A stretch of 37,272 bases of DNA. It comes from a virus (Duplodnaviria > Heunggongvirae > Uroviricota > Caudoviricetes). Positions within the stretch are counted from its first letter, which is position 1. The number at the start of each line of letters is the position of its first letter. The position numbers were made by a program, and so were the translations under genes. The DNA lies in the IMG/VR virus record IMGVR_UViG_2917403263_000004, positions 1-37,272 of that record. One strand, 5' to 3'. Positions 1 to 37,272 of the stretch are shown one piece after another. The notes beneath the pieces were generated by a model. That model worked only from the letters and a program-made list of their open reading frames with translations, had not been told where the DNA came from and did no database searches.

Positions 1-144
1 TTACTGTCTACATTGTAAGAACGCCGCAAACTCCGCTCCCCAGAAGCTCATCCGTATCTCGCAGAGCGAACCCTGCAACATCCAGATGATGAGGATTGCC
101 GTCACGCATAGTGTGGTGATGGCGATTAGCGATTTTTGCGACAT
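1..144 (-). CDS. Hok/Gef-family type I toxin (small membrane peptide, 47 aa)
   Basis: Manual translation of minus strand 144..1: MSQKSLIAITTLCVTAILIIWMLQGSLCEIRMSFWGAEFAAFLQCRQ. N-terminal hydrophobic helix followed by SLCEIR...EFAAF, resembling the Hok/HokA/Gef signature. AAGGAG lies 8 nt upstream of the ATG. The stop codon is the first 3 nt of the window. Below the ORF-track length cutoff. Confidence 0.6.
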   Translation of the reverse strand: MSQKSLIAITTLCVTAILIIWMLQGSLCEIRMSFWGAEFAAFLQCRQ

Positions 145-247
145 AGCACTTGCTCCTTTTTCGGAGAGGCGCTAACCTACGACTTGCGAAGGTTGTATGG
201 CTAGGGCCTCGGGTTAACGTTAAAGTTGACTCGGGGCCTTTCCACAT
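8..247 (-). CDS. mok-like overlapping reading frame (modulator of hok translation)
   Basis: 79-aa ORF in the track that overlaps the hok-like ORF almost completely in another frame and starts about 100 nt upstream, as mok does in hok/sok loci. No sequence-level confirmation. Confidence 0.35.
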   Translation of the reverse strand: MWKGPESTLTLTRGPSHTTFASRRLAPLRKRSKCYVAKIANRHHHTMRDGNPHHLDVAGFALRDTDELLGSGVCGVLTM

Positions 248-408
248 CCGGCCTTCAGGTATTCCCTCCAGCCATCAGCCGAAAGGCACCCGCGCGAATT
301 CTAGCCTGGTTTTTTCCCTTGTTTCAATCCGTTGAGACTTATCAGCCTTCTGATGTAAAATTCCCGACCGCAGACATTATTCAGTCACGCATTTGATACA
401 TGCTTCCG

Positions 409-432
409 CCGGCGTTCGCGCCGGTTTTTTTT
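409..432 (+). terminator. Rho-independent terminator (possible Sok-like antisense RNA terminator or hok mRNA 5' structure)
   Basis: CCGGCG-TTCG-CGCCGG hairpin (6-bp GC stem, UUCG loop) followed by T8 on the plus strand. No plus-strand CDS lies upstream. It sits about 160 nt upstream of the mok-like start. Confidence 0.5.
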
Positions 433-909
433 CGTCCTGTTGCTGCGTAGATCGTCATGTGCGATCGAGGCGCGGTATTGATCCTTTTTTCAGTTTAATT
501 CTGGCTCTTGATTTTGTGCAGGCCGCGCCGCGTCTGGCTTCTTTGTTTGATGGTTGTTTGATGTGATCCCTTCGCGATCGTGTCCTGTCTCACGTAAAGT
601 ATGAAAACTCTTTTAATATCAGCCTGTTTTCTTTCTCCTGCCATTTATGGGATCGTAAAAACCTCTCTGAAAACTGCAAAAAATTTCAAAGCGTGAAATT
701 TCAGATCCTCGCTTTTCCCTCAGTCGCTGCGCGGGCTGGCGGTCATTTTTGCACGGCAGAAAACTGAAAAAGTGTTTCGACACGAAACCCGCGGGTTGGA
801 GGGGGTAGCGCGGTTTACGTCACCTCACGCTTTACGTCACACCGTTTACGCGGTATGTGCATACAGCGCCAGAATGGTATGCAGAACGCATTAATCAGGT
901 GGTGGATAT

Positions 910-935
910 GAAAACGCACGGTCGAAGCCGTGCGT
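910..935 (-). terminator. Putative terminator at the end of the late tail operon
   Basis: Hairpin ACGCACGG-tcgaag-CCGTGCGT followed on the minus strand by TTTTCAT, about 40 nt downstream of the last late gene (stop at 975). Confidence 0.45.
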
Positions 936-974
936 TGTGTGGTGGGGCGTTTATGTGGCTTTTATGTCGGGTTA

Positions 975-2672
975 TCAGGCGATAAGGTCGCCGTATTTTT
1001 CACGCAGACTCGTGGCCTGTTGGGCATCTGCGGCAAGTTCGCCGCTGTTCATCGGTGCGCCAGTGTTGCTGTGGGTGTGGTTTGCTGTATGTGTGGCCAG
1101 CAATTGAATCAGGTCCAGAATATCAGTCAGCAACGTCAGCAGGTTAAGCCCGGACTTTTCCCGCGAGCCGCTGCGACCAATAAACACTGTCGGGGCGGTA
1201 AACTCCAGACCGCCGTCCGCCCTGCATGTTCTGCGGCCTCCCACGTTTTCAGTCAGGTCGTGCTCAATCGTTGACGTTGCGCCTTTAAGTTTAGTCAGCA
1301 AATCCTGCGCCACCATCTGGATGTGTTCGCCGGCTGCGATCGCGTAATTGCCGGTAGTAAGGTGTTCTGTCTGGCCTGTCATCAGCTTGCTGGTACCAAG
1401 AACACTGGTTATGTCGTTTGCCTGGACTGTTGTTGTTCTGGTTGTTGTTGTGCGTTCTTCCTGGTCGCTGTTAATGGTTCGCCTGGCAGAATGCTCCCTG
1501 ATTTGCTGGTCGGTTTCCCTGTGCCAGCTTCCGTCAGTCGTGACACGCTGAAACACTTCTGCGCGCTGTTGCTGCAACTGTTCGCCGGGCTTTACATCAG
1601 GCAGGTTATGTCCGGCAGGTAAGATTTGCCTGATGACAGGTTTATCCGGGCGGCCTTCAATACTGGATATTTCCACGATGGTGCCTGCCGGTGGGTAGGC
1701 AAAACATCCCGCCTCGCTACCAGCCATCGGGACAGGGAGCGGTACTGCCGGGTAAACAGGCGTATCGCTTTTGTCGTTGCCGTTCTCATCAAGCAGCTGC
1801 ACGTCCACGGCGTAGCGTGGGCGGAAACTGTCGGCTACATCGCCCAGGGTGGCGGATTCCGTTGGTGCGACGACCCGCGCCAGTCTGGTGTGTAGTGTAC
1901 CGCTGGCCAGTTCCGGAAACTGCGTTTCCATCTGTCTGCGCAATGGTGATTTGGAAACAGGGCTACCCGTGGCGGTGAGGCGCTCCCATGTCAGTGTCAT
2001 TTTCTCGTTGTTGAGGGCTACACGGGTAATACGCCCGGCCGGAAGATTCACACCCGGCCGCACGGTTTCCATGAACATGATGTCGATGCTGTTTCCGCCG
2101 CTTTGCCCGAGTGTGTACTGTTGCGGAATATCGGGCATGGTAATGCTGGCAAACCGTGAATCAGCTGCGTTTCCCACAAATACAGAACCGTCCGGCATGG
2201 GGTGCCAGACGTAATCGCTGATACTGAATGAGCGCCCCAGCTGGCTGAGTAACTGCGTCCCGCTGCCGCTGTGGGTGATGTAGGGAGTTGGTGTGCTGAC
2301 ATAATCCGCATCTGGCGTGATAAAAACGATACCGCTTTGTCGCCCCAGATTATCGAGCACATCCCGCAACGTCGGGTGTTGCATGGAGCAGGGGAAATCA
2401 AAATCCAGCACAGCAGCTGCTTCACGGATAAAAAGGCGACGTGAGCCATTTTCGGCCGGTTGATCGCGTTCTATGTAGCCAGAGAAATAGCGCCAGGCCT
2501 CACCATTACGGCCGAGATCGATTTGCACCATTGCGCCGGCAAGGCTTTTTTCTGGTGACAGATTGTTAACAGAAACGAAGCCGCGACCGGCAGCATTCAG
2601 GGTGAGAGCAAGGCTGATATCGGCAATTTCCACCTGTTCGCCATTGATCATGCAGCGTTGTATCAATTTCAT
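975..2672 (-). CDS. Putative baseplate hub protein (gpD / Mu gp44-like N-terminus with long C-terminal extension)
   Basis: 565 aa, last gene of the tail operon. ATGA start/stop overlap with the upstream gene. The N-terminal pattern (VQIDLGRNGEAWRYFSGYIERDQ ... QHPTLRDVLDNLGRQSGIVF) resembles the gpD/late-control-D family, recalled from memory. Weak assignment. Confidence 0.45.
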   Translation of the reverse strand: MKLIQRCMINGEQVEIADISLALTLNAAGRGFVSVNNLSPEKSLAGAMVQIDLGRNGEAWRYFSGYIERDQPAENGSRRLFIREAAAVLDFDFPCSMQHPTLRDVLDNLGRQSGIVFITPDADYVSTPTPYITHSGSGTQLLSQLGRSFSISDYVWHPMPDGSVFVGNAADSRFASITMPDIPQQYTLGQSGGNSIDIMFMETVRPGVNLPAGRITRVALNNEKMTLTWERLTATGSPVSKSPLRRQMETQFPELASGTLHTRLARVVAPTESATLGDVADSFRPRYAVDVQLLDENGNDKSDTPVYPAVPLPVPMAGSEAGCFAYPPAGTIVEISSIEGRPDKPVIRQILPAGHNLPDVKPGEQLQQQRAEVFQRVTTDGSWHRETDQQIREHSARRTINSDQEERTTTTRTTTVQANDITSVLGTSKLMTGQTEHLTTGNYAIAAGEHIQMVAQDLLTKLKGATSTIEHDLTENVGGRRTCRADGGLEFTAPTVFIGRSGSREKSGLNLLTLLTDILDLIQLLATHTANHTHSNTGAPMNSGELAADAQQATSLREKYGDLIA

Positions 2673-3244
2673 GTTTTCCCTTCCTCTTTCGCGCTTCCGA
2701 TGCCAACAGCATCCAGACCAGAGCCAACGGCATCATTGATTTTTTTCCAGAATGAACTTTGCGTATTCATGCCTTTGTCTGGCACCTGTTCGCTGCCGTT
2801 CTGTGTTTGCTGTTTTGCAATTGTTTTCTGTGAGCCGCTACGTGCAGATGCTTTCTCTGGTACGCTTAATTTTTCTCTGAGGGTAAAGGTGACCTGCCAG
2901 TGCATCTTGCCCTGTTGTTCCGTGGCATCGATGCCGCCGGAAAAAACACCCTGTCGCATATTAATCGCCTTAGCGGTAGCGTTGGCGATGCGGTATGTTT
3001 TTTTGGCCCCGTTACCTTCAGTTGCTTCGGCAAGCTGAAAAATACGGGTCAGAATGGCCTCATCGTTAAAATCAATGACACCTGACACGCGCAGTTCTTT
3101 TGCCTTGTTTCCCTGCTGAGCGCTTGTGGTGCTGGTTGACTGCCCGGACATGTCTTTATCCGGTAGTTGCATGGTGGCACTGACGGTGATGTTGCGCAGC
3201 AGAATGGCCTCTCCGTCAAGCGCAAGAACAATTATCTGGGTCAT
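2669..3244 (-). CDS. Tail-operon protein of unknown function (possibly gpU-like)
   Basis: 191 aa. Translationally coupled: ATGA overlap with the downstream gene and a 29-nt overlap with the upstream gene. Position between the fibre cassettes and the hub-like gene. No confident motif. Confidence 0.4.
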   Translation of the reverse strand: MTQIIVLALDGEAILLRNITVSATMQLPDKDMSGQSTSTTSAQQGNKAKELRVSGVIDFNDEAILTRIFQLAEATEGNGAKKTYRIANATAKAINMRQGVFSGGIDATEQQGKMHWQVTFTLREKLSVPEKASARSGSQKTIAKQQTQNGSEQVPDKGMNTQSSFWKKINDAVGSGLDAVGIGSAKEEGKT

Positions 3245-3929
3245 GTAGTGCTTCCCTTAGTGATGAGAGTTCATCGCCGACAAACAGCATCACGGCGGTA
3301 AAAACCCACTCCGGGTGTGGAATGTTTTTTTGTATCAGTGCCGCAGTCTGATTAAGTGTTCCCTTGTTGCAAAAACGCCACACCGGACAGAATTGTTGTC
3401 TGAGTGCTGTCTCTCGCCCGGCAATTTCCTGCAAAATTTTATCTCTCGCTTCCCTGAACTGATGAAGTGACGATGACAATGTTTCCGGTGATGTGGCTGC
3501 TGGGGTGGCTGCCTGCGCAATGGTTGCCGCCAGTGTCATGCCACGGGTTGTCTGTGTTGACAGCGTTATCGGCTCCGGAAGTGATGTTGCCGGCCTGGCG
3601 GGGAGTTGCATTCTGCTGATGGCCAGCGAAAGCTGGCTGGAGATCATGCGGGACATTCGCCCCACCTCCGGCAACGGAAATGCACCTGAAAATTGCCTGG
3701 CGAGTGATAAAAATTCGTCAGCGGACGGGGCGCAGAGTAACAGCGCCACAACGTCCTTTTCTGTGCTTTCTGTCAGGTACGGTAAAAGTGCGGATACCGC
3801 ATTGTCCGGACTGAGATAACGCCCGGATGGTGTAATGTTTCCCGTATTTTCTGACCACGGATGAAGGCAGACCACTGAACAGCTGATGTTCATGGCTGCC
3901 GGGCGCAGAATGGCCTTTTCCCATTTCAT
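3216..3929 (-). CDS. Hypothetical tail-operon protein
   Basis: 237 aa. ATG at 3929 overlaps the stop of the upstream tail-fibre assembly gene (ATGA). Low-complexity Ala/Thr/Pro/Ser-rich middle region. No recognisable family. Confidence 0.4.
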   Translation of the reverse strand: MKWEKAILRPAAMNISCSVVCLHPWSENTGNITPSGRYLSPDNAVSALLPYLTESTEKDVVALLLCAPSADEFLSLARQFSGAFPLPEVGRMSRMISSQLSLAISRMQLPARPATSLPEPITLSTQTTRGMTLAATIAQAATPAATSPETLSSSLHQFREARDKILQEIAGRETALRQQFCPVWRFCNKGTLNQTAALIQKNIPHPEWVFTAVMLFVGDELSSLREALHDPDNCSCA

Positions 3930-4498
3930 TCTGCCTTGCCCACCTGAAATGCGCGAATTTCTGCGAGATTATTCAGTTTAGTCAGTGTGTTTTTCATCTC
4001 CCGCTGGCGCAGATAAATCTCATTGTTGCGGGTAACCTGTGCCTGAACCATTGCCGTCAGCAGTTCGTCCAGTTGCTGCACGGAGAGTTTCACCTGGCGG
4101 TTGTTCGCGTCGTTCCATGTCATAACGCTTCGTGCCGTGTCAGATTTTGCCAGCATCACCACCGGAGACAATCTGTCCACTGAAACAGGGCCGGCATCCC
4201 AGATTCGCTTTTTCCATTCGAATGTGAACGACCGCGCTTCCTGTTCTGTGCGCCATGCTTCAATTTCCCGACGCTTGGCTGTTTTTGCTGCTTCCAGTAT
4301 TTCCGGTGTCACAGTGAACGGAGCTATCTCCCCCCATTTACCGCTTTGCAGTTCCTGCCAGATTTTCTGGCCTGTTGGCGCCGTATCATCTGCCGTCGCT
4401 GTATACGGCAGTGCTTCGCCCATTCCCTCGAGCAGTACGTCACAGTCAATTGCACCACTTTCGATATAACGGGCGTTTTCGATTTTTTTTATTTTCAT
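3926..4498 (-). CDS. Tail fibre assembly / chaperone protein (cassette 2)
   Basis: 190 aa immediately downstream of tail fibre 2. Size and position are typical of Tfa/gpG-type fibre chaperones. AGGTGAT RBS. Confidence 0.55.
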   Translation of the reverse strand: MKIKKIENARYIESGAIDCDVLLEGMGEALPYTATADDTAPTGQKIWQELQSGKWGEIAPFTVTPEILEAAKTAKRREIEAWRTEQEARSFTFEWKKRIWDAGPVSVDRLSPVVMLAKSDTARSVMTWNDANNRQVKLSVQQLDELLTAMVQAQVTRNNEIYLRQREMKNTLTKLNNLAEIRAFQVGKAE

Positions 4499-4548
4499 AA
4501 ATCACCTATGCTGTACGTATAAACAAACCAATCATGACACCGAACGTA

Positions 4549-6555
4549 TCAGCCGATCCCATCATGTCGCCAGACAATGCCCGGTACCGTTCCCGGCAAA
4601 CCTGCTCCTGAATCACGAAAATAAGCAGATACGTTGCCGTCGTATACGCCGGCCACGTTACTGGTGAAATGGCCCTTAAATTCAACCGCGCTAAGACGCG
4701 AGCCAGGGTAATAATAACCCCGCATTATCCGGCGATTCTGGTCTGAAGAGTCACTTCCTCTGTATGCGGCCAGCACCAGACTGCCTGTGCCGTACCAGGC
4801 GTCTGTGGCTCCCGGAGCAATGCCTGACAGAAGATCGATAACGTTCTGAGTGGTAAATTTCAGTGATTCCCAGCCGATGAGATAGCCATTTCCACTTGTC
4901 CAGTAGCGGTTGTGATAAATATTGCCGTTAATGCCATAGAAAGTAATGACCTTTACTGTATGACGCGGGTTCGGCACTCCATACTCTGACTCAACCCAGC
5001 GAATACGAACCATTCCTTTGAACAGCACGTCCGGTATAATTTTATTGCTGCCGTCAACAAGATATTCTCCCGGTTCTGCCTTCCTTACCCACGCAAGAAA
5101 ATCATTTTCTGAGTTAAACCTGATGACCTCGTCAGGGAGAAAGATATGACCAAAGCCGAACGCGCCAGGTATAGCCAGGCGGTCTGCCGTGCGGTCATGA
5201 ATGTCACCCTGCGGCTCCAGTGTGGCAGCTTTTCCAAGCTCAAGGATCGTGTGCATGTCTGCCAGTGTTTCCTGCATCAGCAGAGTGCGCGCCATTTCTG
5301 ACAGTGTGGAAAGCGAAGCATTCCCTTCCGTATCAAAGCACAATAATTTGTCTGCCCGCGCTTTCAAATTGCTGATGGCGGTTAACACGTCACTGAGAGG
5401 TTGCTTGCCTGCCAGCGCGTTGGTGACTGTTGTTGCAAAGTTCGGGTCATTGCCCAGCGCCGCCGCCAGTTCGTTCAGCGTGTCCAGGGCTTCGGGAGAT
5501 GAATCCACCAGTGCAGCGAGCAGTTTGCGGACAAACGCCGCATTTGCGATTTCTGTCCCCGTGGCATCATCAGGCGGTGTCGGGGTTTTCGGAGCGCCGG
5601 TAAAGACCGGACTGTACAGGGTGGCTCTGGCGTTGATTAACGTTAAGAAGTACGCCTCATTTGTCTTCAGGTTATCCCAGCCAGTCAGATAACCACCGCT
5701 GAGAGGCCAGTAACGGTTGTAATAAACATCTCCGTTAACGGTGTATAAAATAATGGCTTTTGCCATATGTTGCGGTTCTGGTGGATTGCGGTTCGCCTCC
5801 AGAAACCGGATATTAATTACACCACAGTAGCCACCGGGTAACACACCATTGGCCCCCTGTACAGAATACTCTCCGGGCGTTGCCTGCTTGACCCATGCTA
5901 GGAGGTCTTTTTCTGTATCAAACCGGATAAGCTCGCCTGGCAGAAACATGTGACCAAAACCAAATGCGCCCGGTATCGCCAGCCGGCCTTCCGTGCGGTC
6001 GTAAATATCACTCTGCGGCTCCATTGTGGCGGCATTTTTCAGTCCCAGATTATCACGGGATTCCTGTTGCGCCTCTTCACCTTCTGCCGCAATTTCTGAC
6101 AGGTGGTTAGCCGTTTTCAGCATTGTTTTCAGTTCCGGATAAATATCCATCTGCCAGCTCTGTGGGGGAACCGTGATTTGTGCAGCCTGAGCCATACCAC
6201 TGTAAGTGATTGCAAAATTACGAAGAAGAGTTTCCCCCACATGTTTGTGGTGAACAGGAGTTTTTATTACACCGCATAGCGTGCCACTTGCCTGGTGAAC
6301 AAGACAAATCCAGTCATAACTGAATTCGGCGTCTTCAGTGACTGCACCGCTACATACAATGCTGTTTGGGGTCAGTTGTCCGTAGGTGAGTTTGTTTACG
6401 GTATAAGTAATTTTTTCCGGTGGAATAATATTATCTTCCGGGCTGGGGTCGCGATTCATTAGTGCAAATACGATGGCATCCGGCCGGGCAGGTAAATTGC
6501 CGGCAATGCATTTTGCAATCCATTTTTCAAATGCTTTCGTTAATAATGCGCTCAT
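4549..6555 (-). CDS. Tail fibre protein 2 (receptor-binding fibre with internal tandem domain repeat)
   Basis: 668 aa. N-terminal about 150 aa homologous to the N-terminus of fibre 1 (PARPD..VFA, EF.Y.WI.L, G.LC motifs). Contains the classic fibre motif DTLNELAAALGNDPNFATTVTNALAGKQP. Two diverged copies of a domain of about 130 aa (aa 165-297 and 433-566). Confidence 0.7.
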   Translation of the reverse strand: MSALLTKAFEKWIAKCIAGNLPARPDAIVFALMNRDPSPEDNIIPPEKITYTVNKLTYGQLTPNSIVCSGAVTEDAEFSYDWICLVHQASGTLCGVIKTPVHHKHVGETLLRNFAITYSGMAQAAQITVPPQSWQMDIYPELKTMLKTANHLSEIAAEGEEAQQESRDNLGLKNAATMEPQSDIYDRTEGRLAIPGAFGFGHMFLPGELIRFDTEKDLLAWVKQATPGEYSVQGANGVLPGGYCGVINIRFLEANRNPPEPQHMAKAIILYTVNGDVYYNRYWPLSGGYLTGWDNLKTNEAYFLTLINARATLYSPVFTGAPKTPTPPDDATGTEIANAAFVRKLLAALVDSSPEALDTLNELAAALGNDPNFATTVTNALAGKQPLSDVLTAISNLKARADKLLCFDTEGNASLSTLSEMARTLLMQETLADMHTILELGKAATLEPQGDIHDRTADRLAIPGAFGFGHIFLPDEVIRFNSENDFLAWVRKAEPGEYLVDGSNKIIPDVLFKGMVRIRWVESEYGVPNPRHTVKVITFYGINGNIYHNRYWTSGNGYLIGWESLKFTTQNVIDLLSGIAPGATDAWYGTGSLVLAAYRGSDSSDQNRRIMRGYYYPGSRLSAVEFKGHFTSNVAGVYDGNVSAYFRDSGAGLPGTVPGIVWRHDGIG

Positions 6556-7112
6556 TATTCTTTATTCTCATTAATAGTTTGCGACAGCTCCGGCCACGCG
6601 ATCGCGGCATACGCTGTTTTATCCGTAATCAGGCTAAAATCCATCACCTGCAATTCCTTTGCGTAAATACGATATGCTCTCAGCTTTTCTTTATCTTCGT
6701 CGCTGATTAACCCCAGCAACAGGTCTTTTTCCCAGTCAGCAGTTAACCGGCTTACATCCTTGAGCTTCCTCACTCGCTCATCTTCTGCCTTTTTACCGTA
6801 ATCAAATATGAATTTACCATCCCGGTAAAACCAGTAACCCGATATATCAATTCGTCGGTTAGCTGTGTTATCTGTCACTTCAATCACGCTCCTGTTTCTG
6901 GGGTTAATTGACGCAACATCTTTGCCAACCCAGGTAACTTTTCCTGTATCCAGATATTCGACTTTTAATGTGTCAGGTGAAAAATCTTTCTGAATCTCAT
7001 ACCAGTTTTCACCAGATTCTGCATACAACCACTCGACGCCATATCTTTTAGTTAACTCATATTGTTCGGCTGTTTTCGGATTGCCCGACGTAATATTTTT
7101 TAAGTGCAACAT
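6555..7112 (-). CDS. Tail fibre assembly protein (cassette 1)
   Basis: 185 aa directly after fibre 1. C-terminal region (LRAYRIYAKELQVMDFS...AWPEL) resembles the conserved Tfa C-terminus. Its stop overlaps the fibre 2 start (TAATG). Confidence 0.6.
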   Translation of the reverse strand: MLHLKNITSGNPKTAEQYELTKRYGVEWLYAESGENWYEIQKDFSPDTLKVEYLDTGKVTWVGKDVASINPRNRSVIEVTDNTANRRIDISGYWFYRDGKFIFDYGKKAEDERVRKLKDVSRLTADWEKDLLLGLISDEDKEKLRAYRIYAKELQVMDFSLITDKTAYAAIAWPELSQTINENKE

Positions 7113-7114
7113 AA

Positions 7115-8773
7115 TTACATACTCGCTACGTTATACCAGGTTCCATTAATCAGTTTCTGAAGGGGGCGGATAAACCACCCGTCGGCAGAGTTATCCCAGT
7201 CTCCGTAGCAGTAGCCACCCACACTGACATAACCCGGGGGAGCCAGGTTTGAGCCTGTACTGCCCATCTGTTGATAACCGCCAAGACGCATATCCTGTAC
7301 TCCCATTTTATTTTGCAGGTAAGATGACAGCCATCCTCCCCATGTGCTGCCGTACACGTTACCGTCAGCCGCAAGCCTTGCAGAGCCGTTGCCTGACTGT
7401 AATTCACCTGTTGCGACACTATTTCCATGCACCAGTGAACCGCCACCGGTGGTCACTTTGTGTGACATGGCAATATCACCAGTCCGCAGGTTAATTGAGA
7501 AAGGACGCAGAGGGCCAATATTGCCATTTTCACCCTGTCCTTCCGTGGTGGGGATAAGATGAAGGCTGTCTTCTGAGCGACGAAAAATCAGACCAAAGGC
7601 GCCATCGAAAATCCTCAGCGCATTAACGTCACGAATTTTCAGTTCCCCGGTCATGGTATCGCCACCTCGCTGAACGGCGCCTTCTGCCTTATCAACGGTG
7701 GGCTTTAGTCCGACGTTTTCAATAAACAGTGGTTTGTCGGGGATGTCGCTGCCGTTGCGATTTTTCGCAAGGCGGGCATTTGCGTTATCCATTGCGATTT
7801 TTACCGCTTTTGACGTGGCGGCACGGTCTTCTGCATCACTGTCAGTGGCGTTACTGTACTGAGCGAATCCTTTTTCGTTCAGTGTGGCATCCGGGTGCCT
7901 GCGGGATTTTTCGTGTTCTGCCAGTGCATTGCTTTGTTCTTCGTCGGGTGTCTCCGGACGTAAATCCTGTGAGCCGTCTGCTGTCAGTTTTGCAAGCGGT
8001 GCAACAAAATGCCGAAAGCCATTCCCGTCTGTGTAGGATGCATGTTCCGGGCGGGCGCTGAATGTGAAAACCGTATTCCATTCGCCAGTAACAAATCCCT
8101 GCCAGCTTGCATCAATCCAGATGGTGTCCCCGACCGTTGCGCGCAGGCTGTAAGGTTCGCGCAGACTGACGCGCAAACCTCCCACATAACCAATCCCCGC
8201 GGCAACAATGGCGGTGCCGTTCTGATAGCTCACCTGAAAACCGTCCTCCAGAAAAGCGGCTTCACCGTAGTGATCAAACGCCAGCAGTCTGCGGGCTTCA
8301 TCCATTCCCGCCAGGCGGGCAGTGAAATCAATCTGCCAGACATCAGCACTGACATCGATATGCATCGCTGCTGCCGCACCGTCAAACTCCATGGAAAACG
8401 TGCGGATCAGATTGTTTCCCTGTACACCGTTCGCGGTTTTAATTTTTTGCTGGCAGGGGGTGTGCGCAATCATACAGAGCACGCCGCTTTCTTCGTTCAG
8501 CAGGCCAATCCAGTTGTATTCGAAGTCGCCGATTGTGGTATCCAGAATGATGGAAAATGCGGTTGCATTCGGTGACAGGAGACCGTACTGGGTGACCGGT
8601 GCGCGATACTGGATCAGGGTTTCATCAGGGAGCGTTTCGTCGCGGGGGATCTCTGCAGACTCATCCAGTCCCGGAATATATGCAAAAACAAATGTATCCG
8701 GGCGCGCAGGTTTCCCGCTGATGATCTGATTTGCGCACCAGTGTTCGTATTGTTCAGTAATAATCGTACTCAT
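7115..8773 (-). CDS. Tail fibre protein 1
   Basis: 552 aa. Contains AEHEKSRRHPDATLNEKGFAQYSNATDSDAEDRAATSKAVK, matching the conserved P2 gpH / T4 gp37-type fibre motif (AEHEQSRRHPDASLTAKGF...). ATGA overlap with the upstream baseplate gene. Confidence 0.75.
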   Translation of the reverse strand: MSTIITEQYEHWCANQIISGKPARPDTFVFAYIPGLDESAEIPRDETLPDETLIQYRAPVTQYGLLSPNATAFSIILDTTIGDFEYNWIGLLNEESGVLCMIAHTPCQQKIKTANGVQGNNLIRTFSMEFDGAAAAMHIDVSADVWQIDFTARLAGMDEARRLLAFDHYGEAAFLEDGFQVSYQNGTAIVAAGIGYVGGLRVSLREPYSLRATVGDTIWIDASWQGFVTGEWNTVFTFSARPEHASYTDGNGFRHFVAPLAKLTADGSQDLRPETPDEEQSNALAEHEKSRRHPDATLNEKGFAQYSNATDSDAEDRAATSKAVKIAMDNANARLAKNRNGSDIPDKPLFIENVGLKPTVDKAEGAVQRGGDTMTGELKIRDVNALRIFDGAFGLIFRRSEDSLHLIPTTEGQGENGNIGPLRPFSINLRTGDIAMSHKVTTGGGSLVHGNSVATGELQSGNGSARLAADGNVYGSTWGGWLSSYLQNKMGVQDMRLGGYQQMGSTGSNLAPPGYVSVGGYCYGDWDNSADGWFIRPLQKLINGTWYNVASM

Positions 8774-9405
8774 GCGTTATTTGCCTGTAATGTGTAATGC
8801 TCCACGGACAGGCCGTAATGTCCTGCCTGTAGTGAAGCGGTTAACCAGATGGTGTCCTTTCTCACCGTTGCTTCTGCTGTGTGGTACCGGTAGTGACCAT
8901 CAAACGTGCCGGCTGTCAGTCGGGCGGTGGTTGCATTGATCACCTGAAAGAAATAGCGCCTGCAGGTACGGCCATACTGGCGCACGAGCTGCATCATCAG
9001 CGCGTTGCTTTCACTCAGCTGGGTGTCATTAATGCGCAGTAAAATAACGTCCCAGTCATGTTGCAGTTGTCGCTCCAGTGTTTTAACGTCTCCCACGCCA
9101 AGACGTTTAAAGATGCGCTCGAAGCCGGCGCGTTCGCCTGAGTCCTGAGCGTTGATAAATGCGTGTTTTACCCTCAGGCGAAATAACGAAACCGGCTCCC
9201 CCTTAAATCGGGTGATGTTGCGCTGGTATGCCAGCAGGTTAAGTAAAGGCTCTGCGCAGGTGTCGACATCAATCTGCTGTAGTGGCCACGTCAGCCAGCT
9301 CCAGACCTTTTCCCAGTAGCGATGCGATGAATGTGCAAGCGTCAACGGCTCACCTTTATTCATCCAGGTGGGAAGTGGAAATTCGGGTATCTCCGGAAGT
9401 TTCAC
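8770..9405 (-). CDS. Baseplate protein (P2 gpI / Mu gp48-like, tail-fibre attachment)
   Basis: The track ORF (8770..9555) overlaps the J-like gene by 150 nt. The likely start is GTG at 9405, preceded by GGAGGTG and overlapping the J-like stop (GTGA). An alternative ATG lies at 9363. Position between the J-like and fibre genes as in P2/Mu. Confidence 0.5.
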   Translation of the reverse strand: MKLPEIPEFPLPTWMNKGEPLTLAHSSHRYWEKVWSWLTWPLQQIDVDTCAEPLLNLLAYQRNITRFKGEPVSLFRLRVKHAFINAQDSGERAGFERIFKRLGVGDVKTLERQLQHDWDVILLRINDTQLSESNALMMQLVRQYGRTCRRYFFQVINATTARLTAGTFDGHYRYHTAEATVRKDTIWLTASLQAGHYGLSVEHYTLQANNA

Positions 9406-10589
9406 GCGCCCACCTCCACAGCAAGCGATTCCAGACGGGGAACGGCCAGATCGCTGAGAATATCCGGAAGGGAAAACGTAACCGACTCCACCTGTGGAAA
9501 GACCTGGTGGATCTCTTCGCCCAGTCTGGACATGCTGAAACGGCTGTACGGCCATGTTTTCTGAACGTCATAATCGCTGTTTTCGCGAAATGCACAGCGA
9601 ACCAGATTTTCCACATTGTGCAATAGTGTCTGAATCTCCTCATCGCTGAGGTTCAGCGTTGCATACAACCAGAGTGTCACGGTCAGGGTGTGGCGTGTTT
9701 CAGGCATGGAAAAACAGCGCAGATCGTCACCGTGTCCGTGATGACCTTCATCGTTAATGAATGCGTTTACTGCATCAACGAACGGTTCGGATGCGATGCC
9801 GGTATCCAGCAGAATGTAAGCATTCGCTGTGCCGGGGCCGCGTGGTGCATCATGCAGAAAATAGATGCGGTCGGCACTGATGCCGGCAACACCGGCAATT
9901 AATCCACGGTAAACAGCATCGGTGTGATAAGCGCCGGCAAGATTAAACTGATTGCGCACACGATCACGCAGCTCGTCGTCGCTTTCTTCGTTGGCCCCCG
10001 GCGAGGTCAGCCAGTTTTCATCGTTCTCAACGCCGGCAATGCCGTCAATTGCCACCGGAAGGATGCGGTAATACCCCGGTGCGAGGTTAAAGCCGGCCCC
10101 GGCCTGTTCCGCAGAAACATCGATGTTCATGCTGAGTGTTCCTGCCGGAATAACCGTATCCCTGACAACGGTCAGCGTATAAATCACGCCGTTAATACGC
10201 TCTGTCTGGATCTGTGTACCTGCCGGCACAGTAACTGTGCGATCAATATCGTCTTTTGTGAAACGAATAACGCCGGATGCGTGCGTGGCGGCCTTGCGCT
10301 GCAGGTTCACTGCCCAGGCAAAAACATCAACGAATACACCACTGGCATCGGCCAGAAACAGGTTTTTCATCACCACATTAACCAGCGCGTCTTTCAGCCA
10401 CATCACGGGCTTTGAGGTGATGGCTGTAATCAGTCGCCAGAACGGCGACATGCGGGATGTGTTGGTGATAAGCCCTTCGTTTTTAACGATGGCTTCAAAT
10501 TCAGCGCGTACCTGTTCTTCGGTTACCGGCATGCCGTTATCAGCCAGAATGCGCTCGTAATCTGCGGTGGGTTTACCGTTAATCATCAA
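9402..10589 (-). CDS. Baseplate J-like protein (P2 gpJ / Mu gp47 family)
   Basis: 395 aa. Size, position and overall sequence character are consistent with the Baseplate_J family. Flanked by W-like and I-like genes. Confidence 0.7.
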   Translation of the reverse strand: MMINGKPTADYERILADNGMPVTEEQVRAEFEAIVKNEGLITNTSRMSPFWRLITAITSKPVMWLKDALVNVVMKNLFLADASGVFVDVFAWAVNLQRKAATHASGVIRFTKDDIDRTVTVPAGTQIQTERINGVIYTLTVVRDTVIPAGTLSMNIDVSAEQAGAGFNLAPGYYRILPVAIDGIAGVENDENWLTSPGANEESDDELRDRVRNQFNLAGAYHTDAVYRGLIAGVAGISADRIYFLHDAPRGPGTANAYILLDTGIASEPFVDAVNAFINDEGHHGHGDDLRCFSMPETRHTLTVTLWLYATLNLSDEEIQTLLHNVENLVRCAFRENSDYDVQKTWPYSRFSMSRLGEEIHQVFPQVESVTFSLPDILSDLAVPRLESLAVEVGA

Positions 10590-10929
10590 GGGATACCGTA
10601 AAAGTCAGGGGTTCAAAAAAATCTTCTGTATGGGCGTTAATCAGCAGGCGACCGGAAAGAGGTGATTCCTCCGTTACACTGACGGTGCCCGGCGTGATGC
10701 GTTCATCATCCTCAATCAACAGTGTCATCTGCATCATGATGTCGGCGCGAAGTGTCTGGCTTTTTTCTGCCAGCAGACGTGTGGCCAGTCCGCTTTCAAT
10801 GATGGCGTGCTGGCAGTCCTGGGCGATACTTTCCCTGTTGTTGCACAGCACTGGTTCGGCGGCGCTGTTCAGCGTGAAGTTGCGACCGGTGATGAGCAAA
10901 TCGATGTAAAGAGGCTGGTCAGTAAGCAT
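10579..10929 (-). CDS. Baseplate wedge protein (gpW / gp25-like)
   Basis: Start taken at internal ATG 10929 (GGAG RBS; 11-nt overlap with the tape measure stop) rather than the track start 11067. About 116 aa, with a C-terminal pattern resembling P2 gpW. Confidence 0.5.
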   Translation of the reverse strand: MLTDQPLYIDLLITGRNFTLNSAAEPVLCNNRESIAQDCQHAIIESGLATRLLAEKSQTLRADIMMQMTLLIEDDERITPGTVSVTEESPLSGRLLINAHTEDFFEPLTFTVSLDD

Positions 10930-13015
10930 GTAGCTCCATCCATTCGTTAAGACGGGCAGGGGATGCGTCCTGCACGTTGACATTGACCACGCGGCGGGAG
11001 TTGTCGATTGTGGTCTGGTTTTCGCTGTTGTTCCGCATCTCTGCCGCAATGCCGCCCGGTCCTGCACTGATGGCTTTTCCGCCGGTTAATACGGAGCCTT
11101 CGCCGCTCCCTGCGCTTTCTGGCGTGTCGATGTTAACGCCGGGGATCATGTTGAGTTTGTCCACAATCCAGCCCCATGAATCACTGAAGGACTGTTTCAC
11201 CAGCTCCCAGAGGTTGCTGAAAATCTTCAGTATGCCGCCGGCGATATTCTTCAGGGCGTCCAGTGGTGAATGCGTGGAAAAATAGTTAACCAGTGCATTC
11301 CAGCCATCCCGGATTGCGCCCCATGCCTTGTCGAAGCATGTCCCCATACTGCCAACCATTCCCGCCACCCACTGAAAGGCGGCGGTGTCCATCAGTGCGG
11401 CCTTGATTTCATCCCAGCGGGTGATCAGGAAATAAATGCCCACACCCAGCGCAGCCAGTGCCAGGATGATTAACGTAATTGGGCTGAAAAGTAGTTGAGT
11501 GGCAACAGCTGCACCGCTGGTAACGGCGGTATAAATTTTCATGGCCACCGCAGTGGCCCCCAGAGCAATGGAGTAAAGCCAGAGTCCGGCACGCTGTAGT
11601 TTCAGCAGCGCCAGCTGAATTTTTGCTTTGATGTTGTATGTTCCCATTACAAGGGTCATGGCCAGATACAGCGCCCTGACCGTTCGGGCGACGGCACAGA
11701 ATGCCCACATGGTGGCAGTCAGCATGCGTTTCAGCAGAATAAGGATTTTCAGAGGCGCAGTAGCTGCCAGCCAGACCAGCCGGAGCCCGGTCCAGACAAA
11801 CTTTGCTGCGCCCACCACAATGTTTGTCACGGCCCCCACGGCAGCAATGCCCAGCAGTGCACCGGTCAACAGGCCAATGGCGCGGGTGATATTGGGGTAC
11901 AGGCGTAACCAGGCAACAAAGGATTTACCGCCTTCGTTGCTTTTCTGGATGAACGGGTACAGAACGGGCAACAGCTGTGTGCCGATTTCAATACGAATGC
12001 CGTTAATAATTGCGGCGGCCTGTTCCCACGGGTCGGCCATGGCCTGCGCCATTTCGACAGCCTTATCCATGCCTTTGATATTGCCCAGCGTGGCGATATT
12101 CTTTTCCAGTCCGCCAATGTCTGCATTGAGCAATTTAATCATGGCCACGGCCTCATCAGAGCCAAATGCGCTTTTCAGCAAATCGGAGTCAGCCACTTTT
12201 GACAGATCACCAAATTTGCCTCTGATAAGTTTCATGATCTCGACAACACTTTTCATCGTGCCGTCTTTATTCACGAAATTAAGCCCCAGCTTTTTCTGGG
12301 CGCTGCCTACAGCGGCCAGAAATGATTTGTACTTTGTCCCGGCCTCACTGCCGCTCATGGTAGCCTGCAACTGCCCCAGCACGGCGAACTGTTCAGCCGC
12401 ATCAATACCGGCTGCTTTTGCACTGGCACCCAGCGTGGTGAACGCTGCCGACATGTTATCGCCGGTTGTTTTAAACATCTGCACGGCGGTGGCGGTTTGT
12501 CCGGCAACCTGCTCAACCCATTTGCTTTTTCCCATGGCATCAGCCTGGTCTTTAAAAATGCCGTACATGGTGCCCATGTAGGCGGTAATTGTCTGGCTGC
12601 TGGATTTGGTTGCCGCAGCCACTGTTGCTGATGCGGTGGTGAAACGGGAGAGTTCATCGTCAGTTAATCCGGCGATGGCTGACTGGATATCATAAGAAGC
12701 ACGTACAAAATCCTGCGCCGCGCCGCCGTATTCCATAGTGAAATCAACGGCGGCCCGACTGAGTTTACGCAACCCGGATTCCGCGACGCCCAGTGACTTC
12801 ACCTCACCGAGCGCCCGGTCCATTTCAATAGCCGGCATCAGTGCGCCTTTCACGGCGGCACCCACGCCCCAGAGTGCAGCGCCACCGGTGGCGATATTGC
12901 GGAAGGCTCCCCGGCTTGTTGCGGCGAATCCCTGAACCTGTCGGCCCGCCGCACGTAACGGTCTTGTCAGGCGGTCTGTCAGTTCAAGAAGTAATTCAAG
13001 ACGCTGCTGTGACAT
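10919..13015 (-). CDS. Tail tape measure protein
   Basis: 698 aa, Ala/Gly-rich with long predicted helices and a central hydrophobic block (LLTGALLGIAAVGAVTNIVVGAAKFVWTGL...). Lies immediately downstream of the frameshifted chaperone pair. Confidence 0.8.
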   Translation of the reverse strand: MSQQRLELLLELTDRLTRPLRAAGRQVQGFAATSRGAFRNIATGGAALWGVGAAVKGALMPAIEMDRALGEVKSLGVAESGLRKLSRAAVDFTMEYGGAAQDFVRASYDIQSAIAGLTDDELSRFTTASATVAAATKSSSQTITAYMGTMYGIFKDQADAMGKSKWVEQVAGQTATAVQMFKTTGDNMSAAFTTLGASAKAAGIDAAEQFAVLGQLQATMSGSEAGTKYKSFLAAVGSAQKKLGLNFVNKDGTMKSVVEIMKLIRGKFGDLSKVADSDLLKSAFGSDEAVAMIKLLNADIGGLEKNIATLGNIKGMDKAVEMAQAMADPWEQAAAIINGIRIEIGTQLLPVLYPFIQKSNEGGKSFVAWLRLYPNITRAIGLLTGALLGIAAVGAVTNIVVGAAKFVWTGLRLVWLAATAPLKILILLKRMLTATMWAFCAVARTVRALYLAMTLVMGTYNIKAKIQLALLKLQRAGLWLYSIALGATAVAMKIYTAVTSGAAVATQLLFSPITLIILALAALGVGIYFLITRWDEIKAALMDTAAFQWVAGMVGSMGTCFDKAWGAIRDGWNALVNYFSTHSPLDALKNIAGGILKIFSNLWELVKQSFSDSWGWIVDKLNMIPGVNIDTPESAGSGEGSVLTGGKAISAGPGGIAAEMRNNSENQTTIDNSRRVVNVNVQDASPARLNEWMELHAY

Positions 13016-13212
13016 TACGATCCTTTAAAAGCGCGAATAATGCCGTTATTGACGGCGATACCCATATTTCCCCAGTAGTGGTTATCCAGCCAGACGGCGG
13101 CAGCCAGTGACTGCGGCGAATCATCTTCGCCGGGCAGCCAGTGGCGGCGCAGGATTAGCATCCGGGTCAGGTCATTGCGATCAATGGCCCCCAGATGGCT
13201 TTTTATTTTTTT
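13015..13212 (-). other. Programmed -1 frameshift extension of the tail chaperone (G-T / E+E'-like fusion product)
   Basis: Slippery run A7 at 13206..13212 at the end of the chaperone ORF. The -1 frame stays open for about 65 codons (KKIKSHLGAIDRNDLTRMLILRRHWLPGEDDSPQSLAAAVWLDNHYWGNMGIAVNNGIIRAFKGS) and stops at TAA overlapping the tape measure ATG (TAATG). Confidence 0.5.
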
Positions 13213-13496
13213 ACGGTGATTTCCACTTCCGGTACGAACTCGTTATTCACGGCCGTTGCCAGGCTTGCCGGCATTCCTGGCTTTTCCAGCAACTGATTCA
13301 GCAGATCGCGGTGGTCTTTAATCACGATGCGGCGCAGGTAGTTTTTCAGTGGCGCGATTTTGTTATCCGGCATGAAGTCGTTCTGCAGGTCGTTGTAGGC
13401 TTTAACTGTCGGGATAAACGTCAGTTCATGCTCGCCCACCTGTAAAGTGATGGTGTTTTCTGCAGTGGTTTGGGTGTTTTTATCGTTCATCATCAT
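13203..13496 (-). CDS. Tail assembly chaperone (G / gpE-like, frame 0 product)
   Basis: 97 aa, acidic, directly upstream of the tape measure gene. Ends in GTA AAA AAA TAA. Confidence 0.6.
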   Translation of the reverse strand: MMMNDKNTQTTAENTITLQVGEHELTFIPTVKAYNDLQNDFMPDNKIAPLKNYLRRIVIKDHRDLLNQLLEKPGMPASLATAVNNEFVPEVEITVKK

Positions 13497-13582
13497 TTCC
13501 TGTTAATGTCAAGAATAAGAGGGCTTAATAAGACCATCAGGAGGCTTATTAAGACTGTCGGTGGCCTTATCCCGTATCGGAA

Positions 13583-13924
13583 TCAGCGCACGCCGTTGTG
13601 CTCAAGGCTGAAATGATTGCCATCCGGGCGGTTTTTAAAACGACCGCCCCATGCACCGCCAAGGGATTCCCAGTACTCGCCCAGTTCGCGGTAGGCCTCT
13701 GTGCGGGTCTGATATTCACCGTTAATAAACAGATTAAAATCCACTGCCAGCCGCTGGCAGTGCAGGCTGTTGGCAGTGCCGGATCCCTTTTGCGCATTGA
13801 GTTTTGCCTGCTCCGGCGTGCGGTACGCTTCACCGAATGTCAGGCCATAACCGCGCTGATGGGCAAACTGGATGAGTTTGCCGACCATGACGGTAAATTG
13901 TTGTTGCTTATCGGAGAGTTTCAT
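13583..13924 (-). CDS. Endolysin, peptidase M15 family (zinc D-Ala-D-Ala carboxypeptidase-like)
   Basis: 113 aa with SLHCQRLAVDFN and DGNHFSLEH, the H..D and H..H metal-binding motifs of M15 peptidases. Follows the holin. Confidence 0.7.
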   Translation of the reverse strand: MKLSDKQQQFTVMVGKLIQFAHQRGYGLTFGEAYRTPEQAKLNAQKGSGTANSLHCQRLAVDFNLFINGEYQTRTEAYRELGEYWESLGGAWGGRFKNRPDGNHFSLEHNGVR

Positions 13925-14025
13925 TTTTGCTCCTTACGGGGTTGCTGAGGTTTGCGCAGCCAGTGCCACAGCACCCGGATAATTTTCCAGGCGGCAGCGG
14001 CTTTTTGTTCCCTGCGGGACAGCAT
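13921..14025 (-). CDS. Small basic ORF (34 aa) between holin and endolysin
   Basis: Manual translation MLSRREQKAAAAWKIIRVLWHWLRKPQQPRKEQK. AGAGGAG lies 8 nt upstream. Its stop overlaps the endolysin ATG (ATGA). Not in the ORF track because of length. Confidence 0.3.
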   Translation of the reverse strand: MLSRREQKAAAAWKIIRVLWHWLRKPQQPRKEQK

Positions 14026-14030
14026 CGCTG

Positions 14031-14327
14031 TTACTCCTCTTTGTTTTCTTTCTCGCCCAGCTTCCGGCGCATATGGCGCAGGAAAATTTCAACAATCTGG
14101 TAGCCGGCTACGCCCATTGCGGTGCCAGCGCCGGCAATAGCCAGCGGGTCAAGATTCGGATAACGAACCAGCAGGGCTGCAGCAGAAACACCCAATGCGC
14201 TACCCAGCAGGGTTCGCCCCACAAACAACCGCAATGTAATCGGCTCCGCGCCAGCCAGCACCCGGCTGGCGGCGGCAATGCCGCCAAGAATGCCCAGGGT
14301 GATGATGGTGCGTTCATGCTCCTGCAT
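14031..14327 (-). CDS. Holin
   Basis: 98 aa with two hydrophobic segments (IITLGILGGIAAASRVLAG, TLLGSALGVSAAALLV) and a charged C-terminus (RHMRRKLGEKENKEE). Immediately upstream of the endolysin. Confidence 0.6.
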   Translation of the reverse strand: MQEHERTIITLGILGGIAAASRVLAGAEPITLRLFVGRTLLGSALGVSAAALLVRYPNLDPLAIAGAGTAMGVAGYQIVEIFLRHMRRKLGEKENKEE

Positions 14328-14330
14328 GGT

Positions 14331-14786
14331 TCACCCCATCAGCCCGCGCACGTCGTTCTCTGAGAGAACGGGCACGCCGTTGATACGCACAAAATCGGGG
14401 CTGGCCACCACGTACTTGATTTTGTGCGTGGTCAGGTCTGCACTCCCGGTGTCAATGCTTAACAACCCGGAGAGCATCAGCTCGCAACCGAAGGCTTCGA
14501 CGCGGATTTCCTCGGTACCGGTGTTGGCGTAGAACACAAAATCCATTGGCGGCAGATCGCGCCATGATCCTGCCTGAGCGGCCACTTCCCCTAGCTGGTT
14601 AAAACTGCGGGTGCTCATTTCAATTTCACCTTCGGCACTGACGGGGCCGCGCAGTTTGCCGTCAGGGATGCCACGGGTTTTGGCAACGGCGCTTTCATCA
14701 CTGATGTCCAGCGAGATGTTATTCACATGGATATCCGTTCCACCGATAAAGGTGTCAAACGCCATGCCGTTAATGCGGGTGGTCAT
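14331..14786 (-). CDS. Putative tail tube protein
   Basis: 151 aa directly downstream of the sheath-like gene (4-nt overlap). Size and position fit a tube protein. No strong motif. Confidence 0.5.
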   Translation of the reverse strand: MTTRINGMAFDTFIGGTDIHVNNISLDISDESAVAKTRGIPDGKLRGPVSAEGEIEMSTRSFNQLGEVAAQAGSWRDLPPMDFVFYANTGTEEIRVEAFGCELMLSGLLSIDTGSADLTTHKIKYVVASPDFVRINGVPVLSENDVRGLMG

Positions 14787-15931
14787 GCACTTTCCTCCAG
14801 AGATTTATCCAGCTGAATGCCCACCTTGATGGTTTTGGGGCAAGCGTAAGGGCGAACAACAATGCTGATACTGACCGTCTTTTCGTCCTGCCAGGTGATG
14901 GCCACATCGCCTTTTTGTGGCGATTTCACTTCGCCCGGAAAGGTGACACCGTTAATCTGCTTGGATTTCGCCATGGTACGCAGCGGGCGGGCAAACAACG
15001 TTTCATGTGCGGCAATGCTGCCCGGTGTGCTGTTCAGTGAACGATCGGCAATTTTGGGGATGGCCATCAGTCGCACGCGGCGCGCCACCTTATCTGCAAT
15101 GCGGACATGCTCAATGACGTTGTAGTCCCCGCCTTCCACCTCAAGTGTCACACCATCAGCCCAGTAAAGGCCGTCATAGTCGGCATACCACATGGGCACG
15201 CTGTAGCGGGCGGTAGCCAGTGCCTGCAGGGTGGCGAGATCAATTGCCTGTCCTGCGCTGTCCTTCGGACGTTCTGTGGTTTTCAGTGCAGACAGAGCCC
15301 CGGTTGCCACGCGTGCGGGACTGTCAGCAATGGTGACGGCGTTGTTACACAGGCGACCGGCAAGAACGCCCGGTTCAAATCCAAAAATCTCCGGAACCAG
15401 CATGACCTGCGGGGCTGCAATACCTTTCTGTAGCGTGGTCAGTTCGGCGACGTATTCCGCCCAGGTTTTACTGCCGTCGTTGGCGGTGATGGTCAGGATG
15501 AACCAGATGCGGCGCTGATATTTATTAATGATGGTCTGACGTAACGCCTGTATGGCGTTGATGTCATCCTTCGTGCTGACCGGTTCAGTGATCACCACGC
15601 CTTCAACTGAAATGGTTTCCTGAGCGGCCAGCACGGCGTTTTGCCATGCCTGGCAGGCCGGCGTTGCTTCTTTGCCTTTGCCTGCGTCCGGCAGAACGGC
15701 GACATAAAAAAAGGCATTCTGTCCAGCATTGGTCAGAGCGGACTGAAGGAAATTTTTCAACGGGCTCGCGTTCGTTCCCAGCAACTCATCCAGATCGCTG
15801 TTGGCGTTAACCGGCAGAACTTTGCCTTTGTTGTTTTGTGCGCTACCCACAAACAACAGTGTATTTTCCACGCCGTCCGGCGAGCTACTGAACGTGTTGT
15901 ACTGTTCAATCGTGACAGATGGCCAGGTCAT
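14783..15931 (-). CDS. Putative tail sheath protein
   Basis: Start taken at internal ATG 15931 (CAGGAG RBS, 8-nt spacer) rather than the track start 16015, giving 382 aa. Followed by the tube-like gene. Confidence 0.5.
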   Translation of the reverse strand: MTWPSVTIEQYNTFSSSPDGVENTLLFVGSAQNNKGKVLPVNANSDLDELLGTNASPLKNFLQSALTNAGQNAFFYVAVLPDAGKGKEATPACQAWQNAVLAAQETISVEGVVITEPVSTKDDINAIQALRQTIINKYQRRIWFILTITANDGSKTWAEYVAELTTLQKGIAAPQVMLVPEIFGFEPGVLAGRLCNNAVTIADSPARVATGALSALKTTERPKDSAGQAIDLATLQALATARYSVPMWYADYDGLYWADGVTLEVEGGDYNVIEHVRIADKVARRVRLMAIPKIADRSLNSTPGSIAAHETLFARPLRTMAKSKQINGVTFPGEVKSPQKGDVAITWQDEKTVSISIVVRPYACPKTIKVGIQLDKSLEESA

Positions 15932-15950
15932 AATTTGTCTCCTGATTTTG

Positions 15951-16664
15951 TTATCTCGTGCCGCCGTAATGCAGGCTACGCAACTGCGCTTCCAGAATGC
16001 GGGTAAATTCAGCATCGCTGGCTCCCAGAAATGCGCGGGAGGGGATTTTTATTTCCCATACACGTTTTTTCTGCTCGCCTTTCAGAATGCTGATCACCAG
16101 TCCGGCCTGCGCCATACTCATGTTTTCCATAATCCATTTCAGGGAGGGCTTTCTGCGTCCCCTGCGTCCGGTTTTTTTGCTGACTGCGCCGACGGGGGCG
16201 CGAAAGCCCAGAGAAAGAAGCCGCTCCGCCTGCCGTCGTGTGGCGGGTCGGGTGCGCATGGTTTCGTTGTTCCGGCGTTTTGTGGCGCGACCTTTGATGG
16301 TTGCACCGTGCTGTTGCACCCACGCGACCGCCCCGCCATGAGAGCCGGTGTTGTAGCCCCCTTTTTTGAAGAAAAGGCGGACACTTTTCCCGTTACTGTC
16401 AACCCTGATGGCCAGCAGTTTTGGCAGTCCCAGCAGCATTTTGTTTTTATACTTACCGCTGGCTTTATCTGGTCTTTTTCGTGGTGCCCAGGCTGCCCCT
16501 TCCGGTGTTCTCTGTGCTTTCACATTGCGTCGTGCAGCTGGCATCAGGCCGTATTTCGCAATACGAACCAGCAGCTTTCTGGCCTTTACCGGCGGAAGTT
16601 CTGCCGCTCTGATGGCGCGATGAACCTGCCGGAGCTGTGATTCATTAATCGCAGGGCGCGTCAT
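15951..16664 (-). CDS. Virion morphogenesis / tail completion protein (gpS-like)
   Basis: 237 aa with an Arg/Lys-rich middle region. Position between gpR-like and sheath genes. Family assignment from general resemblance only. Confidence 0.45.
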   Translation of the reverse strand: MTRPAINESQLRQVHRAIRAAELPPVKARKLLVRIAKYGLMPAARRNVKAQRTPEGAAWAPRKRPDKASGKYKNKMLLGLPKLLAIRVDSNGKSVRLFFKKGGYNTGSHGGAVAWVQQHGATIKGRATKRRNNETMRTRPATRRQAERLLSLGFRAPVGAVSKKTGRRGRRKPSLKWIMENMSMAQAGLVISILKGEQKKRVWEIKIPSRAFLGASDAEFTRILEAQLRSLHYGGTR

Positions 16665-17134
16665 GGCATCACCTGACAGTGAAGCTGATGTGCCTGAGCC
16701 ACCCAGATTTCAGGTTTTTCCAGCCGGTAACGTTTTCCGCCTCTGGGGATGGGGCCGTTTTCATCCTCAATCAGGGTGATGGGATCAACCAGCGGCAGAC
16801 TGATTTCCAGCCATGCCACTTCATTTTCATCATCCACTTCGACGTCCACGGCTGGCGCATCCGGTGTCAGGCGCTGTCGCAGGTCGCCGCCGTTGTCTGC
16901 CAGCCAGGCTTCAACCAGAGAAAACACCAAATCCGGATCGAGCTGACGATAGGGCCATGCGTCCCATCGCAGAAAAGCCGTATATTTTCTGGCCTGCGTA
17001 CATAACTGCCCGTGCCCCAGCGACTTTGTGAGCGGAACGAGCGTGATATCATCCATGTCACTGGTGAACGGAATGCGTGCGCGTGCCGGCAGATTGTTTT
17101 CAATGAATGCCGTCAGGCTTGCGAGTTGCGTCAT
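16661..17134 (-). CDS. Putative tail completion protein (gpR-like)
   Basis: 157 aa. ATGA-type overlap with the downstream gene. Located right after the head-completion gene, as R is in P2-like phages. Confidence 0.4.
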   Translation of the reverse strand: MTQLASLTAFIENNLPARARIPFTSDMDDITLVPLTKSLGHGQLCTQARKYTAFLRWDAWPYRQLDPDLVFSLVEAWLADNGGDLRQRLTPDAPAVDVEVDDENEVAWLEISLPLVDPITLIEDENGPIPRGGKRYRLEKPEIWVAQAHQLHCQVMP

Positions 17135-17143
17135 ACCGTTTCC

Positions 17144-17638
17144 TTAATCAATCAGCGCGACAGAGGCGCGCGGTCTGCCCAGCAGCGCACGCACCGCCAT
17201 GGCCGCTTCAGCCAGCAACGTCCGGCGGCTCTCGCTGGCTTCTGATGATGGCTGCGCTTCGCGCCGCCCCACACTGGCAGATTCCGGCAAAAGATCGGCC
17301 TTTGCGCGCGCATACACAGCCTTGGTGTACAGTGCTGTAATGTGGTTCTGCATCCGTTCTGATTGTGCATCCGTATTGCGCGGCTCTGGTTGCAACACGG
17401 TGTAACCCGGAATATCAGCAGCCCGGATGTGGCCCTGTTCCTGCCAGTATTCACGGCGCGCAGCCAGTTCAGTGTTAATCTCTGTTACCGCGCAAAGCAG
17501 CGCCGTCAGCACCGTTTCGTGTGACGTGACGGCGGGGATGCTGCGGCTCTTTTCAAAATCGCCGGCATTAATATCCGGCCAGAATCCATCGTTCTGAATA
17601 ATGGCCTGCTGATAGTGAATGCTTTTCCCGTCAAACAT
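17144..17638 (-). CDS. Head completion/stabilisation protein (gpL-like)
   Basis: Start taken at ATG 17638 (GGAGTG RBS); the track ORF starts at a GTG at 17701. Contains GFWPDI, typical of gpL. About 164 aa (P2 gpL is 169 aa). Confidence 0.6.
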   Translation of the reverse strand: MFDGKSIHYQQAIIQNDGFWPDINAGDFEKSRSIPAVTSHETVLTALLCAVTEINTELAARREYWQEQGHIRAADIPGYTVLQPEPRNTDAQSERMQNHITALYTKAVYARAKADLLPESASVGRREAQPSSEASESRRTLLAEAAMAVRALLGRPRASVALID

Positions 17639-17736
17639 GCTCACTCCGAGGAAAGGCGGGCTGACCGGTTTCCGCAGTGTGCTGATGGCTTTTGCCGGCA
17701 CACCTCCACCGCGCCCGCCCGGTTGTTGGGAGTCGT

Positions 17737-18447
17737 TTACGTTCCCTGCAATGCGCGCAGTCTTGCGGCAATGCGCTGGCGCAGGGTTTTCACCTGAATT
17801 TTTGGATGCAGCCAGGCAGCCTGCTCCAGATACTGGTCGGCCTGTTGCAGTATCCCCGGATCACTAATTGCACTGGCCAGTGGTTTGCCGTCATCGCTAC
17901 GCAGCAGCTGGACGCCTGCAAAGCGCCAGTAGCGGGCAGCAAGGCGTTCATTCACACGCCATTTGTCGCGGATTTTTTCAAACACCTGCTGAAAATACGG
18001 TGCGATACTGTTCCCGCGTTCGGCTTCTGTTTCTGCCCATTCGAGAATGAAATGGGCCACAAACGTTGGCAGCTCACTTTTGAAGTTCTCCGGCGTTTTC
18101 TGCCCCTGCTCAATGGCAATGTCAGCCCACTGCAGCGCCAGCTCAAACTGCCCGGTATCAAACAGCCAGATGATGCAGTACACCAGAACGGGATTCTGAT
18201 AGACGCGTTCCCCCTCCAGATAAGCCTGTGCGTGTGGCAGCCAGCGGGGCAGCAGCGTGTTCCGTTTGAATTCCAGCTTGTCAGACAGCAGCTCCATGTT
18301 GTGCAGTTGTCTGATGTCGTTATCCAGTGCCAGCAGCTTAATGTGCTGACTTTCTGTGCTGACGGTGCGCCCGTCTGTTCTGGTCATGAGCGCCGCACGG
18401 CGCTCATCCATCTGTCGGGCTCGTTGTCGCTGCATTGGCGTTGGCAT
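17737..18447 (-). CDS. Terminase small (endonuclease) subunit (gpM-like)
   Basis: About 236 aa. Position between the capsid and head-completion genes as in P2 (O-N-M-L). Start set at ATG 18447 with a GGAG RBS. Confidence 0.6.
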   Translation of the reverse strand: MPTPMQRQRARQMDERRAALMTRTDGRTVSTESQHIKLLALDNDIRQLHNMELLSDKLEFKRNTLLPRWLPHAQAYLEGERVYQNPVLVYCIIWLFDTGQFELALQWADIAIEQGQKTPENFKSELPTFVAHFILEWAETEAERGNSIAPYFQQVFEKIRDKWRVNERLAARYWRFAGVQLLRSDDGKPLASAISDPGILQQADQYLEQAAWLHPKIQVKTLRQRIAARLRALQGT

Positions 18448-18464
18448 ACCGCGCACTCCGTTTA

Positions 18465-19478
18465 TCAGGCGATGGTGACCGCAGACTCATCCACGGCAGC
18501 ATATAAATCCGGATCGCCCAGGGCGTACCCCTCATAACGCCAGTATGAGTTTTCGAACTGTTTGCGATCGCCCACATCTTCCGCTTTACGACGGCGGGAA
18601 CCCTTCAGCGTCAGGATCTGCAGATTTGGCAGCACGGTCACCACCATACGCTTGCCCGGCATAAACGGCGGAATGATGGCCTTGCGGCCCGCAATGTTCT
18701 TCGTCAGCAACTGTGCGGCCACTTTTTCGGTAGGCTTGTCCTCTTTGTTGTAGAGGCGCAGCTCCTCGGCGGCCACAAGGTCAGCGCCGACCAGCACGGT
18801 GAGGCGTGGATCGTTGTGATACTGCGCCGGGATGTAAGTGCGGATCAGGTCAGATGCCATGGCATCCAGTCCCACGTAATCGCCGCCTTCACCCAGGGTA
18901 ACGGCGTCTGTCAGAATACGGGAGGTATTTCCAGGCTGTTCTCCCCACTCACGGGCGATTTCATGCCAGCCGATGTTGACGTCCTCGCCGTTCGGATGGC
19001 TTTCAGGATCGGAGTTTTCCGCTGCTGTTTTACCGTTAAAGCCAATGCGCAGCATATCCAGCGCAAAGTTGGTAACGGCGGCGGAGTTCATCAGGTTGAA
19101 AAATTCCTGCGGGCTGCCGGCATTCGCCCAGATGGCGAGTTGTTCCCAGGTGATCACGCAGCAGGAATCAGTTTCAACGAGTTTAAATTCGTTGCCTTTG
19201 ATGCCTGAACCTTTGGCGAAACGACCGCTTTTCACGCGACCGGTGCGCAGCGTGGATTCGCCAACGGTGACGACCTGTCCCTGCGGGTGCGGAACGTCCA
19301 TGCAGGTGATGAAACTCAGAAACTCGGTGCTTTCCAGTAGTGCTTTACGCAGGGCAATGCTGCGCGGTTCGGTCAGGGAAAAAGTGCGATCACCTGAGAC
19401 AGCGCAGTCACTGAATGTTTTTTGCAGTTCGCTGAGGTACTGATTAACCAGCTTTTGTGCTTCTGGTGTCATGTTCAT
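18465..19478 (-). CDS. Major capsid protein (P2 gpN family)
   Basis: 337 aa. Size and position after the scaffold gene match the P2 gpN family. Confidence 0.8.
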   Translation of the reverse strand: MNMTPEAQKLVNQYLSELQKTFSDCAVSGDRTFSLTEPRSIALRKALLESTEFLSFITCMDVPHPQGQVVTVGESTLRTGRVKSGRFAKGSGIKGNEFKLVETDSCCVITWEQLAIWANAGSPQEFFNLMNSAAVTNFALDMLRIGFNGKTAAENSDPESHPNGEDVNIGWHEIAREWGEQPGNTSRILTDAVTLGEGGDYVGLDAMASDLIRTYIPAQYHNDPRLTVLVGADLVAAEELRLYNKEDKPTEKVAAQLLTKNIAGRKAIIPPFMPGKRMVVTVLPNLQILTLKGSRRRKAEDVGDRKQFENSYWRYEGYALGDPDLYAAVDESAVTIA

Positions 19479-19492
19479 TGCGTTCTCTCCGG

Positions 19493-20383
19493 TTACACCA
19501 GGTTAAAAGTTTCGCCACCGGCCGGATTGTTACCCGGCAGCTTTGTGGCATCCTTGCTGAGTTCAGCAAATGCGGTTTCCATACTGGTGACTTTCTCCGC
19601 GATGGCGTTCACCGTGGAGAACAGCTTTTCACCCTGCTCGGTGGTCAGCGTGAAGGTTTTGTCGTCCTTGTTGTTCTGTTCTGCGTTGTCCTGCCCCTGA
19701 TCGCCAGTGCTGCCTTCCGGCTTGTTATCACCGGTATTTTTCGGGGCATCCTTCGCGCTGAACTGCGCGACGTTTTCTTCCAGTTTGTCCAGGCGTTCGC
19801 CGGTTTTGTTGATGGCGTCCATCAACTGACCGAACTGCTTTTCGTTCATATCGTTTTCCTGTTTGTTGCGTCCCATGGAGAAAAGGTCGGAAAAGAAACT
19901 GCGTTTGGCCTGCTCGTCGTCAGACTGCAGCGTGAAATTCAGTTCTTCTGCATTCCCCATGTGAATGGAATCTCCCTGCGAAAATTGCAGGCGGGTGGTG
20001 TTGATGCTGGCCGGTGTGTCAGTCACAGCGATACCGGATACAAAGAATTTGCCCGTGCCCAGATAGTTTTCCCGCACCTCAATAGAGGTAAAAAGCTTCT
20101 GCCCGGCCTTATTGGCTTCAATCAGGAAGCGATTTGGGATCAGGCGTGCTTTAAGCTGCACCTTGTCACCAAATTTTTCGACTTTCAGGGCATCAACAAG
20201 GCCGTAGTTATTGGTGAAGGCACGCCATCCGGAATCAGCGTGATATGGCCAGAGCATGGCGGCTCGCTCGTCCGGGTTATAAACCTCGGCGGCATCTGTC
20301 AGCCACTTCGGATCAATTTCCCGACCGTCGATGGTGGGGCCTGATGTGGCAACCACAACCCAGTCTGTTTTCTGCTTCGTCAT
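19493..20383 (-). CDS. Capsid scaffolding protein (gpO-like)
   Basis: 296 aa with an acidic/low-complexity C-terminal half (KDAPKNTGDNKPEGSTGDQGQDNAEQNNKDDK). Transcribed divergently from the terminase gene, as in the P2 O/P arrangement. Confidence 0.75.
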   Translation of the reverse strand: MTKQKTDWVVVATSGPTIDGREIDPKWLTDAAEVYNPDERAAMLWPYHADSGWRAFTNNYGLVDALKVEKFGDKVQLKARLIPNRFLIEANKAGQKLFTSIEVRENYLGTGKFFVSGIAVTDTPASINTTRLQFSQGDSIHMGNAEELNFTLQSDDEQAKRSFFSDLFSMGRNKQENDMNEKQFGQLMDAINKTGERLDKLEENVAQFSAKDAPKNTGDNKPEGSTGDQGQDNAEQNNKDDKTFTLTTEQGEKLFSTVNAIAEKVTSMETAFAELSKDATKLPGNNPAGGETFNLV

Positions 20384-20613
20384 CTGAATTAATCCGCTGA
20401 TAAAAATTAAACTGGCGTTATTTAACGGAGAAATAAAAACGTCGTCATCTGATTAATTTCCGGTACTTTCGGATATGCGCATATATCCGAAAAATACCGA
20501 AAACAGATAATCGTTAAAAAAATGCCTGCGGCAAATAATGGGATATTACGGAACGTTACGGAACGAACCGGAAAAAGATGAAAACCCATTAAAATAAATT
20601 CCACAGGTAGTTT
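20384..20613. promoter_or_regulatory. Divergent late promoter region (O leftward / P rightward) with repeat elements
   Basis: 230-bp AT-rich intergenic region. Inverted repeat TTCGGATAT-gcgcat-ATATCCGAA at 20468..20491. Tandem TTACGGAACG x2 at 20546..20565, about 48 nt upstream of the P start. Confidence 0.5.
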
Positions 20614-22401
20614 ATGGCTTATTCTGATGAAGTTATTGCCGCAGCAAAATCACTCTATCTGAAAAGGCACACCCCAAAAGAAATACAAAAGAAGCTCGGA
20701 CTGAACAGTCCGCGAATTGTTTATTATTGGGCGACAAAGTTTGAGTGGTACACACAGCTTAATACTGAAGGCGTGGAGGATGTTATCGCCCGTCGTCTCG
20801 CTGTACTGGCGGAGCGTGACCATAAAACGCCGGAAGAACACGATGAACTCGATCGCCTGATTGGCCACCACGTCAAACTGATGTCGGTCAGAAACAAGCA
20901 CACGGAGCGAATGGCTGAGATTGCACGAATGGGTGCGGACATTCCCCAGCCTGGTCGTTATGGAAAAGAAGAACGCGGAGAAAAAGGTGCAGGTAAGAAA
21001 GAGCGCCCCCGTAAAGCTAATGACGTTTCCGGACTGACTGCTGAAAGTTTTGAGCCGTTTACCAAAAAACTGTTCGCTTATCAGTTGCGCCTGCGTGAAA
21101 ACAAATTCCGCCGTGTACGCAACCTGCTTAAATCCCGCCAGATTGGGGCGACGTATTACTTCGCGTTTGAGGCGTTTGAAGATGCGGCATTAACCGGCGA
21201 CACACAGATATTTTTATCGGCATCAAAACGTCAGGCCGAAGTGTTCCGCACCTATATCGTTAAGATTGCACAAACAGAGTTTGGCATTCCCATTAAAGGC
21301 AATCCGGTTAAGTTAAGTAATCTGGCTGAACTGTATTTTCTGGCGACCAACAGTAACACAGCGCAGTCAAACAGCGGCCACCTGTATATTGATGAATACC
21401 TGTGGATCCCCGGTTTTCGCCGTCTCAATGAAGTGGCATCAGGGATGGCCACCCATAAACACTGGCGCATTACCTATTTCTCCACGCCGTCATCCAAAAC
21501 ACACCAGGGTTACCCGTTCTGGTCTGGCGATGAATGGCGCAAAGGCGATCCGAAACGAAAAGGGGTTGAGTTTCCGTCCTTTGATGAGCTGCGCGATGGT
21601 GGGCGTGAATGTCCGGATGGTCAGTGGCGCTATGTGGTTACGCTGGAAGATGCCATTGCCGGCGGCTTTAACCTTGCTGACATCAACGAGCTGCGCGAGC
21701 GATACAACGAAACAGCGTTCAATATGCTGTTTATGTGTGTGTTTGTGGATGACAAAGAGAGCGTCTTTAAATTCGATGATCTTGTGCGTTGTGGTGTTGA
21801 TGTCAGTACGTGGGAGGATTTTCACCCGGAAGATCCCATGCCATTTGGTAACCGTGAGGTTTGGGGCGGCTTTGACCCTGCGCGCTCCGGCGATAACGCC
21901 ACATTTGTTGTGCTGGCACCGCCGCTGGTTGCGGCAGAACGATTCCGCGTGCTGGAAAAACACCACTGGCGCAGCATGTCATTCCAGTTTATGGCAGAGC
22001 GTATCCGCAGCATTAAGGCACGCTATAACATGACGTTTATCGGCATTGACGTCACCGGTCTTGGCTACGGTGTCTTTGAACTGGTTCAGGGATTTGCCCG
22101 CCGTGAAACAGTGGCCATTCATTACAGCGTGGAATCCAAAAACCGTCTGGTGATGAAGATGCTGGATCTGATTTACGCCAACCGTATTGAGTGGGATGAG
22201 GAAGCCACGGATATTCCGGCATCGTTCCTGGCCATTCGTCAGGAATCCACCAACAGCGGCAATAAAGTCACTTTCACCGCCGAACGTAGCGAAGAAACCG
22301 GGCACTCTGACATCTTCTTTGCCATAGCTCATGCCGCAAGTAATGAACCCCTGAACTATAAGCACAAGCGCAAATCAACATGGATCCTGTCAGATGAGTA
22401 A
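20614..22401 (+). CDS. Terminase large (ATPase) subunit (gpP-like)
   Basis: 595 aa (P2 gpP is about 590 aa). Divergent from O and followed by the portal gene with an 8-nt overlap. Confidence 0.9.
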   Translation: MAYSDEVIAAAKSLYLKRHTPKEIQKKLGLNSPRIVYYWATKFEWYTQLNTEGVEDVIARRLAVLAERDHKTPEEHDELDRLIGHHVKLMSVRNKHTERMAEIARMGADIPQPGRYGKEERGEKGAGKKERPRKANDVSGLTAESFEPFTKKLFAYQLRLRENKFRRVRNLLKSRQIGATYYFAFEAFEDAALTGDTQIFLSASKRQAEVFRTYIVKIAQTEFGIPIKGNPVKLSNLAELYFLATNSNTAQSNSGHLYIDEYLWIPGFRRLNEVASGMATHKHWRITYFSTPSSKTHQGYPFWSGDEWRKGDPKRKGVEFPSFDELRDGGRECPDGQWRYVVTLEDAIAGGFNLADINELRERYNETAFNMLFMCVFVDDKESVFKFDDLVRCGVDVSTWEDFHPEDPMPFGNREVWGGFDPARSGDNATFVVLAPPLVAAERFRVLEKHHWRSMSFQFMAERIRSIKARYNMTFIGIDVTGLGYGVFELVQGFARRETVAIHYSVESKNRLVMKMLDLIYANRIEWDEEATDIPASFLAIRQESTNSGNKVTFTAERSEETGHSDIFFAIAHAASNEPLNYKHKRKSTWILSDE

Positions 22402-23428
22402 AAAGAAAAAATCCCCCGTGTTACACGATGGCGTGGCAAAAAAAACAGCCAGCAAAATGACGTTTATTGAATTTGGTGACCCGGAACCGGTCGCTGCATG
22501 GGGCTGTTATTACGGCTCGCTCTGGGATGGTTATAACGGCTGGTACACGCCGCCCATTGAGCGCATGGATCTCGCCATGTTGGCCAATATCGCACCGTAT
22601 CACGGCGCGGTACTGCGTGCGCGCGTCAATATGATTATGCAGGGTTTTCGTGGGGGTGGTGGTATGACACACGCCGCCATGGCGGCAGCGGTGACCAATC
22701 TGCTGATATTCGGGGATATGGGACTGCTTAAAGTGCGCAATGGTTTCGGGCGGGTGGTGCGCCTGCATACGTTGCCTTCTCTGTACCTGCGGCGTAACAA
22801 CGAGGGTGGCACGGTGATTGTGCAGGCGGCACTGGAAGATCTCGTTTACCCGCCAGGCGAAGTGGTGTTCGTGGCCATTTATGACCCGCAACAGCAGGTT
22901 TACGGTGTCCCGGATTATATTCACGGGATGGAATCTGCCATGCTGAATGTGGATGCCACCCGCTTTCGCCGCAAGTATTACAAGAACGGCGCACATCTGG
23001 GTTATATCCTGTATTCCACTGACCCGGACATGGATCCCGATCTCGAGGCGGAATTCCGTAAAAAGATAGAGGCGTCAAAAGGGGCGGGCAATTTTAAATC
23101 CATGTTTATCAATATACCTGGCGGAGACAAAGAAGGCGTTAAGGTGATCCCTATCGGGGATTCAGGTACAAAAGATGAGTTCCTGAATATAAAAACCATC
23201 AGTGCCCAGGATCAGCTCGTTGCGCACCGTTTTCCACCCGGACTTGCCGGCATCATTCCCGCAAATACGGCCGGGCTTGGTGACCCACTGAAATCCCGCG
23301 AGGCATATTACAGGGATGAGGTTATCCCGATGCGCCGCCTGATTATGGAGGGGATCAACAGCGACCCGGATATCAGACGACTGGGGGAGGTGAAATTTAT
23401 TCTTGATTTTGATGAACCCATGGAGTGA
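22394..23428 (+). CDS. Portal protein (gpQ-like)
   Basis: 344 aa (P2 gpQ is 344 aa). Follows the terminase large subunit gene. Confidence 0.85.
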   Translation: MSKKKKSPVLHDGVAKKTASKMTFIEFGDPEPVAAWGCYYGSLWDGYNGWYTPPIERMDLAMLANIAPYHGAVLRARVNMIMQGFRGGGGMTHAAMAAAVTNLLIFGDMGLLKVRNGFGRVVRLHTLPSLYLRRNNEGGTVIVQAALEDLVYPPGEVVFVAIYDPQQQVYGVPDYIHGMESAMLNVDATRFRRKYYKNGAHLGYILYSTDPDMDPDLEAEFRKKIEASKGAGNFKSMFINIPGGDKEGVKVIPIGDSGTKDEFLNIKTISAQDQLVAHRFPPGLAGIIPANTAGLGDPLKSREAYYRDEVIPMRRLIMEGINSDPDIRRLGEVKFILDFDEPME

Positions 23429-23493
23429 TGTGCGGTATGAGGAAAGAGCGGGTAAAATCGGCGGCAGTAAAACGCTGTTCCGGGAGGTGGAAA

Positions 23494-23751
23494 ATGCGCA
23501 GACAAAAAGCGCGATGTCATTGCTGTGGTGCACATGCGGTGATTGAGAAAACAGCCTGGAAAACCGATCAGTTTGCTGATGTGTATTACCGTTGCACCCG
23601 TCTCGAGTGCGGACATACCTGGGTGATGAATCTGACCTACTCGCACACACTGGTGCCCAGCGGGCTGGAGAATGGTGTGTTAAAGCTGTTGATTGAGCGG
23701 ATGCGCCCGGAAGAAAAACAAATGGCTCTGGAGTTGTTGCAGGCCGGATAG
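23494..23751 (+). CDS. Ogr/Delta-family zinc-finger late-gene activator
   Basis: 85 aa from ATG 23494 (GGGAGGTGG RBS): MRRQKARCHCCGAHAVIEK...YYRCTRLECGHTW. Cys pairs resemble the Ogr zinc finger. The track ORF begins upstream at 23425. Confidence 0.6.
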   Translation: MRRQKARCHCCGAHAVIEKTAWKTDQFADVYYRCTRLECGHTWVMNLTYSHTLVPSGLENGVLKLLIERMRPEEKQMALELLQAG

Positions 23752-23773
23752 CTGACGCGCTTCGCTTGTCCAA

Positions 23774-23820
23774 CCCGGAACGGGCGCACAAAGAATTTGC
23801 GCACCCGTTCCGGGTTTTCT
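23774..23820 (+). terminator. Rho-independent terminator after the Q-ogr unit
   Basis: Roughly 13-bp stem CCCGGAACGGGCGC...GCGCACCCGTTCCGGG followed by TTTTCTT. The convergent Rrf2-like gene stop overlaps the T-run. Confidence 0.55.
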
Positions 23821-24176
23821 TATTCAATGGCAGACAACTGATAATTTGTGTCTTCCTGCAGGCTGGTTAAAGAAATATTATCCAGTGCAGCCAGAATAAC
23901 GTGCTGTGTATATAATCCGGAACATTTCATTGCCCGGACAATATCACCAACACTGTAATTTTCTTTTGTCGGGATATATCCACCACCCGGGCCGCGTGTG
24001 GCTTTTACCAGGCTACTTTCCCGTAAATATCTGAATATTTGCTCCAGATATGACAGTGAAACGGTTTCTTTGCTTAATTGCCGGAGTGAGATTGGCTTTC
24101 CGGTGTACTGTTTCACAAATTTAATCATTACCATAACTGCAACTGATGCACGCTGGCTTCCGGAATTATCTTTCAT
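23820..24176 (-). CDS. Rrf2-family winged-helix transcriptional regulator (short form without Fe-S cysteine cluster)
   Basis: Contains SLSYLEQIFRYLRESSLVKATRGPGGGY, the Rrf2 (IscR/NsrR-like) signature. Start set at ATG 24176 (GGAAG RBS), giving 118 aa. Confidence 0.55.
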   Translation of the reverse strand: MKDNSGSQRASVAVMVMIKFVKQYTGKPISLRQLSKETVSLSYLEQIFRYLRESSLVKATRGPGGGYIPTKENYSVGDIVRAMKCSGLYTQHVILAALDNISLTSLQEDTNYQLSAIE

Positions 24177-24190
24177 CGTGATTACTTCCA

Positions 24191-24466
24191 TTAATGGCAT
24201 AAATTGATGGAGTGGGTCAGTGAATAAAGAGGCATTACATTCCATCCCTTAGAGCGCCAGCTGTCTGCAACATCTTTACTCCTTGTTATTGCTGGTATTC
24301 CGATGCCGTTATTTACATGCATCCATGCCACTGGCTCTGCTTCCAGTGATGCAAGTGCGATTAACATATTGTGATCGTCTTCATCAAGACCGAACGGGAT
24401 GTCTTCGCGCCACGATTTAAACTTTGTGATTTTACGTTGTAGCCATTCTTTGGTAATGGTGGACAT
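24191..24466 (-). CDS. Hypothetical protein (91 aa)
   Basis: ORF in an operon-like array with 3-12 nt spacing. No recognisable motif. Confidence 0.4.
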   Translation of the reverse strand: MSTITKEWLQRKITKFKSWREDIPFGLDEDDHNMLIALASLEAEPVAWMHVNNGIGIPAITRSKDVADSWRSKGWNVMPLYSLTHSINLCH

Positions 24467-24468
24467 GG

Positions 24469-24666
24469 TTACTCCTGTTTTATTGGTCTGATACTGTTCA
24501 GAAGTAAGCGTCGCCGCATATTTGGCGCGCCCCAGCGGTAGCCAGTTTTTTTGTCGTAGGATTCAGAACGTCCGACAACCCAGGATGTTTTAGTTGAATG
24601 CAATTTCAAACGCTTTTCGCCATTCCTGGTGATAACAATTCCTGTATGAGTTTTTATCGCGCTCAT
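24469..24666 (-). CDS. Hypothetical protein (65 aa)
   Basis: Basic small ORF. ATGA overlap with the upstream Ea22-like gene. Confidence 0.4.
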   Translation of the reverse strand: MSAIKTHTGIVITRNGEKRLKLHSTKTSWVVGRSESYDKKTGYRWGAPNMRRRLLLNSIRPIKQE

Positions 24667-25256
24667 TTCGCAACACCTTTGCGAAGTTGGGCGGCAATCA
24701 ATTGGAGATATAGCGCGGATGTGCGATGATATTCCGCTGCTATCGGCGCCTCTTTCTCGCTGCGCTCCGCAAGCTGGTTTAACTCCGTGATGGCTATTTC
24801 CACACCCCGTGCCCGCACTATATTCTGGAAGGCGTCGGTGGCTGGCGTATCTGGCATGAGTGGTGATTCATCAGCAGGCGAGTACTCATCAGAAATGTCG
24901 GGCTGCTCCCCATCAAATACATAGCAACTGCCCCTGATAAACAGCTTCATTGCGGCATTCTCCGCTGCCAGCTCCGTGAAATTAGCCTCCAGCTCTGCAA
25001 TGCGTTTGCTTTGGGCTTCTCGTTCATCCAACAGAGCCCGCACTACTTCAGGGTTGAAAGCTGCGATATAACGAGCGTTGTTCTCTGCGTTTTTCTGTCC
25101 GTCAAAGCCGGGCCATTTGATAACGTCTTCACATCGTTTATCACCGGGCGTATGCACCGCATACGTACCAGTACCCGTCGAAATAAATGCGACCCATTCG
25201 CCCTGTGTTGCCTGTTTTGCTAACTCACGCAGTGCCTGATAGTTGATTTCGCTCAT
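24663..25256 (-). CDS. Ead/Ea22-like protein (lambdoid early-region accessory protein family)
   Basis: N-terminus MSEINYQALRELAKQATQGEW resembles the conserved Ea22-like N-terminus found in lambdoid prophages. 197 aa. Confidence 0.5.
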   Translation of the reverse strand: MSEINYQALRELAKQATQGEWVAFISTGTGTYAVHTPGDKRCEDVIKWPGFDGQKNAENNARYIAAFNPEVVRALLDEREAQSKRIAELEANFTELAAENAAMKLFIRGSCYVFDGEQPDISDEYSPADESPLMPDTPATDAFQNIVRARGVEIAITELNQLAERSEKEAPIAAEYHRTSALYLQLIAAQLRKGVAK

Positions 25257-25319
25257 TAAGTCGGTCTCCTTGTTTATGTTCTGAGGTGGAGATCAGGGCG
25301 AACTCGCCCTGACGTTGTG

Positions 25320-25631
25320 TTATTCGGGGAATAACGCCCTGATATTTCCGGCCATCTGACTGGTTATCTGTGCGGTTGGCACTGGCTGTGACACGGGGCG
25401 TTCTGTCCTGGTTTGTGTCACGGATAACGCCTCATCGTCAGCCCATGCAGCCAGTCGGTAAGCCTCTGCTGGATTCATTTTCAGAAGTGCCAGCCCGGCC
25501 AGAAAAGCCACGCGTTGGCCGCTTTTGCGGGCTTCTGGTGTAAGGCTGTCCAGCCAGGCGCATGCTTCGCTTTCGTTCTTGACGGCCGCAGGCTTCAGAT
25601 AGAAACTTATCCGTCTGGTTGGTGTCGTCAT
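25320..25631 (-). CDS. parR: ParR-like centromere-binding adaptor protein
   Basis: 103 aa from ATG 25631 (AAGGAG RBS, 4 nt after the parM stop). RRISFYLKPAAV...GQRVAFLAGLALL...NIRALFP parallels R1 ParR (RRTIAFKLNPDV...NRAALTAGLALY...ILRSLFP, recalled from memory). Confidence 0.6.
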   Translation of the reverse strand: MTTPTRRISFYLKPAAVKNESEACAWLDSLTPEARKSGQRVAFLAGLALLKMNPAEAYRLAAWADDEALSVTQTRTERPVSQPVPTAQITSQMAGNIRALFPE

Positions 25632-25635
25632 TGGT

Positions 25636-26595
25636 TTACTCCTTGTCCATTGCGTACAGCCCATTAACCAGAGCAAACTGTGGCACCCCATCCGCGATGA
25701 AAGTCGCATTAACTCCGCAGGCTTCGCGGATAGCGGGTGCCACAATCTCCGCCCCGCCACCGACAACCATCACCCGCCCGTAACCCGAAAAACCCGCCAG
25801 CGCGCGGATCACGCGTTGTTTCAGTGTTTCCTCCTTTTCACGAATAACCGCCATCAGGCTGCCGTAATGCGCGTCATTGTGGATGTGCTGGCGCAGCCAG
25901 GCTTCATCATGGCGATGTTCGATAATGGTATTGGCGATGTGGTGACTGGTGCGCATACCGTTAGTGGCCATCACCGACAGTACGGCATCGGCCATCAGAG
26001 AAACGCCTACGTGTGGATCGCAAAACACCTGGCTGATACCTGCCAGTTGCCCCTGAACCTTTGCCACATCCAGCGTGGTTCCGCCCAAATCCACAATCAG
26101 CAGGGATTCAAACGGACTCATGTCAGCCAGTGCCTTAAAGCCAGCCGGAATGGATTCAGGCATAACCCGTACGTTACGGATAGTGAATGCTTCGCTGTTC
26201 TGGTACTCCACCGGGCGCATGACGTTCGCTTTTTTGCGGTTGATGTTGGCCATGTCCGGCTGTGCGTTTGTATCGAAATACTCGCTCAGTGGCAGGGTGA
26301 CAACCACATCCACTTCCTGTGGTGGGATGCCTGATTTGACCAGCGCGTGATGAATGGCAATGACATTCACATCACTGTACTGATATTGCGTGTCGGTCGT
26401 CTGGACAAAGCGATCGCTGACCGAATCAAAACCATAGCGCACACCATCAAGCATGTAGTTCGCGGGCTGCGTGCCACCGAACGGCGCAGACCATTCCGAC
26501 TTGAAGCTGTTCGGGCTGATGGCGTTGCGGCGTTCGCCGTTCTCAGTCCATGCCAGCTTGATGTTGGTGGAGCCGTCGTCGATACAAATTTTCAT
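25636..26595 (-). CDS. parM: ParM/StbA-family actin-like plasmid segregation ATPase
   Basis: 319 aa. N-terminus MKICIDDGSTNIKLAW...ISPNSFKSEW...QYSDVNVIAIHHALVKSGIP closely parallels R1 ParM (MLVFIDDGSTNIKLQW...ISPNSFKREW...[20 protein letters not shown], recalled from memory). Confidence 0.85.
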   Translation of the reverse strand: MKICIDDGSTNIKLAWTENGERRNAISPNSFKSEWSAPFGGTQPANYMLDGVRYGFDSVSDRFVQTTDTQYQYSDVNVIAIHHALVKSGIPPQEVDVVVTLPLSEYFDTNAQPDMANINRKKANVMRPVEYQNSEAFTIRNVRVMPESIPAGFKALADMSPFESLLIVDLGGTTLDVAKVQGQLAGISQVFCDPHVGVSLMADAVLSVMATNGMRTSHHIANTIIEHRHDEAWLRQHIHNDAHYGSLMAVIREKEETLKQRVIRALAGFSGYGRVMVVGGGAEIVAPAIREACGVNATFIADGVPQFALVNGLYAMDKE

Positions 26596-26623
26596 GTCGA
26601 TTTTCCTTATGTTGATTAATTAA

Positions 26624-26738
26624 CCGTTTACGGGATTTTTAAATCCCGCTTTCGCCTGTTTTGTGCGCGCTTCATATATCGCGGCGCGTTTTTTGCTCAT
26701 TTACGGGTTTTGTGAATCCCGTTTCTGTCTGTTTTTTG
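26624..26738. repeat. parC-like centromere: two roughly 42-bp direct repeats, each containing an 18-bp palindrome
   Basis: CCGTTTACGGGATTTTTAAATCCCGCTTTCGCCTGTTTTGTG and TCATTTACGGGTTTTGTGAATCCCGTTTCTGTCTGTTTTTTG. Palindromes at 26631..26648 and 26704..26721, 73 bp centre to centre, immediately upstream of parM. Confidence 0.55.
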
Positions 26739-26846
26739 TTTCCACTGGTCAGGCTACCCCGCAGCAGGTCTGCTTTGCGGCGGGCGCGTTCAGTGGTTTC
26801 ACTGATTCTCTGTGCGTGCTCTGCGTCACGGATGGCGCGCAGCATG

Positions 26847-29326
26847 TCAGAAAGCACGGTAACAGGGGTTTTCATGGTGTTCTGGTCCTGCTGAAGTGTG
26901 GATGCCAGGCGTGCGGCGGCTTCGGGGTCTCGATGCCCCCAGCTGTTCCAGATAGCTGGCGACCGGGTTATGGCGGATCTCCGTGCTGCTTACGCCGTGA
27001 TTACGGCTCAGGCGCTGCCAGAGCTGCGTGATTCGGCTGTCCGGGCGGGTATCCGGTTTGCGTACAATTTCAAATCCCTGCGGTGCAATGATGCTGCCGT
27101 CAACGTACAGACTGCCGCCCCGTAACAGGTGCTGCATCTGCTGTTCACCGATATGCAGGCCGAGAGATTCAGCAGACTCCCGCCATTCTTTAGCGAGTAA
27201 CTCATGGTTATCAGGCAAAGGCCACGGTGTTGGCCGTTCTTTCGGCTGTTCTGTCCCGTTGTTGTCCGTTTCCTGTACATGGGGACAGTTATTGCCACGA
27301 GTCCAAGGGGCGGCAGGGCCGCCCTGAAGGTCAAAACCATTTTCGCGGGCGCTGTCTTCCGCTTCCGGTTTACGTCTTACCAGCTTCCAGTTATCCGGGT
27401 GCGTGCACACGCGGGAAGATTCCCCGATGAGCGGCGACCAGATCCCGTAAATCTGTACACTCTGCTCGCCGTAATCGTTCAGCTCATCTGCGAGGTCGTA
27501 GGCGGTGCGAATCAGGTAGTCTTTACGTGGAACAAGTACGCCGCCCTGTTTTTCAATGTAGGAGGCAAAACACCCGGCATCGGCGGCAGCGAGTACCGCA
27601 TCCATTGCGTCATCCTTCAGCCGTTGCGGGCCTTCCGGGTTGCGTGCCATCTGGCTGGCAAGGCGGCGCAGTTCACGCCATACCTGACGGGAGGGGATGC
27701 CAAAGAACTGGAACTGGCGGACCCGATGAAGGCGCGCCCAGCCGATGGCGCGCTCCACGCTCTCGGCCATTGATTTTCCGGTTTCGTGGTCAACGCGTGG
27801 TTTGCCCGTTTTCGGATCGATTCCATCCACGGCGCGGCTGTCCAGGTTTTTTCCGATGTAGGTGGCGATGTAGCTGGTTGGCGTGCCTTTGGAGCCGTCG
27901 ACGTACTCCACCTTAAAGCGCGGAGTAATATCATTGCCCAGCTCGTGGCGGTCTTCCTGAATGGCAATATCGCGGGTGATGGCCACGATGCTGTCGATTT
28001 CTTCCGGATGAGCAAAGACCATCATATGCCAGTGCACGGTGCCGTCATGGTGAGGCTCCACCGTGCGGATGCCATACCAGCGCAGGCCGTCGCGGTTCAG
28101 TTTTTGCGGACCGCCGCAAAAAACGTGTTAACCAGGTAATCGCTGGAGTCGCGCATGGTGGCCCCGTTCCATTTGGGATTCGGATGACCGTTCTCTGTTG
28201 TGGCGTGGTATTTTGACGGGCAGGTGACAGTCAGAAACACCGCTTTGTCGCCACGGGCTTCGGCCAGAAGTTCCAGTCCCTTCATGGTGGCCATCATTTC
28301 TGCCTTACGGTGAACCGGGTTACTTACTCCCGCGTAATACACTGTCTCGAGATCAATCGTGAAGCCGTCTTCGTTTTCCAGTTCGAAGCTCTTCAGGAAG
28401 TCGCGGGTTTTCTCGCGCTGTGCGCGAAACTCGCTTAACGCGTCCTGGCTCAGATAGGGTGATGTTTTTCTGGAAACCAGACAGGCGGCGCGGAGTTGTT
28501 CTTCTCTCCACTCGCAACGTAACAGCCACAGTTTGCGTTTCCACCAGTCCGCACAGGTCAGGCGGAGGATTGCGCCCGGCAGCAGTTCCGTATCCGGATC
28601 GCTCTTGTTCAGGGCTTCGTAATGTGGCGGCATGATGTGCAGGCGTAATGCGATACGAGCCAGCATCCGGTAAGCCTTCAACATTACATCCATGGTCAGC
28701 TCGCCATCTCTGGCACCAAAGCCATCGCAGAGTGTTTCGAAGGTGCTGCTGAACATCGCCGCGGTCATGGTGGCCAGCGTCTGTATCTGGTGCTTGTTGA
28801 GCTGCGGCAGGTAAAGCAAATCGTCCAGGCGTTCGCGCCCGGCAAGGGAGCGATAACCCGGTGTCAGCCAGCGTCCGTCAGTGCGATCCAGACGTTCGAA
28901 TATTTTGCGCAGGGTTCCGCGTGCATAGCGTTCCGCCTGCCAGCTCTTTTTGCCTTTCTGGCGATCGGCTTCCTGTTTTTTGCGCAGGAAGGAGAGGTGG
29001 CGAATAAGCGGATCGCGCAGATAGGACGGCAGCAGGCGCAGCGAGGCCATGGCTTCATCCACCGCGCCGCGTGCCTGCTTTCTGGCGTCTCCTGCCAGTG
29101 TGATGGTTTTGTCCTGTTTTTCCTGTGCGTCCAGGCTTTTATTAATCAGGTTGCCCAGCGGCGTGGCGGAGAACGCCGCATCAGCCATTTCCTGGCGGCG
29201 CTCGTTCTCTACCCGGTAGGCATCCAGCCAGGAGGAAAGCGCGGATTCAGGAGCGGGGATCCCCGTTCCTTCACGCCCCACTGCGTGGCGCGGTTGTTGC
29301 CAGTCCCTGATGTACTCTGCCGTCAT
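26847..29326 (-). pseudogene. Replication initiation protein gpA (rolling-circle HUH endonuclease), split by a 1-nt frameshift
   Basis: Two track ORFs (28097..29326 and 26847..28061) in different frames. The C-terminal part carries HUH and catalytic-Tyr motifs (GTVHWHMMVFAHPEE, YIATYIGK). The frames join if one A is added to the minus-strand A5 run (plus T5 at 28101..28105): ...FFAAVRKK-LNRDGLRWYGIRTVEPHHDG. Confidence 0.7.
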
Positions 29327-29332
29327 AGTGAT

Positions 29333-29698
29333 TTACTTCGTCATGCCATTCAGGGTGTCGCGGCAGACTGTAGCCAGCCGCTGAATTTCCAGCACGGTGT
29401 CTTCTGTGTCGGCATGGCGATGTGTGATGCGGATGCTGTCGGCAATCACATCGACGATTGCAGAGGATGGGTGCTGGTAAATGCCAATAACGGACGGGGT
29501 GCCACCTTCAATGCGGTAAAGCCTGTAATTTCCCTCGTGGCTGTCAATCATGTAGCGACCATCAATAACAATCTTTCCATCAGCGAGCTGCGGTACAGGC
29601 AGGGATTTCAGGTACATGTCATAACGATCACGCACGCGAGCGGCAAGATCACGTTCTGTGTTGAGCAGGTATTCAAGAAAGTCGTTGGCGAGAATCAT
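29333..29698 (-). CDS. Hypothetical early protein (121 aa)
   Basis: ORF ending 7 nt before the gpA start. Confidence 0.45.
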   Translation of the reverse strand: MILANDFLEYLLNTERDLAARVRDRYDMYLKSLPVPQLADGKIVIDGRYMIDSHEGNYRLYRIEGGTPSVIGIYQHPSSAIVDVIADSIRITHRHADTEDTVLEIQRLATVCRDTLNGMTK

Positions 29699-29770
29699 TG
29701 CGGCAATCCTCTTGTTACAGATGTGCGAAGGCCTCCCGCCGCAAGGTGCAGGAAAGGCCCGGAACAGTAA

Positions 29771-30001
29771 TTAATGGAGTTTGTTTTGCTGCTGGATGAG
29801 CTGCTGAAGCTCGCGCAGATCATCCGCCAGATAGCTGAAAACAGAGGCGGAATAGCTGTTCGATAGTGCGTGACTGCGCTCATGCAGCATATTGATGTGC
29901 ATGATTTGCGCGACGCGTGATGCGCGGAAAAGTCTGCGGTTGATTTCAGTCTGGATGTGACGACGCTCCGCGATAGCGCGGTGCTGTTTGCGGTTTGCCA
30001 T
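29771..30001 (-). CDS. Hypothetical small basic protein (76 aa)
   Basis: First ORF after the iteron-rich non-coding region. Arg-rich N-terminus. Confidence 0.45.
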   Translation of the reverse strand: MANRKQHRAIAERRHIQTEINRRLFRASRVAQIMHINMLHERSHALSNSYSASVFSYLADDLRELQQLIQQQNKLH

Positions 30002-30011
30002 GGTGTGGCCT

Positions 30012-30235
30012 CTGTAGTTGCAAGTTTTGAAAACTCACCATCCAGAGGTTGCAATTCTGGGTGGTGAGGCGTACGGGGTTGCAACCACCGGCAACTACAG
30101 AAACCGGCCCGACCGAAGTCGGCCCCATACGCCCCACCATAATTCGTGTGCGAAAAAGACGTGGCGATACGGTACGCACAAAAAAACCGCTGGCGCGGTT
30201 GTGCGCTGTAGTTGTCAGCGGGGGTTGCAATCCCG
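30012..30235. repeat. Cluster of short repeats (CTGTAGTTG and GGTTGCAA motifs) in a 320-bp non-coding region
   Basis: CTGTAGTTG at 30012 and 30206, with the inverse GCAACTACAG at 30091..30100. GGTTGCAA at 30047, 30077 (perfect palindrome GGTTGCAACC) and 30222. Confidence 0.5.
30181..30200 (-). terminator. Putative terminator after the upstream early genes
   Basis: On the minus strand, ACCGCGCCAGCGGT hairpin followed by T7, nested inside an outer CGCACA/TGTGCG inverted repeat. Confidence 0.4.
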
Positions 30236-30321
30236 ACACCCGTTTTATGAGGTGCAGCGGAAATGTAACCTGACTGATTGCGGCATGGCAAGCGGTTTTT
30301 TTGTGTGTGCATGATGATTAC

Positions 30322-30882
30322 TCAGTTTGGTAATAGCTCGTACAGCACGGCGTCGGCGGCGGTGCGGCGACCGTAAAGAAAACGTGCTGTGCGAGTGGTG
30401 ACTTTTATTTGCAGTGTGTGATTAATGTGTTTTGCTATCATGGCGAACGTCATGTGTTGCTCATCATGTAGTTCAGTCACCAGTTCCACCAGGTGATCGC
30501 TGTATCTGGTCAGGTGGTGGAGTTCTCCACATTTTCGCAGGCTGTAACCACGTTTTTTCAGGTGCACTTGTACTGTGCGACGGGTGCATCCCATCTCGGT
30601 GGCCAGTTCCTTCGCCGTTCTGGTGCGGCGGTTTTCGATGAGAAAGGCGATCTCCTTTGCACTCAGTGTCTTTTTTTTGCGACCAATCAATCCACGGCCA
30701 CGTAAAAAACTAAGTCGGTGCATAACGGCGTCATGGGTTCGTTGAATTCGTTCAGTTATCTGGCGCGTGTTGTGCTCCGGATAAAGCGAGATAAGCATTT
30801 CATCTTCCCATTGTGCCCATGGCTTTACATGTGCCGGAGCCACGCCTGGTGTACCCATTGGTTTGAGTTTGAATTTGTGCAT
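30322..30882 (-). CDS. Putative HTH DNA-binding protein (186 aa)
   Basis: C-terminal half has a helix-turn-helix-like segment (TAKELATEMGCTRRTVQVHLKKRGYS). No family assigned. Confidence 0.5.
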   Translation of the reverse strand: MHKFKLKPMGTPGVAPAHVKPWAQWEDEMLISLYPEHNTRQITERIQRTHDAVMHRLSFLRGRGLIGRKKKTLSAKEIAFLIENRRTRTAKELATEMGCTRRTVQVHLKKRGYSLRKCGELHHLTRYSDHLVELVTELHDEQHMTFAMIAKHINHTLQIKVTTRTARFLYGRRTAADAVLYELLPN

Positions 30883-30909
30883 ATTTCTTACCCCGTTAGT
30901 GGTGGTGCT

Positions 30910-31056
30910 TTACACGGCGTATAAACCGCGGCGGTGGCACCACACTTCAAACATTCGTTTCACAATTTCGCGGCAGTAGTAACCATCGGTATCTCTCGTC
31001 AGGTCGTAGCGGTTGCCGTAACGCTGACGCATCCATCGTTCAAAGGCTTTGTGCAT
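30910..31056 (-). CDS. Small ORF (48 aa)
   Basis: Manual translation MHKAFERWMRQRYGNRYDLTRDTDGYYCREIVKRMFEVWCHRRGLYAV. AAGGGA 8 nt upstream. Fills the gap between two flanking genes. Not in the track. Confidence 0.3.
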   Translation of the reverse strand: MHKAFERWMRQRYGNRYDLTRDTDGYYCREIVKRMFEVWCHRRGLYAV

Positions 31057-31067
31057 GTTCTGGTCCC

Positions 31068-31268
31068 TTACTGGTTAAGGAAAAAGTCAAAAACGTTATC
31101 AATGCGCATCATGAGTTCGCGCTGCATCGCTTCTGGTGTTTCCGGTTCGCCAGGCGACCCCAGCGTTGCGCAGAAATCAGCGATCTCGTGTTGAATGAGT
31201 TCTTTCAGCGTCGGTAAGGAATTCATGTGTGTGCGGCGATGCCTGCGTGTGATTCGCCTTCTGCTCAT
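31068..31268 (-). CDS. Hypothetical small protein (66 aa)
   Basis: ORF with ATGA overlap to the upstream gene. Arg-rich N-terminus. Confidence 0.4.
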   Translation of the reverse strand: MSRRRITRRHRRTHMNSLPTLKELIQHEIADFCATLGSPGEPETPEAMQRELMMRIDNVFDFFLNQ

Positions 31269-31468
31269 TTGCGCTGCTCCTGTACCTGTCGGATAAGGTT
31301 TACCCGCGCCACATTAGTGGCGCAGAAGTAAGTGCCGTCAGTGAGGTAGATGTGGTGTGCATCCTTTTCCGAGCGATGTTTGTCGATAGTGGTAATCAGG
31401 CGTTCATCGACCTCGTATTCGCGCCCTCTGGAGGTAAAGCGAACGACGGGAAAATGCTTAATTGCCAT
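31265..31468 (-). CDS. Hypothetical small protein (67 aa)
   Basis: ORF in the early operon array. Confidence 0.4.
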   Translation of the reverse strand: MAIKHFPVVRFTSRGREYEVDERLITTIDKHRSEKDAHHIYLTDGTYFCATNVARVNLIRQVQEQRK

Positions 31469-31492
31469 TGCGCCCCCTTTTGTCCAGTAACC

Positions 31493-31903
31493 CTATGCGT
31501 TAAATACGGCACGTTGCGCGTCATCAATGAATACAGCTTGAGAGCGTTCTATCAGGCGGAGATTTGTCAGAAGCTCTGATTCCCTTATGGGGTGAGGAGT
31601 GATCAGGTATTTATCCTGTAATTCGGCGATAATGGTGTATCGCTGTAGCTCCGAGCCAATTGTGTAAATAAGGCGTCCGATGTTCGATAAATCCAGCCCG
31701 GCGACTGGTTGTGCTTTGAGAACCGCCAGTTCAGCACCCTGTTTTGCGATAATTTCGGCTGCTTCTGCCGTTACTCTTGCGACTATCAATGTGTGGGTTG
31801 CGACGTCCATGTGAGCATTGGCCACGGCTTTTTTCGCTACTTCGTTTTCTGTCTTTGAAATTTCTTTCAGTGCTCTGATAATACCTTCTTCTTTTGCGTG
31901 CAT
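31493..31903 (-). CDS. Hypothetical early protein (136 aa)
   Basis: ORF with ACGGAG RBS. Predicted helical. No family assigned. Confidence 0.45.
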   Translation of the reverse strand: MHAKEEGIIRALKEISKTENEVAKKAVANAHMDVATHTLIVARVTAEAAEIIAKQGAELAVLKAQPVAGLDLSNIGRLIYTIGSELQRYTIIAELQDKYLITPHPIRESELLTNLRLIERSQAVFIDDAQRAVFNA

Positions 31904-31997
31904 TTTTGTATCTCCGTTATTTACTTGTGCGAATACCTCCGCGAATGCGGATGGTTTTTACGTTTTTCTTATTTAATCTGGTGTTTTGTTTGTGCTG

Positions 31998-32099
31998 TTA
32001 CTTCCCAGTGAAAAAACGCTCAATCTTTTTCACTGAATGAATAATTCGCATAATGCCGATTGCGCAAAGCACCGAAATAATCAGGACAAGCCAGGACAT
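31998..32099 (-). CDS. Small hydrophobic peptide (33 aa)
   Basis: Manual translation MSWLVLIISVLCAIGIMRIIHSVKKIERFFTGK: one transmembrane-like helix plus a basic tail. Starts 8 nt after the upstream gene stop. Weak RBS. Confidence 0.3.
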   Translation of the reverse strand: MSWLVLIISVLCAIGIMRIIHSVKKIERFFTGK

Positions 32100-32107
32100 A
32101 AATATAC

Positions 32108-32350
32108 TCATGCAATATTCCCCAGTTTATACGGTTCAATATGCTCTCCGCATTCTGCGGCGCAGATAAGCTCTGAAAGCTCATTGAGCGCATCCAGATC
32201 ATCAGCGTAAAAAGCCACGTCATACAGACTCCGGATTGCCCTGGTCAATGAGTCACGGGCTGCACGTTCAGCATGAGCGCCTGATGCACTTAAGCGAAAA
32301 TAAAAACGCTCAAGTGCTTTGTTAATGAGAGTTTTATATTCTTTGCCCAT
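32108..32350 (-). CDS. Hypothetical protein (80 aa)
   Basis: ORF in the early operon. Confidence 0.4.
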   Translation of the reverse strand: MGKEYKTLINKALERFYFRLSASGAHAERAARDSLTRAIRSLYDVAFYADDLDALNELSELICAAECGEHIEPYKLGNIA

Positions 32351-32361
32351 CGCAACGCCTT

Positions 32362-32640
32362 TTAATCTGCTTTCTGGGTTTCTGCTTTTGAATCCATGCA
32401 GATAATTTCGATGTATGGTTCATCGCTATTAATCTGACGTGCCTTTTCAGCTTCGCTAATGACTTCGCGTACAGTCTGGTACGGAAGCTCCACGAACAGT
32501 TGTGCGCCGCTGTCCAAATAAATATGAGTGGTTGCGTTTTTTGTCTGGGCCACACCATTAATAGCTGATGCACGCAATAACAGTTCACCGCGAGAATCAA
32601 TAAAGCGGATAAATACACCTTGAGTATGGTCTTTAGTCAT
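32362..32640 (-). CDS. Hypothetical protein (about 92 aa)
   Basis: Start set at internal ATG 32640, 8 nt after the upstream stop; the track ORF extends to 32700. Confidence 0.4.
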   Translation of the reverse strand: MTKDHTQGVFIRFIDSRGELLLRASAINGVAQTKNATTHIYLDSGAQLFVELPYQTVREVISEAEKARQINSDEPYIEIICMDSKAETQKAD

Positions 32641-32650
32641 AAAGCACCTG

Positions 32651-33001
32651 TTATAAATCAGCCTGTTTAATAAAACTCTGTCCACGCAGCAGACGATCAA
32701 CCGTGCGAAGCGCTTCGTATAATGTGAAATCCTGCCCGAACTGATTGTCGCCGCTGCTCAGAGCAAAAATGCGGTTTCCGGTAAACGGATTGCGCGGGCA
32801 TTTGTGGACCACGATTCCAGCCTTCTCAATCAGCCAGGTGTGCTCTCCGATTTGTTTTACAGCGTGGTCATCCGGTGTTGCGTGTGTTTCGCTCAGGCTG
32901 TAGCGAGAGCTGCTGCGTGATGCACTGGTGGCGAAACGGTTAGCGTGGCGTTCCGCCCCGTTGCGGAAGCGTTGCTGTGAAAAATTACGTCGTTGCTTCA
33001 T
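32651..33001 (-). CDS. Hypothetical protein (about 116 aa)
   Basis: Start set at ATG 33001 (AGGAT RBS); the track ORF extends to 33049. Confidence 0.4.
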   Translation of the reverse strand: MKQRRNFSQQRFRNGAERHANRFATSASRSSSRYSLSETHATPDDHAVKQIGEHTWLIEKAGIVVHKCPRNPFTGNRIFALSSGDNQFGQDFTLYEALRTVDRLLRGQSFIKQADL

Positions 33002-33143
33002 ACAAAAATATCCTGCTGCTGTTGTTAGTTTGTGCCGGGTTTTAGCCATGCCCGGCGCATGGTTTTGTGGTATTTTTCCACCGCCCGCAGTCTTGAAGGG
33101 GCTGTAAAGGGCGCGTGTTCAACCAACCACAAAGGAATAAAAT

Positions 33144-33326
33144 ATGTCCTATGATAAAAAGGTTATTGATGCGCTAAATGCGGCAATTTCTGTATTAGAG
33201 AAAGCGCCGGTTAATCCTCCTAATAAAGGAGAGCCATCAAATACCATTCGTAAGCTTATGCACGAAGTGCGTAAGCTCACGTTGGAAAAATATCCTCAGG
33301 CAAGTACATGGACTTTCCCTGAGTGA
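33144..33326 (+). CDS. Hypothetical small protein (60 aa), opposite strand to the surrounding early genes
   Basis: AAGGA RBS 8 nt upstream of the ATG. Ends exactly where the convergent 154-aa minus-strand gene ends. Confidence 0.3.
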   Translation: MSYDKKVIDALNAAISVLEKAPVNPPNKGEPSNTIRKLMHEVRKLTLEKYPQASTWTFPE

Positions 33327-33791
33327 TTATTTAACTCCCGTGCCGGAGATTTTCTCTGGCACATTTCCGACCTCAATAACCATGTTGTCACTGCTTAAAA
33401 TTTGTCGATAAAGCTCAAAGATTTCTTTGGCGGGGAAACGGAGCGCAACGCCGTATATTGGTTCTAAAATCATTCCAATCGTTTCTTTGACACCATCTCG
33501 ACAAAAATGACCGTATTCATCATCAGGATGCAGGGTAACATTTTTCAAATCTTCGCCATTCTGAAGCTTTGATTTAAATGCCATCAGGTCAGCGAACGTT
33601 CTGTGTAATTCGTGGTAGTCAATGCTGATTTCAACCTGTGGTTTGCCCGGAAAAACCAGCAAAAGCTTCTGGTGTGGCTTTTCGTTTTTCAGGGTTTCCA
33701 GTCGTTCCAGTAGTGCTTTGTCTTCGTAGTTTGTCATTTCAAAGCCCCAGCCACAGCAATCATGCGTCTCGCTATTCTTTCGGGCGAGCAA
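33327..33791 (-). CDS. Hypothetical early protein (154 aa)
   Basis: Second gene of the early operon. No motif recognised. Confidence 0.45.
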   Translation of the reverse strand: MLARKNSETHDCCGWGFEMTNYEDKALLERLETLKNEKPHQKLLLVFPGKPQVEISIDYHELHRTFADLMAFKSKLQNGEDLKNVTLHPDDEYGHFCRDGVKETIGMILEPIYGVALRFPAKEIFELYRQILSSDNMVIEVGNVPEKISGTGVK

Positions 33792-33818
33792 AGAATACTT
33801 CGACGCTCTTGATGTTGT

Positions 33819-34346
33819 TTATGATAAATCGCTCTCGTGATCTCTGCGTTTTTCCAGTTTTGAACTTCTACCCATATAAACCCGTTTTCCGTTAACGGTC
33901 TGGCAATCTTCTTTGTCGACTGGGGCGAACTTTCTTTTCTGGCGGTCATACGTCCAGTAACTTTTCCAGTTGTGCCATTCTGGGGGTTCGCACTCTGGTA
34001 GCTCATCAGCCAACTTGTCCCACTCTTTGGCGTTAAACCACCATACGCCGTCTGAGTTTTCATCTTCTGGATTAGTGCGTGTTTTATGTCCTGGCATTTG
34101 TCCGCGAGCGACGGCAGTGCGAAGTGCCAGTTTTGTTAGCCCGACATACGCAGCGCCTTTTTCTAGGGAGCAAAGCCCGGCGATTGGTCCGTCCAGCCGC
34201 AAAGTTGCCCCCTTTTTGTAGGTGCGGCTTTGCTTGCTTTCCTGATGTTCATCATCGTTGGCGGCATCAGCGGAATCGCTAATACCGTCGCTTTTCTGGG
34301 GGTGTTGGGTGTCAGATAACTCTTTATCGGCAATGATGTCCCGCAT
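33819..34346 (-). CDS. Cox-like excisionase / early-promoter regulator with C-terminal extension
   Basis: First gene of the leftward early operon, divergent from C. HTH-like GAAYVGLTKLALRTAVARGQMPG followed by GVWWFNAKEWDKL, resembling P2 Cox (AVRRMIDKGKLP ... EYWVYLPAWNNGLK). 175 aa versus 91 aa for P2 Cox. Confidence 0.5.
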   Translation of the reverse strand: MRDIIADKELSDTQHPQKSDGISDSADAANDDEHQESKQSRTYKKGATLRLDGPIAGLCSLEKGAAYVGLTKLALRTAVARGQMPGHKTRTNPEDENSDGVWWFNAKEWDKLADELPECEPPEWHNWKSYWTYDRQKRKFAPVDKEDCQTVNGKRVYMGRSSKLEKRRDHESDLS

Positions 34347-34407
34347 TTGTTATCCTCTTGCGTTGGTGCGCTTGTCGCGCCTTATGAATGTTTGTTTGGG
34401 TTTGTTA

Positions 34408-34427
34408 ACTTCACCTTGTGGTGAAGT
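34408..34427. promoter_or_regulatory. Candidate operator in the C/cox divergent promoter region
   Basis: Perfect inverted repeat ACTTCACC-ttgt-GGTGAAGT in the 103-bp region between the cox-like start (34346) and the C start (34450). Confidence 0.45.
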
Positions 34428-34449
34428 GAGAATAGAGGATACTCATCGT

Positions 34450-34791
34450 ATGGTGAACATGTCAAGAGATTACGCCAAAAAACTAAAGGCAATCAGAAAC
34501 GCGGAAAAACTTACACAATCTCAGTTTTCGCAAGTAACAGGGGTTTCTGTAGGGACTATAGGAAATTATGAGTCTGGATATAAACCTGCGCGAATTGAGG
34601 TTGTAGAAAAAGTAATCCAAGTCGAGCGATTCGAAAAATACACTATGTGGATACTTCACGACAAAACATTTCCCGCTGCCGGGCAGGTTGCCCCGGCTCT
34701 CTCTCTTGATGGCTCTATTCAGTCGGAGGGCGATCAGGTTTCAATCGGCATTACCCAAAAATCACCCCGATCAGGCCGCAATGTTGGCTGA
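34450..34791 (+). CDS. Immunity repressor (P2 C-like)
   Basis: MVNMSRDYAKKLKAIRNAEKLTQSQFSQVTGVSVGTIGNYESG ... FEKYTMWILHDKTFPAAGQVAPALSLDG parallels P2 C (recalled: ...QQLADLTGVPYGTLSYYESG...FTKYTLWFMTNQIAPESGQIAPALAHFG). Start set at internal ATG 34450. Confidence 0.75.
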   Translation: MVNMSRDYAKKLKAIRNAEKLTQSQFSQVTGVSVGTIGNYESGYKPARIEVVEKVIQVERFEKYTMWILHDKTFPAAGQVAPALSLDGSIQSEGDQVSIGITQKSPRSGRNVG

Positions 34792-34860
34792 CTTTACACA
34801 TTGAGCGGATTACATCTCGCAAGGAGTATTTAGTTAATTTATCCGTTGGATGGGCTAATC

Positions 34861-35854
34861 ATGTCGATTAAGCAACTCAAAGACGGACGTTATCAGGTCG
34901 ATGTCAGACCGCAGGGGGCGGAAGGAAAGCGGATTCGAAAAATCTTCGCCCTGAAATCAAAGGCTCAGGAGTTTGAGAAATATGTGTTGCAGAACTTCCA
35001 TGACAAGCCATGGCAGGCTAAGCCAGCTGATCAGCGGCGATTATCAGAGCTGCTTGATGCGTGGTGGATGCTTGACGGGCGTAATCAGGCTTACGGGGAT
35101 AGCTACAGGGTCAGGCTAGAGAAGGTTATTCGTGAAATGGGAGATCCTCGTGCCAGTCATATGACGCGAAAATTTATGCTCGAGTATCGGTCAGAGAAAT
35201 TACAGGCCGGATTAATGCCGTCCAGCATTAATCGTGATTTATGCGTTCTGTCTACCATGTTCACGGTGCTGATTGAAGCTGAGGTCTTTCACAATGCGAA
35301 CCCTGTACGCGGTATACGCAAACTGAAAGTTCAGAACACGGAAATGGCCTTTCTTTCTGATGATGAGATTGAACGGCTTCTTGAGCGACTGGAGGGGGGA
35401 TGCGCGTCGTGTTGCCATTCTGTGTCTTTCTACTGGTGCCCGGTGGAGTGAAGCATCGGAACTACGTGGAGAGCATATCGTTGGCAACCGGGTGACGTTT
35501 TTTAACACCAAAAACGGAAAATCCCGCTCAGTTCCTGTGGCGGATTCGGTTGTGCCTCTGATTAAAACCCGTCGGACGGGGTTGTTGTATCAGGTTAATT
35601 ATCTGGAGTTCCGGGAGATTCTTCAGGAGGTGAAACCGGATTTGCCGAAGGGGCAGGCTACGCATGTCATGCGTCATACATTTGCCACACACTTTATGAT
35701 GAATGGTGGAAATATTGTTACGTTACAACGAATCCTTGGGCACGCCACGATTCAGCAGACAATGACGTACGCTCATTTTTCGCCGGACTTCTTACAGGAC
35801 GCGATCAACTTTAATCCGTTGGCTGAAAGTGTCCATAAACTGTCCATCGATTAG
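34861..35854 (+). pseudogene. int: P2-type tyrosine integrase, frameshifted
   Basis: N-terminus MSIKQLKDGRYQVDV and C-terminal RHTFATHFMMNGGNIVTLQRILGHATIQQTMTYAHF parallel P2 Int. The reading frame shifts +1 at the G6 run 35394..35399 (track ORFs 34846..35451 and 35360..35854); a G5 run would restore ...LERLEG-DARRVAILCLSTGARW. Confidence 0.75.
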
Positions 35855-35940
35855 TTATAATTTGTGTTGATTTGTTCCCCCTGTTTGGGCTTATTCATTG
35901 AAAAATAAGTAAATCATCAGGGGGAGCAAGAAACCTTAAA

Positions 35941-35959
35941 GCGCCTGCGGGCGCTTTTT
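35941..35959. terminator. Hairpin between convergent int and serS (probable bidirectional terminator)
   Basis: GCGCC-tgcg-GGCGC followed by TTTTT on the plus strand and preceded by AAA, about 20 nt downstream of the serS stop. Confidence 0.5.
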
Positions 35960-35979
35960 AGATTCAGAATAGTTGGATA

Positions 35980-37272
<1,293 letters not shown>

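Follow-up and report, generated by a model that had tools for sequence, protein, structure and literature searches.

Phages of the P2 family have a variable hotspot between gpA and gpQ (Rousset 2022, PMC9122126; NAR 2026, PMC13586616), in which the old and tin genes of P2 itself are located (PMC9122126). Genes in the P2 and P4 hotspots are commonly interpreted as defensive, and anti-defence genes were all but missing from P2-like prophages in the most recent census, in which modelled families alone were detectable. An arrangement with Rrf2 and Ogr, and another with Ea22, are already listed, as catalogue entries only, in Table S5 of Rousset (PMC9122126). Oad2 (HK446 gp27) was reported to bind OLD directly, to rescue OLD toxicity and to abolish P2 OLD defence; it is related to EaE of P22 and is at times fused to Ead/Ea22, and a homologue from HK75, sharing 54% identity with Oad2, did not inhibit P2 OLD, which points to a narrow specificity (bioRxiv 10.64898/2026.07.10.737580). 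The function of Oad2 rests on this single 2026 preprint. The Ea22 proteins of lambda and of Stx phages were reported to be pro-lysogenic (PMC7093339, PMC10834534).

Genomic context and gene packing

The window (the whole stretch of DNA that was analysed, 37,272 nucleotides) carries a P88-like prophage (Xuanwuvirus-type, P2 family) with four co-oriented and closely packed genes, flanked by parMR on one side and by ogr and the portal gene on the other. The gene order is gpA, parM, parR, the four cargo genes, a hairpin, the convergent ogr and the portal gene (Table 1). The sequence-only reading had described four leftward genes besides parMR and had placed them in the P2 hotspot; all four ORFs are present on the minus strand, and the interval is indeed the gpA-gpQ hotspot, between replication gene A and the portal. 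Judged by their family matches, which are significant in every case, the four ORFs are real conserved genes and not chance frames.

Table 1 Features of the gpA-to-portal interval and its flanks
Feature	Position	Strand	Remarks
Portal (gene Q)	22394-23428		gene beyond ogr
ogr/delta-type zinc-finger late activator	23494-23751	+	PF04606, E=2e-12
Hairpin, 21-bp stem	23772-23816		between convergent mini-Rrf2 and ogr genes; dG -39.7 kcal/mol, z=-7.2
mini-Rrf2 gene	23820-24176 from M24 (118 aa); longest ORF to 24245 (141 aa)	-	PF02082, phrog_24072
orf91 (91 aa)	24191-24466	-	intact ORF; phrog_60, phrog_660
orf65 (65 aa)	24469-24666	-	intact ORF; phrog_1226
197-aa Ea22/EaE fusion gene	24663-25256	-	intact ORF; PF13935, phrog_368
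GC-rich 9-bp hairpin	25292-25313	-	between parR and fusion gene; dG -16.4 kcal/mol, z=-4.5
parR	25320-25631	-	Plasmid_stab_B, E=4e-24
parM	25636-26595	-	StbA_N, E=5e-82; ParM_N, E=4e-68
gpA (replication gene A)	26675-29326		far side of parMR

The parMR genes, whose DNA is 96-97% identical to that of P88-type phages, are the conserved upstream anchor of the hotspot and probably lie within the same transcription unit as the cargo. The downstream anchor in this head-module type is ogr, which stands beside the portal gene in 11 of 62 loci, the window counted; a search of the window for a second copy found none, leaving one ogr alone. The P2 cos 19-mer had no match in a search allowing up to three mismatches. 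The prophage looks defective: gpA carries a 150-bp deletion and falls into three frame pieces, and int too is split. With both genes disrupted, the cargo may have left phage-level selection.

The packing is operon-like. The stop of the fusion gene and the start of orf65 overlap as ATGA, orf65 and orf91 are separated by two bases, a further 14 nt lie between orf91 and the M24 start of mini-Rrf2, and a Shine-Dalgarno sequence is found ahead of every cargo start. The hairpin with the 21-bp stem is followed by a U-run on the plus strand, on which it was called terminator-like; it is the end of the leftward unit and the intrinsic terminator of the rightward ogr transcript. The second hairpin is no clear terminator, since no U-run follows it, and a promoter scan of the region returned three promoter-like matches against 3.8 expected from shuffles, so that there was no excess. 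One weak promoter-like site (24456-24429) lies within orf91. The cargo genes come last in the leftward gpA-parMR unit. As no convincing promoter or terminator was seen ahead of the 21-bp hairpin, they are probably made together with parMR or early transcripts.

Variability and mosaic origin of the island

We compared the locus with 61 related IMG/VR prophage loci, defined by a ParM identity of at least 98%. The slot is hypervariable, with approximately 43 architectures in these siblings and a parR-to-portal interval ranging from 1058 to 4262 bp. The full gene combination of the window occurs in none of the 61, the Rrf2 gene in seven and Ea22-type genes in 18; truncated Ea22 pseudogenes also occur at the slot in relatives. 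In a few siblings the same slot holds defence genes, namely AbiLi/ii (E=3e-27), IetA (E=4e-89) and IetS (E=7e-41), and also, next to a PIN-like partner, an RmrA-like protein (E=3e-35). It had been considered beforehand that the four genes might be conserved core genes of the lineage, with no variability between relatives; the comparison shows the cargo to be non-core and the slot to be variable.

The proposal of a mosaic, made from the sequence, is likewise upheld: the P2-type backbone carries genes of lambdoid type together with one that resembles a regulator. Positions 22301-24481 are 97% identical to a prophage of E. coli E300010, positions 25225-27000 are 97% identical to P88_4B11, and the middle of the island matches lambdoid phages. 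The Ea22/EaE and orf65 block was found in no complete E. coli genome at a coverage of at least 80%, and the pair of orf91 and Rrf2 in 37 of 5426 such genomes (95-96% DNA identity); species-representative genomes yielded a single N-terminal-only relative, in Salmonella. By their similarities, the fusion gene, orf65 and orf91 are a cassette from lambdoid "ea" early regions. We propose that the island would have been put together by recombination from two sources: a three-gene cassette as in lambdoid "ea" early-left regions (Ea22-N/EaE-C fusion, SH3-like 65-aa protein and short EaA-N-type 91-aa protein), and a two-gene unit of orf91 and the mini-IscR-like winged-helix gene, which is also present by itself in other Escherichia prophages.

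The Ea22/EaE fusion protein

The 197-aa protein matched PF13935 (Ead_Ea22) with E=3.9e-26 (92.7 bits against a cut-off of 27), over profile positions 1-96 of 139 only, and phrog_368 with E=5e-40. It is composed of an Ea22-type N-terminal domain (residues 1 to approximately 81), a coiled-coil helix (69-110), a hypervariable linker (111-137) and a helical hairpin (138-192). The earlier label of an Ea22-like protein fits the N-terminal 85-96 residues and does not extend to the remainder, an EaE/Oad2-like module comprising residues 82-197. A BLASTP comparison with Oad2 gave 33% identity over 109 aa (E=8e-8). In hhalign, the family profile A2 aligned with Oad2 at 98.85% (E=4e-17), residues 82-197 against 52-174 and reaching the C-terminus, and the comparison with P22 EaE gave 97.3% (E=2e-11). 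These C-terminal 116 residues are homologous to Oad2/EaE and share with them the coiled-coil motif LEAxxxxLAAENAxxK, the motif TPATDAF..VRAxG and the C-end motif (AA)QLRKG. As in Oad2, the central linker is variable and is the least conserved segment.

In a sibling P88-like prophage (L096), the same protein is present up to residue 118 and is then continued by a different C-terminal hairpin, and in many lambdoid loci homologues of Oad2 directly adjoin Ea22 genes. The AF2 model had a pLDDT of 69, and a PDB sequence search with the fusion profile returned generic coiled coils only. The mEp460 gp32 protein, annotated as "EaE" by RAST, was dropped from the EaE comparison, only its coiled-coil motif being common to true EaE.

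The 65- and 91-residue proteins

The sequence-only reading had seen no recognisable motifs in the two small ORFs, which remains correct for Pfam and NCBIfam and not beyond them, as both belong to PHROG families and have homologues in lambdoid phages. The product of orf65 (phrog_1226, E=2e-31) is predicted to be a small all-beta SH3/Tudor-like barrel of a phage-restricted family; its structure model has a confident fold, and a PDB sequence search with its profile gave no match. In lambdoid phages, its kin adjoin EaE-labelled or Ea22-type genes. Domain fusions of its relatives gave weak hints only, of YdaS/Cro-like and DUF977 HTH domains.

The product of orf91 (phrog_60, E=7e-14; phrog_660, E=2e-12) is, going by its alignments, a short member of the EaA-N/"WLQRKI..IPFGLDE..PVAW" module family. 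Residues 1-54 share 39% identity with the P22 EaA N-terminus, and residues 36-81 share 76-80% with internal stretches of proteins named "Ea22" or "DUF551". Full-length relatives of 143 aa are found in sibling prophages; there is also a 317-aa relative, and one locus (L001) has a 95-aa orthologue. The gene accompanies the Rrf2-like gene as a conserved pair in seven IMG/VR loci and in the 37 E. coli genomes.

The IscR-like protein

The mini-Rrf2 protein matched PF02082 with E=3.9e-13 (50.1 bits against a cut-off of 30), over profile positions 2-87 of 132, and phrog_24072 with E=2e-47; it stayed under the NCBIfam cut-offs for rrf2_super (52.9 versus 73.3 bits) and the IscR equivalog (58.6 versus 207.6). 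Its start is probably M24 (24176): the PHROG profile begins at this residue, a GGAAG box precedes it by 8 nt, and the copies in databases measure 119-123 aa. Comparison with E. coli IscR, the iron-sulfur regulator of the host (apo structures 4HF0/4HF1), showed that the winged helix, which aligns to IscR residues 8-84 in 4HF0, and the DNA-reading residues are common to both: the recognition helix SLSYLEQ (with Glu43) and RGPxGGY of the wing (RGPGGGY) are invariant. Identity in the winged helix is approximately 45% to cellular IscR proteins in the database search and 32% to E. coli IscR in the alignment. The phage protein, in contrast, has 118 residues versus 162 and no counterparts of Cys92, Cys98, Cys104 and His107, so the absence of the cysteine cluster remarked upon earlier is confirmed by the alignment to IscR. 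The region of IscR residues ~86-117 is deleted. The loop with the cluster ligands is gone, as is the first half of the dimerisation helix, of which only the distal part, LAALDNISL, remains. Unlike IscR, mini-Rrf2 is phage-borne and has a very narrow distribution. It is 99-100% identical across the seven IMG/VR loci, and a homologue (P0003), 51% identical and truncated in the same way, lies in an unrelated phage context, after a DnaC/IstB-like gene.

DNA binding by mini-Rrf2 is uncertain, because most of the dimerisation helix is missing. The strict IscR type-2 core pattern had no match in the window; the long type-2 consensus had one match with three mismatches, in ogr (23560-23585; chance expectation 0.03), which was not taken as a binding site. 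As the DNA-reading residues are kept and an Fe-S cluster cannot be held, we propose that mini-Rrf2 would sit on IscR-type sites or half-sites regardless of any signal.

Possible functions of the island

With somewhat less than even confidence, we favour the explanation that the island is genuine non-core cargo, assembled by recombination in the gpA-to-portal hotspot, and we infer that it would serve counter-defence and host modulation and not act as an anti-phage system. The fusion would act in the manner of Oad2/EaE, as a coiled-coil inhibitor that binds a protein, here an immune protein encoded by the host or by a resident prophage, and blocks its activation; target specificity would be set by the hypervariable linker and by the C-terminal hairpin, which is swappable. 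An OLD-family ATPase-TOPRIM nuclease would be the best guess for the target, which, however, cannot be inferred from 33% identity, given that the 54%-identical HK75 homologue already fails on P2 OLD.

Another possible explanation, towards which the sequence-only reading leaned, is that the prophage expresses the island as an anti-phage defence or superinfection-exclusion module of a kind not yet described. The site itself speaks for this, being the home of old and tin, as do the defence genes and the RmrA-like protein with its PIN-like partner at the same slot in siblings. Moreover, many obscure hotspot genes turn out to be defensive, six of eight tested P4 loci once of obscure function among them (PMC13586616), which, like the true defence systems of the sibling prophages, counts against counter-defence. 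We nevertheless consider a defence role unlikely. PADLOC-DB v2 gave no significant match for any of the four proteins (the sole hit was HamC for orf91, E=0.065), none for parMR and ogr, and only weak generic HTH-type matches, with no defence system, among the early-region ORFs. NCBIfam had no match for three of the four proteins, and domain searches found no nuclease, ATPase, NAD-ase, membrane or toxin-like domain in any of them. The three ea-type modules belong to lambdoid early operons, in which they are shuffled one by one, and are produced by the infecting phage; the sole characterised homologue is an anti-defence protein, so that the Oad2-homologous C-module points the opposite way.

It is quite unlikely that the genes modulate lysis-lysogeny or development in the manner of the pro-lysogenic Ea22 proteins of lambda and Stx phages, with the Rrf2-like protein as a phage-internal regulator. 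Membership of PF13935, the reported phenotypes and the position of the genes, last in the early/replication unit, are consistent with such a role. The fusion does share with lambda Ea22 the N-terminal signature MSEINxQALRE, the coiled coil that follows and a three-part modular build, but the first 21 residues alone align, and the NMR-solved C-terminal domain of Ea22 is unrelated. Since the alignment does not extend to the coiled-coil and C-terminal domains that were studied in Ea22, the pro-lysogenic phenotype is not transferable and was rejected for the fusion. In addition, the P2-type C/Cox switch is unrelated to that of lambda, and genes missing from most siblings cannot be required for a developmental switch.

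We regard as rather improbable the view that the island is functionally inert recombination debris, made up of fragments of ea genes and an iscR-like gene at a recombination-prone junction of a decaying prophage. The broken gpA and split int would agree with it, as would an orf91 shorter than its 143-aa and 317-aa relatives, the truncation of the IscR-type protein and the Ea22 pseudogenes in relatives. Against it stand four intact ORFs with ribosome-binding sites and coupled stops and starts, even though neighbouring core genes are broken, together with the near-identity of mini-Rrf2 and of the orf91-Rrf2 DNA among their carriers, the equally truncated homologue in the unrelated phage context and the confident fold of orf65.

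That orf91 and the Rrf2-like gene, irrespective of the Ea22/orf65 insertion, make up a pair of regulator and effector or one akin to a toxin-antitoxin system is highly improbable: in the seven IMG/VR loci and the 37 E. coli genomes they always occur together, 14 nt apart in a common low-GC block (42%), but the N-terminal domain of orf91 is a common adaptor-like module of EaA-type proteins and no known toxin, neither TA families nor PADLOC gave a match, and the 51%-identical Rrf2 homologue follows a DnaC/IstB-like gene in a different neighbourhood.

Within the favoured explanation of counter-defence and host modulation, a more specific version appears very doubtful, namely that the P2-family hotspot trades counter-defence and host-rewiring genes, here an Oad2-type anti-OLD inhibitor and an IscR mimic devoid of a cluster, by which part of the IscR regulon is locked. 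In such a scheme, OLD-family nucleases are the class carried at the same slot by sibling P2-like prophages (old, AbiL), the inhibitor would be Ea22-anchored and swappable, and the IscR regulon would be signal-independent in lysogens.

Comparison with known systems

If it is true that the Oad2-type module inhibits an immune nuclease, both parties to the arms race would be housed in such hotspots, obscure hotspot genes should not be presumed defensive, and the Ea22 N-terminal domain would be a conserved recombination anchor bearing interchangeable specificity modules. The mini-IscR protein would be a compact case of a phage borrowing the DNA-reading head of a host regulator without its sensor.

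With the lambdoid "ea"/exo-xis regions (P22 eaA-eaI, mEp460 gp27-gp32), the island has in common a pool of modules (Ea22-N, EaE-C, orf65-type and EaA-N-type), the ATGA-type coupling and conserved junction sequences (42 bp, 97.6% identity); unlike there, the modules have been moved to a P2-family backbone and cut to three genes. Like Oad2, the fusion is a phage accessory gene in a shuffled region, but its module is only 33% identical, is placed behind an Ea22 N-terminal domain and lies in the P2-type gpA-portal hotspot downstream of parMR, whereas the kin of Oad2 occupy the lambdoid recombination/early-left locus. The interval, its hypervariability and the known defence systems of sibling prophages are those of the P2 old/tin locus; here, however, parMR is inserted after gpA in this lineage, and the cargo of the window, without a recognisable defence component, includes one part that resembles an anti-defence protein.

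Position and gene content of the island

The window belongs to the P2 family and is P88-like (Xuanwuvirus-type); on its minus strand a single long leftward gene series runs from gpA through the Rrf2-like ORF. The DNA of parMR and gpA is 95–97% identical to that of P88, P88_4B11 and many E. coli prophages, while the head module and the adjacent ogr are of a second type that prophages including the one in E. coli E300010 also carry; this head-plus-ogr module is unlike that of P88 at the DNA level. Between gpA and the portal gene lies a published hotspot of P2-like phages, occupied in P2 itself by old and tin (PMC9122126; PMC13586616), and the gene order gpA, parMR, island, ogr, portal puts the four-gene island there, as the sequence-only reading had proposed. 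The island itself was confirmed, because each ORF has a significant Pfam and/or PHROG match; the two small ORFs, described earlier as lacking motifs, do lack them in Pfam and NCBIfam, but both have PHROG families and are not orphans.

Features of the gpA-to-portal interval
Feature	Position	Strand	Family match or remark
Replication gene A (gpA)	26675-29326	-	
parM	25636-26595	-	
parR	25320-25631	-	
197-aa ORF	24663-25256	-	PF13935 3.9e-26
65-aa ORF (orf65)	24469-24666	-	phrog_1226 2e-31
91-aa ORF (orf91)	24191-24466	-	phrog_60 7e-14, phrog_660 2e-12
Rrf2-like ORF	23820-24245 (longest reading)	-	PF02082 3.9e-13, phrog_24072 2e-47
Hairpin	23772-23816		21-bp stem, -39.7 kcal/mol, z=-7.2, very stable
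ogr	23494-23751	+	convergent with island, past hairpin
portal	22394-23428		past hairpin, beyond ogr

Packing is operon-like across all four ORFs: an ATGA overlap joins the 197-aa and 65-aa genes, 2 bases separate the latter from orf91, and 14 bases including GGAAG lie between the orf91 stop and the likeliest Rrf2 start, most likely M24 (24176). No supported promoter or terminator was found in the island interior, and we infer co-transcription of its genes with parMR or an early unit.

The slot was surveyed in 80 IMG/VR loci selected for a ParM with ≥98% identity to that of the window, 61 of which contain both anchors. Across these 61, the parR-to-portal interval varies from 1058 to 4262 bp (1891 bp in the window) and about 43 architectures occur, none equal to that of the window. 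Ea22-type genes are present in 18 of them and the unit of orf91, Rrf2 and ogr in seven; in the set of 5426 complete E. coli genomes, the orf91–Rrf2 pair occurs in 37 and the Ea22/orf65 block, at ≥80% coverage, in none. In a few of the sibling loci the slot is occupied by recognised defence systems: three have AbiLi/ii, an OLD-like ATPase and TOPRIM pair (L015, L061 and L086), two have IetA/IetS (L083 and L091), and two encode an RmrA-like protein plus a PIN-like partner (L052 and L062). The slot is variable and the island genes occur in a minority of siblings; therefore, they are non-core cargo in a known hotspot, not conserved core genes. A frequent slot occupant is a protein of about 110–125 aa (125 aa in L072 and 12 other sibling loci, and also represented by P88 gp19) with a C-terminus resembling the ClpX N-terminal zinc-binding domain (CSFCGK...YICDEC); its sequence and a P88 annotation note suggest that it might be a ClpX-adaptor mimic.

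Mosaic origin

The region is a three-way mosaic. Positions 22301–24481 (portal, ogr, Rrf2 and orf91) share 97% identity with the E300010 prophage, and positions 25225–27000 (start of the 197-aa gene, parR and parM) share 97% with P88_4B11; the intervening segment, which takes the place of 162 bp in E300010, has DNA and protein relatives in the lambdoid phages HK106, PAS61, mEp460 and vB_EcoS-569R4 and in Stx phages. The suggestion of lambdoid-type genes in a P2 backbone is thus upheld. A 42-bp junction at the boundary of the 197-aa and 65-aa genes has 97.6% identity in several lambdoid phages, as is typical of linker sequences where such modules recombine. The orf91/Rrf2 block (24001–24500) has 42% G+C against 50–57% around it, as would fit a recent acquisition from elsewhere.

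Orf65 was modelled confidently (pLDDT 86) as a five-stranded SH3/Tudor-like barrel. Its family is small (80 representatives among 1.84 billion proteins), phage-borne and occasionally fused behind HTH domains; in mEp460 and relatives the homologue follows a gene labelled ‘EaE’ by RAST, which we rejected as a true EaE, the coiled-coil motif alone being in common. The first 54 residues of orf91 are 39% identical to the N-terminus of P22 EaA, residues 36–81 match interior segments of ‘Ea22’ and ‘DUF551’ proteins at 76–80% identity, and full-length relatives of 143 aa occur in sibling prophages. Both small proteins belong to the module pool of the lambdoid early accessory (ea) region.

The 197-aa protein as an Ea22/Oad2-type fusion

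The PF13935 Ea22 model matches only residues 2–104 (profile positions 1–96 of 139), and the C-terminal half of the protein matches EaE-annotated proteins. The earlier label ‘Ea22-like’ therefore fits the N-terminal part, but the C-terminal half is of EaE/Oad2 type, and the protein is a fusion. According to a 2026 preprint, Oad2 (HK446 gp27) interacts directly with the P2 OLD nuclease, relieves its toxicity and eliminates the defence it provides; Oad2 is related to P22 EaE and fused to HNH or Ead/Ea22 proteins in some phages (bioRxiv 10.64898/2026.07.10.737580). In lambdoid loci, Oad2 homologues often immediately adjoin Ea22 genes. Over 109 residues, BLASTP aligned the 197-aa protein to gp27 at 33% identity (E=8e-8). 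A fusion-family profile of 31 sequences, with Oad2 left out, aligned residues 82–197 (the C-module) to Oad2 52–174 with 98.85% probability (E=4e-17), and matched P22 EaE with 97.3% probability (E=2e-11). Common to the C-module and Oad2/EaE are LEAxxxxLAAENAxxK, TPATDAF..VRAxG, a C-terminal ...QLRKG and a poorly conserved linker.

The AlphaFold model (pLDDT 69) comprises a small N-domain, a long helix (69–110), a disordered linker (111–137), which is the least conserved segment of the family, and a helical hairpin (138–192). At the equivalent slot position, another P88-like prophage (L096, 4001–4600, +) encodes a 199-aa Ea22/EaE fusion whose identity to the window protein is ~90% as far as residue 118, beyond which it has an unrelated hairpin ending ELRKGGSQ. 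A set of 5.8 billion clustered proteins contains no copy of the window's C-module with >75% identity. A protein that targets a variable partner would be expected to show just this pattern, in which an exchangeable and rapidly diverging binding module is attached to a conserved anchor. Because an Oad2 homologue of 54% identity does not inhibit P2 OLD (bioRxiv 10.64898/2026.07.10.737580), 33% identity would be too low to assign a target to the window protein.

The shortened Rrf2-family regulator

Near-identical copies of the mini-Rrf2 occur in Escherichia prophages only; one homologue (51% identical, 104 aa) lies in another phage context, after a DnaC-like gene, and the next-nearest relatives are cellular IscR proteins, with ~45% identity confined to the winged helix. 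The protein scores above the Pfam threshold and below the NCBIfam Rrf2 and IscR cut-offs. Its alignment with E. coli IscR covers IscR residues 8–84, with SLSYLEQ (recognition helix) and RGPGGGY (wing) invariant, and it lacks the segment with Cys92, Cys98, Cys104 and His107 and the first half of the dimerisation helix, which agrees with the cysteine-cluster loss noticed earlier. With these motifs kept and that segment lost, the protein is an IscR-type DNA-reading head stripped of its sensor, and may still dimerise or bind DNA. A weak IscR type-2-like sequence with 3 mismatches inside ogr (23560–23585) is not taken as binding-site evidence.

State of the prophage

The prophage looks defective because gpA is broken and the integrase gene is split. 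Residues 1–413 of gpA are in one frame, 407–859 in another (150 bp shorter than in a 941-aa relative through an internal deletion), and 853–940 in the first frame again, which points to a pseudogene or else to an assembly with many indel errors; the integrase (34846–35854, +) is divided into overlapping ORFs (34846–35451 and 35360–35854), which suggests a frameshift. Integration is beside serS (35980–37272, -), which has only 90–95.7% identity to serS of all 5426 complete E. coli genomes; therefore, the host is probably a non-coli Escherichia or close relative. Immediately upstream of parM and in the 3' end of gpA lie two copies of a 39-nt direct repeat (26627–26738), which are 79% identical and at a distance of 73 nt; both contain the palindromic core CGGGATTT..AAATCCCG, and they are a candidate parC centromere and ParR operator. 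The lower-GC early region (31493–34346, -), which adjoins Cox-like and C-repressor-like genes, contains several small genes (DUF4754, DUF4761 and 136-aa, 112-aa and 154-aa ORFs), none of which matched a PADLOC model.

Possible function

Taking the locus anatomy, homologies, slot variability and mosaic origin as established, we tentatively favour, with slightly less than even confidence, a cargo for counter-defence and host modulation. The fusion would inhibit an immune protein in the way Oad2 does, an OLD-family nuclease being the best guess, and the mini-Rrf2 would occupy IscR-type sites independently of a signal.

An undescribed defence or exclusion module seems unlikely. Modulators of development like lambda Ea22 are rather improbable, and lambda Ea22 has the first 21 residues alone in common with the 197-aa protein. 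Inert debris of a decaying prophage, to which the broken gpA and int genes would point, is hardly probable either, as against it all four ORFs are intact and coupled and the mini-Rrf2 protein is 99–100% conserved in sibling IMG/VR loci. That orf91 and Rrf2 are a two-gene pair with a function of their own is very improbable.

Comparison with known systems

The hotspot was already known, arrangements with these Pfam domains have been catalogued, and Ea22 fusions of the Oad2/EaE family have been mentioned (bioRxiv 10.64898/2026.07.10.737580). The latest P2/P4 census, whose models do not include Oad2, reported hardly any anti-defence genes for P2-like prophages. A more far-reaching reading, in which an IscR mimic and inhibitors of the anti-OLD type are also exchanged through defence hotspots, is improbable. 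In P2, ogr lies near the tail and int genes, whereas in the window the sole ogr/delta-type late activator directly follows the portal gene. New here are the recognition of an ‘Ea22-like’ cargo of a P2-type hotspot as an Oad2-type module with swappable ends, and of its neighbours as a transplanted ea cassette; the regulator in the island is an IscR head that is shortened and has no cluster.

What the first reader, a model, noticed from the sequence alone, without database searches (positions are those of the whole stretch)
25320..26760. Plasmid-type ParMRC partition cassette inside an integrated P2-like prophage
A ParM actin-like ATPase and a ParR-like adaptor sit downstream of two roughly 42-bp direct repeats that each carry an 18-bp palindrome, the layout of a type II centromere (parC-parM-parR). 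The cassette lies between the replication gene gpA and the head-gene end of the phage genome, where P2 carries tin/old. The same element also has a chromosomal integration module (int, C), so it may be able to persist as a segregating episome as well as a prophage. Alternatively the actin-like filament system has been co-opted for another purpose.
Basis: partly seen in the sequence, partly recalled or inferred. Interest (0 to 1): 0.8.

Follow-up and report, generated by a model that had tools for sequence, protein, structure and literature searches.

The report
Known ParMRC partition cassette in P2-like prophage
The region is a real plasmid-type (actin-like) DNA segregation operon inside an integrated P2-like prophage, but the cassette is common, already annotated and already discussed in print, and its role in the phage is still untested.

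Summary
parM lies at 26595-25636 (319 aa, Pfam StbA_N 5e-82 plus ParM C-domain 4e-68, 46% identical to R100/R1 ParM). parR lies at 25631-25320 (103 aa, PF10784 1.8e-24). Upstream are two 39-nt direct repeats (79% identical, 73 bp apart), each with an 18-bp CGGG-N10-CCCG dyad.

It is not new. The block is 95-97% identical to the Xuanwuvirus phages P88 and phiSM. It matches 1474 of 5426 complete E. coli genomes, and PGAP and PHROGs already name it. Pfeifer 2021 and Rousset 2022 already suggested that these phages might also persist as plasmids.

My additions:
- parM is under strong purifying selection (dN/dS 0.055).
- ParM relatives of 53-62% identity sit at the same gpA-to-portal position in Plesiomonas, Serratia and Enterobacter P2-like prophages.
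- The centromere has two sites, not R1-type iterons, and the distal site lies inside the 3' end of gpA.
- I found no σ70 promoter or terminator between gpA and parM.
- 1701 of 1704 E. coli copies are chromosomal.

I therefore favour transient partition of the replicating circle, co-expressed with the early operon, over stable episomal lysogeny. In this window gpA (twice) and int (once) are frameshifted.

The parts
25636..26595 (-). parM, an actin-like segregation ATPase of 319 aa
   Evidence: Pfam StbA_N 5.1e-82 and ParM C-domain 3.6e-68. PDB R1 ParM about 1e-91. 46% identical to R100 ParM, with the DDGSTN, PES (E148), DLGGTT (D170) and GGGA motifs aligned. PHROG 691 'partition protein' 7e-90. 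dN/dS 0.055 over 73 distinct alleles; intact in 85 of 86 loci.
25320..25631 (-). parR, a centromere-binding adaptor of 103 aa. The ATG lies 4 nt after the parM stop.
   Evidence: PF10784 1.8e-24. PHROG 2515 at 2.5e-58 over the full length. 34% identical to the R100 ParR N-terminal domain, E 2e-8. In a 9-way alignment its C-terminal NIRALFPE aligns with the C-terminal KKNAMKLIN of R100 ParR. The family alignment shows an invariant TRRISFYLKP strand and AFLAGLAL helix, a hypervariable linker and a conserved C-terminus. AF2 gives helices 20-61, a disordered stretch at 62-86 and a C-terminal helix at 87-100.
26627..26665 (.). Proximal parC repeat, holding the perfect 18-bp dyad CGGGATTTTTAAATCCCG at 26631-26648. 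It lies in the 76-nt gpA-parM gap.
   Evidence: Conserved in 84 of 84 relatives, in Hafnia and, as CGGG-N10-CCCA, in Plesiomonas.
26700..26738 (.). Distal parC repeat, holding the dyad CGGGTTTTGTGAATCCCG at 26704-26721. It lies inside the 3' end of the gpA reading frame.
   Evidence: In two variant loci, sequence upstream of this repeat is replaced but the repeat is kept, which marks the module boundary.
26666..26699 (.). 34-nt G+C-rich spacer between the two repeats. It contains the gpA stop at 26672-26674.
   Evidence: Conserved among close relatives but diverged in Hafnia. No σ70 promoter of at least 9/12.
26601..26608 (-). Ribosome-binding site AAGGAAAA, 5 nt before the parM ATG
   Evidence: Read directly from the sequence. 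Invariant in relatives.
26672..29326 (-). gpA replication endonuclease (P88-type, 940 aa when intact), here split into three reading frames by two frameshifts
   Evidence: tblastn against P88 gpA gives three segments in frames 3, 2 and 3. There is an A6-to-A5 change at about 28101-28105 and an extra base at about 26931. gpA is intact in 76 of 82 relatives.
23425..25256 (.). Variable cargo between parR and the portal gene (the gpA-gpQ hotspot). It holds an Ead/Ea22-like protein, 65-aa and 91-aa ORFs, an Rrf2-family regulator and an Ogr/Delta-like zinc-finger protein.
   Evidence: Pfam and PHROGs; no PADLOC hit. This stretch differs between relatives while parMR stays fixed.
34846..35854 (+). 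Tyrosine integrase, frameshifted, next to the host gene serS (35980-37272, minus strand)
   Evidence: Pfam Int_N on the first ORF; serS domains on the last ORF. An extra G in a G-run at about 35394, relative to a 96% identical intact E. coli prophage integrase.

Best explanation
This is a functional type II (ParMRC) DNA segregation operon. It is a conserved part of a large lineage of P2-like phages rather than an odd cargo gene.

Proposed mechanism: ParR dimers bind the two dyad-containing repeats upstream of parM, through an N-terminal domain that is homologous to that of R1 ParR. A conserved C-terminal helix of ParR captures the ends of ParM filaments. ATP-driven ParM polymerisation then pushes paired copies of the phage circle apart.

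No promoter or terminator could be found between gpA and parM. I therefore infer that parMR is transcribed with the early replication operon. On this view it acts only while the phage genome is an extrachromosomal, gpA-replicated circle, that is, after infection or after excision. It would distribute copies to both cell halves before integration or during slow induction.

This matches the logic shown for srpMRC of SXT/R391 ICEs. It does not amount to a stable plasmid prophage.

Shown here: homology, conservation, synteny and chromosomal location. Inferred: DNA binding, co-transcription and the benefit to the phage.
For: - Protein identity: ParM against Pfam, PDB and R100, with catalytic motifs aligned. 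ParR N-terminal domain homologous to R100 ParR. ParR C-terminal motif aligned with the ParR C-termini of R100, IncL/M, an ICE and other phages, with N96 invariant.
- Selection: parM dN/dS 0.055; parM intact in 85 of 86 loci and parR in 81 of 86.
- Centromere: the two dyads are unique in the window, kept in 84 of 84 close loci and kept in Hafnia while flanking DNA diverged. The same CGGG-N10 motif (second arm CCCG in the distal copy, CCCA in the proximal one) and a 72-bp spacing appear in a Plesiomonas phage whose ParM is 62% identical. Dyad arms are less polymorphic (pi 0.014-0.087) than dyad centres (0.11-0.25).
- Link to replication: parM follows gpA at a fixed 76 nt in 76 loci. The gpA-parM-parR-(cargo)-portal order holds for ParMs of 53-62% identity in Plesiomonas, Serratia and Enterobacter. 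The gpA-parMR block is about 95-97% identical between phages whose head genes are only 30-36% identical.
- Expression: no σ70 promoter of at least 9/12, no Ogr-type late-promoter dyad and no terminator between gpA and parM.
- Against a stable episome: 1701 chromosomal versus 3 plasmid places. Integrases are present in every relative inspected in which that region was within the stretch shown.
Against: - No experiment exists for this family: no ParR-DNA binding, filament or stabilisation data.
- A failed consensus scan does not prove that parC lacks a promoter. A weak TTTAAA-N17-ATTAAT candidate overlaps the proximal dyad, and R1 parC does carry the operon promoter.
- Overall diversity of the parC region (pi 0.055) is no lower than at parM 4-fold sites (0.062), so constraint on it is shown only by deeper comparisons.
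- Two sites are far fewer than the ten iterons R1 uses to build its ParR ring.
- A single non-replicating circle cannot be partitioned, so the benefit depends on some replication before integration.
- One 34.5-kb circular 'plasmid' record of such a phage exists.
Confidence: 0.45

Rival explanations
1. Dual lifestyle. The cassette lets the phage persist for many generations as a low-copy plasmid prophage in addition to the integrated state.
For: A complete ParMRC under purifying selection. One closed 34,461-bp circular record deposited as a plasmid is a whole P88-like phage. Published suggestions exist.
Against: 1701 of 1704 places in complete E. coli genomes are chromosomal. The other PLSDB hits are a chimera carrying pheA, rplS and ffh, a linear contig, or very large plasmids that carry the phage's gpA-parMR block. 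A 99.9% identical phage is chromosomal in a strain with a similar identifier. Only the rolling-circle initiator gpA was found, with no theta-type replicon or copy control among the scanned early genes. Integrase is retained wherever that region was inspected. The single circular record could be an excised replicative form captured by assembly.
Confidence: 0.2
2. Lytic-cycle organiser. ParM filaments position or disperse replicating monomeric circles to improve replication or packaging. This would resemble AlpAC of the Corynebacterium prophage CGP3 or PhuZ of jumbo phages, with no role in inheritance.
For: Apparent co-transcription with gpA. Tight physical coupling to gpA across deep divergence. 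In CGP3, the actin-like AlpC and adaptor AlpA bind repeats upstream of their own operon, and deleting either gives 2-fold less circular phage DNA (PMC4446434).
Against: About three quarters of E. coli P2-like phages, including P2 itself, replicate and package without it, so it is not needed for the basic cycle. The proteins are orthodox plasmid-type ParM and ParR rather than a divergent phage cytoskeleton.
Confidence: 0.2
3. The cassette acts from the integrated state as a competition device. Resident ParR and parC would interfere with the partition of incoming related phages or plasmids (partition incompatibility used as exclusion), or would influence segregation of the host chromosome.
For: It sits at the edge of the gpA-gpQ hotspot that holds anti-phage systems. 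ParR shows two allele classes and a hypervariable linker, as expected under diversifying pressure.
Against: No PADLOC match. The DNA-reading strand of ParR and the parC dyads are the same in both allele classes, so no specificity groups exist. tblastn with ParR finds no plasmid ParR outside records that carry the phage, and plasmid parC sites differ. About 15% of carrier genomes hold 2-4 copies without apparent conflict.
Confidence: 0.07
4. The cassette is a hitch-hiking relic of a past plasmid-phage recombination and has no present function.
For: The cassette is absent from most P2-like phages, so it is dispensable.
Against: dN/dS 0.055, with 85 of 86 parM copies intact. The position is conserved at 53-62% ParM identity in four genera. 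Phage ParMs form their own clades, each with 100% bootstrap support and distinct from plasmid clades.
Confidence: 0.03

Closest known systems
parMRC (stbA/stbB) of IncFII plasmids R1 and R100, the archetypal type II partition system
   Same: Gene order is centromere-parM-parR. ParM is 46% identical over its full length, with catalytic motifs conserved. The ParR N-terminal domain is homologous (34% identity, E 2e-8; PF10784). The C-terminal N-x-x-x-L/F motif aligns. Two repeat blocks lie upstream of parM, on an A/C-rich sense strand.
   Different: R100 parC has 11-bp direct iterons in two clusters about 94 bp apart, around the promoter. Here there are only two 39-nt units, each with an 18-bp dyad, and no recognisable promoter. 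The phage ParR is shorter (103 versus 116 aa) and lacks the middle segment (R100 residues about 65-85), which a hypervariable linker replaces. The host replicon is an integrating rolling-circle phage, not a theta plasmid.
Escherichia phage P88, Citrobacter phage phiSM and other Xuanwuvirus (Peduoviridae) phages
   Same: The gpA-parC-parM-parR block is 95-97% identical in nucleotides and already annotated as ParM / partition protein. It is discussed as a possible sign of episomal states.
   Different: The window's head, terminase and portal genes are only 30-36% identical in amino acids to those of P88-type phage P884B11 and have no nucleotide match in the phage collection. The closest backbone is a prophage of Escherichia albertii NBRC 107761. 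This copy has a frameshifted gpA and int.
srpMRC of SXT/R391 integrative conjugative elements (Carraro 2015, PMC4489591)
   Same: It is a type II partition system in an element whose resting state is chromosomal. Its centromere is a handful of direct and inverted repeats. It is co-expressed with mobilisation genes and relevant only to the excised circle.
   Different: It belongs to a different ParM lineage, and SrpR has no recognisable ParR homology. It has been shown experimentally (EMSA, stabilisation), whereas the phage system is untested. The element type is also different (ICE versus phage).
AlpAC/alpS of the Corynebacterium glutamicum prophage CGP3 (Donovan 2015, PMC4446434)
   Same: [quoted passage not shown] It is induced early after excision and acts on circular phage DNA.
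   Different: AlpC and AlpA are not ParM/ParR orthologues, and the gene order is adaptor first. Their role was assigned to replication efficiency in an actinobacterium that lacks MreB.

Membership tests
Type II (ParMRC) partition system | Actin-fold ParM ATPase (StbA_N plus ParM C-terminal domains) | tested here: met
   Pfam 5.1e-82 and 3.6e-68, both full length. R1 ParM structures at about 1e-91. 46% identity to R100 ParM.
Type II (ParMRC) partition system | Nucleotide-binding and hydrolysis residues of ParM (N-terminal DxGxxN phosphate loop, E148, D170 in DLGGTT, GGGA adenosine loop; R1 numbering, from established knowledge of R1 ParM) | tested here: met
   All are aligned and identical in the pairwise alignment with R100 ParM: IDDGSTNIKL, MPESIPAG, DLGGTTLD and GGGAE.
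Type II (ParMRC) partition system | Small ParR adaptor encoded immediately downstream of parM, with an N-terminal ribbon-helix-helix DNA-binding domain | tested here: met
   parR starts 4 nt after the parM stop. PF10784 1.8e-24. BLASTP to the R100 ParR N-terminus at E 2e-8. This is met at sequence level only. The RHH fold itself was not confirmed: the AF2 monomer had mean pLDDT 61 with a low-confidence N-terminal strand, and Foldseek against the PDB gave no hit.
Type II (ParMRC) partition system | C-terminal ParM-binding helix of ParR (the R1 ParR C-terminal peptide bound to ParM in PDB 4A62; from established knowledge) | tested here: met
   In a 9-sequence alignment the phage C-terminus (QMAGNIRALFPE) aligns with R100 ETKKNAMKLIN and IncL/M ETRKNVQHLFP, with the N invariant. 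It is the only conserved element after a hypervariable linker. It is predicted to be helical at residues 87-100. Binding itself was not tested.
Type II (ParMRC) partition system | cis-acting centromere of repeated ParR sites directly upstream of parM | tested here: met
   Two 39-nt repeats with 18-bp dyads. They are unique in the window, conserved in 84 of 84 loci and conserved in Hafnia and Plesiomonas relatives.
Type II (ParMRC) partition system | R1-type parC architecture: ten 11-bp direct iterons in two sets of five, flanking the operon promoter that ParR represses | tested here: not met
   R100 shows clusters at 11-bp spacing. The phage has only two dyad sites and no σ70 match of at least 9/12. 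This is a variant centromere, not an R1-type parC.
Type II (ParMRC) partition system | ParR binds parC; ParM forms dynamic filaments; the cassette stabilises an unstable replicon | not testable with these tools
   Requires EMSA, microscopy and plasmid-loss assays.
Phage-plasmid (P1/N15/SSU5 type, in the sense of Pfeifer 2021) | Lysogens carry the phage as an extrachromosomal replicon | tested here: not met
   1701 chromosomal versus 3 plasmid places in 5426 complete E. coli genomes. This window is joined to the host gene serS. One circular 34.5-kb record is the sole exception.
Phage-plasmid (P1/N15/SSU5 type, in the sense of Pfeifer 2021) | Plasmid-type replication module with copy control | tested here: inconclusive
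   Only the rolling-circle initiator gpA (PF05840) was found next to parMR. The other early ORFs scanned had no Rep domain. Not every small ORF was scanned.
Transient-partition systems of integrating elements (SXT/R391 srpMRC type) | Partition genes expressed together with excision and replication functions, not in the quiescent integrated state | tested here: inconclusive
   No promoter or terminator was detected between gpA and parM, which is consistent with read-through from the early operon. No transcript data are available.

The most novel reading that the evidence does not exclude
The cassette is not a plasmid-lifestyle module. It is an early-operon function of a phage-specific ParM lineage, physically fused to the 3' end of gpA. 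It partitions the gpA-made monomeric circles between cell halves before integration. This would raise the yield and heritability of lysogeny, or keep phage copies in both daughters during slow or abortive induction. Partition would then be a general accessory of integration-based lysogeny in a quarter of P2-like phages. A bolder variant, not excluded, is that the resident copy interferes with partition of incoming relatives as a form of exclusion.
Probability: 0.35. Interest if true: 0.55.

Novelty: already known. Interest (0 to 1): 0.3.

Why it matters
A quarter of E. coli P2-like prophages, found in roughly a quarter of complete E. coli genomes, keep a plasmid segregation machine under strong purifying selection. 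Yet they are almost always found integrated. Explaining this would clarify what happens to temperate-phage DNA between entry or excision and integration, and where the boundary lies between prophages, phage-plasmids and ICEs.

The system is small (1.4 kb) and has a minimal two-site centromere. It occurs in culturable phages (P88, phiSM), so the question can be tested directly. As a discovery, however, it is not new. The genes are routinely annotated and the episome hypothesis has been printed twice.

Tried and rejected
- Terminator or RNA element instead of centromere: the proximal dyad can fold as an 8-bp hairpin (z -2.7) but lacks a U-tract. There is no Rfam hit and no terminator call on the sense strand. 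Rejected.
- Ogr-type late promoter (TGT-N12-ACA) near parC: none found.
- σ70 promoter in parC: nothing on the parM sense strand with the tool's scan. My relaxed scan (15-19-nt spacers, at least 8/12) gave only an 8/12 match that runs into the parM start codon, too far downstream to serve as its promoter.
- Defence-system identity of parMR or the neighbouring cargo: no PADLOC hits.
- ParR fold confirmation: the AF2 monomer had low confidence (pLDDT 61) and Foldseek against the PDB gave only noise. The PDB sequence search was empty.
- Looking for the same ParR on true plasmids: tblastn found only records that carry the phage itself. BLASTP to IncL/M ParR gave no alignment.
- Covariation between ParR allele class and parC sequence: none; both classes share the same parC variants.
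- Polymorphism test for constraint on parC: underpowered, with pi about equal to synonymous pi.
- Species-wide scan of genome contigs with ParM: exact-peptide seeds recovered only 3 loci. Deeper relatives were reached through the search for homologous proteins and the look-up of encoding contigs instead.
- attL/attR search: no repeat of at least 12 nt between the two window ends, so the left junction lies outside the window.
- The strain carrying the 34.5-kb circular record was not among the listed hits in the E. coli collection. I therefore could not check whether its chromosome also carries the prophage.
Full report
**1. What is there**

On the minus strand the window encodes parM (26595..25636, 319 aa). 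Four nucleotides after its stop comes parR (25631..25320, 103 aa).

ParM matches both Pfam ParM domains end to end (StbA_N 5.1e-82; ParM C-terminal 3.6e-68). It matches the solved R1 ParM structures at E about 1e-91. It is 46% identical to R100 ParM, with the phosphate loop (IDDGSTN), E148 (PES), D170 (DLGGTT) and GGGA motifs conserved.

ParR matches PF10784 (1.8e-24). Its first 56 residues align with R100 ParR (34% identity, E 2e-8).

Upstream of parM are two 39-nt direct repeats (26627-26665 and 26700-26738; 79% identical; 73 bp start to start). Each contains an 18-bp dyad: CGGGATTTTTAAATCCCG (perfect) and CGGGTTTTGTGAATCCCG. At 0-1 mismatches the dyad occurs nowhere else in the window.

Two refinements apply. 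The repeats are 39 nt, not 42. The distal repeat lies inside the last codons of the replication gene gpA, which in intact relatives stops 76 nt before the parM ATG.

**2. It is a common, already annotated module**

The 1.7-kb block is 95-97% identical to the Xuanwuvirus (Peduoviridae) phages P88, P884B11 and 520873 and to Citrobacter phage phiSM. In those records the genes are already called 'plasmid segregation protein ParM' and 'partition protein'.

gpA-parMR matches 1474 of 5426 complete E. coli genomes. 1222 genomes have at least 80% coverage, and a genome holds up to four copies. PGAP annotates the genes everywhere. PHROGs has dedicated families for them (phrog_691 and phrog_2515).

The literature has noticed it:
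- Magaziner 2019 lists the phiSM gene as a 'fitness' gene.
[quoted passage not shown] I found no experimental work on it in the searchable library.

**3. Evidence that it is functional**

I used 80 IMG/VR loci plus the reference phages.
- parM is intact in 85 of 86 loci and has dN/dS 0.055 (pS 0.077).
- parR is intact in 81 of 86 loci.
- The ParR family shows an invariant N-terminal strand (TRRISFYLKP) and helix (AFLAGLAL), a hypervariable linker of about 30 residues, and a conserved C-terminus N-I-x-x-x-F-P-E.

In a 9-way alignment with ParRs from R100, an IncL/M plasmid, a Dickeya ICE, a plasmid-like Mangrovibacter region and three other P2-like phages, this C-terminus aligns with the extreme C-terminus of R100 ParR (…KKNAMKLIN). 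The Asn is invariant. From established knowledge (R1 ParM-ParR peptide complex, PDB 4A62), that is the peptide that binds ParM.

The P88-type ParR is a shortened version that lacks the middle segment present in the others. An AF2 monomer model agrees on helices at 20-61, a disordered linker and a C-terminal helix at 87-100. Its confidence is low, and fold search was uninformative.

**4. The centromere candidate**

Both repeats are present in all 84 close loci with enough upstream sequence. The two ParR allele classes (A, 62 loci; B, 21 loci) share the same parC variants.

Diversity across the region (pi 0.055) is no lower than at parM 4-fold sites (0.062). The dyad arms (0.014-0.087) are less variable than the dyad centres (0.11-0.25).

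Deeper comparison is more telling:
- In a Hafnia phage (ParM 94% aa identical) both repeats and the RBS are kept, while the spacer and the gpA 3' end have diverged.
- In a Plesiomonas P2-like prophage (ParM 62%) there are again two direct repeats 72 bp apart. Both share the CGGG-N10 core, with the second arm CCCG in the distal copy and CCCA in the proximal one, and the distal copy lies inside gpA.
- Serratia and Enterobacter P2-like prophages (ParM 58% and 53%; ParR 133-134 aa) instead carry a pair of 14-20-nt inverted repeats 26-28 nt apart.

None of these resembles R100 parC, which has 11-bp direct iterons in two clusters, or IncL/M parC, which has GTATTTTTC iterons around a promoter. This is a type II system with a minimal two-site centromere. 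The layout is closest to the four direct and inverted repeats of SXT/R391 srpC.

**5. Coupling to replication, and expression**

The order gpA - parM - parR - (variable cargo) - portal holds in Escherichia, Citrobacter, Hafnia, Plesiomonas, Serratia and Enterobacter phages. In Enterobacter two small genes intervene between gpA and parM.

In a neighbour-joining tree the phage ParMs form two clades, each with 100% bootstrap support. One holds the P88-type, Hafnia and Plesiomonas sequences; the other holds Serratia and Enterobacter. Both are distinct from the R100-like and IncL/M-like plasmid/ICE clades. These are therefore old phage lineages, not recent captures from plasmids.

The window's own phage shows the module moving as a unit. 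Its portal, terminase and scaffold are only 30-36% identical to those of P884B11, a P88-type phage, and have no nucleotide match in the phage collection. Its gpA-parMR, however, is about 95-97% identical to P88-type phages. The whole arrangement recurs in an Escherichia albertii prophage.

Between gpA and parM I found no terminator, no σ70 promoter of at least 9/12 and no Ogr-type late-promoter dyad. The simplest reading, which is an inference, is read-through from the early operon. parMR would then be made together with gpA.

**6. Episome or not**

- In complete E. coli genomes, 1701 of 1704 places are chromosomal.
- Among PLSDB hits, CP110658 contains pheA, tyrA, rplS and ffh and is therefore chimeric. 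CP049283 is a linear contig. Others are very large plasmids that carry the phage's gpA-parMR block.
- Only NZ_CP148288.1 is a closed 34,461-bp circle equal to a whole phage. A 99.9% identical phage is chromosomal in a strain with a similar identifier.
- The only replication gene is the rolling-circle initiator gpA. Integrases are present wherever the inspected stretch reached that region.

I conclude that stable plasmid lysogeny is at best rare. I favour a role on the transient, gpA-replicated circle after infection or excision. The lytic-cycle organiser (AlpAC-like) and the true dual lifestyle remain the main rivals.

**7. This particular copy**

Relative to P88, the window's gpA has an A6-to-A5 change at about 28101-28105 and an extra base at about 26931. 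These split it into three ORFs. gpA is intact in 76 of 82 relatives.

The integrase has an extra G in a G-run at about 35394, relative to a 96% identical intact homologue. Two of the three changes are in homopolymers. They may be sequencing errors or early decay of a grounded prophage. If they are real, this copy cannot replicate or excise, and its parMRC has nothing to act on.

The right end of the window is the host gene serS. It is 80-95% identical to E. coli serS, 90-95% for most records, so the host is probably a non-coli Escherichia. The left att site lies outside the window.

**8. Verdict**

The identification as ParMRC is supported at sequence level, with a non-R1 centromere. The episome interpretation has already been published and is weakly supported. 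Novelty: already known.

The remaining interest lies in the unanswered question of why integrating P2-like phages keep a partition machine. The anatomy described here (two dyad sites, ParR C-terminal helix, apparent early-operon coupling) makes that question easy to test.

Noticed in passing
window 26672-29326 (about 28101-28105 and about 26931): gpA is broken by two frameshifts relative to P88: an A6-to-A5 run and one extra base. gpA is intact in 76 of 82 relatives. This is either sequencing error or a decaying prophage.
   Followed up: yes
window 34846-35854 (about 35394): The integrase is split by an extra G in a G-run, relative to a 96% identical intact E. coli prophage integrase that sits next to dmsA. 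With the gpA breaks, all three frameshifts I found hit replication or excision genes. The long ORFs for terminase, portal and the other structural genes looked uninterrupted, but I did not check them against a close homologue.
   Followed up: partly
window 1-23500 versus 25225-30313: The phage is mosaic. Portal, terminase and scaffold are only 30-36% aa identical to the P88-type phage P884B11 and have no nucleotide match among 50,697 phage records. The gpA-parMR block, in contrast, is about 95-97% identical to P88-type phages. The closest backbone is a prophage of Escherichia albertii NBRC 107761 (L088).
   Followed up: partly
window 23425-23751 (+): An Ogr/Delta-type zinc-finger ORF (108 aa) starts on the portal stop codon, in the cos-proximal hotspot rather than at the P2 ogr position. 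A Plesiomonas P2-like prophage also has an Ogr_Delta-like gene beside its portal (L100 8126-8386).
   Followed up: no
window 23820-25256 (-): The hotspot cargo between parR and the portal holds an Rrf2-family regulator (141 aa), 91-aa and 65-aa ORFs and an Ead/Ea22-like protein (197 aa). None matches a PADLOC defence model, and all belong to PHROGs of unknown function.
   Followed up: partly
window 2-319: The left end is about 84% identical to a segment of Stx-converting phages that some records annotate as 'MokW-like host killing' (hok/mok-type toxin). The window begins exactly at an ORF boundary and ends exactly at the serS start codon.
   Followed up: no
parR, window 25320-25631, and relatives P0001-P0096: ParR comes in two allele classes (about 85-96% and about 50-57% identical to the window's), with a hypervariable linker. 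Meanwhile ParM stays 98-99% identical and parC is shared. The recombination boundary with the variable hotspot seems to fall inside parR.
   Followed up: partly
PLSDB records NZ_CP110658.1 (L092) and NZ_CP049283.1 (L093): Records labelled as plasmids that carry the cassette are unreliable. One 272-kb IncHI2 'plasmid' contains core chromosomal genes (pheA, tyrA, rplS, ffh). The other is a linear unplaced contig.
   Followed up: yes
L103 (Dickeya, CM001975.1) and L104 (Mangrovibacter CP134782.1): R100-clade ParM/ParR pairs also occur in the chromosome. One lies within a conjugative element (TraG/TraU, integrase). The other lies next to a Rep3/ParAB plasmid-like region. Partition cassettes in integrated elements are therefore not confined to phages and SXT-type ICEs.
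   Followed up: no

What the first reader, a model, noticed from the sequence alone, without database searches (positions are those of the whole stretch)
30002..30321. Iteron-rich 320-bp non-coding region inside the early region
Between two minus-strand genes lies a region with at least three copies of CTGTAGTTG (one inverted), three or four copies of GGTTGCAA including a perfect palindrome GGTTGCAACC, a UUCG-type hairpin at about 30105-30127, and a terminator-like hairpin with T7 for the upstream minus-strand operon. This looks like a regulator binding array, a secondary origin, or an operon boundary where gpA expression is controlled separately. A plus-strand T7 run at about 30294-30302 leaves open a small plus-strand transcript.
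Basis: seen in the sequence. Interest (0 to 1): 0.55.

Follow-up and report, generated by a model that had tools for sequence, protein, structure and literature searches.

The report
Antisense-RNA immunity switch in P2-like prophage
The "iterons" are the matching recognition sequences of a known kind of phage small-RNA switch (the IsrK/seqA plus C4/CI system of phages P4, P1 and N15), which here sits inside a P2-like prophage just ahead of an anti-repressor gene and the replication gene.

Summary
The repeats are real, but they are not protein-binding iterons or an origin. On the minus strand, Rfam finds two full-length RNA genes above threshold. One is an isrK/P4-seqA-type leader RNA (30255..30180) with its own terminator. 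The other is a C4/P4-CI-type antisense RNA (30144..30057).

CTGTAGTTG is loop a' of C4, and its complements are a1 (in the leader) and a2 (over the Shine-Dalgarno of the next ORF). GGTTGCAA is b', with complements b1 and b2.

Across about 190 near-identical P88-like loci, a'/a1/a2 and b'/b1/b2 change together. I found at least 16 a types, 6 b types and 30 combinations. Cognate duplexes are about 6-8 kcal/mol more stable than non-cognate ones.

The controlled genes are a 76-aa homologue of the P4 epsilon derepression protein, a 121-aa ORF and gpA. This is the same logic as the P4 left operon.

A 205-codon ORF spans the whole module. It stays open in 104 of 105 distinct sequences and is coupled to the genes on both sides, like P4 Eta.

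Verdict: a new member of a known kind, in an undescribed setting. P2 and 186 lack it. About 21% of complete E. coli genomes carry it.

The parts
29695..30312 (-). Spanning ORF of 205 codons (Eta-like). Its ATG (30312..30310) lies 9 nt after the stop of the 186-aa gene and upstream of the internal promoter. Its stop TGA overlaps the ATG of orf121 (ATGA, 29698..29695). It covers the epsilon-like ORF in the +1 frame.
   Evidence: ORF list. Open in 82/84 loci and in 104/105 distinct sequences. Polymorphic stop positions: 13 and 10 in the other two frames, against 2 singletons in this frame. No Pfam hit in the window; the sibling ORF in P884B11 hits PF10554 Phage_ASH at 26.5 bits.
30296..30302 (-). 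A7 tract (T7 on the plus strand) just upstream of the -35 hexamer. Possibly an UP-element-like tract.
   Evidence: Sequence. A7 in 83 of 84 related loci (one has A6), although the DNA further upstream differs. The UP-element role is inference.
30262..30291 (-). Sigma-70 promoter-like site internal to the spanning ORF: TTGCCA, 18-nt spacer, TACATT. It ends 7 nt before the start of the Rfam isrK model.
   Evidence: 9/12 match. The -10 is invariant and the -35 nearly invariant in 84 loci. Activity was not tested.
30180..30255 (-). isrK / P4-seqA-type leader RNA: hairpin 1, hairpin 2 carrying b1 in its loop, a1, then an intrinsic terminator with U7.
   Evidence: Rfam RF01394, 57.8 bits (gathering score 50), full length. 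Fold.
30223..30230 (-). b1 (RNA UUGCAACC), complementary to b' of C4.
   Evidence: four of eight pairs show changes on both sides.
30206..30214 (-). a1 (RNA CAACUACAG), complementary to a' of C4.
   Evidence: 100% of cells paired; 7 of 9 pairs with changes on both sides.
30180..30200 (-). Intrinsic terminator of the leader RNA (stem AACCGC/GCGGUU, loop GCCA, then the U-run). Positional counterpart of P4 t1.
   Evidence: It is part of the Rfam isrK model. The t1 equivalence is by position and from my own knowledge of P4.
30145..30179 (-). Spacer with a weak GUGCG/CGCAC hairpin between the leader terminator and C4.
   Evidence: -7 kcal/mol, z -1.85; weak.
30057..30144 (-). C4 / P4-CI-type antisense RNA: a long basal stem, a UUCG-capped hairpin, the a' hairpin, and the single-stranded b' junction.
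   Evidence: Rfam RF01695, 82.1 bits (gathering score 45), full length. The minimum-energy fold equals the Rfam structure: -49.9 kcal/mol, z -5.05.
30109..30122 (-).
30091..30101 (-). a' (RNA UCUGUAGUUGC) in the loop of the second inner hairpin of C4.
   Evidence: (I9: 11/11 complementary to 30011-30021).
30077..30086 (-). b' (RNA GGUUGCAACC), single-stranded junction of C4.
30029..30068 (-). Post-C4 hairpin. The 3' arm of the C4 basal stem (CUCACCACCCAGA) pairs with UCUGGAUGGUGAG, with b2 in the 9-nt loop, followed by UUUUC. It is an alternative to the C4 basal stem and looks like a terminator. Probable counterpart of P4 t4.
   Evidence: I6. (-17.6 kcal/mol, z -4.92). Predicted in 13/16 diverse loci, with compensatory arm changes in P4, N15 and NAR688. 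The t4 equivalence is inference.
30047..30054 (-). b2 (RNA UUGCAACC), downstream target of b'.
30011..30021 (-). a2 (RNA GCAACUACAGA), downstream target of a'. It overlaps the Shine-Dalgarno AGAGG (30013..30009), which lies 7 nt before the ATG at 30001.
   Evidence: Duplex of 12 bp, -17.6 kcal/mol.
29771..30001 (-). 76-aa ORF of the P4 epsilon (derepression protein) family. It is the first gene under a2/b2 control.
   Evidence: Pfam PF25738, 30.2 bits (cut-off 27). 29% identity to P4 epsilon, E 6e-8. Variable sites by codon position: 35/34/59.
29333..29698 (-). 121-aa ORF of unknown function, start-coupled to the spanning ORF by an ATGA overlap.
   Evidence: no family hit. Conserved in P88 and relatives.
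26672..29326 (-). gpA replication endonuclease (P2 A family), the last known cargo of the controlled unit. In this window it is interrupted by two single-base indels.
   Evidence: Pfam PF05840 on both halves. Comparison with the 940-aa P88 gpA.

Best explanation
The region is an RNA-based gene switch of the IsrK/seqA plus C4/CI type, read on the minus strand and embedded in the early operon of a P88-like (Xuanwuvirus, P2-family) prophage.

Proposed pathway:
1. A promoter inside a spanning ORF starts a transcript at about 30255.
2. The first 76 nt form a leader RNA that carries b1 and a1 and ends at its own terminator.
3. Read-through transcripts contain the 88-nt C4-type RNA, which displays a' in a hairpin loop and b' in a single-stranded junction.
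4. a' and b' pair with b2 (in the loop of a terminator-like hairpin just after C4) and with a2 (over the Shine-Dalgarno of the epsilon-like ORF).
5. This pairing blocks translation of the epsilon-like ORF. By analogy with P4 and P1, it also favours premature termination. The anti-repressor homologue, orf121 and gpA therefore stay off when only the internal promoter is active, that is, in the lysogen. A superinfecting phage of the same a/b type would be held down in trans.
6. The leader's a1/b1 compete for the same loops. This would either feed back on C4 synthesis (P4 model) or act as a decoy that releases translation (Gifsy-1 IsrK model).
7. When transcription comes from the early promoter upstream, ribosomes pass from the 186-aa gene into the spanning ORF, translate straight through the module and hand over to orf121 and gpA. 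This overrides the RNA structures, as Eta does in P4.

Shown here: the identity and fold of both RNAs; three-way complementarity with covariation; the overlap of a2 with the ribosome-binding site; the family assignment of the downstream genes; conservation of the open frame and of its coupling.

Inferred: promoter activity; processing of C4; repression and termination; action in trans; the override by translation; and that the epsilon-like protein inactivates the prophage's P2 C-type repressor.
For: - Two Rfam hits above gathering score, both full length, in tandem. The same tandem is present in all 15 comparison loci, including P4 itself, where the hits fall on the CI and seqA regions.
- C4 alone folds into the Rfam structure, z -5.05. 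The whole leader folds with z -4.34.
- a'/a2 and b'/b2: 90.3% of cells paired, 101 cells changed on both sides, covariation score 0.589 against at most 0.158 for slid controls, 0/500 shuffles as high.
- a'/a1 and b'/b1: 95.8% paired, 104 cells changed on both sides, 0.670 against at most 0.152.
- Twenty-four combinations among 84 loci whose epsilon proteins are at least 89% identical, and 30 in a wider set.
- Cognate against non-cognate duplex energies: -14.7 vs -6.3 kcal/mol (a'-a2), -13.9 vs -7.1 (b'-b2), -12.3 vs -4.5 (a'-a1), -16.7 vs -11.0 (b'-b1).
- a2 overlaps the Shine-Dalgarno of the 76-aa ORF.
- The 76-aa ORF is in Pfam PF25738 and is 29% identical to P4 epsilon. gpA is PF05840. The gene order matches P4: seqA, CI, seqC, epsilon, further ORFs, replication gene.
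- The prophage repressor is of the P2 C family, E 1e-21.
- The spanning ORF is open in 104/105 distinct sequences, and its start and stop are coupled to the neighbouring genes. Spanning ORFs occur in the loci where the module lies inside an operon (P4, lambdoid phages, yong2) and not where it stands alone.
- The P4 and Gifsy-1 mechanisms are as summarised in PMC10111431, PMC4825925 and PMC3632133.
Against: - No transcript, processing or binding data exist for this element.
- The promoter call is a 9/12 consensus match, and the number of such sites in the region is no higher than in shuffles.
- The post-C4 hairpin has a 9-nt loop and only four U, so it may be a weak terminator. The scan did not list it.
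- The epsilon-like ORF is not nested in frame in the spanning ORF as kil is in eta.
- The window's spanning ORF has lost the Phage_ASH reading frame.
- gpA looks interrupted in this prophage, so the switch may no longer matter to this particular element.
- The covariation set consists of close relatives with recombined variants, so the cell counts overstate the number of independent events.
- Co-resident copies differ in 4 of 4 clear cases, but that number is too small to show trans-immunity.
Confidence: 0.85

Rival explanations
1. Activation logic, as described for Gifsy-1 IsrK, rather than trans-repression. On this reading the C4-like part acts mainly in cis as an inhibitory fold of the long transcript. 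The short leader RNA (a1/b1) acts in trans on that transcript to open the ribosome-binding site. High leader-RNA levels would then switch on the epsilon-like anti-repressor and induce the prophage.
For: The leader matches Rfam isrK. In the predicted fold of the whole leader, a1/b1 pair in cis with a'/b'. The b'-b1 duplex is the strongest of the four in the window, -21.2 kcal/mol. In Gifsy-1, IsrK in trans activates translation of orf45-anrP and induces the prophage (PMC4825925). The downstream gene here is also an anti-repressor homologue.
Against: It is not exclusive of the main model. In P4 the same parts give repression and immunity (PMC10111431, PMC3632133). The perfect 12-bp a'-a2 duplex over the ribosome-binding site and the diversification of specificity types fit a trans-acting immunity RNA more naturally.
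Confidence: 0.3
2. The module is an intact-looking relic with no present function, because the prophage in this window is defective.
For: gpA carries two frame-shifting single-base indels and two in-frame deletions relative to P88.
Against: All six recognition elements are still mutually complementary: a'-a2 12/12 bp, both RNAs full length and above Rfam thresholds. The spanning ORF is open. Both indels lie in homopolymer runs and may be sequencing errors. The same module is kept in the active phages P88 and phiSM.
Confidence: 0.1
3. The region is chiefly protein-coding (an Ash/Eta-type regulatory protein), and the RNA matches are incidental.
For: A 205-codon ORF spans the region and is annotated as a 'transcriptional regulator' or as Ash-like in some records. 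Pfam PF10554 matches sibling ORFs.
Against: The window's own spanning ORF has no Pfam hit, because a +1/-1 indel pair in b1 and b2 changes its frame over about 57 codons, yet it remains open. The peptide is poorly conserved where it overlaps the epsilon-like ORF: 62 of 75 columns vary there, against 46 of 76 in the epsilon frame. The variable positions are exactly the paired RNA positions. PF10554 covers just the stretch that encodes the two RNAs.
Confidence: 0.03
4. Iterons bound by a DNA-binding protein (the 186-aa HTH protein or gpA), forming a regulator array or a secondary origin.
For: There are several short repeats within 250 bp next to an HTH gene and upstream of the replication gene. 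Concerted change of all copies could in principle also follow a change in a protein's specificity.
Against: Copies are in opposite orientation exactly as RNA pairing demands, and they tolerate G-U but few other mismatches. The HTH gene is absent from P88 and P884B11, which keep the module. Identical epsilon or orf121 proteins accompany 3-4 different specificities. The region has 57-62% G+C in the two RNAs, with no AT-rich stretch. The P2 origin is a nick site inside gene A.
Confidence: 0.02

Closest known systems
Satellite phage P4 immunity: promoter PLE, seqA leader with terminator t1, CI RNA (seqB), seqC with t4/timm, the nested eta/kil genes, then epsilon, orf151, orf106 and alpha
   Same: Both Rfam models hit P4 at the expected places. 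The order is the same: leader, antisense RNA, target, epsilon-family gene, further ORFs, replication gene. There is an internal promoter inside a spanning ORF that is coupled to the upstream gene (P4 as summarised in PMC10111431). A post-CI hairpin with seqC/b2 in its loop is shared, with compensatory changes.
   Different: The replication gene is P2-type gpA, not the alpha primase-helicase. The spacer between leader and antisense RNA is 35 nt here and 107 nt in P4. The first controlled ORF is the epsilon-like gene itself, and it is out of frame with the spanning ORF, whereas in P4 kil is nested in frame in eta. orf121 is unrelated to orf151. The host element is a full P2-like phage with its own C/Cox switch, not a satellite.
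Phage P1/P7 immI: c4 antisense RNA, icd, ant
   Same: Same Rfam family, named after these phages. Two recognition elements a'/b' with upstream a1/b1 and downstream a2/b2. The downstream target covers a ribosome-binding site and the cargo is an anti-repressor. Small differences in the loops give hetero-immunity (own knowledge of the P1/P7 literature).
   Different: The cargo anti-repressor belongs to a different family (epsilon-like, not Ant). A replication gene is in the same unit. P1 itself was not fetched or compared here.
Salmonella Gifsy-1 isrK, orf45 (STnc1160), anrP
   Same: The leader matches the isrK model. A C4-like RNA and an anti-repressor gene lie downstream. The short RNA and the long read-through RNA share a promoter (PMC4825925).
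   Different: In Gifsy-1 the short RNA was shown to activate translation in trans. The cargo is a Rha/Ant-type anti-repressor feeding into AntQ. The host is a lambdoid prophage. No replication gene is in the unit.
Phage N15 anti-immunity locus (small processed CA RNA controlling the anti-repressor operon)
   Same: N15 carries the same isrK plus C4 tandem. Its b' (GUUGAGAAC) is identical to the commonest P88-like b' type.
   Different: It is a stand-alone locus with no spanning ORF and has different cargo genes. The mechanism in N15 is from my own knowledge, not re-read here.

Membership tests
Rfam RF01695 C4 antisense RNA (P1/P7 c4, P4 CI) | Covariance-model score at or above the gathering score, full length | tested here: met
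   82.1 bits against 45, model positions 1-87 of 87
Rfam RF01695 C4 antisense RNA (P1/P7 c4, P4 CI) | Fold with a long basal stem, two inner hairpins, a' in a loop and b' in a single-stranded junction | tested here: met
   The minimum-energy fold equals the Rfam consensus: -49.9 kcal/mol, z -5.05
Rfam RF01695 C4 antisense RNA (P1/P7 c4, P4 CI) | a'/b' complementary to one pair of sites upstream and one pair downstream on the same transcript | tested here: met
   Complementary in the window and co-varying over 25 distinct sequences
Rfam RF01695 C4 antisense RNA (P1/P7 c4, P4 CI) | Downstream target overlaps the ribosome-binding site of the first ORF | tested here: met
   a2 at 30021..30011 overlaps AGAGG at 30013..30009, which lies 7 nt before the ATG at 30001
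Rfam RF01695 C4 antisense RNA (P1/P7 c4, P4 CI) | Mature RNA cut out of a longer transcript (RNase P at the 5' end) | not testable with these tools
   Needs RNA end mapping
Rfam RF01695 C4 antisense RNA (P1/P7 c4, P4 CI) | Acts in trans as a type-specific immunity factor | tested here: inconclusive
   Four clear co-resident pairs all differ in type, but 41% of such outcomes are expected by chance
Rfam RF01394 isrK / P4 seqA leader RNA | Covariance-model score at or above the gathering score, full length | tested here: met
   57.8 bits against 50, model positions 1-77 of 77
Rfam RF01394 isrK / P4 seqA leader RNA | Own promoter directly upstream | tested here: inconclusive
   TTGCCA-18-TACATT ends 7 nt before the model start and is nearly invariant in 84 loci. 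It is only a consensus match and activity is untested
Rfam RF01394 isrK / P4 seqA leader RNA | Intrinsic terminator at the 3' end | tested here: met
   Stem 30200..30185 plus the U-run
Rfam RF01394 isrK / P4 seqA leader RNA | Hfq binding | not testable with these tools
   Needs co-immunoprecipitation
P4-type left-operon architecture (Eta/Kil) | Spanning ORF that starts upstream of the internal promoter and is coupled to the upstream gene | tested here: met
   ATG at 30312, 9 nt after the stop of the 186-aa gene. Open in 104/105 distinct sequences
P4-type left-operon architecture (Eta/Kil) | Spanning ORF belongs to Pfam PF10554 Phage_ASH | tested here: not met
   No hit for the window's ORF. 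A different frame gives 21.6 bits, below the cut-off of 26. The sibling in P884B11 gives 26.5 bits and P4 Eta 82.2 bits
P4-type left-operon architecture (Eta/Kil) | First controlled ORF nested in frame in the spanning ORF (as kil is in eta) | tested here: not met
   The epsilon-like ORF is in another frame
P4-type left-operon architecture (Eta/Kil) | Epsilon (derepression) gene downstream | tested here: met
   PF25738 at 30.2 bits (cut-off 27); 29% identity to P4 epsilon, E 6e-8
P4-type left-operon architecture (Eta/Kil) | Alpha primase-helicase as the replication gene | tested here: not met
   The replication gene is gpA, PF05840
Iteron array / replication origin | Repeats in one orientation with regular spacing, bound by a cognate protein encoded nearby | tested here: not met
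   Mixed orientation and irregular spacing. No co-varying neighbouring protein. The upstream HTH gene is not conserved with the module
Iteron array / replication origin | Supports replication | not testable with these tools
   In P2 the origin is a nick site inside gene A.

The most novel reading that the evidence does not exclude
P88-like P2-family phages carry a second, RNA-based immunity layer of the P4 type.
- It gates their own epsilon-like anti-repressor and gpA.
- Its specificity is a two-part code (at least 16 a types and 6 b types) that is reshuffled between otherwise near-identical phages.
- It is bypassed during lytic growth by a spanning ORF kept open only so that ribosomes run through the RNA genes.

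If so, the immunity-plus-derepression module of satellite P4 is shared with a lineage of its potential helper phages. Matching or mismatching RNA types could then decide which co-resident P2-like prophages and P4-like satellites silence each other.
Probability: 0.45. Interest if true: 0.55.

Novelty: new member of a known kind. Interest (0 to 1): 0.33.

Why it matters
The RNA families and their logic are already known from P4, P1/P7, N15, Gifsy-1 and lambdoid prophages. The core finding is therefore explained rather than new.

Four things I did not find described in the papers searched:
- The setting. The module lies inside the early operon of a very common group of P2-like prophages: 1134 of 5426 complete E. 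coli genomes carry it. P2 and 186 themselves lack it.
- The cargo. It controls a homologue of P4 epsilon plus the P2-type replication gene.
- The spread of recognition types among near-identical phages.
- An open reading frame kept open across the RNA genes even where its peptide changes.

This gives a ready natural set of matched and mismatched RNA pairs for testing RNA-based hetero-immunity. It also adds a second link between P4-like satellites and P2-like phages, where PMC8628076 reported only delta/ogr.

It has a practical consequence for annotation. The records looked at here label this stretch as 'Ash family protein', 'transcriptional regulator' or a hypothetical protein. Pfam PF10554 is in effect the translation of the two RNA genes.

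Tried and rejected
- LexA boxes. I searched for them as a possible SOS input to the internal promoter. There are only two CTGT-N8-ACAG sites in the window, both far away at 4173 and 27273.
- orf121 against P4 orf151: no similarity. NCBIfam gave nothing for the 76-aa and 121-aa ORFs.
- Pfam on the window's spanning ORF and on the plus-strand 98-aa ORF: no hits.
- The genome-contig scan with the 76-aa protein gave only 3 loci, so the comparative set rests mainly on IMG/VR contigs and GenBank phages.
- Test of trans-immunity through co-resident copies. Only five genomes had two contigs. One pair looks like a split assembly, and the other four differ in type. That is too few to count. The E. coli genome search reports only the best place per record, so the multi-copy genomes (up to 5 places) could not be examined.
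- The primary P4 papers (Sabbattini 1995, Forti 1999, Briani 2000) are not in the held library. Statements on P4 t1/t4/timm come from my own knowledge plus the summaries in PMC10111431, PMC4825925 and PMC3632133.
- I rejected a plus-strand small transcript ending at the T7 run. The scan shows no hairpin before it on that strand, and the tract is better explained as part of the conserved minus-strand promoter region.
Full report
**1.

CTGTAGTTG is at 30012 and 30206 on the plus strand and inverted at 30092. It occurs nowhere else in the window. Chance expectation is 0.17, and 0 of 100 shuffles gave three matches.

GGTTGCAA is at 30047, 30077 and 30223. The copy at 30077-30086 is part of the palindrome GGTTGCAACC. 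There is one unrelated copy at 17388. The whole-window count is unremarkable, but the clustering is not.

The UUCG hairpin, the hairpin plus T7 on the minus strand, and the plus-strand T7 run are all present.

**2. What the region is**

A scan of the whole window against Rfam gives exactly two hits. Both are on the minus strand, both lie inside the finding, and both are full length.
- C4 antisense RNA (RF01695): 30144..30057, 82.1 bits against a gathering score of 45.
- isrK (RF01394): 30255..30180, 57.8 bits against 50.

The repeats fall at defined places in these RNAs.
- In C4, CUGUAGUUG lies in the loop of the second inner hairpin (a').
- GGUUGCAACC lies in the single-stranded junction (b').
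- The UUCG hairpin is the first inner hairpin.
- C4 alone folds into this shape: -49.9 kcal/mol, z -5.05.
- The leader RNA carries UUGCAACC (b1) in a hairpin loop, then CAACUACAG (a1).
- Downstream of C4, UUGCAACC (b2) sits in the 9-nt loop of a strong hairpin (30068..30034; -17.6 kcal/mol, z -4.92) followed by UUUUC.
- GCAACUACAGA (a2) overlaps the Shine-Dalgarno AGAGG, 7 nt before the ATG of the 76-aa ORF.

The 'iterons' are therefore one antisense RNA's two recognition elements plus two sets of targets.

**3. The surroundings**

The window is a P88-like (Xuanwuvirus, Peduoviridae) prophage next to serS. The gene order on the minus strand is:
- a 186-aa HTH gene;
- the RNA module;
- a 76-aa ORF in the Pfam 'Derepression' family (PF25738), 29% identical to P4 epsilon;
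- a 121-aa ORF with no family hit;
- gpA (PF05840);
- ParM.

The prophage repressor is of the P2 C family.

Similarity to P88 stops at about 30305, just upstream of the A7 tract and the -35 hexamer. The gene upstream of that point differs between sister phages. The unit therefore runs from the promoter to gpA.

**4. Related sequences**

All 15 comparison loci carry the same isrK plus C4 tandem. They include P88, three relatives, Stx and other lambdoid phages, ST64B, cdtI, N15 and Klebsiella, Yersinia and Hafnia phages. They also include P4 itself, where the hits lie on the CI RNA and the seqA leader. P4's order is leader, CI, target, epsilon, orf151, orf106, alpha, which is the same logic as here. 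P2 and 186 have no hit.

[quoted passage not shown] Hershko-Shalev et al. call IsrK a structural homologue of P4 seqA RNA (PMC4825925). One GenBank phage record annotates both RNAs.

**5. Test of the pairing**

Eighty-three further loci encode the 76-aa protein at 89% identity or more, and all have the module. Among them there are 24 combinations of the six elements. A wider set of about 190 loci gives 30 combinations, with at least 16 a types and 6 b types. In every case a1 and a2 follow a', and b1 and b2 follow b'.

Pair counts on 25 distinct sequences:

| Pairing | Cells paired | Cells changed on both sides | Covariation score | Best slid control | Shuffles as high |
|---|---|---|---|---|---|
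| C4 loops vs a2/b2 | 90.3% | 101 | 0.589 | 0.158 | 0/500 |
| C4 loops vs a1/b1 | 95.8% | 104 | 0.670 | 0.152 | 0/500 |

Cognate duplexes are far more stable than non-cognate ones. For a'-a2 the means are -14.7 against -6.3 kcal/mol.

These sequences are close relatives with recombined variants, so the cell counts overstate the number of independent events. The number of distinct types and the slid controls do not depend on that.

Identical epsilon or orf121 proteins occur with 3-4 different types, so no neighbouring protein tracks the repeats.

**6.

A 205-codon ORF (30312..29695) spans the module.
- Its ATG lies 9 nt after the stop of the 186-aa gene and upstream of the internal promoter.
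- Its stop overlaps the ATG of orf121 (ATGA), and orf121 ends 6 nt before gpA.
- The frame is free of stops in 104 of 105 distinct sequences.
- The other two frames carry 13 and 10 polymorphic stop positions, against 2 singletons in this frame.
- In the window, a +1 indel in b1 and a -1 indel in b2 put about 57 codons in a different frame from the sister phages, yet the ORF stays open.
- Over the epsilon-like gene, variable sites fall 35/34/59 by epsilon codon position. The spanning-frame peptide varies in 62 of 75 columns there. Epsilon is therefore the frame under protein-level selection, and the spanning frame seems to be kept only open.

Spanning ORFs are also present in P4 (Eta), in lambdoid phages where the module follows cII, and in phage yong2. 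They are absent where the module stands alone.

Pfam PF10554 Phage_ASH matches exactly the stretch of these ORFs that encodes the two RNAs.

In P4, translation of Eta from an upstream promoter prevents termination, while transcripts from the promoter internal to eta are terminated through CI and seqA (PMC10111431).

**7. Most likely mechanism**

- In the lysogen, the internal promoter makes the short leader RNA. By read-through it also makes C4.
- C4 pairs with b2 and a2. This blocks the ribosome-binding site of the epsilon-like gene and favours termination at or after the post-C4 hairpin.
- The anti-repressor homologue, orf121 and gpA therefore stay off, and a same-type superinfecting phage is restrained.
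- The leader's a1/b1 compete for C4. This acts either as feedback (P4) or as an activating decoy (Gifsy-1).
- From the early promoter, coupled translation through the spanning ORF overrides the structures and delivers ribosomes to orf121 and gpA.

The anatomy, the pairing and the gene families are shown here. Promoter activity, processing, repression, action in trans, the translational override and the target of the epsilon-like protein are inferred.

**8. Rival explanations**

- A protein-binding array or an origin is very unlikely. The orientation and the G-U pattern fit RNA pairing. No protein co-varies with the repeats. The HTH gene is not conserved with the module. The P2 origin lies inside gene A.
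- The Gifsy-1 style of activation remains a live alternative for the role of the leader RNA.
- The module may be idle in this particular prophage, because gpA carries two single-base indels. Both are in homopolymer runs and may be sequencing errors.

**9. Novelty**

The kind is known, and both RNAs are found by a routine Rfam scan. I did not find the following described in the papers searched:
- the module's presence in P2-like phages;
- an epsilon homologue and gpA as its cargo;
- the breadth of recognition types;
- the frame-independent conservation of the spanning ORF.

PMC8628076 states that delta is the only P4-specific gene with clear homologues in P2-like phages. The epsilon-like gene and the RNA module in P88-like phages add to that.

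The module is common: 1134 of 5426 complete E. coli genomes carry it.

I rate it a new member of a known kind, of modest interest.

Noticed in passing
window 26672-29326 (-): gpA differs from the 940-aa P88 gpA in four ways. There are in-frame deletions of 15 and 153 nt. There are also two single-base indels, in an A5 run near 28106 and a G5 run near 26931, which put about 400 middle codons out of frame. This is either a pseudogene or homopolymer sequencing error.
   Followed up: partly
window 29946-30239 (-); L015:8171-8812 (-); L006:1146-2297; L014:1241-1924; L004:1502-2119: Pfam PF10554 'Ash protein family' matches just the part of these ORFs that encodes the isrK and C4 RNAs (P4 Eta 82 bits). 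The family is in effect a translation of two RNA genes. A published survey of P4-like satellites (PMC8628076) used it as the marker for epsilon, whereas P4 epsilon itself belongs to PF25738.
   Followed up: partly
window 29695-29698, 29326-29335 and 30310-30324: There is a chain of close gene junctions across the module. The stop of the 186-aa gene lies 9 nt before the spanning-ORF ATG. The spanning-ORF stop and the orf121 start overlap as ATGA. The orf121 stop lies 6 nt before the gpA ATG. This suggests coupled translation from the early operon into gpA.
   Followed up: partly
window 34459-34791 (+): The prophage repressor is of the P2 C family (33% identity, E 1e-21) but is only 33% identical to the P88 C protein. 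This prophage therefore differs from P88 in protein immunity as well as in the b element of the RNA module.
   Followed up: partly
window 25636-26595 (-): A ParM-type plasmid segregation gene lies just downstream of gpA, as in P88. This is unusual for an integrated P2-like prophage.
   Followed up: no
L097 (NZ_JBQPOM010000071.1, labelled Vagococcus sp.): A contig assigned to a Gram-positive genus carries a P88-like module and an epsilon-like gene at 91% identity. This is probably contamination or a mislabelled assembly.
   Followed up: no
L011 (N15) 1573-1660; L012 (Klebsiella phage NAR688) 1554-1641; L015 (P4) 8420-8507: Recognition elements are shared across unrelated elements. The N15 b' equals the commonest P88-like b' type, and the NAR688 b' equals the P4 b'. 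The a' elements differ. This hints that both elements are needed for specificity, or that the parts are exchanged.
   Followed up: no
L008 (Yersinia phage vB_YpM_39) 151-449 (-): A full-length ryfA RNA hit (134.6 bits) lies about 1 kb upstream of that phage's isrK-C4 module.
   Followed up: no
E. coli complete genomes: Some genomes hold up to five copies of the module. The RefSeq annotation under the listed matches shows only proteins ('derepression protein', 'DNA-binding protein', 'hypothetical protein') and no RNA gene.
   Followed up: no

Follow-up and report, generated by a model that had tools for sequence, protein, structure and literature searches.

A conserved reading frame in the early region of P88-like Escherichia prophages probably encodes a 37-residue single-pass membrane peptide

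The window, which is the whole stretch of viral DNA that was analysed here (IMGVR_UViG_2917403263_000004, 37,272 nucleotides), is by its sequence a P88-like Escherichia prophage of the genus Xuanwuvirus, Peduoviridae, in the P2 family. In this prophage, a gene of the DUF4754 family is directly followed by a small reading frame for a hydrophobic peptide, by an intercistronic segment with a short stem-loop, and by a gene of 136 codons. The features of this segment are as follows.

32108..32350, minus strand: DUF4754 gene, the upstream partner, 80 amino acids, a predicted two-helix hairpin (Pfam E=2.8e-54).
32119..32123, minus strand: SD-like GGGGA, located within the Leu-Gly-Asn codons of DUF4754.
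32108..32111, minus strand: ATGA overlap, read from the sequence, of the DUF4754 stop codon TGA (32108..32110) with the ATG of the peptide gene (32109..32111).
31998..32111, minus strand: coding sequence of the 37-residue peptide MSIFMSWLVLIISVLCAIGIMRIIHSVKKIERFFTGK, stop codon included (list of reading frames, gene call of an assembly, orthologues, and pN/pS).
32097..32099, minus strand: Met5, an internal codon formerly taken as the start (residue counts; no SD upstream).
32040..32105, minus strand: predicted transmembrane helix, residues 3-24, IFMSWLVLIISVLCAIGIMRII (hydropathy).
32001..32039, minus strand: predicted cytoplasmic basic amphipathic tail, residues 25-37 (hydrophobic moment and residue counts).
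32026..32030: run of five A on the sense strand.
32011..32016, minus strand: run of six T on the sense strand, in codons 32-34, CGT TTT TTC.
31938..31951, minus strand: stem-loop UCCGC-AUUC-GCGGA, 5 base pairs, 46 nt after the stop codon of the peptide gene.
31926..31937, minus strand: GGTATTCGCACA box after the stem-loop, where similarity to many relatives ends.
31493..31903: downstream gene, 136 amino acids, phrog_9338.

To compare this segment among relatives, 204 loci anchored on DUF4754 were collected from IMG/VR, GenBank phages, RefSeq and NCBI assemblies, with DUF4754 alleles down to 76% and 44% identity, and these loci were reduced to 139 distinct sequence contexts. The peptide gene lies directly after DUF4754 in every locus examined.

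A previous reading of the window, made from the sequence only, had proposed a peptide of 33 residues. A minus-strand reading frame at 31998..32099 does give the peptide that was quoted, but its start had been misplaced. The frame opens four codons upstream of Met5, making a protein of 37 residues and not of 33. Among the 59 distinct protein variants, 44 have Ile at residue 5, 14 have Met and 1 has Leu; with Ile in the majority, the start must be the ATG within the ATGA overlap. This start overlap is kept in 203 of the 204 related loci (202 ATGA, 1 GTGA), and it persists where DUF4754 is only 76% identical, as in E. albertii, or 44% identical, as in the mosaic allele of locus L203. An SD-like GGGG(A) is found about 7-8 nt upstream of the ATG. 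At 10-12 nt before the ATG, DUF4754 has a Gly codon that reads GGG in 195 of the 204 loci and GGA in 2; GGT or GGC occurs in none of them, although the overall pS of DUF4754 is 0.34. Signals for translation, which the sequence-only reading had named as a check on its proposal, are therefore present in the form of the ATGA stop/start and the SD-like GGGG(A). By its sequence, the overlap can be described as a translational-coupling arrangement of DUF4754 and the peptide gene. A fusion of the two proteins by -1 slippage was considered and rejected, most alleles reading CTG GGG AAT, which is not slippery. The size of the reading frame carries no information by itself, being at chance level (70 reading frames of at least 20 amino acids in the 3.3 kb around the peptide gene), so the significance of this one comes from its conservation, its substitution pattern and its start context.

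The gene order of the relatives places the peptide gene within a known type of operon. In the annotated relatives, the integrase and the C-type repressor are followed, on the opposite strand, by Cox, accessory genes, DUF4761 (and phrog_3800), DUF4754, the peptide, variable small genes, a 'derepression' protein and the replication gene A. According to the P2 record, the counterpart in P2 of the string of genes from Cox to gpA is the early operon with its start at Pe. The earlier assignment of the peptide gene to the early operon holds: it lies on the early-gene strand and, by gene order, between cox and gene A. A reading frame of 60 amino acids at 33144..33326, on the plus strand, is found inside the same string of early genes, between the cox-adjacent gene and DUF4761. 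It is a hypothetical protein in relatives and is also called in GCA_004745145.1, and it may interrupt the operon as a moron-like insert.

A 1.35-kb segment around the gene has 85-91% identity to P88-like phages and was matched in 1,364 of 5,426 complete E. coli genomes, including O145 and ST131 strains. The peptide gene occurs also in phages deposited as isolates, P88 among them. Contrary to the sequence-only reading, which had described it as unannotated, the gene has entries in public databases, where it is labelled a hypothetical protein or a membrane protein. The same 37-residue gene is called on PDID01000003.1 (GCA_004745145.1), in the gene order of the window, and the exact peptide is WP_135486405.1 / TLJ12370.1 from Escherichia sp. 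E3659. The orthologue in P88 is gp07 (YP_009113050.1, 'membrane protein') and that in vB_EcoM-569R5 is a 'putative membrane protein'; the orthologues in RefSeq E. coli genomes are labelled 'hypothetical protein' by PGAP, and the UniRef label is 'Prophage membrane protein'. P88 gp07, WP_135486405.1 and WP_147723340.1 are orthologues. P88 gp07 is 92% identical over 37 residues (tblastn) and shares the ATGA overlap with DUF4754 as well as the place in the early operon. The allele of the window differs from that of P88 in having M5, L15 and K37 and is found on only 2 contigs; past the mosaic joint that is described below, the downstream gene of the window also differs from that of P88.

The reading frame is maintained in nearly all relatives. 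The peptide has 37 residues and an ATG start in 123 of the 139 contexts and 37 residues with a GTG start in 1, while forms of 45, 41 and 30 residues occur in 9, 3 and 2 contexts, respectively. The gene is disrupted in one context, that of phage 503458. In the RefSeq record of this phage (NC_049341.1), DUF4754, the peptide gene and gene A are all frameshifted, gene A being split into two CDS, and frameshifts in several genes suggest homopolymer sequencing errors rather than biology; for the same reason, the phage was rejected as a distant relative. Conservation of the frame in related prophages had been the other check named in the sequence-only reading, and the start overlap and the first 29 codons are indeed in frame in 138 of the 139 distinct contexts.

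Substitutions in codons 1-29 were counted by the method of Nei and Gojobori. The pN/pS of the peptide in its annotated frame is 0.26, compared with 0.21 for DUF4754 at the same loci. The two other sense frames and two of the antisense frames have values of 0.99-1.43, and the antisense frame with shared third codon positions has a value of 0.42. With each distinct variant counted once, the ratio of nonsynonymous to synonymous changes (N:S) in the peptide is 35:30 against an expectation of 76% nonsynonymous (p=7.9e-5, one-sided binomial), a crude count resting on few substitutions, the relatives being close (pS about 0.2). In the other sense frames, N:S is not significant. This pattern indicates that residues 1-34 are under purifying selection, at a level about equal to that of the DUF4754 neighbour. 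Per-position counts over the 59 distinct variants show that S6, W7, G19, I23, I24, K28 and I30 are invariant and that L10, I11, S13, A17, E31 and F34 are nearly so. The conserved positions hold also in the diverged 41-residue forms, for example MNILISWLILILAIICAVGTMRIINGIKTIESLFTGDKRHK.

The antisense frame that shares third codon positions needs consideration, given that a reading frame of 38 amino acids at 32053..32169 on the plus strand overlaps the start of the peptide gene and the end of DUF4754. If this were the real frame, the sense frame would be its shadow. It has a significant N:S of its own (40:22, p=5e-3) beside the pN/pS of 0.42, and it is open in many relatives. This signal is weaker than that of the sense frame, as expected of a shadow frame. 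Moreover, most relatives have ATC, ATT or ATA in place of its start codon, its length can be 28, 38, 44 or 60 amino acids, it has no SD, and it enters DUF4754 in a frame that is altered by synonymous changes of DUF4754. Gene callers and curators annotate the sense gene. With neither its start nor its length conserved, we rejected the antisense frame as probably a shadow, and it is most improbable that the relation is the reverse. The sense frame is very probably a real gene that codes for a protein, a single-pass membrane peptide of 37 residues, in an Escherichia prophage of the P88-like, P2-family type.

The C-terminus of the peptide is its variable part. The 37-residue forms end in ...FFTG[EK], and the 41-residue forms end in ...LFTGEKRRK, reading through a codon that is TAA in the 37-residue lineage. 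The 45-residue forms (...ERFSLTNNSTNKTPD, ...RFSLTNNSTNKTPD) have five T instead of six at 32011..32016 and are frameshifted; they occur in several intergenic backgrounds and thus probably have more than one origin. The 30-residue forms, which end in ...SVKKD, result from one additional A within the A5 run at 32026..32030. The last 3-4 residues of the peptide vary, and from this comparison they appear to be dispensable or tunable. The recurrent frameshifts (45-residue forms in 9 and 30-residue forms in 2 of the 139 contexts) point to relaxed constraint on the C-terminus, and they could mean that the peptide gene is dispensable in prophages. The in-frame heptamer U_UUU_UUC, which spans the T6 run, was also considered as a site of programmed frameshifting. 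Such frameshifting was rejected because, in the majority allele, the -1 frame is open for only two codons and because the 45-residue forms are T5 alleles at the level of the DNA; no conserved alternative-frame product of this site was found in the relatives.

The tolerance of the C-terminus for frameshifts and truncation would suit a segment that is translated for the sake of the RNA only. In such a case, the peptide would be functionless, a translated spacer or a decaying gene, and its translation would serve to keep the early mRNA occupied by ribosomes, so that Rho-dependent polarity is prevented or the ribosomes are placed before the stem-loop. The G-poor stretch and the conserved stem-loop that follow the gene also suggest functions of this segment at the level of the RNA. 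However, the amino-acid constraint (N:S of 35:30 and pN/pS of 0.26) is not expected of a pure spacer, and the hydrophobic helix and the invariant residues are kept even in the 41-residue forms. We consider this explanation improbable and continue with a peptide gene that is selected for its product.

The sequence-only reading had the peptide gene filling the gap between two early genes. It is indeed located between early genes of the same strand, but it leaves 94 nt (31904..31997) before the downstream gene, and this spacer contains the conserved stem-loop. The first 47 nt after the stop codon are rich in A and C and poor in G (28 A, 10 C, 5 T, 4 G). An element at 31926..31975 on the minus strand, composed of an A-rich run, the stem-loop and the GGTATTCGCACA box, is conserved between the cistrons. 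In 31 distinct sequences, 98.7% of the cells of the stem-loop are paired, and two of the pairs show double changes from CG to UA. Both one-sided changes give G-U pairs on the sense strand and A-C mismatches on the other strand, and wobbles that form on the sense strand only favour a stem-loop in the sense RNA. Rfam has no family in 31000..33500. The stem-loop could be a stabiliser or a processing site.

When read on the plus strand, the hairpin is followed by a run of T and resembles a terminator. Such sites are at chance level (2 found, 3.0 expected), and the only terminator-like site on the plus strand stops short of the peptide gene. A promoter-like TTGAAA-16-GATAAT (10/12) is found on the same strand inside the 5' end of the 136-codon gene (31855..31960). 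Together with the hairpin and T-run, it could make a short antisense RNA (about 70 nt) covering the SD and start of the 136-codon gene. Both types of site are at chance frequency, and the wobble pairs argue for the other strand. In P2, a putative rho-independent terminator is annotated in the early operon, after gene B (2481..2508 of locus L208); it is positionally reminiscent of the stem-loop at 31938..31951, and its sequence is unrelated. A counterpart of the peptide gene was looked for in P2 and not found, Orf78 not being hydrophobic and this intra-operon terminator being unrelated.

In IMG/VR, 119 stretches contain the motif together with its 3' flank, and the peptide gene is directly upstream in 118 of the 118 that are informative. 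Homology to P88 ends at query position 527, which corresponds to position 31926 of the window, and at least 6 alternative genes are found downstream of the GGTATTCGCACA box in different phages. The constant linkage and the end of homology at the box indicate that DUF4754, the peptide gene and the stem-loop form one unit that ends at a mosaic joint. DUF4754 itself can be mosaic, as in L203 (1501..1743), where its ends are conserved and its middle is replaced, with 44% identity overall; the peptide that overlaps this allele is 84% identical and the ATGA overlap is retained.

Database searches place the peptide in a narrow family. For the protein search, the peptide query was padded with XXX, and 65 clusters at 90% identity were recovered at E<=0.01, nearly all from E. 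coli. A profile search among 1.84 billion representative proteins gave 17 representative clusters, all of the same narrow family, and no distant relatives. By the names of the clusters, the family ranges over Escherichia, including E. albertii, Shigella and Salmonella. Pfam has no family for the peptide, DUF6007 (E=0.058) and PET117 (E=0.15) being below the cut-off, and neither does PHROGs, where the only match is phrog_5620 at E=0.42. NCBIfam and PADLOC gave 0 matches each. A sequence search of the PDB with the peptide gave one chance match, to a transmembrane segment. Membership in a holin or lysis system was looked for and not found; the gene is early, between cox and gene A, and has no Pfam holin match.

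The partner protein is similarly restricted. The AlphaFold model of DUF4754 is a confident two-helix hairpin (pLDDT 88.8), for which Foldseek searches of the PDB and BFVD returned nothing below E=0.6 and no functional lead. In a set of 185,579 species-representative genomes, an alignment of DUF4754 gave matches in E. albertii and in a single contig with a Vagococcus label, and nowhere else. This 226-kb contig (NZ_JBQPOM010000071.1, Vagococcus sp. WN89Y) carries a DUF4754 that is 98% identical to an E. coli prophage gene, and its label looks like assembly contamination or mislabelling. Literature searches for DUF4754, for function in Xuanwuvirus and for the accession numbers found nothing.

The peptide can be described as composed of a hydrophobic helix and a basic tail. 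Both had been proposed in the sequence-only reading, and both are borne out. There is one hydrophobic helix, with a Kyte-Doolittle mean over 19 residues of up to 2.65 at residues 3-21, and the tail has R22, K28, K29, R32 and K37, for a net charge of +4 in the allele of the window. The hydrophobic moment of residues 22-35 is 0.72, which suggests that the tail is an amphipathic juxtamembrane helix. The N-terminus is uncharged. By the positive-inside rule, the uncharged N-terminus and the residues R22, K28, K29 and R32 after the helix predict an N-out/C-in orientation. The gene product is probably inserted into the inner membrane in this orientation and made during the early part of lytic growth.

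A peptide of this design could damage the membrane. Like the type I toxins LdrD and Fst, TisB and Hok, it has fewer than 60 residues, one hydrophobic helix and a charged tail. Small size and a hydrophobic transmembrane helix are shared also with the type I toxins Ibs and ShoB. As a toxin of the 'kil' or type I kind, it would oligomerise and collapse the proton-motive force or arrest growth, leading to host shut-down in early lytic growth, and DUF4754 could be a co-made moderator. This fits its Ldr/Fst-type architecture, its location in an early operon under repression, where a toxic product would be tolerated, and its tight coupling to the partner gene. According to a review, small membrane toxins of the Ldr/Fst class occur also on mobile elements and prophages. 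In contrast to the type I toxins, the peptide matches no toxin family of Pfam or NCBIfam, and it is translationally coupled inside a phage operon. With its ATG on the preceding stop codon, the gene lacks an untranslated leader and a promoter of its own, and an independent promoter or long 5' UTR of the type I kind would not be possible. Rfam gives no small RNA and no gene for an antisense RNA was found. An antisense RNA antitoxin was considered and is not supported by the sequence, since antisense promoter-like sites are at chance level (4 found, 3.8 expected) and the wobble pairs of the stem-loop favour the sense strand. Furthermore, the conserved polar and small residues of the helix suggest a specific packing. 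A toxin that acts in this way is an unlikely explanation.

Exclusion of other phages is another function that had been suggested for such peptides. The peptide would then block superinfection or DNA injection, during infection or in the lysogen, like T4 Imm and Sp or HK97 gp15. It is a small predicted inner-membrane protein of a temperate phage, and its allelic diversity and plastic C-terminus would fit a gene in an arms race. T4 Imm, Sp, HK97 gp15 and the M Lys protein of a levivirus (37 amino acids) are small phage inner-membrane proteins that act on host membrane machinery, and the peptide has no homology to any of them. Prophage exclusion genes are usually expressed from the lysogen. The peptide gene, however, is located inside the cox-to-A operon and is not a moron with its own promoter, and by the Pe/C logic of the P2 record expression in the lysogen is not expected. 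Neither PADLOC nor PHROGs gives a match, and the sequence is conserved (pN/pS of 0.26) and not diversifying. We regard this function as less probable than toxicity. Lysis by a single peptide belongs to ssRNA and ssDNA phages, and the phage of the window has its own late lysis genes elsewhere.

Overall, the best explanation is that of a selected peptide gene whose product would be an early accessory membrane effector, for which we would give a probability of roughly 0.55. How it would work is a tentative matter, and the following steps, taken jointly, are somewhat less than evenly probable. After infection or induction, the peptide gene would be transcribed as part of the early lytic operon, and ribosomes ending on DUF4754 would re-initiate at the overlapping ATG, such that both products are made together. 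The peptide would insert in the N-out/C-in orientation, with the help of YidC or spontaneously, as for the Pf3 coat protein, leaving the amphipathic basic segment of residues 22-34 on the cytoplasmic face of the inner membrane. It would then act through specific helix-helix or juxtamembrane contacts with a partner, which may be either DUF4754, translated alongside it, or an inner-membrane protein of the host. In this way it would be a non-structural accessory effector of the early host-takeover phase, like the modulators AcrZ, MgtS and Blr.

The conserved residues S6, S13, A17 and G19 of the helix, and K28/I30, E31 and F34 of the tail, suggest specific contacts, and damage of a non-specific kind fits them less well; the argument for a conserved helix face uses a shallow alignment. 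On account of these residues, of the regulatory hallmarks of type I toxins (own promoter, leader and antisense RNA) not being found at the locus and of the lack of a match to a toxin family, we weakly prefer a modulator with specific contacts over a pure membrane-damaging toxin. The modulators AcrZ, MgtS and Blr are single-pass proteins of 30-50 amino acids that bind larger inner-membrane proteins. The W-x-V-L-x-x-S-V stretch of the peptide weakly resembles Blr, at 16.5 bits, which is far below significance at the scale of the database. AcrZ, MgtS and Blr are chromosomal stress-response genes, whereas the peptide gene is an early gene of a phage. The Pf3 coat (44 amino acids, N-out/C-in, inserted by YidC) follows the same topology logic, with a short N-terminus that has no charge, a single helix, and a basic tail at the C-terminus that ends in aromatics. 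Its insertion was reportedly described by Kiefer and Kuhn in 1999 and is applied to the peptide by analogy. It is a structural virion protein of a filamentous phage and has no homology to the peptide, so the comparison concerns the mechanism of insertion only.

A more speculative proposal, which we consider unlikely, is that DUF4754, the peptide gene and the stem-loop make up a cassette that is complete in itself and is passed on as a whole between P88-like phages. The cassette would be a two-part module for host takeover, or of a toxin and its moderator, with the peptide as the effector and DUF4754 as a chaperone, an antidote or a membrane-recruited factor. This proposal comes from the three parts being inseparable in every locus seen and from none of them resembling anything characterised.

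The main results of this analysis are the correction of a gene start, a gene that is very probably real and is already catalogued, and a small conserved cassette at a mosaic joint. The product is probably an uncharacterised small phage-encoded single-pass membrane peptide, which is a known kind of protein. P88-type prophages are common in E. coli, and a conserved membrane peptide that is translationally coupled to its upstream gene is a cheap candidate for an activity in host takeover, toxicity or exclusion. If it has a specific target in the inner membrane, the peptide could serve as a probe or an inhibitor of that target.

What the first reader, a model, noticed from the sequence alone, without database searches (positions are those of the whole stretch)
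33144..33791. Convergent gene pair inside the leftward early operon
A 60-aa plus-strand ORF with a good RBS ends exactly where a 154-aa minus-strand early gene ends. Its transcript would run antisense into the early operon. This could be a moron with its own promoter, an antisense regulator, or a two-gene exclusion module.
Basis: seen in the sequence. Interest (0 to 1): 0.4.

Follow-up and report, generated by a model that had tools for sequence, protein, structure and literature searches.

The report
Two-gene accessory cassette in P2-like prophage
The small plus-strand ORF is a real, conserved gene. Together with the early gene it meets tail-to-tail, it forms a roughly 0.8-kb optional cassette in a P2-like prophage, and it carries its own widely conserved promoter-like leader pointing against the phage's early operon; what it does is unknown.

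Summary
A 60-aa plus-strand ORF (33144-33326, SD AAGGA) and a minus-strand early gene (33327-33737) have abutting stop codons (TGA|TTA). The minus gene is 136 aa from its ATG; the 154-aa TTG start is mechanical.

The window is a P2-like E. coli prophage beside dmsA. The small ORF is under purifying selection (dN/dS 0.13-0.14 against a Yersinia copy). It belongs to a small orphan family.

Both genes plus the intergenic leader form a roughly 0.8-kb indel. Close relatives have cox directly next to DUF4761.

Upstream of the ORF lies a conserved module: a hairpin/palindrome, an extended -10 (TGgTAnnnT), a stem-loop starting 6-7 nt later, a CA-rich leader and an SD. Its 27-nt core occurs in P2-like phages of at least ten enterobacterial genera. 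There it drives at least 14 unrelated cargo genes, nearly always tail-to-tail with an early gene and without a terminator.

Best reading: a moron-like accessory cassette whose small gene has its own promoter, probably active in lysogens, firing into the early operon. No protein function could be assigned. Transcription is inferred, not shown. Interest is moderate.

The parts
33011..33818 (.). Accessory cassette of about 0.8 kb. It holds the promoter-like leader, the 60-aa gene, the 136-aa gene and that gene's upstream spacer, and sits between DUF4761 and cox.
   Evidence: Homology to cassette-free relatives ends at 33007-33010. In those relatives (L079, L081) cox and DUF4761 are 18-37 nt apart. 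L006 compared with L081 shows an 838-bp insert in place of 45 nt. GC is 0.415-0.423 against 0.523 for the whole window.
33031..33062 (+). Conserved hairpin and near-palindrome (UGUGCCGGGU/GCCCGGCGCA stem; CCATGCCCGGCGCATGG dyad at 33046-33062). Its role is unknown. Candidates are an operator overlapping the -35/spacer region, or a plus-strand terminator-like insulator.
   Evidence: It is nearly invariant across E. coli, Yersinia and Salmonella loci although coding dS is about 1. The plus-strand RNA fold is -23 kcal/mol, z = -3.8, with 0 of 200 shuffles as stable; the minus-strand fold is weaker, z = -1.9. It is absent from the common L076-class cassette.
33068..33076 (+). Putative extended -10 promoter element, TGgTATTTT (TG at 33068-33069, hexamer at 33071-33076). 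The predicted start of transcription is about 33082-33085.
   Evidence: TTGTGGTA is followed by a hexamer in which only A2 and T6 are invariant. Nine variants were seen: TATTTT, TAATTT, TACTAT, TAGGAT, TAGTTT, TATCGT, TAAGAT, TAATGT and TAGGTT. The same TTGTGGTATTTT is kept in the L076 class, which lacks the palindrome. The strict scan misses it because no -35 hexamer is present.
33079..33117 (+). Stem-loop at the predicted 5' end of the plus-strand mRNA. The GC-rich core CGCCC/GGGCG begins 6 nt after the -10 hexamer.
   Evidence: Most leader variants have a hairpin here despite very different stem sequences. GC-rich cores start 6-7 nt after the hexamer, and up to 10 nt in some. The base of the stem differs between E. 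coli and Yersinia in a compensatory way, CAC..GTG against CTTG..CAAG. G-U pairs give no strand preference: the plus strand was more stable in 15 of 31 cases.
33118..33143 (+). CA-rich unstructured leader and Shine-Dalgarno (AAGGA at 33132-33136).
   Evidence: A ..CCACAAGGA.. motif recurs in front of unrelated cargo genes.
33144..33326 (+). Gene for a 60-aa helix-loop-helix protein of a small orphan family with conserved TIRxL and KYP motifs.
   Evidence: dN/dS is 0.13-0.14. There are 15 clusters at 90% identity among 5.8 billion proteins. AlphaFold predicts two helices with mean pLDDT 69. It is homologous to the 63-aa WP_001761070 of P88-like prophages, at hhalign 95%.
33327..33737 (-). Gene for a 136-aa early-operon protein, an orphan alpha/beta family, lying tail-to-tail with the 60-aa gene.
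33819..34346 (-). Flank: Cox-family regulator/excisionase, 175 aa, the first gene of the early operon.
   Evidence: Pfam Phage_Cox 9.6e-7 and PHROG 23196 3.8e-103.
32651..33001 (-). Flank: DUF4761 gene, the next early gene after the cassette.
   Evidence: Pfam DUF4761 1.6e-69. It is present in 1392 of 5426 complete E. coli genomes.

Best explanation
The pair is an optional, moron-like accessory cassette of about 0.8 kb. It is inserted between cox and DUF4761 in the early operon of a P2-like (P88-type) prophage.

**Proposed expression.**
- The 136-aa gene is read with the early operon from Pe, during infection or induction.
- The 60-aa gene is read in the opposite direction from its own -35-independent, extended -10 sigma-70 promoter (TGgTATTTT, 33068-33076).
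- Its mRNA would begin at about 33083 with a protective 5' stem-loop, followed by a CA-rich leader and a good SD.

**Expected consequences.**
- Pe is repressed by C in a lysogen, so the small gene is most likely a lysogen-expressed gene.
- There is no terminator between the abutting stop codons. The small gene's transcript should therefore continue antisense into the 136-aa gene and cox. The early transcript, in turn, must run antisense through the small gene and over its promoter.
- The two transcription units should therefore oppose each other through collision, occlusion and antisense pairing, switching the small gene off when Pe fires.

**The wider slot.** The same promoter and leader form a conserved slot in P2-like phages across Enterobacterales, and different cargo genes are exchanged into it.

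**What is shown and what is inferred.**
- Shown: the ORF is a selected protein-coding gene; the cassette is an indel; the leader is conserved; the cargo is swapped.
- Inferred: promoter activity, expression in lysogens, and interference.
- Unknown: the biochemical function of both proteins. A small protein that counteracts or modulates the early 136-aa protein is my favoured but weak guess.
For: **A real gene.**
- Third-position bias is 26 of 40 differences (p = 4e-5), with dN/dS 0.13-0.14. It is the only open frame of the six.
- Intact copies sit in prophages at four different integration sites, with different C and Cox types, in E. coli and Yersinia.

**A cassette indel.**
- L079 and L081 have cox adjacent to DUF4761.
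- L006 compared with L081 shows 838 bp in place of 45 nt.
- P2 itself has cox and orf78 11 nt apart.

**Promoter-like module.**
- TTGTGGTA plus a TAnnnT hexamer, with only A2 and T6 fixed, is seen in 63 loci and 42 distinct leaders.
- The L076 class retains it although the upstream sequence is replaced.
- GC-rich stems start 6-7 nt after the hexamer.
- The SD is kept at a fixed distance before unrelated ORFs.

**Spread.**
- The 27-mer occurs in 51 viral contigs.
- It also occurs in genomes of Escherichia albertii, Xenorhabdus, Pectobacterium, Pantoea, Brenneria, Erwinia, Izhakiella and Kosakonia.
- It is in the isolated phages SEN4/5, vB_YenM_42.18 and vB_YpM_115/117.

**Cargo diversity and geometry.** There are 14 cargo clusters, with tail-to-tail offsets from -143 to +21 nt.

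**A diverged homologous pair.** A 63-aa plus 140-aa pair sits in the same slot in 270 of 5426 complete E. coli genomes, including ST131 EC958, and in isolated phages. The arrangement is therefore compatible with a viable phage.

**No plus-strand terminator.** None is predicted between 33327 and 34677.
Against: - There are no transcript data. The two-hexamer sigma-70 scan found no plus-strand promoter upstream of 33144, because there is no recognisable -35.
- In several leaders the outer base pairs of the stem lie upstream of the predicted transcription start. That is unexpected if only the plus-strand mRNA matters. Folding energies do not favour either strand: the plus strand was more stable in 15 of 31 cases.
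- The near-perfect conservation of the upstream palindrome is not explained by a simple constitutive promoter. It could instead reflect a function on the early transcript, or recombination at a module junction.
- A classical moron has its own terminator, and none is present here.
- Nothing links either protein to any function.
Confidence: 0.6

Rival explanations
1. The two genes are a dedicated two-protein system, such as a toxin or early effector (136 aa) with a lysogen-expressed antidote (60 aa). It would act in superinfection exclusion, abortive infection or control of an early host-takeover function. On this view the convergent layout exists to couple the two genes.
For: - The two genes are gained and lost as one unit.
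- Diverged versions of both families co-occur in the same layout: 60 aa with 136 aa, and 63 aa with 140 aa.
- In SEN5 a 60-aa homologue is again tail-to-tail with an early gene, but there the pair lies before cox.
- The C-terminal tail of the minus-strand gene changes whenever the plus-strand cargo changes.
Against: - Pairing is not exclusive. The 60-aa family also sits opposite a DUF4754-type 141-aa protein and other unrelated partners.
- The 136-aa N-domain sits opposite ECs1072-family and 78-aa cargo as well.
- Some slots have cargo but no minus-strand partner; in L057 the C repressor gene follows directly.
- There are no PADLOC, Pfam, NCBIfam or PHROG hits.
- Where the two genes overlap by up to 50 nt, the tail and the cargo are inherited together regardless of function.
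Confidence: 0.25
2. The primary function is regulatory. The plus-strand promoter would be an analogue of 186 pE or lambda pRE. It sits inside the early lytic operon and fires back through cox and Pe towards C and int. It would help to establish or stabilise lysogeny by antisense RNA and transcriptional interference, with the ORF secondary.
For: - Position and orientation match 186 pE, a promoter convergent with pR on the lytic transcript and pointing back towards the repressor gene (PMC7708051).
- C (34450-34791) and int lie downstream on the same strand, with no predicted plus-strand terminator before 34678.
- In some relatives the slot lies directly upstream of C (L057 and L027; SEN5).
- A conserved dyad overlaps the -35/spacer region, as an operator or activator site would.
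Against: - The ORF is under strong purifying selection, and the slot always supplies an SD and a coding cargo. That is not expected of a purely regulatory transcript.
- No 186-CII-type (or any HTH) domain was detected in the neighbouring early genes that were scanned.
- The gene next to the element differs between phages (DUF4761, cox, orf78, gpB-like), so no candidate activator is conserved.
- The cassette is absent from many close relatives that are presumably competent for lysogeny.
- About 1.1 kb of untranslated antisense RNA before C would be exposed to Rho (inference).
- In 186 itself, high pE activity did not measurably reduce pR (PMC7708051).
Confidence: 0.15
3. The plus strand is not meaningfully transcribed. 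On this view the conserved non-coding block works on the leftward early transcript, as a processing, stabilising or anti-polarity structure before the next early gene. Alternatively it is a conserved linker at the junction between the immunity and replication modules, where recombination occurs. The ORFs downstream of it would then be incidental.
For: - The element always lies 10-30 nt upstream, in the leftward sense, of the RBS of the next early gene.
- Homology between P2 and vB_YpM_115 breaks exactly at this junction.
- Stem pairs extend beyond the predicted plus-strand start, and there is no strand bias in stability.
- No Rfam family and no strict promoter was found.
Against: - The selection signature lies in the plus-strand reading frame.
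- SD and start codons are kept at a fixed distance in front of 14 unrelated cargo families.
- The part shared by both leader classes is exactly the TGnTAnnnT motif, not the hairpins.
- The upstream hairpin folds markedly better as plus-strand RNA, z = -3.8 against -1.9.
Confidence: 0.08

Closest known systems
Morons of temperate phages (autonomous promoter-gene-terminator units inserted between genes that are adjacent in related phages; Juhala/Hendrix concept, from my own knowledge)
   Same: - The cassette is extra DNA between two genes, cox and DUF4761, that are adjacent in close relatives.
- Its GC content is lower than in the window overall.
- It has its own promoter-like element.
- It is variable among relatives.
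- It is probably expressed from the prophage.
   Different: - No terminator is present.
- The unit holds two convergent genes, one of which belongs to the early operon.
- It lies inside the early lytic operon and fires against it.
- The promoter and leader are themselves a conserved, reusable slot.
P2-like accessory and defence hotspots (Z/fun; tin/old between gpA and gpQ; a minor 'integrase-primase' hotspot) - Rousset 2022 PMC9122126; PMC13586616; bioRxiv 10.1101/2024.10.15.618418
   Same: - The position in the P2-like backbone is fixed.
- Cargo turns over rapidly between conserved flanks.
- At least 14 cargo families occur here.
   Different: - The location differs: it is the cox-proximal junction of the switch and replication modules.
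- Cargo genes are tiny, 32-160 aa, and none is a recognised defence protein.
- A conserved cis-regulatory leader comes with the slot.
- The papers I read mention only a generic integrase-primase interval. None describes this element.
Coliphage 186 pE / lambda pRE establishment promoters, and the 186 pR-pL convergent promoter pair (PMC7708051; PMC5001618)
   Same: - A promoter is embedded in the early lytic transcription unit and points back towards the repressor and int genes.
- It is convergent with the lytic promoter, so transcriptional interference and antisense RNA are expected.
   Different: - No CII-like activator was found.
- The promoter looks self-sufficient because of its extended -10.
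- The transcript encodes a conserved protein immediately after its start.
- The cassette is dispensable in many relatives.
Convergent prophage toxin/antisense pairs with overlapping 3' ends (type I toxin-antitoxin systems such as txpA/RatA and bsrG/SR4 of Bacillus prophages; from my own knowledge)
   Same: - Two convergent transcription units in a prophage have overlapping 3' ends and no intervening terminator.
   Different: - Both partners here encode conserved soluble-looking proteins.
- Neither is a small hydrophobic toxin.
- No non-coding antitoxin is evident.

Membership tests
Moron | Inserted between two genes that are adjacent in related phages | tested here: met
   cox and DUF4761 are 18-37 nt apart in L079 and L081. 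L006 has an 838-bp insert where L081 has 45 nt. P2 cox and orf78 are 11 nt apart.
Moron | Own promoter | tested here: inconclusive
   A conserved TGgTAnnnT extended -10 is followed by a 5' hairpin and an SD. The strict -35/-10 scan is negative, and there are no transcript data.
Moron | Own terminator | tested here: not met
   The stop codons abut. No plus-strand terminator-like site is predicted between 33327 and 34677.
Moron | Base composition deviating from the surrounding genome | tested here: met
   GC is 0.415 and 0.423 for the two genes, against 0.524 for DUF4761, 0.502 for cox and 0.523 for the window. Some other small early genes are also low, at 0.43-0.46.
Moron | Expressed from the repressed prophage | not testable with these tools
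   This needs strand-specific RNA-seq or a reporter assay in a lysogen.
Known anti-phage defence systems (PADLOC-DB v2) | A protein matches a defence-system model | tested here: not met
   Neither window protein gives a hit at E up to 1. Alternative cargo and partner proteins give only noise-level hits.
P2-like variable hotspot | Diverse, unrelated cargo at one position between conserved backbone features | tested here: met
   There are 14 cargo clusters and 14 partner clusters behind the same 27-mer in 63 loci.
186 pE / lambda pRE-type establishment promoter | Leftward or rightward promoter inside the early lytic operon, directed at the repressor gene | tested here: met
   The geometry fits. 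The putative promoter at 33068-33076 points towards C (34450-34791) and int.
186 pE / lambda pRE-type establishment promoter | Dependence on a CII-type activator encoded on the lytic transcript | tested here: not met
   Pfam scans of the neighbouring early genes show only DUF4761, DUF4754, Cox, HTH_11 and GPA, and no CII family. The adjacent gene differs between phages. Not every small early ORF was scanned.
Type II toxin-antitoxin | Co-directional two-gene operon with recognisable toxin or antitoxin domains | tested here: not met
   The genes are convergent, not an operon. Neither has a Pfam or NCBIfam domain.
Rfam RNA families | The conserved non-coding element matches a curated covariance model | tested here: not met
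   Only one chance-level match was found in 32500-34900, at E = 4.8 and elsewhere in the region.

The most novel reading that the evidence does not exclude
The conserved hairpin, extended -10, 5' stem-loop and CA-rich leader together form a previously undescribed portable expression slot of P2-like phages (Peduoviridae) across Enterobacterales. It would place small accessory genes antisense to the early lytic operon, so that their expression is tied inversely to Pe activity through transcriptional interference. [quoted passage not shown] The invariant palindrome would be the operator of an as yet unidentified conserved regulator.
Probability: 0.25. Interest if true: 0.65.

Novelty: new variant of a known kind. 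Interest (0 to 1): 0.45.

Why it matters
**Why it would matter if true.** P2-like prophages are very common. The DUF4761 backbone alone is in 1392 of 5426 complete E. coli genomes, and these prophages are a recognised reservoir of accessory and defence genes. The two classical hotspots (Z/fun and tin/old) have been mined heavily. This cox-proximal slot has not been described in the papers I could search.

**What is distinctive.**
- The slot comes with a strongly conserved cis-regulatory leader. That leader gives a simple sequence handle, the 27-mer, for harvesting its cargo.
- Its cargo is so far entirely uncharacterised. It includes a small-protein family and membrane-protein pairs.
- Its antisense placement inside the early operon is a natural test case for convergent-promoter interference in a lysis-lysogeny switch.

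**If the promoter is inactive,** the finding reduces to an ordinary pair of orphan phage genes.

Tried and rejected
**Family and structure searches that led nowhere**
- Pfam, PHROGs, PADLOC and NCBIfam on both proteins gave nothing.
- The same libraries on ten alternative cargo and partner proteins gave only the uninformative NCBIfam name 'ECs1072 family' and noise.
- An exhaustive profile search of 1.84 billion representatives with the 136-aa family gave six hits. About three are credible and all are orphans.
- PDB sequence profiles gave nothing below E = 0.04.
- The afdb50 library was unavailable.
- The 60-aa model is a helix-loop-helix and is too simple for fold searching.

**Sequence-element searches**
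- Rfam found no family in the region.
- The strict sigma-70 and terminator scan found no plus-strand promoter upstream of 33144, and did not list the 33031-33059 hairpin.
- A literature search for the element's sequence found no paper. Searches on P2-like hotspots, morons and 186 pE gave context only.

**Ideas considered and rejected or left open**
- I used G-U pairs and folding energies to decide which strand's RNA carries the leader stem-loop. The result was inconclusive: the plus strand was more stable in 15 of 31 cases, p = 0.27.
- An sRNA ending at the upstream hairpin: rejected, because no promoter is conserved upstream and the upstream context differs between phages.
- A P2 Ogr-type late promoter (TGT-N12-ACA), sigma-54, a LexA box, a DnaA box, or lambda boxA/boxB: no match by eye.
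- The cassette as a common feature of E. coli: this allele is in only 1 of 5426 complete genomes, and the palindrome-type leader is in 18. A diverged homologous cassette is, however, in 270.
Full report
**Context**

The window is a P2-like prophage of E. coli integrated next to dmsA. Reading right to left around the finding, the layout is:
- int (plus strand);
- a C-type HTH repressor (34450-34791, plus strand);
- the early operon on the minus strand, beginning with a 175-aa Cox-family gene (33819-34346);
- the two genes of the finding;
- DUF4761 (32651-33001), DUF4754 and other small ORFs, and replication gene A.

This rests. 'Leftward early operon' is therefore right.

**Observation**

The plus-strand ORF runs from 33144 to 33326. 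It encodes 60 aa and has an AAGGA Shine-Dalgarno at 33132-33136, 7 nt before the ATG. It ends in TGA at 33324-33326. The minus-strand gene ends in TAA at 33327-33329, so the stop codons abut.

The 154-aa figure comes from the first in-frame TTG. Relatives and RefSeq start the gene at the ATG at 33737, giving 136 aa.

**Is the small ORF a gene?**

Yes.
- The word-index search found five clusters of full-length 60-aa homologues in E. coli and Yersinia enterocolitica. A profile search raised this to 15 clusters.
- I fetched copies from prophages at four different chromosomal sites: dmsA, the mazEF-ppa region, a glutaminase locus, and Yersinia ushA/cydA. They have different C and Cox types. In every one the ORF is intact and lies tail-to-tail with an intact homologue of the 136-aa gene.
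- Against the Yersinia copy, 26 of 40 nucleotide differences are at third codon positions (p = 4e-5), dS is about 0.97 and dN about 0.14, giving dN/dS 0.13-0.14.
- It is the only open frame of the six. Four other frames give dN/dS above 1, and the remaining antisense frame (0.20-0.25) is closed by 2-3 stops.

**It is a cassette**

The DUF4761 backbone is in 1392 of 5426 complete E. coli genomes. Some close relatives have cox directly next to DUF4761, 18-37 nt apart (L079, L081).

Aligning a cassette-bearing relative with the same Cox type (L006) to L081 shows 838 bp in place of 45 nt. Homology of the window to cassette-free relatives ends at 33007-33010.

The inserted unit therefore holds the non-coding leader, the 60-aa gene, the 136-aa gene and that gene's upstream spacer, roughly 33011-33818. 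Both genes have the lowest GC in the neighbourhood, 0.415 and 0.423 against 0.523 for the window. P2 itself has no such insert, because cox and orf78 are 11 nt apart.

**The leader**

The most unexpected result is the 142-nt spacer upstream of the small ORF.
- It is almost invariant between E. coli and Yersinia, although synonymous sites in the adjacent genes are nearly saturated.
- It is shared with a relative (L002) whose plus-strand gene is entirely different, an ECs1072-family protein of 155 aa. The break in homology lies right at the start codon.
- A 27-nt core, CCATGNCCGGCGCATGGTNTTGTGGTA, occurs in 51 IMG/VR viral contigs.
- It occurs in reference genomes of Escherichia albertii, Xenorhabdus, Pectobacterium, Pantoea, Brenneria, Erwinia, Izhakiella and Kosakonia.
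- It occurs in the isolated phages Salmonella SEN4/SEN5, Yersinia vB_YenM_42.18 and vB_YpM_115/117.

Most copies have the same anatomy:
1. TTGTGG, followed by a hexamer in which only the second A and the sixth T are fixed. The variants are TATTTT, TAATTT, TACTAT, TAGGAT, TAGTTT, TATCGT, TAAGAT, TAATGT and TAGGTT. This is the signature of an extended -10 promoter (TGnTAnnnT).
2. A stem-loop whose GC-rich core starts 6-7 nt after the hexamer, and up to 10 nt in some. Its sequence differs between lineages; a minority of leaders are short and lack it.
3. A CA-rich stretch with an SD (..CCACAAGGA..).
4. In 62 of the 63 loci, a plus-strand ORF beginning 61-107 nt after the start of the 27-mer core; the one exception (L051) has only a 14-codon ORF there.

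The common E. coli cassette class (L076) has a different upstream sequence but keeps TTGTGGTATTTT, the stem-loop and the SD. The part shared by both classes is therefore exactly the promoter-like motif.

In the window the elements are:
- TG at 33068-33069;
- TATTTT at 33071-33076;
- predicted start of transcription at about 33082-33085;
- stem-loop at 33079-33117, with core CGCCC/GGGCG;
- a stem base that differs from Yersinia in a compensatory way.

A 5'-terminal hairpin is a known mRNA stabiliser; that point rests on established knowledge, not on a test here.

**Caveats on the promoter**

- The strict two-hexamer scan finds no promoter, because there is no -35.
- Outer stem pairs lie upstream of the predicted start in several lineages.
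- Folding energies do not say which strand's RNA matters.
- Promoter activity is therefore inferred, not shown.

**The upstream palindrome**

Positions 33031-33062 form a 10-bp hairpin that includes the dyad CCATGCCCGGCGCATGG. As plus-strand RNA it is unusually stable, z = -3.8 with 0 of 200 shuffles as stable. A U-rich tract follows it. The minus-strand fold is weaker, z = -1.9.

The hairpin overlaps the position where a -35 would be. It could be an operator, or a terminator-like insulator against upstream plus-strand transcription. I cannot decide between these, and the L076 class lacks it. Rfam has nothing here.

**The slot and its cargo**

Across 63 loci the plus-strand cargo falls into 14 unrelated clusters:
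- the 60-aa family, which includes diverged 58-59-aa forms and SEN5_34;
- ECs1072-like proteins of 151-160 aa;
- proteins of 78, 71, 68, 62 and 58 aa;
- a small peptide followed by a predicted two-helix membrane protein of about 159 aa;
- others.

The gene facing the cargo falls into 14 clusters too. Offsets between the two stop codons range from -143 (overlap) to +21 nt, and many are exactly 0. No cargo matches a known defence or other family.

**Is it a specific pair?**

The evidence is mixed.

In favour:
- The two genes move together as one indel.
- A diverged version sits in the same place in 270 of 5426 complete E. coli genomes, including ST131 EC958, and in isolated phages. It consists of the 63-aa WP_001761070, at hhalign 95% to the 60-aa family, and a 140-aa partner, at hhalign 72% (E = 3.5e-5) over the full length of the 136-aa family.
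- In SEN5 a 60-aa homologue again faces an early gene, but there the pair lies before cox rather than after it.
- The C-terminal tail of the 136-aa family changes with the cargo it faces.

Against:
- The 60-aa family also faces unrelated proteins.
- The 136-aa N-domain also faces unrelated cargo.
- Some slots have no facing gene at all.

**Protein function**

Function is unknown for both proteins.
- The 60-aa protein is predicted to be a helix-loop-helix, pLDDT 69.
- Exhaustive profile searching finds only a handful of orphan relatives.
- PDB sequence profiles find nothing.

**Mechanism I commit to**

This is a moron-like two-gene accessory cassette.
- The 136-aa gene is expressed with the early operon.
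- The 60-aa gene is expressed from its own extended -10 promoter, most likely when Pe is repressed, that is, in the lysogen.
- There is no terminator between the two genes, and none is predicted on the plus strand before 34678. The two transcription units must therefore run into each other.
- The early transcript crosses the small gene and its promoter to reach DUF4761 and the replication genes. That this is tolerated is shown by isolated, viable phages with the same layout.
- The small gene's transcript is antisense to the 136-aa gene and cox.

This resembles the convergent pR/pE and pR/pL arrangements of coliphage 186 (PMC7708051). Unlike those, it has no CII-type activator, and its transcript carries a coding cargo.

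My confidence by step:
- real gene and cassette: about 0.9;
- own promoter: about 0.7;
- expressed in the lysogen: about 0.55;
- functional protein pair: about 0.3.

**Novelty**

Morons and P2 hotspots are known kinds. The literature I could search describes the Z/fun and tin/old hotspots, a hotspot near the repressor and tail genes, and a generic minor 'integrase-primase' defence interval. It does not describe this cox-proximal slot, its conserved leader or the small protein family. The element's sequence appears in no paper in the library.

I rate it a new variant of a known kind, of moderate interest.

Noticed in passing
window 33031-33077; also L011 2501-2545, L012 2500-2550, L013 2501-2540, L066-L075: A hairpin/palindrome plus TTGTGGTA core of about 45 nt is almost identical in P2-like phages of at least ten enterobacterial genera. 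It is far better conserved than the adjacent coding sequence. Two overlapping, mutually exclusive hairpins are possible (GCCGGG..CCCGGC and CCATGC..GCATGG), followed by a U-rich tract. No Rfam family matches and its role is unknown.
   Followed up: partly
window 35385-35400 (int, 34861-35854): The integrase reading frame is broken by one extra G in a G-run, relative to the intact 330-aa integrase of a 97%-identical relative (L001). It splits into ORFs 34846-35451 and 35360-35854. This is either a decaying prophage or a homopolymer sequencing error.
   Followed up: partly
window 28061-28106 (replication gene A, 26847-29326, minus strand): Gene A is also split into two ORFs, 28097-29326 and 26847-28061. 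The frame changes next to a T5 run. tblastn with an intact A protein switches frame at about 28100-28106. This is a second frameshift in an essential phage gene.
   Followed up: partly
window 25320-26595, minus strand: The region between gene A and the portal gene is the classical tin/old hotspot position. Here it carries a ParM/StbA actin-like partition ATPase (25636-26595) and a Plasmid_stab_B protein (25320-25766). It also carries an Ead/Ea22-like protein (24663-25256) and an Rrf2-type regulator (23820-24245). A plasmid-type partition system in an integrated P2-like prophage is unusual.
   Followed up: no
window 33727-33818 compared with L001 4128-4333: Relative to the otherwise 97%-identical L001, the window lacks about 117 bp between cox and the 136-aa gene. 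It also has a different N-terminus (MTNYEDK against MNHKNK). Both junction types recur in other genomes.
   Followed up: partly
window 34450-34791 compared with L001 4966-5307: The C repressor differs substantially from that of L001 (MVNMSRDYAKKLKAIRNAEKLTQSQF.. against MVILSIDYAKKLRQIRKAEGLTQKQF..), although the cassette is 97-98% identical. The cassette is therefore shared across likely different immunity types.
   Followed up: no
L045, L048, L057, L011, L062, L067, L074, L075 (downstream of the 27-mer): An alternative cargo in the same slot is a two-gene operon. It encodes a 30-40-aa peptide (MSDxDKFHVPRKPAP..) followed by a protein of about 159 aa with two predicted membrane helices. It has no Pfam or PADLOC match. 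In L057 and L027 the C repressor gene follows directly on the same strand.
   Followed up: partly
L002 2544-3570; L029, L037, L042, L040: ECs1072-family cargo always overlaps, by 50 nt on the opposite strand, the end of a conserved C-terminal domain (..DEELI.FLE..NEFINSVVYRQ..NP). That domain is fused to at least two unrelated N-terminal domains, and in L040 it stands alone.
   Followed up: no

What the first reader, a model, noticed from the sequence alone, without database searches (positions are those of the whole stretch)
34347..34449. Compact lysogeny switch with a perfect 8-4-8 palindrome between the divergent C and cox-like genes
ACTTCACC-ttgt-GGTGAAGT at 34408..34427 sits in the 103-bp region between the two divergent starts, preceded by GTTTGTT-type direct repeats. 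P2 C binds direct repeats while 186 CI binds inverted repeats, so the operator geometry here may tell which immunity type this phage has.
Basis: seen in the sequence. Interest (0 to 1): 0.4.

Follow-up and report, generated by a model that had tools for sequence, protein, structure and literature searches.

The report
Palindromic operator of a P2-type switch
The palindrome is very probably the main DNA site where this prophage's P2-type repressor sits to keep the lytic genes off; unlike the non-palindromic direct repeats reported for phage P2 itself, this site is symmetric, although the switch is otherwise an ordinary P2-type one.

Summary
ACTTCACC-ttgt-GGTGAAGT lies at 34408-34427, in the 103-bp spacer between a Cox-family gene (- strand, ATG 34346) and an HTH repressor gene (+ strand, ATG 34450).

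The repressor is a P2 C homologue: PDB 2XCJ/2L49 E 7e-15, 47% identical to WPhi C, no alignment to 186 CI. It is identical to the C of the UTI89 prophage PhiECO5, "immunity class IX" of Nilsson 2011. I found no description of its operator.

In 12 distinct homoimmune spacers the 7-bp arms CTTCACC/GGTGAAG never vary, while the centre and flanks do. Two heteroimmune relatives carry different palindromes at the same place, together with different recognition helices.

In each type the right arm recurs once, in direct orientation, 32-34 bp away. That copy fills the spacer of a strongly predicted early promoter (-35 TTGACA 34465-34460, -10 TATCCT 34441-34436). The two sites therefore flank the -10, as in P2 and WPhi.

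The GTTTGTT repeats are shared by all immunity types, phased at 10 bp, and recur just after the int stop. They are probably Cox boxes, not repressor sites.

Operator geometry does not distinguish P2 from 186 types. Nothing was tested experimentally, and Pc is not located.

The parts
33819..34346 (-). cox-like gene (175 aa), first gene of the early (lytic) operon
   Evidence: Pfam Phage_Cox 29.0 bits against a 27.5 cut-off, residues 58-129. phrog_23196 E 3.8e-103. Relatives are annotated 'Cox family DNA-binding protein'. The N-terminus MRDxIADKELSD is conserved. The gene is about twice the length of P2 Cox.
34351..34358 (-). Shine-Dalgarno of cox-like gene (AGAGGATA on the - strand)
   Evidence: Read directly from the sequence. 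The same 8-mer serves the C gene on the other strand (inverted repeat I4).
34372..34411 (+). Four TTGT/TTAT boxes at exact 10-bp phase (34372, 34382, 34392, 34402).
   Evidence: Shared by all three immunity types. One relative (L031) has an extra 10-bp unit. The pattern TTGT-N6-TTGT-N6-TTGT with up to 1 mismatch occurs only here and after the int stop in the whole window, against 0.4 expected. P2 cox-boxes are 10-11 bp apart, overlap Pc and also occur in attP (PMC3936717; P2 record).
34408..34427 (.). Palindromic operator (conserved core CTTCACC-N4-GGTGAAG, 34409-34426). It lies about +3 to +22 of the predicted early promoter, the position of O2 in P2.
   Evidence: The arms are invariant in 12 distinct homoimmune spacers while 28 of 103 spacer columns vary. 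It is replaced by AAAGATA(N3)-N4-(N3)TATCTTT or TGTCG-N6-CGACA in heteroimmune relatives.
34436..34441 (-). Predicted -10 of the early promoter Pe (TATCCT). Its complement is the Shine-Dalgarno AGGA of the C gene.
   Evidence: It is the best-scoring promoter on either strand, at the same position in all three immunity types (TATCCT, TAACCT, TAAAAT).
34442..34458 (.). Second, weaker operator copy ACTCATC-gtat-GGTGAAC. It fills the Pe -35/-10 spacer and overlaps the C start codon, the position of O1 in P2.
   Evidence: 10 of 14 arm positions match the palindrome, centre to centre 32 bp. In each immunity type the type's own right-arm word recurs exactly once, direct, 32/33/34 bp away, and never in the other types' switch region. 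The one stray GGTGAA, in type 3, lies outside the operator region. Invariant in all type-1 spacers.
34460..34465 (-). Predicted -35 of Pe (TTGACA), inside the first codons of the C gene
   Evidence: TGTCAA is invariant in all three immunity types. It is also present at the C start in P2, where it is annotated as the Pe -35, in WPhi and in PhiR44_2.
34450..34791 (+). C-type immunity repressor gene (113 aa, HTH_3)
   Evidence: PDB 2L49/2XCJ (P2 C) E 7e-15. 47% identical to WPhi C, E 1e-30. 35% identical to P2 C, E 1e-22. Pfam HTH_3. 100% identical to the UTI89 prophage C, which is PhiECO5, class IX (PMC3448106).
34861..35854 (+). Integrase gene, co-oriented with C. It is interrupted by a +1 frameshift in a G run.
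   Evidence: Relatives have an intact 993-nt int.
35830..35846 (+). Two TGTCCA repeats 11 bp apart in the 3' end of int. They are candidate Int arm-type sites.
   Evidence: Sequence. The P2-type arm consensus is tgTGGaCa (PMC3448106). In P2 the P' arm Int site overlaps the int 3' end.
35852..35889 (+). Phased ATTTGT / ATTTGT / CTGTTTGGG boxes immediately after the int stop. They are candidate Cox boxes of the att arm.
   Evidence: Conserved in relatives. In P2 the annotated Cox-binding site lies at the same place.

Best explanation
The palindrome is the principal operator of a P2 C-family immunity repressor in a P2-type C/Cox switch. Inferred mechanism: a symmetric C dimer binds CTTCACC-N4-GGTGAAG. 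The arm centres are 11 bp apart, which places them in two successive major grooves. The site lies just downstream of the -10 of the early promoter Pe. A second dimer binds the weaker copy ACTCATC-gtat-GGTGAAC 32 bp (three helical turns) away. That copy fills the Pe -35/-10 spacer and overlaps the C start codon. Together the two dimers bracket the Pe -10 and shut off the leftward early operon (cox-like gene, then replication genes), which maintains lysogeny and gives superinfection immunity. The cox-proximal half of the spacer carries TTGT boxes phased at 10 bp. These are probably bound by the Cox-family protein to repress the C promoter, and the same kind of boxes next to int would serve excision. 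Shown here: the sequence features, their conservation and covariation, and the homology of the proteins. Inferred: actual binding, the promoter positions, and cooperativity.
For: (1) Homology. The repressor matches P2 C (PDB 2L49/2XCJ, E 7e-15), is 35% identical to P2 C and 47% identical to WPhi C.
(2) Purifying selection on the arms only. In 10 distinct homoimmune spacers, 28 of 103 columns vary and none of the 14 arm columns does (P about 0.008; locally 0.003). Metagenome contigs added two further variants, again with intact arms. The first spacer base takes all four values.
(3) Covariation with the protein. Heteroimmune relatives keep the left half of the spacer. At the same position they carry AAAGATAACC-AAAA-GGTTATCTTT or TGTCGAAATTACGACA, with recognition helices SLATIRNY or PVNTQRYY instead of SVGTIGNY.
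(4) A second site. Each type's own right arm recurs once, in direct orientation, 32-34 bp away.
(5) Promoter. The best promoter prediction on either strand, in every type, is -35 TTGACA, 18-bp spacer, -10 TAnnnT, with the two sites flanking the -10.
(6) Layout. It matches the annotated P2 record position by position: Pe -35 over the C start, O1 in the spacer, O2 after the -10. It also matches WPhi, whose half-sites are 34 bp apart and flank the -10 (PMC1904268). The WPhi half-site TATTGGTGAC shares GGTGA with this arm.
(7) Structure. The P2 C crystal structure is a symmetric dimer set to bind two consecutive major grooves and resembles binders of palindromes (PMC2995052).
(8) Cox boxes.
Against: There is no binding, footprint or transcript-start data for this phage or any close relative, so the promoters are predictions only. 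The -10 TATCCT is a 4/6 match. The second site matches only 10 of 14 arm positions and partly encodes the N-terminus of C, so part of its conservation could be due to coding. P2-family C proteins are described as binders of non-palindromic direct repeats (PMC2995052, PMC1904268), so symmetric binding is an extrapolation. The hairpin would also form in both transcripts, so part of the symmetry could serve RNA. Pc could not be placed: the two candidates are weak and neither is conserved in all relatives. The Cox-box covariation test was inconclusive.
Confidence: 0.8

Rival explanations
1. The palindrome acts mainly as an RNA hairpin. It would sit at the extreme 5' end of the early (leftward) transcript and/or in the leader of the C transcript, stabilising the mRNA or modulating translation, rather than being a protein-binding site.
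For: The 87-nt leftward leader folds with the palindrome as an 8-bp (extendable to 11-bp) 5' stem-loop: -19.1 kcal/mol, z -4.3, 0 of 200 shuffles as stable. The hairpin also forms in the rightward RNA. In type-2 relatives the inner arm positions change on both sides while symmetry is kept, ACC/GGT against CTC/GAG.
Against: A hairpin does not explain why the right arm alone recurs 32-34 bp away in each type. It does not explain why arm sequence tracks the recognition helix. It does not explain why the arm sequence is invariant within a type, with no compensatory changes. The type-3 dyad has only 5-bp arms and a 6-nt centre, a poor hairpin. There is no Rfam match. The inner-triplet changes in type 2 coincide with T36A and Q25E changes in the HTH. 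This remains possible as a secondary role.
Confidence: 0.1
2. The repressor recognises only the directly repeated word (nGGTGAA at 34420 and 34452), exactly as described for P2 and WPhi. On this view the left arm of the palindrome is contacted non-specifically or belongs to another function, such as the -10 region or start of Pc.
For: The family is reported to use direct repeats with one specific and one less specific monomer contact (PMC2995052). The direct repeat spacing of 32 bp is close to the 34 bp of WPhi. A weak Pc candidate has its -10 (TAACTT, 34406-34411) over the left arm.
Against: The left arm is as invariant as the right arm in 12 spacers, although the 2 bases before it and the 4 between the arms vary. 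The left arm changes in step with the right arm in all three immunity types and in the type-2 subtypes, keeping dyad symmetry each time. The -10-like hexamer over the left arm is not conserved: it is TTTCTT in UTI89.
Confidence: 0.08
3. The palindrome is a chance inverted repeat or a transcription terminator with no regulatory role.
For: 24 perfect palindromes with 8-bp arms exist in the 37-kb window, so such repeats are not rare there.
Against: Markov simulations give only about 6 per window and 0.017 per 103 bp. The arms are conserved and covary across about 50 loci. No T-run follows on either strand and the terminator scan does not list it.
Confidence: 0.02

Closest known systems
Phage WPhi C/Cox switch (P2-type, immunity class III)
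   Same: The C proteins are homologous (47% identity). There are two operator copies in direct orientation about three helical turns apart (34 bp against 32 bp), flanking the -10 of Pe (PMC1904268). The Pe -35 TTGACA lies next to the C start. The half-site TATTGGTGAC shares the GGTGA core with the arm here. The int-C / cox gene order is the same.
   Different: WPhi sites are described as 10-bp direct repeats. Here the promoter-distal site is a perfect dyad. By my reading, the WPhi site next to the C start is itself a near-dyad, GTCACC-AATA-GGTTAC, but this is not described in the papers read. The spacer is 152 bp in WPhi and 103 bp here. WPhi Cox is 90 aa, against 175 aa here.
Phage P2 C/Cox switch (PDB 2XCJ; annotated record NC_001895)
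   Same: The C proteins are homologous (35% identity). The layout is the same: Pe -35 over the C start, one operator in the Pe spacer and one just after the -10, cox-boxes at 10-11 bp phase over the cox-proximal half, and a Cox site right after the int stop.
   Different: P2 half-sites (ATCTAAAC twice, 22 bp apart) have no dyad partner. The box sequences differ: TTAAAG/CNCA in P2 against TTGT-type here. Here C carries a 17-aa longer C-terminal tail and Cox is twice as long.
UTI89 prophage PhiECO5, 'immunity class IX' (Nilsson et al. 2011, PMC3448106); P88-like prophages (Xuanwuvirus) at serS-dmsA
   Same: The C protein is identical to that of UTI89. The spacer is the same length, 103 bp, with the same operator core. 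The cox-like and int genes are homologous.
   Different: That paper only proposed the class from the protein and spacer sequences, and no operator was defined. In the window the outer arm pair makes the palindrome 8-4-8 rather than 7-4-7. P88-like isolates in the phage collection carry the type-2 repressor (72.6% identity). In the window the prophage lies in the opposite orientation and in a non-coli host.
Phage 186 CI/Apl switch
   Same: The operator is an inverted repeat. An array of excisionase (Apl) direct repeats lies one helical turn apart between convergent promoters (PMC7498355).
   Different: The repressor is unrelated, with no alignment at E<=100. There is no second CI domain. No distal FL/FR-like sites were found. 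No cII-like gene was recognised downstream of cox.
C.Esp1396I-type controller proteins and lambdoid repressors (P22 c2, 434 cI)
   Same: These are small HTH dimers on dyad-symmetric sites, with two dimer sites side by side bound cooperatively. Massad et al. name them as the structural neighbours of P2 C.
   Different: They share no specific sequence relationship with this repressor beyond the HTH_3 fold, and the site spacing differs (15 bp in C.Esp1396I against 32 bp here).

Membership tests
P2-type C/Cox transcriptional switch (P2 C repressor family) | Immunity repressor homologous to P2 C, about 100 aa, with a single N-terminal HTH | tested here: met
   113 aa. PDB 2L49/2XCJ E 7e-15, aligned over residues 4-89. 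BLASTP against P2 C E 1e-22 and against WPhi C E 1e-30. Pfam HTH_3. phrog_147 E 3e-28.
P2-type C/Cox transcriptional switch (P2 C repressor family) | Gene order int-C on one strand, with a divergent cox as first gene of the early operon | tested here: met
   ORF map. Same order in annotated relatives and in P2 and WPhi. The Cox call rests on Pfam Phage_Cox at 29.0 bits, just above the 27.5 cut-off, and on PGAP names. There is no phmmer hit to P2 Cox in the PDB.
P2-type C/Cox transcriptional switch (P2 C repressor family) | Two operator copies in direct orientation, 2-3 helical turns apart, bracketing the -10 (or -35) of Pe | tested here: met
   GGTGAA at 34420 and 34452, 32 bp apart. The sites lie either side of the predicted -10 at 34441-34436. 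The promoter is predicted, not mapped.
P2-type C/Cox transcriptional switch (P2 C repressor family) | Operator half-sites are non-palindromic (the property stressed for P2, Hy dis, WPhi and classes I-VII) | tested here: not met
   The main site is a perfect dyad, conserved as 7-4-7. Heteroimmune relatives also carry dyads. Several other family members do as well: PhiR44_2, Shae_phiSM, and WPhi in part.
P2-type C/Cox transcriptional switch (P2 C repressor family) | Convergent Pe and Pc promoters with overlapping transcripts | tested here: inconclusive
   Pe is strongly predicted (13.3 bits). Pc has only weak, non-conserved candidates: -35 TTGGTG 34363 with -10 GAATGT 34386, or -35 ATGAAT 34384 with -10 TAACTT 34406. 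Transcript mapping is needed.
P2-type C/Cox transcriptional switch (P2 C repressor family) | C actually binds the operator and represses Pe; Cox represses Pc | not testable with these tools
   Requires EMSA or footprinting and reporter assays.
186-type CI/Apl/CII switch | Two-domain CI repressor of about 190 aa, homologous to 186 CI | tested here: not met
   No BLASTP alignment at E<=100. No 186 CI chain appears among the PDB hits at E<=1.
186-type CI/Apl/CII switch | Inverted-repeat operators at pR plus distal flanking sites (FL, FR) | tested here: not met
   An inverted repeat is present. The only other match with up to 3 mismatches in 37 kb is at 16667, inside the late region, against 1.2 expected by chance.
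186-type CI/Apl/CII switch | A cII establishment gene downstream of apl | tested here: inconclusive
   The next ORFs (33327-33791, which has no Pfam or PHROG family, and DUF4761) give no CII-like match. Absence is not proven.
Cox/Apl-type recombination-directionality-factor box arrays | Several direct repeats phased at 10-11 bp | tested here: met
   TTGT or TTAT at 34372, 34382, 34392 and 34402. A relative has one extra 10-bp unit.
Cox/Apl-type recombination-directionality-factor box arrays | The same boxes both in the switch and in the att arm next to int | tested here: met
   The only other hit in the window is at 35852-35875, right after the int stop. It is conserved in relatives. The P2 Cox site is at the equivalent place.
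Cox/Apl-type recombination-directionality-factor box arrays | Match to the P2 cox-box consensus TTAAAG/CNCA | tested here: not met
   The boxes here are TTGT/TTTG-type. A different sequence is plausible for a Cox that shares only a marginal Pfam match with P2 Cox.
Cox/Apl-type recombination-directionality-factor box arrays | Boxes covary with the Cox protein | tested here: inconclusive
   In the lineage whose Cox is 70% identical, the switch boxes read TTTTGATGAn twice but the att-arm boxes are unchanged.

The most novel reading that the evidence does not exclude
P2 C-family repressors in general may bind dyad-symmetric sites of about 18 bp as symmetric dimers, with two such sites set in direct orientation about three turns apart. 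On this view the classical non-palindromic direct repeats of P2 are a degenerate derivative in which only one arm per site survives. The P88/PhiECO5 clade would then be a natural allelic series: three operator and recognition-helix pairs on an otherwise conserved scaffold. It could be used to settle how a symmetric P2 C dimer reads its DNA, a puzzle raised by the 2010 crystal structure.
Probability: 0.4. Interest if true: 0.5.

Novelty: new variant of a known kind. Interest (0 to 1): 0.35.

Why it matters
P2 C is a known exception: a symmetric HTH dimer said to read non-palindromic direct repeats. The crystal-structure paper noted that it looks like a binder of palindromes.

Here a close homologue has a cleanly dyad-symmetric operator. 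It keeps the P2/WPhi architecture of two sites about three turns apart bracketing the Pe -10.

The clade also offers three heteroimmune operator and recognition-helix pairs, plus subtypes, on a conserved background. That makes the recognition question testable with simple swaps.

Practically, the analysis proposes an operator for immunity class IX, which is carried by UPEC UTI89-type prophages, and for the P88/ST131-type class. This helps predict superinfection immunity among these common E. coli prophages.

It also corrects a tempting shortcut: operator geometry alone does not tell P2-type from 186-type immunity.

Tried and rejected
- **Distal operators (186 FL/FR style).** A search for CTTCACC-N4-GGTGAAG with up to 3 mismatches found only one chance-level extra hit, at 16667.
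- **Terminator.** No T-run follows the palindrome and the scan does not report it.
- **Known RNA family.** No Rfam match at E<=1 in 34100-34700.
- **Locating Pc.** A PWM scan of five representative spacers gave only weak candidates, none conserved in position and quality across all relatives. Analogy with P2 supports either of two candidates. Left unresolved.
- **Leaderless C transcript.** I considered a transcript starting at the second ATG (34459, which aligns with the P2 C start), activated from the palindrome. Rejected because the equivalent codon is TTG or CTG in the other immunity types, while the upstream ATG and its GAGG are conserved.
- **Structure of the Cox-like protein.** The single-sequence AlphaFold model had pLDDT 38.6 and was unusable, so no fold search was run.
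- **Relatives from genome contigs.** The scan with the Cox alignment returned a single locus, in E. albertii. The viral contigs (33 loci) and E. coli genomes were the useful sources.
- **Covariation test of the Cox-box idea.** In the lineage with the 70%-identical Cox, the switch boxes differ but the att-arm boxes do not. Inconclusive.
- **Hidden dyads in P2 itself.** None found.

Full report
**1. Observation**

The sequence is as described. ACTTCACC (34408-34415), ttgt, and GGTGAAGT (34420-27) form a perfect 8-4-8 inverted repeat. It lies in the 103-bp spacer 34347-34449.

The spacer separates two ORFs:
- a 175-aa ORF on the - strand (34346..33819);
- a 113-aa ORF on the + strand (34450..34791).

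The direct repeat GTTTGTTTGGGTTTGTT is at 34390-34406.

A perfect palindrome with 8-bp arms and a 0-8 bp spacer turns up in 0.3% of shuffles of the spacer. About 0.017 are expected per 103 bp from Markov simulations of the window. That is suggestive only. The weight of evidence comes from comparison with relatives.

**2. The genes**

*The + strand ORF is a P2 C-family immunity repressor.*
- Its best solved relative is P2 C: 2L49/2XCJ, E 7e-15, residues 4-89 aligned to 1-86.
- It is 35% identical to P2 C (E 1e-22) and 47% identical to WPhi C (E 1e-30).
- It gives no alignment at all to 186 CI.
- It is 100% identical to the C of the UTI89 prophage. That prophage is PhiECO5 of Nilsson et al. 2011, who tentatively named it immunity class IX and left its function to be determined (PMC3448106).

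*The - strand ORF is Cox-like.* It carries a marginal but above-threshold Pfam Phage_Cox domain, 29.0 against 27.5 bits. NCBI names its relatives "Cox family DNA-binding protein". It is twice the size of P2 Cox.

*Context.* An integrase gene follows C on the same strand. The - strand continues into DUF4761, DUF4754 and replication gene A homologues. The window also encodes a P2-family capsid, GPO scaffold and gpP-type terminase. The gene order is therefore the P2-type int-C / cox-early operon.

**3. Comparative anatomy of the spacer**

I collected about 50 related loci from E. coli genomes, E. albertii, IMG/VR contigs and metagenomes.

The cox-proximal 60 bp of the spacer are shared by all of them. 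The C-proximal 45 bp and the N-terminal HTH half of C come in three versions.

| Type | Found in | Site at the palindrome position | Recognition helix |
|---|---|---|---|
| 1 | window, UTI89 and others | CTTCACC-N4-GGTGAAG | SVGTIGNY |
| 2 | EC958/ST131, P88-like | AAAGATAACC-AAAA-GGTTATCTTT | SLATIRNY |
| 3 | E. coli strain 48 | TGTCGAAATTACGACA | PVNTQRYY |

Within type 1, ten distinct spacers show 28 variable columns out of 103. None falls in the 14 arm columns (P about 0.008; 0.003 for the local 31-bp stretch). The two bases before the left arm, the three after the right arm and the central 4 bp all vary. The first central base takes all four values. Two further variants from metagenomes keep the arms as well. 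The conserved unit is therefore 7-4-7. The outer A/T pair that makes it 8-4-8 is found in the window and one other lineage only.

Within type 2, sub-variants change the three inner arm positions on both sides (ACC/GGT, ATC/GGT, CTC/GAG). These changes come with T36A and Q25E changes in the HTH.

**4. A second site**

In every type, the type's own right-arm word recurs exactly once more, in direct orientation:
- type 1: GGTGAA at 34420 and 34452, 32 bp apart;
- type 2: 33 bp apart;
- type 3: 34 bp apart.

The heterologous words are absent from the switch region; the one stray GGTGAA, in type 3, lies outside the operator region.

In the window this second site is ACTCATC-gtat-GGTGAAC (34442-34458). 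It matches 10 of the 14 arm positions and overlaps the C start codon. The first codons of C are thus written by the operator: MVN, MVIL and MNST in the three types.

**5. Promoters**

*Pe.* The best sigma-70 match on either strand is leftward. A PWM scan places it at the same position in all three types (12.5-15.9 bits):
- -35 TTGACA at 34465-34460;
- an 18-bp spacer;
- -10 TATCCT at 34441-34436.

TGTCAA is invariant even though it lies inside diverged coding sequence. The same hexamer sits at the C start of P2, where it is annotated as the Pe -35, of WPhi and of PhiR44_2.

The second site fills the -35/-10 spacer of this promoter. The palindrome begins 8 bp below the -10, at about +3 to +22.

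This is the annotated P2 layout: O1 in the Pe spacer and O2 just after the -10. It is also the published WPhi layout: half-sites 34 bp apart flanking the -10 (PMC1904268). The WPhi half-site TATTGGTGAC shares GGTGA with the arm here.

*Pc.* I could not place the rightward C promoter. There are two weak candidates:
- -35 TTGGTG at 34363 with -10 GAATGT at 34386;
- -35 ATGAAT at 34384 with -10 TAACTT at 34406, which resembles the CTCATGAAT region of P2 Pc.

Neither is conserved in every relative.

**6. Mechanism proposed**

Two C dimers bracket the Pe -10 and block the early operon.

The arm centres of the palindrome are 11 bp apart. [quoted passage not shown]

In P2 only one monomer per dimer is thought to read specific sequence. 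Here both monomers can do so at the main site. The second site keeps one good arm and one degenerate arm.

Binding, cooperativity and promoter positions are inferred, not shown.

**7. The GTTTGTT repeats**

These repeats are part of a series of TTGT/TTAT boxes at exact 10-bp phase: 34372, 34382, 34392 and 34402.

- They are shared by all three immunity types, so they do not determine immunity specificity.
- One relative (L031) carries an extra 10-bp unit.
- The pattern TTGT-N6-TTGT-N6-TTGT, with up to 1 mismatch, occurs only three times in the window, against 0.4 expected. Two are overlapping hits here. The third is at 35852-35875, immediately after the int stop. I had looked there deliberately, because an excision factor should also bind the att arm.
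- That stretch is conserved in relatives.
- It follows two TGTCCA repeats that resemble the P2-type Int arm consensus.
- In P2 the annotated Cox-binding site is at exactly that place. P2 cox-boxes are 10-11 bp apart and overlap Pc (PMC3936717). The Apl sites of 186 are likewise one turn apart between pR and pL.

I therefore read the repeats as Cox boxes, with confidence of about 0.55.

A covariation test was inconclusive. In a lineage whose Cox is only 70% identical, the switch boxes read TTTTGATGAn twice, but the att-arm boxes are unchanged.

**8. Rivals**

- *RNA hairpin.* A hairpin would form at the 5' end of the early transcript, and it may be a side benefit. It does not explain the directly repeated single arm, the tracking of arm sequence with the recognition helix, or the weak type-3 stem.
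- *Direct repeat only.* Recognition of the direct repeat alone is contradicted by the equal conservation and covariation of the left arm.
- *Chance or terminator.* Both are excluded by the conservation pattern and by the lack of a T-run.
- *Other checks.* There are no distal operators and no Rfam family.

**9. Relation to what is known**

This is a member of the P2-type switch family by protein homology, gene order and operator placement. It is not a 186-type switch.

It departs from the property emphasised for P2, P2 Hy dis, WPhi and classes I-VII, that half-sites are non-palindromic direct repeats.

It is not alone in this. In the small sample I read:
- PhiR44_2 / Xuanwuvirus P884B11 has ATGCC-N6-GGCAT twice, 31 bp apart;
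- Shae_phiSM has GATCA-CATA-TGATC at the C start;
- the WPhi site next to C reads GTCACC-AATA-GGTTAC;
- P2 itself has no dyad.

I found no paper describing the operators of class IX or of P88-like phages. The P88 paper does not mention operators or immunity, and "repressor" occurs only in its reference list.

**10. Verdict**

Novelty is modest: a new variant of a well-known kind of switch. It has some value for the open question of how symmetric P2 C dimers read DNA.

Noticed in passing
window 35380-35440 (int, 34861-35854): The integrase gene has one extra G in a G run (GGAGGGGGGATG, against GGGGG or GGGT in relatives). This splits it into two ORFs (34846-35451 and 35360-35854). It is either a pseudogene, which would lock the prophage in place, or a homopolymer sequencing error.
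   Followed up: partly
window 26847-29326, - strand: The replication gene A homologue is split into two ORFs. 28097-29326 matches GPA profile positions 1-229 and 26847-28061 matches 245-321. This is a second possible inactivating lesion, so the prophage may be decaying.
   Followed up: no
window 35855-37272: The int end of the prophage abuts the 3' end of serS. In all E. coli relatives fetched at this site, the int end abuts dmsA, so the prophage lies in the opposite orientation in the same serS-dmsA gap. The junction lies in the palindromic serS terminator AAAGCGCC-TGCG-GGCGCTTT (35938-35957), and a symmetric core might allow integration either way. serS here is only 90-96.5% identical to all 5426 E. 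coli genomes, so the host is probably a non-coli Escherichia.
   Followed up: partly
window 900-25000: The late-gene region has almost no nucleotide match in 50,697 phage records (each match covers at most about 1% of the query). Its proteins are nonetheless P2-family (capsid, GPO scaffold, gpP terminase, portal). The regulatory module is P88/PhiECO5-like, but the structural module is not close to any isolated phage in that collection.
   Followed up: partly
window 34675-34791 (C residues 76-113): The C-terminal 38 residues of C (AGQVAPALSLDGSIQSEGDQVSIGITQKSPRSGRNVG) are nearly identical across the three heteroimmune types, while the HTH half diverges to 50-73% identity. The last ~17 residues are an extension absent from P2 and WPhi C. 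This could be a recombination boundary or a shared interaction or degradation tail.
   Followed up: no
L042 (WPhi NC_005056) 1357-1395; L047 (PhiR44_2) 630-700; L045 (Shae_phiSM) 640-690: Other P2 C-family switches also show dyads inside their direct-repeat operators. WPhi has GTCACC-AATA-GGTTAC next to the C start. PhiR44_2 / P884B11 has ATGCC-N6-GGCAT twice, 31 bp apart. Shae_phiSM has GATCA-CATA-TGATC. P2 itself has none.
   Followed up: partly
L031 (IMGVR_UViG_2541047944_000005), spacer: One type-2 relative has three instead of two copies of the 10-bp unit GGTTTGTTTT. This lengthens the spacer by exactly one helical turn.
   Followed up: no
window 34351-34358 and 34434-34441: Both divergent genes use the same 8-mer AGAGGATA as ribosome-binding site. 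The C-side copy is at the same time the complement of the predicted Pe -10, so one stretch would serve translation of C and transcription of cox.
   Followed up: no
L055 (E. coli SCU-115, NZ_CP054368.1) 690-2340: A lineage with a 70%-identical Cox and a type-2-like repressor is integrated at a different site, downstream of rraA, with a 996-nt int. It has the same att-arm boxes.
   Followed up: partly
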